Source: Chiloscyllium plagiosum (taxonomy: Eukaryota). Taken from it: a stretch of DNA of 20,000 nt. The notes under the pieces are model-generated. The model was not told the DNA's origin, did not search any database, and saw only the letters and a program-made list of their open reading frames with translations. Position 1 is the stretch's first letter, and each line of letters starts with the position of its first letter. Location of the stretch: NCBI RefSeq assembly GCF_004010195.1, contig NC_057760.1, positions 4,093,751 to 4,113,750 of the forward strand, given 5' to 3'. The position numbers were made by a program, and so were the translations under genes. Shown piece after piece: positions 1-20,000 of the stretch.

Positions 1-1632
1 GGATCACGTTGACATAAGTAGGGAAGATGTGTTGGATAGGCTAGAGGTTATTAGGATGGACAAATCCCCAGGACCGGATGAGATCTATCCCAGGTTGCTG
101 AGGGAGGCGAGAGAGGAAATAGCTGGGACCCTGACAGATATCTTTGTGGCATCCTTAAAGACAGGTGAGGTGCCGGAGGACTGGAGGGTTGCTCATGTTG
201 TCCCCCTGTATAAGAAGGGTAGTAGGGATATTCCGGGTAACTATAGACCAGTGAGCTGACGTTGGTGGTGGGAAAGATGCTGGAGAAGGTACTGAGGGAT
301 AGGATCTGTTTATATTTAGAAAAGAATGGGCTTATCAGTGATAGGCAACATGGGTTTTGTACAGGGGAGATTGTGCCTTACCAACTTAATAGAGTTCTTC
401 AAGGAAGTGACCAAGTTGATAGATGAAGGAAGGGCTGTTGATGTCATATATATGGACTTTAGTAAGGTGTTTGATAAGGTTCCCCATGGCAGACTAATGG
501 AGAAAGTGAAGTCATATGGTGTGCAGGGTGTTCTAGCTAGGTGGATAAATAACTGTTTGAGCAACAGGAGACAGAGAGTAGTAGTTGAAGGGAATTTCTT
601 GAAATGGAGAAAGGTGACCAGTGTGTTTCACAGGGGTCAGTGTTGGGGCTACTGTTGTTTGTGATAAACATAAATGATCTGGAAGAGGGCACTGTTGGTA
701 TGACCAGTAAGTTTGCAGATGACACAAAGATTGGTGGAGTAGCAGAAAGCATAAGGGACTGTCAGAGAATACAGGAGGATATAGATAGACTGGAGAGTTG
801 GGTGGAAAAGTGGCAGATGGCTTTCAATCCAGACAAATGTGAGATGATGCATTTAGGCAAGATTAATTCCAGAGCGAATTATACAATGAACGGAAAAGCT
901 ATGGGAAAAGTTGATGGGCAGAGACTACTGGGAGTGTAGGTCCATTGTATCCTGAAGGTTGCTGCACAGGTGGATAGAATGGTCAAGAAGGCACATAGTA
1001 TGCTTGCCTTCATTGGACGGGGTTTTGAATATAAGAGCTGGTAAGTCATGTTAAAATTGTACAAGATATTGGTTCGGCCACATTTAGAACACTGTGTACA
1101 GTTCTGGTCCGCACATTACCAAAAGGATGTGGACGCTTTGGAGAGAGTGCAAAGAAGGTTTACAAGGATGTTGCCTGGTATGGAAGGTGCTAGCTATGGA
1201 GAGAGGTTGAGTAGGTCAGGTTTATTTTCATTAGAAAAAAGGAGATTGAGGAGGGGACCTGATTGAGGTTTATAAAATCATGAAGGGTATAGACCGGGTG
1301 GAGAGAGACAAGCTTTTTCCCAGGGTGAAGGATTCAATAACGAGAGGTCACACTTTCAAGGTGAGAGGTGGAAAGTTCAAGGGGGATACACGCGGCTAGT
1401 ACTTCACACACCGGGTGGTGGGTGTTTTGGAACATGTTGCCAGCAGAGGTGGTAGAGGGAGGCACAGTAGATTCATTTAAGATGTGCCCAGATAAATGCA
1501 TGAGTAGGTGGGGAGCAGAGGGATACAGATGCTTTGGAATTGACCGACAGGTTTAGACAGTACATTTGGATCGGCTCAGGCTTGGCGGGCCGAAGGGCCT
1601 GTCCCTGGGTTGTAAATTTTCTTTGTTCTTTG
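1..1632 (+). mobile_element. CR1-clade (HER1-like) LINE, 3' part of ORF2 (RT) plus 3' tail, inactivated
   Basis: ORF fragments DKSPGPDEIYPRLLRE, GNYRPVS, CLTNLIEFF, DFSKVFDKVPH, QGSVLG, KFADDTK (FADD at 712-723), LVRPHLEHCVQFW; several frameshifts and stops; 3' tail GGGCCGAAGGGCCTG...TTCTTTGTTCTTTG. The 5' end runs off the window. Confidence 0.95.
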
Positions 1633-2035
1633 GAAAAAATGTCATGGAAAGTTCCCTTAGTTTATGTACCATTATCCTTTCATGTCCCCAGTTTGCACTC
1701 CTGATTTCCTTTTCAAGTTCCCCCTTGTATTTTCTAGACTCCTTCAAGGGCTTCTGCTGTTTTGGGCCATTAGGATCAGTCGTAAGCATACCTTTTTAAT
1801 CCATATATCCCTCGATTTGTTGGTCCCACCCTTTATCTTTTATTTGAACATGTTGGCCCTGTACTTTTCCTATTTCCCTCTTGATTGCATCCCACTGCTT
1901 TGACATAGATTTTCCTGGAAGTATCTGCTCCCAAGTTTCTCTGGTCAAATCACATCTGATCTCATTAAAATAAGCCTACTCCCATTTAAAATTTTGATTT
2001 CCTGGTCTTTAAAAAATCTTCCTTTTCCCAGACAA
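1633..2035 (-). mobile_element. Old CR1 ORF2 fragment (region between endonuclease and RT)
   Basis: Minus strand gives KYKGELEKEIRSANWGHE and WEQILPGKSMSKQWDAIKREIGKVQGQHV, typical of the CR1 ORF2 linker; degraded. Confidence 0.75.
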
Positions 2036-2121
2036 CAGAGTATTCCCTCGATTCCATTGACGTCTTACTTCCATAATCACCTCCAGATTGCAACCCCTAA
2101 GATATCTGCACAACTCCGATG

Positions 2122-2232
2122 CAGGGATAGGTTAGGGAGAATTGAGTCTAGTTGGGATGCTCTTCAGAGGATTGGTGTGGATTCAATGGGCTGAACAATT
2201 TGCTTCCATGCTGTAAGGATTCTGTGGTGCTA
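2122..2232 (+). mobile_element. HE1-like SINE, 3' portion
   Basis: GGGATGCTCTTCAGAGGATTGGTGTGGATTCAATGGGCTGAA...GCTTCCATGCTGTAAGGATTCTGTG resembles the shark HE1 SINE / CR1-derived tail (from recall, not aligned). Confidence 0.6.
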
Positions 2233-2254
2233 TTAATTCTAGACTTTATACATC

Positions 2255-2400
2255 CATGCTTTTCTTGGCTCTACTGTTGGTGGTCGTACTATCGGCTGCC
2301 CGGGTCCTGAGCTCTGGCATTACTTCCCTAAATCTCTGTCTGTCTGTCACCTTTTAAAATGCTTTTCAATTTATTTGTTTACTTGATTCGAGTTCACTGT
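2255..2400 (+). mobile_element. L2-type LINE 3' end fragment, degraded
   Basis: TGTTGGTGGTCGTACTATCGGCTGCCCGGGTCCTGAGCTCTGGCATTACTTCCCTAAA...CCTTTTAAAATGCT matches the 'GGRAFS..GP.LWNSLP' L2 ORF2 end pattern. Confidence 0.55.
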
Positions 2401-3000
2401 AGTCAGACAACCTCAAGCAGTGACTTCTCTTCCTGTCTTTGCAGATTTACCTCCAGAATTCCTTGGGGATTGAGCTTTTGGTTCCTCATATTTTTTACGC
2501 ATGTGCTGATTCGTGGAATTAAAACACCGCATCAAGTTCCACTGACATGTTGATGATGATGACATGTTCCACTGCCCCTCACCCACTGCTGTTGACATCT
2601 TCTCTGTATCAGATTGGTCAGGCTTCGTGTTTGACATGAGACGTTTGATGAACTCAACCTCCTTCAGTGAATCATAGAGGAGCTTGAAGCCATAGTCCTT
2701 TGCCCCAGCCATAAGCTCTGGCCTTGCAACATCAACATCCCCTGTTTTCTTGGTTGCTGCGTCAGGCTGAAACTGACAGGGTGCAGCATCTGTAAACCGA
2801 GGTGAATCAGAATCTGATTCTGAAGACTACATGTATATCTTCACTCCCTTAGTCCATTGCTGTCTGACCTTCTTTCTCTGCTTCACTGAGCTGCTGCTAA
2901 AATCCTCATTCCTGCAGGTCTCCTGTTCTTATATTCCCTTTAGTTGCCCTTCTGTAATGTCCTTCCTCAGAAAACTGATCATTCAGAAAATTGCTAATAT

Positions 3001-3101
3001 TTTTAGTCAACCTGTTCAGGGATGTTATAGTGCATGTCAGGAACAGGTGGGGCTTGAGCCAGGGCCTTCTGGCTCAGAGACAGATATACTACCACTGTAC
3101 C
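3001..3101 (-). mobile_element. Short tRNA-derived SINE
   Basis: Reverse complement begins GGTACAGTGGTAG (A-box-like), then GGCTCAAGCCC (degenerate B box), and ends AACATCCCTGAACAGGTTGACTAAAA. Confidence 0.55.
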
Positions 3102-3372
3102 TTCTTTATGTATTCTATCTCATTCAGTGCTGTCCAAGTTCATTCACACTGGCTTCCTATCCCCAATGCATTGATTTAAATTTGTCATTGTTTTCAAATT
3201 CCTTTCAGGGTTGTGTCTCTGTGACCAACTCCAATTTCAGATACCTTCACATGTCCTTCAGTCTAATTCTAGCCTCTTAGAAGTCAGTGGTAACAAATTG
3301 AATACTACTGAGCTTTCCTTGAAATCCAACTCCTTATTTCCAGTGCCCTAAATGACAGCCTTGTTCCCCTAG

Positions 3373-3519
3373 GTTTGCAGCTGACTTTTGATGTGAGGAA
3401 GAAATACCAGCAGATGAAAGGTTTTGGAGGTGCGATCACTGATGCTGCAGCTATCAACATTCTCTCACTTTCTGCTGGGTCCCAGGAAAATCTTCTCCGA
3501 TCCTACTTTTCCGAAGAAG
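3373..3519 (+). CDS. GBA1: Glucosylceramidase (GH30), exon equivalent to human exon 4
   Basis: cctag|GT...GAAG|gtttgt; 147 nt; [49 protein letters not shown] versus human KGFGGAMTDAAALNIL...SYFSEEG. Confidence 0.97.
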
Positions 3520-3671
3520 GTTTGTGTGGATCAAAATTAAAGCATGCTGCAAAAGACCAGGAATTATTAACAGGCCCCTGTGTGGTTATATCTTCCTTGT
3601 CATAGCGTCCACAGAAAAGCTCAGCTTTGGAAACACTGACACATTCATCTTGCCAATTTTTCCGAATGCAG

Positions 3672-3805
3672 GAATTGAGTACAATATTATCCGTGTACCG
3701 ATGGCGAGCTGTGATTTTTCAACACGTGTGTACACTTATGATGACCATTCTGGAGACCTGGATCTGCAACACTTCAGTTTGACAGAGGAAGACACCAAAA
3801 TGAAG
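3672..3805 (+). CDS. GBA1: Glucosylceramidase, exon equivalent to human exon 5
   Basis: tgcag|GA...ATGAAG|gttaaa; 134 nt; [44 protein letters not shown]. Confidence 0.97.
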
Positions 3806-4106
3806 GTTAAATGCTTGCCCTTCTTTGCACGTTTGATAGGAACAATTGGACATTTGGGAGGGAAGGGATAGTGTCAGCCTTAGCCTTCCTGCGACAGCAG
3901 CCTTTCCCTGATTTGGCTTCTTCCGTCTCTCCCACATTGCCTCTCCTTCCTCTGTTTTCATGTCCTTTCTACCACTGCCCCCTCACATTTCCCCCCCTTG
4001 CCCTTCCCTCAGTGTCTTCCTTCAGTGCCTCCTCCTGTTCTCCCCTTCACGCCCATCCCCTGGTGTTCCTCATCTCCTGAGCTCACTCAGCTCCCCTTTA
4101 TCCTAT

Positions 4107-4316
4107 GGAGGAGAAAGTGAGGTCTGCAGATGCTGGAGATCAAAGTTGAAACTTTATTGCTGGAACAGCACAGCAGGTCAGGCAGCATCCAGGGAACAGG
4201 CGATTCGACGTTTTGGGCACAGGCCCTTCTTCAGGAAGGGCCTGTGCCCGAAACGTCGAATCTCCTGTTCCCTGGATGCTGCCTGACCTGCTGTGCTGTT
4301 CCAGCAATAAAGTTTC
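4107..4316. mobile_element. Fold-back (inverted-repeat) Penelope-like terminal fragment, copy A, with 15-bp TSD
   Basis: 82-bp inverted arms 4148-4229 / 4235-4316 (2 mismatches, 5-nt loop); TCCCCTTTATCCTAT at 4092-4106 and 4315-4329; same sequence family as the PLE 3' ends at 15055 and 19818. Confidence 0.88.
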
Positions 4317-4469
4317 CCCTTTATCCTATCCCTTCTCTTCTTTCCATTGCCATTTGTCTAGCCATTTTCCTGCATTTTTATAAGCCCAAGAATTGACCTT
4401 AGCATAACTCCACTGGTGGAATGTGAACACTCCCATTCAAATCTGATCTTTTTTTTCTTCTCCAACTAG

Positions 4470-4642
4470 ATCCCAATTATTCAAGCGGCCAAAGCAGTCT
4501 CCAAACGTCCCATGTCCTTGTTTGCGAGTCCATGGACTGCTCCACCCTGGATGAAAACAAGCAATTCAACAATTGGGAAGGGGACTTTGAAGGGGAAGCC
4601 TGGAGGAAAATACTACAAGTCATGGGCAAAGTATTTCATCAG
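4470..4642 (+). CDS. GBA1: Glucosylceramidase, exon equivalent to human exon 6
   Basis: Polypyrimidine tract, ctag|ATC...ATCAG|gtgaaa; 173 nt; IPIIQAAKAVSKRPMSLFASPWTAPPWMKTSNSTIGKGTLKGKPGGKYYKSWAKYFIR (not in the ORF track in this frame). Confidence 0.97.
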
Positions 4643-5462
4643 GTGAAACAGACACTTTTATCTCCCTGCCCAAGGTGCACTGGGACAAATCGGTTTGAAT
4701 CTCTTTCAGGGCCTTTTGGGAGAAGGCGATGCTGTGCAAATCAGTTTGAGAACTGGCAGCTCATTGGTAACTGTGATTTGGTTTGTGTGGTTTTGTTCTT
4801 TAAGATGAAAATCTGTTGAATGGAAAAGGTCAAGTGCAGATGAAAAGTAAACACATTTAAAAATTTTTTTTTGCTTTTTTTCACCTGTCTGGTCTCTAAC
4901 CTGAGCATTTCTTGTGTCAAGTTGTAAGTCTCTTTGTACACAAATGAACAGTCAGAAATATCGATCCATTTCTCAGAGGGTGCACACATATAAAGTGACT
5001 GATTTCTGAGTATAACACTGTATTCTCTTCCTGTGTCCTGTCACTCCTTGAACGTTTCCAAAGGCCATATTTTACCTGGAAGGGATCAAGTCCTTTAACC
5101 AATTTTACACATAAATCCCTACATATTCCCTCCCTGCCACATGCTGGGAACACACAGCGTGTGATTGATGGTTCACTTCAGAGCTTTAAACTCAGCTGCT
5201 GGTTTTGAATTAGGTTCTCAACAGAAAAGGCAACAATTTTTGAGTTCCTAATCAAAAGTATATTCTTGTGGAAGAATAAAATTTAATTGAATTTGGTATT
5301 GACAATTTCCCATCAATCTTGTTTCACAAACTCTATTCTCCCCTCTTCCCCCATTCGCCCCATCCCGCCCCCCTTGCTTTCTCTCGGTTTTTTTTCCTGC
5401 TGCTCTTTCTTTTGCTCATAGTTTACTTCTCCATCTCTCTTTTCATCCCTCTCTCTTTCCAG

Positions 5463-5700
5463 GTTTCTGGATGAATATGCAAAACACAACCTCACATTTT
5501 GGGCATTGACAGCACAGAATGAGCCCACCACAGGAATGCTGACTGATTATAGCTTCCAGTGCATGGGCTTTACAGCAGAGATGCAGCGAGATTTCATTCT
5601 GCTTGACCTTGGGCCTGCATTACAGAGCAGTGCTCACAAGGACGTGCAGCTTATGATCCTTGATGATCAAAGACTCTTGTTGCCCTATTGGGCAAACGTG
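5463..5700 (+). CDS. GBA1: Glucosylceramidase, exon equivalent to human exon 7 (acid/base Glu235)
   Basis: ttccag|G...GTG|gtgagt; 238 nt; [24 protein letters not shown]...[18 protein letters not shown] glutamate codon at 5521-5523. Confidence 0.97.
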
Positions 5701-6252
5701 GTGAGTGTGATTTGAGATGAACTCTCAAAAACAACAGCTACATTTGAATGGGTATGAAGAGCAGCTTCTTGTTGGTAACCTGTTAAGCTATTCAGTATAA
5801 AGAATGCTTCTTTGCTGTATACATCTGCAAATACTGAACTTTGCCGGCAACACAGATTCCAGTCAAATGAAACAGTGTTGAAATGACCATTGCAGAGCAC
5901 CAGTTCAGGAGTGTTGGTATGGATGGTCTTGAAATGTGTGCAAGGGACTATGGTAATGGGAGGGATGGGCAGGGCCAAGGCCAAGAGGTGGCTGCTCAGG
6001 AGAATGGACAAGACCAGGACACCCAGCTGAGAGTCTTGTGGGGAAGGAGATTGATTGCATGCATGGGTATGCACACCAAGCATTTAGTGCACATTTTGTC
6101 CTGATCTGAACCCCAACAATGAATGAAAAGCAAGTGCAGTCATTTGGAAACCTTCAGAGTCTGAAGGTGTTTTATGCAGTCTGTCCAACACTGAATGTCA
6201 CAAAGATTCTGCAACACTGACATTAAAACATCTTTTCTCCCTATCCCACTAG

Positions 6253-6477
6253 GTCTTGAGTGATGTGCGTGTTGCTCAGTATGTACATGGCGTTGCAGTG
6301 CACTGGTACCTCGATATGCTGACTCCAGCTGACAAAACTCTGGGCAGCACACAGGAGCTTTTCCCAGAATATTACCTGTTTTCCACAGAGGCCTGCACTG
6401 GATACTTGCCGTGGGAACACACAGTGCAATTGGGAAGTTGGGAGCGAGGTGCCATGTACAGCTATGACATGATTCAG
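6253..6477 (+). CDS. GBA1: Glucosylceramidase, exon equivalent to human exon 8 (nucleophile Glu340)
   Basis: actag|GTC...CAG|gtcagt; 225 nt; VLSDVRVAQYVHGVAVHWYLD...FSTEACTG...LGSWERG...YDMIQ; Glu codon at 6388-6390. Confidence 0.97.
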
Positions 6478-6898
6478 GTCAGTGGGTGAGAGGGAGAATG
6501 GGAAATGAACTGAAATGAGTTGAGCAAGAATGAGCCATGAGTCCTCCTGTGTGGAGCCCCCAGGTGGTGATGGTTAGACTCTGCAATGTGAACTACAGTA
6601 AGTTTGGTACAGTTTTGGATTTGTGATGGGTATGTTATAGAGTCATAGAGATTGTCTGAAGGGGAATAAACCTAAGTATTACCATTTAGCCCCTCTCCAG
6701 TGTCTTGTAAATAGTGTCCTCGGCAGAAGCTGTTCAGTTAACCTCTACGCCATCAGACAACAGAGATCAAAACTTCACTGGCTTTTCTGTGGTCATCAGC
6801 CACAGCTGCAAAGCATGAACATGGAGATAGAAAACCCAGTGAAAGTGGTACTGGTGAAAACTAAGGAGAGAAGCAGACCGGAGAGCTTTCAGCAAGGT

Positions 6899-6926
6899 TG
6901 GGGGGGGGGGGGGAGGGGGGAGGGGT
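6899..6926 (+). repeat. Poly-G / G-rich tract
   Basis: G14-A-G6-A-G4 run seen directly. Confidence 0.85.
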
Positions 6927-7049
6927 AAGGATCACATTTGAGAAAATGTGATTAAATTGAATAGTGAAGATATGAGACTAGAGAAAGTTGGCCATCGGGG
7001 CAATGATCAGAGTACGACAGAAAAGGATGGGGCAGAGGCATAGTCAATG

Positions 7050-7379
7050 GGGAGGTGATGGCCTAGTGATATTATCACTGGACTGTTAATCCAGATACCC
7101 AGATAATGTTCTAGGGACCTGCGTTCAAATCCCACCACGGCAGATGGTACAGTTTGAATTCAATAAATATCTTGAATTAAGAATCTAATGATAACCGTGA
7201 ATTCTTTGCCAATTGTCAGAAAAACCCATCTGGTTCACTCACTTCCTTTAAGGAAGGAAACTGCCATCCTGACCTAGTCTGGCCTCCATGTGACTCTAGA
7301 CCCACAGCAATGTGATTGGCTCTTAACTGCCCTCTGGGCAATAAATACTTCATAGCCATCACATGAATGAATTAAAAAA
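7050..7379 (+). mobile_element. tRNA-derived SINE, near full length, L2-like tail
   Basis: A box TGGCCTAGTG near 7059, B box GTTCAAATCC near 7123, 3' end CATGAATGAATTAAAAAA. Confidence 0.8.
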
Positions 7380-7414
7380 CAGCATCATCAGATGATGCTG
7401 TTGATTACAACATT

Positions 7415-7530
7415 GACAACTCAGGGCTCTGTATTTGAATGGACTCTAGAATCTGGAATAAGACTGATGAATTGAGAACAGTAAATCGAAAAAAAACAAG
7501 TGTGATATAGTCACAATTGCAGGAACATCC
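7415..7530 (+). mobile_element. CR1 ORF2 endonuclease N-terminal remnant
   Basis: With frameshifts reads LRALYLNG..IWNKTDELR..IEKNKCDIVTIAGT, resembling the CR1 'LYLNARSI.NK.DEL...YD.IAITETW' motif. Confidence 0.55.
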
Positions 7531-7544
7531 AATGTCAGAATTGT

Positions 7545-8057
7545 TAAAGTATAAGGAGGCCATTTGGCCCATTGTATTTGTGGTGCCTCTCTAAGCAAGC
7601 ATCTTGTAGTGCCATTCACTTGCTTGCTCCCTTTAGGCTCCGGAATTTGTTCATTTCTGATTCTCTTTTGAAAGTGCCTGTTGGCTCCTCCAGACACTGG
7701 GGTGGTGCATTCCAGACCTTAATGGATCCTAATGTGAATCCAGTCTGTCAATGAGAGAGAATCAAGGCACCTTTCTTTCTCAATGGGAGTTTTGGCCAGT
7801 GAAGAACCCCACAATAAACTTTCCGGCCAGTTCGATAAACATCTGTGAATCTAACCATTTTGTGCCACTCAGCCAGTTTTATATCCATGTTGCTCTGGTC
7901 CCTTTTATTCAATGAGCTCTAATTTTGCTCACAAGTTCATTTGCAGCATTGCATCAAATGTCTTATATATACCAGATCCACAGCACTGCCTTGATTGACC
8001 CTCTCTGTTATCTCTTCAATCAATTCCAGAAAATTAGTTAAATGTGAGTTTCCTTTA
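7545..8057 (-). mobile_element. Old CR1 fragments (3' tail ~7545-7730; RT piece ~7850-8057)
   Basis: GGAGGCCATTTGGCCC tail motif reversed; minus strand KGNSHLTNFLELIEEITERVNQGSAVD. Confidence 0.7.
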
Positions 8058-8126
8058 GGAATCTGATTGAAGGTAGAGAGAAGATATGGTGTACATGGAT
8101 TTTAGCAAGGCGTTTGATAAGATTTC

Positions 8127-8335
8127 TTCGAGGAGAAAGTGAGGTCTGCAGATGCTGGAGATCAAAGTTGAAACTTTATTGCTGGAACAGCACAGCAGGT
8201 TAGGCAGCATCCAGGGAACAGGAGATTCGACGTTTCGGGCACGTTCCTGAAGAAGGGCCTGTGCCCGAAACGTCGAATCTCCTGTTCCCTGGATGCTGCC
8301 TGACCTGCTGTGCTGTTCCAGCAATAAAGTTTCAA
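8127..8335. mobile_element. Fold-back Penelope-like terminal fragment, copy B, with 15-bp TSD
   Basis: 75-bp inverted arms 8168-8242 / 8261-8335 (1 mismatch, 18-nt loop); GTTTGATAAGATTTC at 8112-8126 and 8336-8350. Confidence 0.9.
8243..8278 (+). ncRNA. Putative minimal type I hammerhead ribozyme (PLE type)
   Basis: gttc-CTGAAGA-a-GGGC(ctgt)GCCC-GAAA-cg-TC-gaat: CUGANGA and GAAA core, stem II, palindromic ACGU in place of stem III, GUC cleavage triplet, 4-bp helix I. Activity not shown. Confidence 0.7.
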
Positions 8336-9359
8336 GTTTGATAAGATTTCCCATTTTAGGCTCATTCAGGAGTAAGGAGGCAAGGGATACAGGGAAATCT
8401 GGCTGTCTGGATACTGAATTGGCTGGCCCATTGAAAACAGAGGGTGGTAGTAGATGGAAAGTATTCAGCCTGGAGCTCGGTGACCAGTGGTGTTCCATAG
8501 GGATCTGTTCTGGGGCCTCTGCTCTTTGTGATTTTTTTTTATATAAACGACTTGGATGAGAAAGTGCAAGGGTAGGTTAGTAAGTTTGCCGATGACAAGA
8601 CGCTTGGTGGAGTTGTGGATAGTGTGGAGGACTGTTGTCAATTGCAAAGGACGTTGACAGGATGCAGAGCTGGACTGAGAAATAGCAGATGGTATTCAAC
8701 CTGGAAGAGTGGAAGATCAAATCTGAATGCAGATTACAGGGTTAAAGACAGGATTCTTGGCAGTGTGGAGGAACAGAGGGATCTTGGGGTCCACGTCCAT
8801 AGATCCCTCAAAGTTGCCACCCAAGTTGATAGGATTGTAAAAATGCAAATGTCATGTTGGCTTTCATCAGCAGGGGATTGAGTTTGAGCCATGAGGTTAT
8901 GCCGCAGCTCTATAAAGCCCTGGTCAGACCACCCTTGGAATATTGTGTTCGGTTCTAGTCTCCTCGTTATAGGAATGATGTGGAAGTTTTAGAGAGGGAT
9001 CAGAGGAGATTGACCAGGATGCTGCCTGGACTTGAGGGCATGTCTTATGAAGAAAGGTTGAGGGAACTAGAGCTTTTTTCATTGGAGTGAAGAAGGGTGA
9101 GAGGCAACTTGATAGAGGTGTACAAGATGATGAGGGGCATAGGTAGAGCGAATAGTCCAAGACTTGTTTCCAGGGCTGAAATGGCAATCACAAGAGGCCA
9201 TAATTTTAAGGTGATTAGAGGAAGGTTTAGGGGAGATGTTAGAGGTAGGTGCTTTGCACAGATAGGACTCTTGAATAGGCACATGGATGATAATAAAATG
9301 AAGGGTATGTAGGTTAGGCTGATCTTCGATTTTGATAAAAGGTCAGCACAACATGGTTT

Positions 9360-9912
9360 CAGTATAAAGGATACAAATGACATCTCAGAAATAATTGTGA
9401 ATCCTCTGTGATTTAAACAACTAAAAATGTCAGGGAAAGGATACTGAGATGGTCATTTCAACTAAAAGCTAACCAACAATAGACTTCACCCAAAAAAGAA
9501 GTGACTGATGAGATTGAGATTAACTTTTCCAGAATCTAGGGAATTTTGCAAGGTCCATTTAGATTGGAAATTAGTGGATATGATTCCTCTATTCAAGAAA
9601 CTGGAGAGTTAGAAAGCAAGAAATAGCAGGCCAGATAGCTTAACATCTGACATAAGAAAAATTCTAGAATCTATTGTTAGAGATACAGCAGGACATTTTG
9701 AAAGTCTCAAAGCAATCAGGGAGAGTAATTTTATGAAGGAGAAATCACATTTGACTTATTTATTGGAGTTCATTTGAGTTCATCGCAGACATTGGTCGAT
9801 AATGGGAGCCTGTACTTGGATTTGCAGAGTAAATGTTACTGTAACAAGAGCTGGAGGTCTAGGATGTAACATATTAGCATAGGTAAAGGACTGCTTTGCT
9901 GAGCAATGAAGG
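9360..9912 (+). mobile_element. Highly degraded CR1 RT fragment
   Basis: DWKLVDMIPLFKK, RPDSLTS..KILESIVRD and FMKEKSHLTYLLEF remnants. Confidence 0.7.
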
Positions 9913-9959
9913 TTTACAATATATCATTATTATTTGGGAGTTGGGGTCTAAAGCAGAGG

Positions 9960-10960
9960 TAAAAATGCTGCCAACTGGGACTAGATTAATTTAGGGTATC
10001 TGGTAGGACTGGGTGAGTAGGACTGAGGGGTATGTTTCCATGCTGTATTGATTAGGGACTGCCAGCACGGATTTGTGAAGGGTAGGTCTTGCCTTACAAG
10101 TCTTATTGAATTCTTTGAGGAGGTGACCAAATATGTGGATGAGGGTAGAGCAGTGGATGTAGTATACATGGATTTTAGTAAGGCATTTGATAAGGTTCCC
10201 CATGGTAGGCTTATGCGGAAAGTCAGGAGGCACGGGATAGAGGGAAATTTGGCCAATTGGATAGAAAACTGGCTAACCGGACGAAGGCAGAGAGTGGTGG
10301 TAGATGGTAAATACTCAGCCTGGAGCACAGTTACATTTGGAAGGACAAATAAGAATGCAGAATACAGGGTTAACGGTAGGGTTCTTAGTAAGATGGAGGC
10401 GCAGAGGGATCTTGGGGTCTACGTTCGTAGATCTTTGAAAGTTGCCTCTCAGGTGGATAGAGCTTGTAAGAAGGCCTATGATGTATTAGCGTTCATTAAC
10501 AGAGAGATTGAATTCAAGAGTCGTGAGGTGATGTTGCAGCTGTACAGGATCTTGGTTAGGCCACATTTGGAGTACTGTGTGCAGTTCTGGTCGCCTCGCT
10601 TTAGGAAAGATGTGGAAGCTTTGGAGAGGGTGCAGAGAAGATTTACCAGGATGTTGCCTGGAATGGAGAATAGGTAGTACGAGGATAGGTTGAGAGTGCT
10701 AGGCCTCTTCTCATTGGAACGGCGAAGGATTAGGGGTGACTTGATAGAGGTTTATAAGATGATCAGAGGAATAGATAGAGTAGACAGTCAGAAACTTTTT
10801 CTCCGGGTACAACAGAGTGTTACAAGGGGACATAAAAGGGGACCTTTAAGCTGCAATTGGATGGGTGCTTAAGCTAGGACAAATACTCGGCACAACATCG
10901 TGGGCCGAAGGGCCTGTTCTGTGCTGTATTGTTCTATGTTCTATATCTCTATGACTCTGT
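9960..10960 (+). mobile_element. Old CR1 3' tail (9960-10047, resuming ~10943-10960) with a younger internally deleted CR1 (10048-10942) inserted
   Basis: Tail ...TTTCCATGCTGTA | TATCTCTATGACTCTGTG is split by a CR1 with a 209-aa ORF (QHGFVKGRSCLT...RPHLEYCVQFW) and its own tail GGGCCGAAGGGCCTGTTCTGTGCTGTATTGTTCTATGTTCTA. Confidence 0.88.
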
Positions 10961-11039
10961 GGGTTTTATGAAGGTGACTTGTGTTTTTTTTATAATGGTC
11001 AGGAACTTTTTTTTAGAAATGTTAAAATAGCATTTCCAA

Positions 11040-11271
11040 GAAATTGAGTTACTTCGACTAAATGAGCAGACATACTGAGATAATTGCTGAAGGGGAAATC
11101 GTGCCTGACAAATCTACTAGAATTATTGAGTAGATATCCCCTTTGCCTTCGAAAATGAAGCAAATTTGTTTGAAGTTTTTGGAATTCTGTTCCCCAGAGA
11201 TTGGTGAAGGTGGGTCATTGGACACTTTTTTTTTAAAGTAGAGGTAGACAGATTCTTGAACAATTAGGGAG
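11040..11271 (+). mobile_element. Old CR1 fragments; 3' end continues at ~11983-12047 and ~13650-13735
   Basis: KGKSCLTNLLELL and FWNSVPQR...GSLD..KVEVDRFL; tail pieces resume after each nested insertion. Confidence 0.65.
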
Positions 11272-11982
11272 TGTTACAACACTGGGTAAATTCTCCTGCT
11301 CACTATAAACCAGCAACACAAAAGAATTATCCCGTGCAGTAATTTGTGGAAAGTATAAGAGGCCAAGAACTATTTAAAGTAAAAATTAGCAACTTTATTT
11401 CTTAAAGTATAACAGGGAATAATTAACGAACAACTATTTACAACTCCTTCCTCTAACCTATCATTTATCTTCCCTTCTGTAATACTAGTCTGATAAAACT
11501 CCCGATTACGATTTACAAAACATGATTTACGATTTTCTTATCTCCAAACCAGGCAGTTTTCAGTGTTATCTGTATTCCTAACATCTTTTTTTCTTGGGGG
11601 TTCTGCTTCACAGGTTGCTGATTGATAAAGTACCTTTAAGAGAGCTATTTTTCAGTTCATCATTTACATGCTGGTAGCTTGGTAGTTCTCCTCTCAACTG
11701 TTCAATTTTCCCTGGTCTTATACCCCCAAAGCATCAGATTATATCAGTGGCTTTTAAGATTGTAAATAGACTAAATTCAAATTGGATTGGAGTTTGGTAT
11801 TTTTTGGGATTGACCTAATTCGAATCTGTTTTAGTCGTTTCCAGGCAACCAGCTATCCTAGCTACCCCAGTAGCTGGACCATATGTTACATTGTATCTTT
11901 TTTCAGAACGCTTGGTGCTGTCAGGTAGTCTTTGCTAGTTTTTAACTCTTTTAAAGGTACAGTACAGCATTTCTTCGTAAGA
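11272..11982 (-). mobile_element. Probable solo LTR (~710 bp)
   Basis: Termini TGTTACAA...TTCGTAAGA (imperfect TG..CA inverted ends); flanks GGAG/GGGG; minus-strand TATAA at 11718-11722 followed by AATAAA at 11394-11399; interrupts a CR1 3' end. Confidence 0.6.
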
Positions 11983-12047
11983 GGGGCTGAAGATGGTTGG
12001 GGATAGGTGGAAATATGGAGCTCAGGCACAAAGAGATCAATTGTGAT

Positions 12048-13630
12048 CCTTAGTTTTATCCGTCTGCACCTGGACCTCAATGAAGTTTGGGCACAGTATA
12101 CTGAATTCTTCTTCTGTGCCATCGCCTCTATGCCCATTTCTTTGAATAGAAGTCCTCTGCTTCTCCCACAGATCTCTGCTCCTCAGATGCTGCCTGAACT
12201 GCTGTGCTTTTCCAGCACCACTCTAATGCAGAATCTGGTTTCCAGCATCTGCAGTTATTGTTTTTGCCACGGATCTCTTCACCCACCTCCAACACATTCC
12301 CTCCACTTGGGCTCTCTTTCTGGCCTTTAACCTGCACTCAGTCTGTTCATTAAGAAGATTCAACATGATGTTGGTCAGCTTAATCTCTCTGTCCACCCTG
12401 CTCCTCCCCCCCACCCCCCTGGTATATCTCTTGTATATCAATGACATCATTGCTGCTTCCCTGTTTTGTCTGGAATTGGAAAAGTTTATCCATTTTCACT
12501 TGCAGTTTCCACCCTGCTTTCATCTTCACCTAGACCATCTCTGATTTGCTTCTTTTCCATCACCGATATCTCTGTTTTCATTTCTGGGGAAAAGCTGGCT
12601 GCCAATGTTCACAATGTAACCACCGACTCCCACTGTACTTTGTACATCCTCACAATATGCTTCCTGTGAAGACCCTATTTCAAGCTCCTAGTTTCTCCAT
12701 CTCTGTTGGATCTGTTCCGATGAGGCCAGTTTCTCCAAGGGAGCCTCCAAAAGCTCCACCTTTTTCCTTGAACAAGGATTCCCCGTCAGCATAGTTGATC
12801 AGGCTCTCAGTCATGTCTGACTAATCTCCCATACTTCAGCCGTCCCACAACAGCGATCGTGTCTCTCTGATCCTTACGTATCACCCCACCAGTCTTCACA
12901 GCTAAAGGATCATTAACTGCCATATCTGCCACTTCCAGTGGGATGCCACCACCAGACTAATATCCCCCTTCCCTCCCTTGTCAGTCTTCCACAAGGACTG
13001 TTGCCTCTGGAACACCTTGGTCCACTCCTCTTACACTCCCAACATCTTCCCATACTGTCTATGTAACTTTTAAGATGCAATATCTACCTGCTTACTTCCT
13101 CTCTACTCATTATCCAAGGTCCAGATGAAGCAGTGATTTACCTGCACTTCACTCAATCTAGTCTACTATATTCACTGCTCACAATGTGGTCTGCTCTACA
13201 CTGGGAAAAGAAACGCAGGCTGGGTGACTGTTTTCCACAGAATGTGATCCTGAGCTTGCTGATGCCTGTCACCTCAACACACCACTGTATTCCCTGTCCA
13301 AATTCTCTGTTATGGTCTTGCTGCAGTGTTCCAGAGCGGGAGTGCAAGCTCATGTTCCGCTTGAGAACCCTGCAATCTCCATACTGAGTTCAATAATTTT
13401 GGGGCTTGAGTACCTTCTCCTATGTCCTTACTCATTCCCCACACCAGGCCTTGTCATCACATGGGCTGCTGTCACAAACAACCCATTCTCAGTCATGAAT
13501 GGTCCCCATTACCAGAGATTGATTCTTCCAGGTTGACCCCTCTCTGTTTCTTTGTCTGTCCAACTTATTTTATTTCTTTGTCTCTGGGCTCCATCTTCAC
13601 CTATCATTTACTCTTCCCCTTTTCAGATAA
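12048..13630 (+). mobile_element. Degraded Penelope-like element (RT plus GIY-YIG endonuclease), internally deleted
   Basis: Remnants LSFIRL..LNE, YINDII (decayed YIDD, ~12434), ISVFISGEKLAANVH..TDSH, FLHLCWICSDEA, FTCTSLNLVYYIHCSQCGLLYTG..RRLGDCF (GIY-YIG), LMFRLRTLQ; many stops and frameshifts. Confidence 0.85.
12178..12266 (+). mobile_element. Short PLE terminal fragment inserted in the older PLE, 12-bp TSD
   Basis: GATGCTGCCTGAACTGCTGTGCTTTTCCAGCA...CCAGCATCTGCAG flanked by CCACAGATCTCT (12166-12177) and CCACGGATCTCT (12267-12278). Confidence 0.7.
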
Positions 13631-13771
13631 ACCTATTGGACTATAACTTGGTTTTGTGTGATTTTTGACCCTGTTGGGTATAAACGAGGCTTGAAACACA
13701 AATAGCCTTTCTCTGCTCCTTATATTGTTATTGAGTGTTCATCTTTGTGTTGTTTCTACCACATGTTGCAG

Positions 13772-13935
13772 AATCTGAATAATTATGTAACTGGTTGGAC
13801 AGACTGGAACATTGCATTGAATTTGCAAGGTGGCCCGAACTGGGTGAAAAACTTTGCTGACAGTCCAGTCATAGTGAACAGTCATCAGGACACCTTCTAC
13901 AAACAACCTATGTTCTACCACATGGCCCACTTCAG
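13772..13935 (+). CDS. GBA1: Glucosylceramidase, exon equivalent to human exon 9
   Basis: ttgcag|AAT...TTCAG|gtagaa; 164 nt; [55 protein letters not shown]. Confidence 0.97.
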
Positions 13936-14149
13936 GTAGAAGCCATTTATCTGACTCATGGTGTAATTCTGCAGGGCCTGGTGTTTGCACAAGTGCATTT
14001 GTTGTACAAGTTAACACTTCTTAAAGGGAGTTAATGTTTGAGCTGTAGTGTGATGTCTCACTATCTCTGGCTGTAGTATCAGTTAATGGGAGCCTCCCAC
14101 TGTCTCCTCCCAGAGGCACACTTACCTTCTCTATCTCTTCTTGGTCATA

Positions 14150-15051
14150 ATTAGAACAGTACAGGCCCTTCGCCGCTCGATGTTCTGCTGACCTTTGATC
14201 AAACTAACCTACATACCCTTCATTTTACTACCATCCATGTGCCTATTCAAGAGTCGCTTAAATGTCCCTAATATATCTGACTCTCCTACCACCATTGGCA
14301 GTGCATTCCACACACCTACCACTCTGTGTAAATAATCTACTTCTGACATTTCCCTTAAGCCTTCCGACAATCACCTTGCAATTATGCCCTGGTTTAGCCA
14401 TTTCTGCCCTGGGATCAAGTCTCTGACTATTCACTCTATCTATGCCTCTCATCATCTTGTACACCTCTATCAAGTTGCCTCTCACCCTGCTTCAGTCCAA
14501 TGAGAAAAACCTTAGCCCACTCAACCTTTTTTCATAAAACATGCCCTCCAGTCCAGGCAGCATCCTGGTAAATCTCCTTTGCACCCTCTCTTCCACATCT
14601 TTCCTATAGTGAGGCAACCAGAATTGAACACAATATTCCAAGTGTGGTCTAACCAGGGCTTTATAGAGCTGCAGCATAACCTCTCAGCTCTTAAACTCAA
14701 TCCCCCTACTAATGAAAGCCAACACACCATACTCCTAAGCAACCCTGTCAACTTGGATGGCAACTTTGAGGTATCTATGGACGTGGACTCCCAGATTCCA
14801 CTTCTAAGAATCCTGCCTTTATCCCTGTAATCTGCATTCAAATTCCACCTTCCAAAATGAATCACTTCACACTTTTCCAGGTTGAACTCGATCTGCCACT
14901 TGTCAGCCCAGCTCTGCATCCTGTTAATGTTCCCGTTGCAACCTACAATAGTCCTCTGTACAGTCCACCACTCCACCAACCTTTGTGTCATCAGCAAACT
15001 TAGTAACCCACCCTTCCACTTCCTCATCCAAGTCACTTATAAAAATCACAA
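14150..15051 (-). mobile_element. 5'-truncated CR1 LINE, apparently the same subfamily as 8058-9356
   Basis: Minus strand KFADDTK, LQLYKALVRPHLEYCVQFW, RGNLIEVYKMMRGIDRV; tail ending near 14150. Confidence 0.93.
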
Positions 15052-15054
15052 GTT

Positions 15055-15430
15055 AAAAGTGGAGAGTCAAAAAGTGTGGTGCTGGAAAAGCACAGCAGGT
15101 TAGGCAGCATCTGAGTCAACATTTTGGGCATAAGCCCTTCATTGGGACTGCGGGGAGGCCTAAGGAGTCTGAAAGATAATAGGAGGGAGTTAGGGTTGCC
15201 GTTGGGGGTGGGGGGGAGGAAGTGGGGGGTGGATAGGTGGGAAGGAAGATGGACATGAACAAGTTCAAGAGAGCAGTGCCAAGTTGGAGGGTTGGATCTG
15301 GGATAAGGTGGGAGGAGGGGAGATGAGGAAATTGGTGAAATCGATGTTGATCCCTTGTGGTTGCAGGGTCCCATGGTGGAAGATGAGGCATCCTTTCTCC
15401 AGGTGTTGGTTGGTTGGCTAGGATTTGGCA
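15055..15430 (-). mobile_element. Penelope-like element 3' end (GIY-YIG C-terminus, 3' UTR, terminal repeat)
   Basis: Minus strand LIFHHGTLQPQGINIDFTNF followed by a pyrimidine-rich UTR and the GATGCTGCC...TTTTCCAGCA terminus with a decayed hammerhead. Confidence 0.8.
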
Positions 15431-15530
15431 GGGGATATTTGGTTTGTAGGTTAATTTGATCTTAGAGTAGAATAAAAGGTCAGCACAACATCAAGGGCCA
15501 AAGAATCTGTACTGTACTGTTGTGTATTCT
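15430..15530 (+). mobile_element. CR1 3' tail fragment
   Basis: GTAGGTTAATTTGATCTT...GGTCAGCACAACATCAAGGGCCAAAG...TGTACTGTACTG, similar to 9308-9356. Confidence 0.75.
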
Positions 15531-15689
15531 TAAAGGGGCAACCCCTTATTCTGAGACTCTCCCACAAAGGGAGCATAATAAATAAAACCAGGTAAATATT
15601 CCTGTTAATGAAATTCCAATACGGTCCAGTGTCATAAGCCTTTGTTTATATCGAGAATACATTCCATTTGCAATCATCAATCCAAATTG

Positions 15690-16440
15690 ATGGTGAGGAG
15701 GAAGGTTACAGGGCAATATAAACATGTTGGACCCCTGGGCAGATTAGAGGCTGATAGAATTTAACCCGATTAATTGTGAGCACTTTGAAGAAGTAACAAG
15801 ACATGAGAGTATTCCATGAATAGCAGGACACTAGGAAGTTAAGAGGAACAGAGAGTTCTTGGGGCTTATGTCCATATATCCCTGAAGGTGGCAAGATGGG
15901 TTAATATTAACTAGGAGAAAGTGAGGACTGCAGATGCTGGAGATCAGAGCTGAAAAATGTGTTGCTGGAAAAGCGCAGCAGGTCAGGCAGCATCCAAGGA
16001 GCAGGAGAATCGACGTTTCGGGCACGCTTGCCTTTATCAGGAGTGGCATAGCTTGTGGAAACAAGGAAGTTATCTTGGAGCTGTACCTAACTTTGGTGAG
16101 GCCACAGCTGGAGTACTGTGTGCTGCTCTGGTCATCATGCTGTAGAAAGGATTTGATTGTACTGGAGGGGGATGCGGAGGTGATTCTCCAGAATGTTCCC
16201 TGAGATGGAGCCTTTCAACATTGGTGAGAGGGCGCGTAAGTTTGAGTTGTTTTCTTTGGAGCAGAGAAGGCGAACAGGGGACCTGATTGAGTGGATAAGA
16301 TTGATGGGCTGGGCATGGTTGATCGAGAGCAGTCGTTCCCCAGAGAGAGAGAGATAGATCAAAGTGTTTGTATCATTCAGTCTTCACGATGACAGAGGTA
16401 GGTCTTGCGAGAACATAGCTACCACCTGCCTGAAATGGGG
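15690..16440 (+). mobile_element. Old CR1 ORF2 3' fragment, interrupted at 15913-16024
   Basis: EEQRVLGAYVHISLKVA before the insertion; LAFI..NKEVILELYLTLVRPQLEYCVLLWS after it. Confidence 0.8.
15913..16024 (-). mobile_element. Single-arm PLE terminal fragment
   Basis: AGGAGAAAGTGAGGACTGCAGATGCTGGAGATC...GACGTTTCGGGCA; same family as copies A and B, truncated within hammerhead stem II; no TSD seen. Confidence 0.8.
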
Positions 16441-16559
16441 AATAAAGAAAGTTATTAAATGGAGAGCAAAGAAAGTTCTTTTCCTGCCTTACAGTAAAGT
16501 GGGCCTGTGTTGAGCTTCAGGTGGCCTTCACTCTGATGCACATGTTCTTTTCTCTGCAG

Positions 16560-16676
16560 TAAATTTGTTCCTGAGGGTTCTCGACGAGTCGGCCTTGATC
16601 CCAATGCTGTTACTGAGCTGGAATCTGTGGCTTTTCTCCGCCCAGATGGATGTGCAGTCGTCAATGTCCTGAACTG
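16560..16676 (+). CDS. GBA1: Glucosylceramidase, exon equivalent to human exon 10
   Basis: ctgcag|T AAA TTT...AAC TG|gtgaga; 117 nt; KFVPEGSRRVGLDPNAVTELESVAFLRPDGCAVVNVLN versus human [38 protein letters not shown]. Confidence 0.96.
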
Positions 16677-16724
16677 GTGAGAAGCAGCTGTCACAATTTA
16701 AACACTCCATTTGTTCTCAGAGTT

Positions 16725-19270
16725 AGTACAACACAGGAAGAGGCCAGTCTGCTCATCATATTTGCACTTGTAAACACGGCTCTAATTATATGAATCTAAT
16801 TTTCCAGTCCTTGGCCCAGAGCCCTGGAGATTTTGGCAGCACGAGTGAATATTTAAAAATGCTTTGAGTTTGTCTGACTCACCCTTCTGACAGCCAGAGA
16901 GTTCCAGACATTTGCAGTCCTCTTGAGTGAAAATATTTCTTAATGATCAGGGAGAAGGGAAGGCCGATCAGGGATAGTGGAGGGAACTTGTGCGTGGAGC
17001 CTAAGCAGATAGGGGAAGCCCACAATGAGTTTTTTGCTTCAGTTTTCAACAAAGGGACCTTGTTGTGAATGAAAACTTTGAGGAGCTGGGATACAGGCTT
17101 GACCAGATAAAGATTGATGAAGTTGATGTGCTGGAAATTTTGGAAAACATTAAGATTGATAAGTCCCCAGGGCCAGACCAGATTTATCATAGGCTGCTCT
17201 GGGAAGCAAGAAAGGAGGTTGCTAAACCACTGCCAAGGATATTTGCTTCCTCACTCTCCACAGGAGTCGAACCGGAGGATTGGAAGGAGGCGAATGTTGT
17301 TCCTCTTTTCAAGAAGGATAATAGGGAAATCCTTGGCAATTACAGACCAGTCAGTCTTATGTCTGTGGTCAGCAAAGCTTTGGAAAGAATTCTCAGGAAT
17401 AGGATTTATCACTATTTGGCAAAGCATAGTGTGATTAAAGGCAGTCAGCATGGCTTTGTGAGGGGCAGGTCATGCCTCTCAAATCTTATTTAGTTCTTTG
17501 AGGAGGTGTCAAGACAGGTTGACGAAGGTCGAGCAGTGGATGTGGTGTATATGGACTTCAGCAAGGCATTTGATAAGGTTCCCCATGGTAGGCTCATTCA
17601 TAAAGTCAGGAAGTATGGGATACTGGGAGATTTGGCTATCTGGATTCCGAATTGGCTGGCTGACAGAAGGCAGAGAGTGGTTATAGATGGAAAGTATTCT
17701 GCCTGGAGGTCATGTTGAGTGGGGGTCCCGCAGGGCTCTGTTCTTGGGCCTCTGCTCTTTGTAGTTTTTATAAATGACTTGGATGAGGAGATTATGGGGT
17801 GGGTTAGTAAATTTGCAGATGACACAAAGGTTAGAGGTGCAGTCGATAGTATAGAGGGCTACTGCAGGCTGCAGCGCGACATAGACAGAATGCAGAGCTG
17901 GGCTGAGAAATGGCAGATGGGGTTTAACCTGGATAAATGCAAAGTGATGCATTTTGGAAGGTCGAACTCGAATGCTGAATATAGGATTAAAGACAGGATT
18001 CTTGGCAGTGTGGAGGAACAGAGGGATCTGGGTGTGCAAGTACATAGCTCCCTCAAAGTTACCACCCAGGTGGATAGGGTTGTTAAGAAAGCATATGGTG
18101 TTTTAGCTATCGTTAACAAGGGGATAGAGTTTAAGAGCCTCAAGGTTTTGCTGCAGCTCTACAAGACCCTGATGTGACCACACGTGGAATATTGTGTCCA
18201 GTTCTGGTCGCCCTATTATAGGAAAGACACAGAGGCTTTGGAGACGGTGCAAAGAAGGTTTACCAGGATGCTGCCTGGACTAGAGGGCTTGCCTTACGAA
18301 GAAAGGTTGAATATGCTCTGACTTCTCTCTCTGGAGAGGAGGAGGAAGAAAGGAGACCTGATCGTGGTATACAAGATGAGTGGAATAGATCGAGTCAATA
18401 GCCAGAGACTTTTTCGCAGGGCAGGATTGACCGGTACGAGGAGTCATAGTTTGAAGATATTAGGAGGAAGGTATCAAGGAGACATCAGAGGTAGGTTCTT
18501 TATGCAGAGAGTTGTGAATGCGTGGAATGCGTTGCCAGCGGTGGTGGTGGATGCAGAGTCATTGGGGACATTTCAGCAACTGCTGGACATGCACATGGAT
18601 AGCAGTGAATTGAGGGGTGTGTAGGTTAAGCGATTATATTTTACATTAGATTAAACCTCGGCACAACATCGTGGGCCAAAGGGCCTGTTCTGTGCTGTAT
18701 TTTTCTATGTTCTATATTCTAACTCTCCTCTTAGCTTATTACGTTTTATCATAAATCTATGCCCCTTAGTTATGGACTCCTCTACAATTGGAAAAACTCC
18801 CTTCCTATTCACCCTCTCTATGTATGTCATAGTCTTGCAGACCTCAATCAGGTTCCCTCTCAATCTGCACTGGTCCAAGGTAAACAATCCCAAACCATCC
18901 TCGTCAATCTTTTCTTGTAGCTCAGACTATCCAGACTGGGCAGCATCGTGGTGAATCTCCTCTGTACCTTGTTAAGAGTGATCACATCCTCCTTATGATA
19001 TGATGACCAGAACTGCACACAGTCCTCCAGATGTGTGGCCTTACCAGTGTTTTATCCGGATCCAGCATAATCTCCTTGATCTTGCATTTATAAGCTGTGA
19101 CGTATGATACAGTATCCCATGAGCCTTCAGAACCCCCTCTTCTCCCTGTCCTACCTTAATGGACCTGTGAATGTATTCATCAAGGTCCCTCTGATCTTCA
19201 GTACTTGGTCCTACCATGCATTGTGTCAATCCTTGCCTTGTTAGCCTCTCCAAATACATTACCTCACAGT
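16725..19270 (-). mobile_element. Old minus-strand CR1 (16725-16941 and 18715-19270) split by a younger CR1
   Basis: Reversed tail at ~16730-16941; MGLFTLDQCRLRGNLIEVCKTM and EDQRDL..IHRSIKV on the minus strand after 18715. Confidence 0.75.
16942..18714 (+). mobile_element. Relatively young 5'-truncated CR1 LINE (RT plus tail), inactivated
   Basis: DKSPGPDQIY, GNYRPVSL, QHGFVRGRSCL, GVPQGSVLGPLLF, KFADDTK; in-frame stops at 17491 and 18175 plus frameshifts; tail GGGCCAAAGGGCCTGTTCTGTGCTGTATTTTTCTATGTTCTA. Confidence 0.95.
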
Positions 19271-19817
19271 TAACTATTGACTCAGAATGGCTTATTGTTG
19301 TTTCTGTGTGAAAAACAGCCAGAACCTGTTAACTCTGACAGGTAAAGACATTTAAAGTTCTAAAATATTAATTATGTGTCAAGTTTTTAAGCAGTACTCA
19401 CTGGTCTTAATGTCATTCGACATCCAGTCAAAAAGGTGAAGAGAGAATTACCCACCAATTATCTGTCTGCTCTTGTGTAGCATCAGGACTCAGTTTTGTT
19501 GAAGTAGTTCCACTGCCGGTCTGTCTGCTTCTGGGATCTGTCCACTCCTACTGCTTTTAACTTCACTACTGTTGCTCCAGAGTAGCCCACAGCTTCACTG
19601 CCAGTCTTTGTTTAGATTTTGGTCTCTGCTCTTTTGTGGTTAGCCACTGTCTCTAATTCTATACTCCAACAGACAGTGTGTTCCTGGTCACAACCCCTCA
19701 TTCTGTTCTCACAATGCTGTCTTGTCTAAAATGTTGCAGCTGAGTTTCCCAGACCATACACCAGTCAGAGCTGATGATGTGAGTGTATGCTGGGGTCCAA
19801 TAAATGGTGCCCCTTGT

Positions 19818-20000
19818 GCTGAGATGGAAATGTGTTGCTGGAGAAGCGCAGCAGGTCAGGCAGCATCTAGGGAACAGGAGAATCGACGTTTCGGGCATTA
19901 GCCCTTCTTCAGGAATGAGGAAAGTTTGTCCAGCAGGCAAAGATAAAAGATAGGGAGGAGGGACTTGGGGGAGGGACGTCGGAAATGTGATAGGTGGAAA
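19818..20000 (-). mobile_element. Penelope-like element 3' terminus, continuing beyond the window
   Basis: Same terminal repeat family followed by purine-rich sequence (pyrimidine-rich 3' UTR on the minus strand). Confidence 0.82.
19881..19916 (-). ncRNA. Putative minimal hammerhead ribozyme (PLE type)
   Basis: Minus strand attc-CTGAAGA-a-GGGC(taat)GCCC-GAAA-cg-TC-gatt; core intact, one mismatch in helix I. Confidence 0.65.

What the first reader, a model, noticed from the sequence alone, without database searches (positions are those of the whole stretch)
4092..8350. Young ~210-bp fold-back Penelope-terminus insertions with 15-bp TSDs: candidate non-autonomous hairpin retroelement family
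Seen: two nearly identical insertions (4107-4316 and 8127-8335). Each has a ~40-nt unpaired extension starting GAGGAGAAAGTGAGG and a 75-82-bp near-perfect inverted repeat. Each is flanked by its own 15-bp direct repeat (TCCCCTTTATCCTAT; GTTTGATAAGATTTC). The outer ends almost coincide, but the fold-back points differ (5-nt versus 18-nt loop), both lying at the hammerhead motif. Established: Penelope-like elements form direct or inverted pseudo-LTRs, and Drosophila Penelope has a short tail on one repeat. Inference: these are not copies of one fixed MITE; they either form anew at each insertion by inversion at the ribozyme, or are a short non-autonomous family mobilised by PLE RT/GIY-YIG.
Basis: partly seen in the sequence, partly recalled or inferred. 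Interest (0 to 1): 0.72.

Follow-up and report, generated by a model that had tools for sequence, protein, structure and literature searches.

The report
Tiny hairpin Penelope retrotransposon insertions
Two short hairpin-shaped stretches in the introns of a fish gene are real, recent insertions of the tail end of a Penelope-like jumping gene, laid down in a mirror-image pattern already described for this class, so they are a clean miniature example of a known process and probably not a new mobile family.

Summary
Observation confirmed. Both 208-209-nt inserts are head-to-head hairpins (75-82 bp) with a 41-nt unpaired tail and exact 15-bp target duplications. Insert 1 is absent from a related species, whose contig carries the 15-mer once; both its junctions occur in a second sample. 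The arms are Penelope-like element (PLE) termini: they carry a minimal hammerhead, and related arms in the window follow a GIY-YIG C-terminus. Inverted truncated copy + one-sided 30-40-nt tail + TSD is the published PLE insertion pattern. Fold-back points differ between the two copies and across 15 of 15 listed junctions from other copies, so most hairpins are probably built at insertion rather than copied as one unit. All four arms keep the ribozyme cut site; starts cluster at its front edge. Best model: both nicked strands prime short cDNAs at the two known start sites, then join. Insert 2 cannot come from simple self-priming, since each arm holds bases the other lacks. A short non-autonomous template is not excluded: no parent ORF of this young subfamily was seen, and a few junctions are multi-copy. 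This scan noted the same thing before on other DNA of this genome.

The parts
4092..4106 (+). Insert 1, left copy of 15-bp target-site duplication
   Evidence: Exact repeat; single copy at the empty site in organism B (X13 record 2)
4107..4147 (-). Insert 1, unpaired PLE 'tail' (41 nt, with one extra base at 4107); far RT start site
   Evidence: Unpaired in fold; loose ends of other copies pile at 4107-4111 in all 4 runs
4148..4237 (-). Insert 1, tail-bearing arm of the pLTR, running back to sense position 1 (3 nt before the hammerhead core); core G12 mutated at 4214
   Evidence: Alignment A1; does not pass the hammerhead descriptor
4235..4314 (+). Insert 1, tail-less arm, starts at sense position 9; shares GAA (4235-4237) with the other arm
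   Evidence: right junction in X4 record 15
4315..4329 (+). Insert 1, right copy of TSD; imperfect microhomology to the element's continuation
8112..8126 (+). Insert 2, left copy of 15-bp TSD, inside a CR1-type LINE RT remnant
   Evidence: 3 of 3 CR1 paralogs in the window examined show the uninterrupted site
8127..8167 (-). Insert 2, unpaired tail (41 nt; the outer TTC resembles the element's own continuation)
   Evidence: loose-end consensus before 4108 ends in TTT in X4 and X9
8168..8242 (-). Insert 2, tail-bearing arm, stops at sense position 18 (stem II of the hammerhead)
8243..8335 (+). Insert 2, one extra G plus tail-less arm starting at sense position 1
8243..8278 (+). Complete minimal type I hammerhead motif: stem I 4 bp, CUGAAGA, extra A, stem II 4 bp (G10.1-C11.1), GAAA, palindromic ACGU, cut site after 8274
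   Evidence: Only descriptor hit in the window; minimum-energy fold has this topology but is no more stable than shuffles, z -0.09; features as in PMC4209133
8336..8350 (+). Insert 2, right copy of TSD; 6-nt match to the element's continuation after one mismatch
3806..4469 (+). Host intron (GT..AG) of a glucocerebrosidase-like (Glyco_hydro_30) gene that holds insert 1
   Evidence: Spliced contig joins 3803 to 4468 (X9 record 18); splice dinucleotides; Pfam PF02055 on flanking exons
15063..15405 (-). Older PLE 3' end linking the arm to coding sequence: GIY-YIG C-terminus (15405-15304), 3' UTR, decayed hammerhead, tail-less arm
   Evidence: tblastn E 2.7e-5 to P0004, and hits from 3 further of 8 PLE proteins at the same place; arm alignment
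19822..20000 (-). PLE 3' end of a sister subfamily: 3' UTR, hammerhead, tail-less arm
   Evidence: 83% to the arm; 3' UTR matches the read consensus beyond 4237 at 23 of 30
15913..16025 (-). Solo tail-bearing arm of a sister subfamily (88%), cut at the same stem II position as insert 2's left arm, no TSD seen
12176..13420 (+). Decayed, internally deleted EN+ PLE: pLTR (76% to the arm) then RT-end, linker and GIY-YIG remnants
   Evidence: 115 homologues; 5 of 5 long ones scanned carry RVT_1 plus C-terminal GIY-YIG; tblastn 12410-13241

Best explanation
Each insert is a single, minimal integration product of an endonuclease-bearing Penelope-like retrotransposon; the hairpin is made during integration and is normally a dead end. 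Steps: (1) the GIY-YIG endonuclease cuts the two target strands 15 nt apart [TSD shown; enzyme inferred]; (2) each freed 3' end primes reverse transcription on uncleaved element RNA, one at the far start site (gives the tail) and one about 40 nt further in (no tail), the latter perhaps helped by a short imperfect match to the target [two ends shown; priming inferred from in vitro work on the anole element]; (3) both cDNAs are short because they run off, or stall at, a boundary near the front edge of the hammerhead, plausibly the 5' end of a transcript that starts in the pLTR [clustering partly shown; RNA start inferred]; (4) the two cDNA ends are trimmed and joined head to head by end joining, with a 3-nt overlap in insert 1 and one extra base in insert 2 [junctions shown; pathway inferred]. 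The ribozyme is carried along and marks the boundary but does not cut there.
For: Empty orthologous site with one 15-mer. Architecture equals the published PLE pattern: adjacent inverted 5'-truncated copy, 30-40-nt tail at one end, TSD (PMC8557442 passages; PMC3846280). Purified PLE protein nicks and extends both strands, starts at two sites that bound the tail, uses uncleaved RNA and is modelled as a dimer (PMC11167929). Centres vary: sense starts 1/9 in insert 1, 18/1 in insert 2, and 15 different junctions among the 15 listed of 131 in other copies. Insert 2's arms each hold bases the other lacks (tail arm 93-133, tail-less arm 1-17), so neither was copied from the other. One arm in each insert stops at the same base (position 1); three further junctions start at 6, 7 and 8. 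The arms belong to longer elements: 112 RNA reads run on past 4237 into 3' UTR-like sequence, and a related arm follows a GIY-YIG C-terminus. Go-back joints such as 4141 to 4108 fit partial tandems (table 5c; kind not printed).
Against: No ORF was linked to this young subfamily; the protein link runs through older subfamilies (72-88% to the arm). Some listed junctions have depth 50-333 against about 10 for single-copy flanks (e.g. 4189 to 4276, 289 in one contig with 11 letters between), so some centres are multi-copy, which could mean re-amplification of fixed hairpins. The joints were taken at 90% likeness with only 19-26 letters on the short side, so some may be misjoined. 8 of 15 listed junctions turn 24-57 nt into the arm, away from the front edge. 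Microhomology at the tail-less end is weak (p about 0.07 each), and the in vitro study found priming without homology. Only two TSDs were measured. No RNA start was seen (table 6 empty; poly(A) single-cell library). The target sites are not AT-rich (51% and 60% AT against 56% for the window), unlike the in vitro preference.
Confidence: 0.68

Rival explanations
1. Self-priming (snap-back): one cDNA is made from RNA, its end folds back on itself and is copied into the mirror arm. Still formed anew at each insertion.
For: Proposed for head-to-head PLE repeats in PMC3846280 (passage). Insert 1 fits: 3-bp GAA/TTC stem with a 5-nt loop at the centre, the tail-less arm is wholly contained in the tail arm, and it exits at an imperfect match to the target.
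Against: Insert 2 does not fit in either direction without an added later deletion: each arm has bases the other lacks and there is no stem at the join.
Confidence: 0.14
2. Non-autonomous family: a short hammerhead-headed RNA, or a perfect-palindrome master, is mobilised in trans; centres differ because palindromes lose their middles after insertion or because several masters exist.
For: Both inserts are about 209 nt with nearly the same outer ends and share sense position 1, as a perfect-palindrome precursor predicts. Young contigs are plentiful (99%+ alike: 3363 of 26177 laid in X4, 481 of 22360 in organism B). Multi-copy junctions exist. pLTRs suffice for mobilisation in trans (PMC3846280) and non-autonomous PLE derivatives are known (PMC8557442; bioRxiv 10.64898/2026.07.22.740005).
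Against: Both outer ends differ by a few bases between the copies, as separate priming events predict. Many centres and many unequal arm lengths. Solo arms and arms with 3' UTR exist in the window and in reads. Known non-autonomous PLE derivatives (retrozymes) are head-to-tail tandems. An 80-bp duplex RNA would be a poor RT template (inference).
Confidence: 0.14
3. DNA-transposon MITE with terminal inverted repeats.
For: Small size, long inverted repeat, flanking duplication.
Against: The inverted repeat is not terminal (41-nt one-sided tail), TSD is 15 bp, centres vary, arms are PLE termini with a hammerhead.
Confidence: 0.02
4. Assembly or fold-back read artefact.
Against: Both junctions of insert 1, in opposite arm orientation, are in contigs of another sample that differs from the window at a few bases; empty site in organism B; arms differ by 1-2 point changes; exact TSDs.
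Confidence: 0.02

Closest known systems
Insertion architecture of EN+ Penelope-like elements: inverted 5'-truncated copy, one-sided tail, TSD (PMC3846280; PMC8557442; PMC2377424)
   Same: Head-to-head inverted pLTR copies, tail of about 40 nt at one end only, flanking TSD, empty-site proof of the TSD.
   Different: No ORF between the arms: the whole insert is the two pLTR ends. TSD is 15 bp in 2 of 2 cases; the rotifer cases I read are 8-10 bp. Tail 41 nt, at the upper edge of 30-40.
Anole Poseidon element in vitro (PMC11167929)
   Same: Two start sites that bound the tail; both strands extended; uncleaved RNA used.
   Different: In vitro priming showed no homology to the target and preferred AT-rich DNA; here there is weak microhomology at the tail-less end and the two targets are not AT-rich. 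The nearest full proteins to the window's decayed ORF have a CX4CxxC linker (Neptune/Nematis type), not Poseidon type.
Minimal hammerheads of metazoan PLEs (PMC4209133)
   Same: Core boxes, extra base between 9 and 10.1, G10.1-C11.1, palindromic 15.2-16.2, short stem I; that paper also notes pairs of motifs on opposite strands 100-700 bp apart and many solo motifs.
   Different: Stem II is 4 bp here (7-8 bp in the Schistosoma examples). Only one of the four arms keeps a complete motif. Activity untested.
Non-LTR retrozymes (bioRxiv 10.64898/2026.07.22.740005)
   Same: Short, non-coding, type I hammerhead, related to PLE pLTRs, present in a cartilaginous fish.
   Different: Retrozymes are head-to-tail tandems with a hammerhead in each unit; these are head-to-head with one intact motif at most and cannot give a cut-to-cut monomer.
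LINE-1 twin priming inversions
   Same: Two target nicks both prime cDNA; inverted piece; microhomology at internal priming; TSD.
   Different: In L1 the inverted and direct parts come from different stretches of one RNA and there is a poly(A) tail; here both arms copy the same stretch and there is no poly(A).

Membership tests
EN+ Penelope-like element insertion | Terminal sequence belongs to an element encoding RT plus C-terminal GIY-YIG | tested here: met
   For related subfamilies in the window: arm follows a GIY-YIG C-terminus at 15405-15304; remnant 12410-13241 matches RVT_1 + GIY-YIG proteins
EN+ Penelope-like element insertion | An intact parent ORF exists for this exact young subfamily | not testable with these tools
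   No genome held; reads give only 30 letters beyond the arm
EN+ Penelope-like element insertion | Inverted 5'-truncated copy adjacent head to head | tested here: met
EN+ Penelope-like element insertion | 30-40-nt tail at one end only | tested here: met
   41 nt in both inserts; sharp tail end at 4107-4111 in 4 of 4 runs
EN+ Penelope-like element insertion | Target-site duplication made on insertion | tested here: met
   Empty site with one 15-mer in organism B; CR1 paralogs for insert 2
Neptune/Nematis clade of PLEs | CX2-5CxxC motif between RT and EN | tested here: inconclusive
   Present in the two homologues printed, P0004 and P0059, but these match an older subfamily; no RT tree was built
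Minimal type I hammerhead (min-HHR) | Core boxes, extra base 9/10.1, G10.1-C11.1, palindromic 15.2-16.2, stems I and II | tested here: met
   8243-8278; 1 of the 4 arms is complete
Minimal type I hammerhead (min-HHR) | Self-cleavage (as dimer or protein-assisted) | not testable with these tools
   Needs an in vitro assay
Non-LTR retrozyme | Head-to-tail tandem with a complete hammerhead in at least two units | tested here: not met
   Head-to-head; one complete motif in insert 2, none in insert 1
MITE (TIR DNA transposon) | Inverted repeats at both termini and an invariant body | tested here: not met
   One-sided tail; centres differ
Dedicated non-autonomous hairpin retroelement (proposed) | Same centre junction shared by many dispersed copies with their own TSDs | tested here: inconclusive
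   The two inserts differ and 15 of 15 listed junctions differ, but several have multi-copy depth and their flanks were not visible

The most novel reading that the evidence does not exclude
This young subfamily is driven by a short (about 130-nt) capped, hammerhead-headed RNA that starts at an initiator-like TCATTC spanning the ribozyme's front edge and is integrated two copies at a time, head to head, by a PLE RT-endonuclease dimer with a fixed 15-nt stagger; some of the resulting hairpins then re-amplify as units. That would be a PLE-dependent SINE-like family whose genomic form is a ready-made 80-bp duplex-RNA gene, and an in vivo record of twin-primed PLE integration. The initiator label is recalled, the upstream bases come from a sister copy and a read consensus, and the extra G of insert 2 as a copied cap is one case only.
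Probability: 0.2. Interest if true: 0.6.

Novelty: new member of a known kind. Interest (0 to 1): 0.27.

Why it matters
How PLEs make their inverted repeats and tail is still described as undefined (PMC8557442). Very young, very short, very numerous inserts with clean TSDs and empty sites in a sister species are good material to settle it: copies like insert 2 separate two-primer synthesis from self-priming, and the 15-bp TSD reads out the endonuclease stagger in vivo. The inserts also place near-perfect 75-82-bp hairpins in pre-mRNA introns, possible substrates for A-to-I editing or small-RNA production (inference, untested). The pattern itself is published, so this is a useful example, not a new system.

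Tried and rejected
Pattern scans for more copies with flanks found 0 matches in metagenome contigs, viral contigs and prokaryote genomes, as expected for a vertebrate repeat. Rfam gave only sub-threshold miRNA-precursor matches caused by the long stem, and no hammerhead family; rejected as miRNA evidence. Pfam found nothing on 7 of 7 single-frame PLE fragments and 4 of 4 read-through frames; two word-based protein searches gave 0 hits and the Atlas none: the remnant is frameshifted; the full HMMER scan succeeded. Run X9, chosen as a second individual, proved to be spliced RNA and does not cover the flanks, so polymorphism within the species was not tested. No listed holder was on record as RNA. 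Summed contig depth over the arms was not used as a copy number. Neither the 43-nt hammerhead nor the tail stem-loop is more stable than shuffles, so folding energy is no support for them. Cleavage-defined ends rejected. Reading frames through the arm differ between subfamilies, so I could not place the ORF start. Seven literature searches listed no paper on such mini-hairpins in cartilaginous fishes or on 15-bp PLE TSDs; the library is open-access only, Repbase and Dfam could not be searched, and supplements (notably Fig. S2 of PMC11167929 and the tables of the 2026 preprint) were not seen and may bear on this.
Full report
1. The observation. Both inserts are as described. Exact 15-bp direct repeats flank them at 4092/4315 and 8112/8336; 4999 of 5000 random segments of the same length had flanking repeats of 9 bp or less. 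The arms pair over 82 and 75 bp with 5- and 18-nt spacers and leave a 41-43-nt unpaired end. Right arms are identical (0 of 82), left arms differ at 3 of 113.

2. Real and young. I laid four public runs on 3300-5750. A 1418-nt contig of organism B covers 3674-4091 and then, with no letter between, 4315-5361: the empty site, with one copy of the 15-mer; lengths add up exactly. It differs from the window at 22 of about 1400 aligned letters, so the insertion postdates a recent split. A second sample of organism A (same study as the possible source, a few differences from the window) holds both junctions, reading into arms of opposite orientation. No listed contig spans the centre. Run X9 turned out to be spliced RNA; it places insert 1 in intron 3806-4469 of a Glyco_hydro_30 gene but does not test presence. 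The host looks like a cartilaginous fish (recalled resemblance of its repeats; earlier scan notes say the same); no call names it.

3. What the arms are. Read in the sense that contains CUGAAGA, the arm is hammerhead, about 60 nt, then the tail. Insert 2's right arm holds a complete minimal type I motif with every feature listed in PMC4209133 (parts 1-2 of 4 read); it is the only descriptor hit in the window, and its fold is no more stable than shuffles. Four older relatives lie in the window. One (15063-15405, minus strand) follows a GIY-YIG C-terminus and a 3' UTR; another (12176) precedes a decayed ORF whose homologues are RT plus C-terminal GIY-YIG proteins. In RNA reads at least 90% alike to the young arm, 112 run on past 4237 with a consensus matching the 3' UTR at 19916 at 23 of 30 letters. 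So the arms are PLE pseudo-LTR ends. An intact parent of this exact subfamily was not seen.

4. One unit or built each time? Numbering sense position 1 as the base 3 nt before the core, the cut site is after 31. Insert 1 has arms starting at 1 (tail arm) and 9, overlapping by GAA; insert 2 at 18 (tail arm) and 1, with one extra G. All four keep the cut site, so cleavage did not define these ends. Other copies laid on the hairpin give 131 joints, of which the 15 best supported were shown; all 15 join the left to the right arm at different places: 7 with the sense arm starting at or before positions 7-11 (three resolve to 6, 7, 8), 8 turning 24-57 nt in. The reference limits how far upstream a start can be seen, the short sides are 19-26 letters and likeness was 90%, so these are indicative. 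The tail end, by contrast, is sharp: loose ends pile at 4107-4111 in all four runs (24 of 624 loose-end rows shown). Against my reading, several junctions have depth 50-333 where single-copy DNA has about 10; recurrence among many thousands of copies could do this, but so could re-amplification.

5. Mechanism. PMC11167929 (parts 1-2 of 4 read; supplements not seen) shows a PLE protein nicking and extending both strands, starting at two internal sites that bound the tail, on uncleaved RNA. Applied here: a 15-nt staggered cut, one strand primed at the far site, the other about 40 nt in, both cDNAs ending near the hammerhead's front edge, then joined. Insert 2 is the informative case: each arm has bases the other lacks, so the self-priming model offered in PMC3846280 (parts 1-3 of 5 and passages read) cannot make it without a further deletion, whereas insert 1 fits either model. 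Both tail-less ends meet the target at an imperfect match to the element's next bases (p about 0.07 each over 12 registers), weak and at odds with the in vitro finding of no homology. The stop at position 1 may be an RNA 5' end: the bases before it in a sister copy give an initiator-like TCATTC (label recalled), but no start was seen in the one raw RNA run. The target sites are not AT-rich. Confidence in this model 0.68; self-priming 0.14; non-autonomous or palindrome master 0.14; MITE and artefact 0.02 each.

6. Against what is known. Inverted 5'-truncated copy, one-sided 30-40-nt tail and TSD are the standard PLE pattern (PMC8557442, PMC8969392, PMC2377424: passages; PMC3846280). Opposite-strand pairs of minimal hammerheads and many solo motifs were noted in 2014 (PMC4209133). 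Non-autonomous PLE derivatives are known but are head-to-tail (bioRxiv 10.64898/2026.07.22.740005, parts 1-3 of 5; PMC8557442); this fails that test, and the MITE test. What I did not find in seven searches is a description of ORF-less 200-nt hairpins with 15-bp TSDs in this lineage. Earlier notes of this scan describe the same class on other pieces of this genome; they are unchecked notes, read after my first reading was recorded, and not counted as support, though two sharpened my attention on the front-edge clustering.

7. Verdict. Real, recent, correctly spotted; a miniature of a known insertion pattern from a new young subfamily. New member of a known kind, interest 0.27. The value lies in the mechanism test that such copies allow, and in the remaining chance (about 0.2) of a short dedicated template.

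Noticed in passing
window 3443-3805, 4470-, 5463-5702, about 6254-6477, about 13772-13936, about 16560-16680 (+): Exons of a glucocerebrosidase-like gene; Pfam Glyco_hydro_30 on two of them, the later ones read by eye from recalled similarity. Insert 2 lies in the long intron after 6477 by that reading.
   Followed up: partly
window 1-1620, 8060-9360, 10027-10946, 14150-15050 (-), 15650-16380, 16960-18720: Several decayed CR1-type LINE fragments (RVT_1 on 2 of 2 frames scanned); their shared 3' end at 10886-10946 and 18657-18717 is 97% alike. Three of the PLE ends sit in or next to these LINEs.
   Followed up: partly
window 15900-16040: Solo tail arm in a CR1 remnant with no TSD; its inner end shares GGCAC with the target and its outer flank ends in TTAACT, as does the loose-end consensus before 4109 in 3 of 4 runs, so these bases may be part of that subfamily's tail or a target preference.
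   Followed up: partly
joint 4189 to 4276, run X4: One hairpin-type junction with 11 letters between the arms has depth 289 in one contig against about 10 for single-copy DNA: possibly a small hairpin that was itself amplified.
   Followed up: no
window 8243-8278 versus 19885-19919: The young subfamily has a one-base change after the cut site that completes a 4-bp stem I; the sister copy forms only 2 consecutive pairs and fails the descriptor.
   Followed up: no
window 4615-5331: Run X9 (spliced across 3806-4469) has contiguous coverage through sequence 3' of the short exon at 4470, suggesting intron retention or unspliced RNA.
   Followed up: no
window 7040-7350: A tRNA-SINE-like repeat (A and B box look-alikes by eye, recalled) in the same intron as insert 2.
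   Followed up: no
window 2400-2830 (-): A 137-codon stop-free frame of ordinary protein-like composition unlike the surrounding repeats; possibly a retrocopy or an antisense exon.
   Followed up: no
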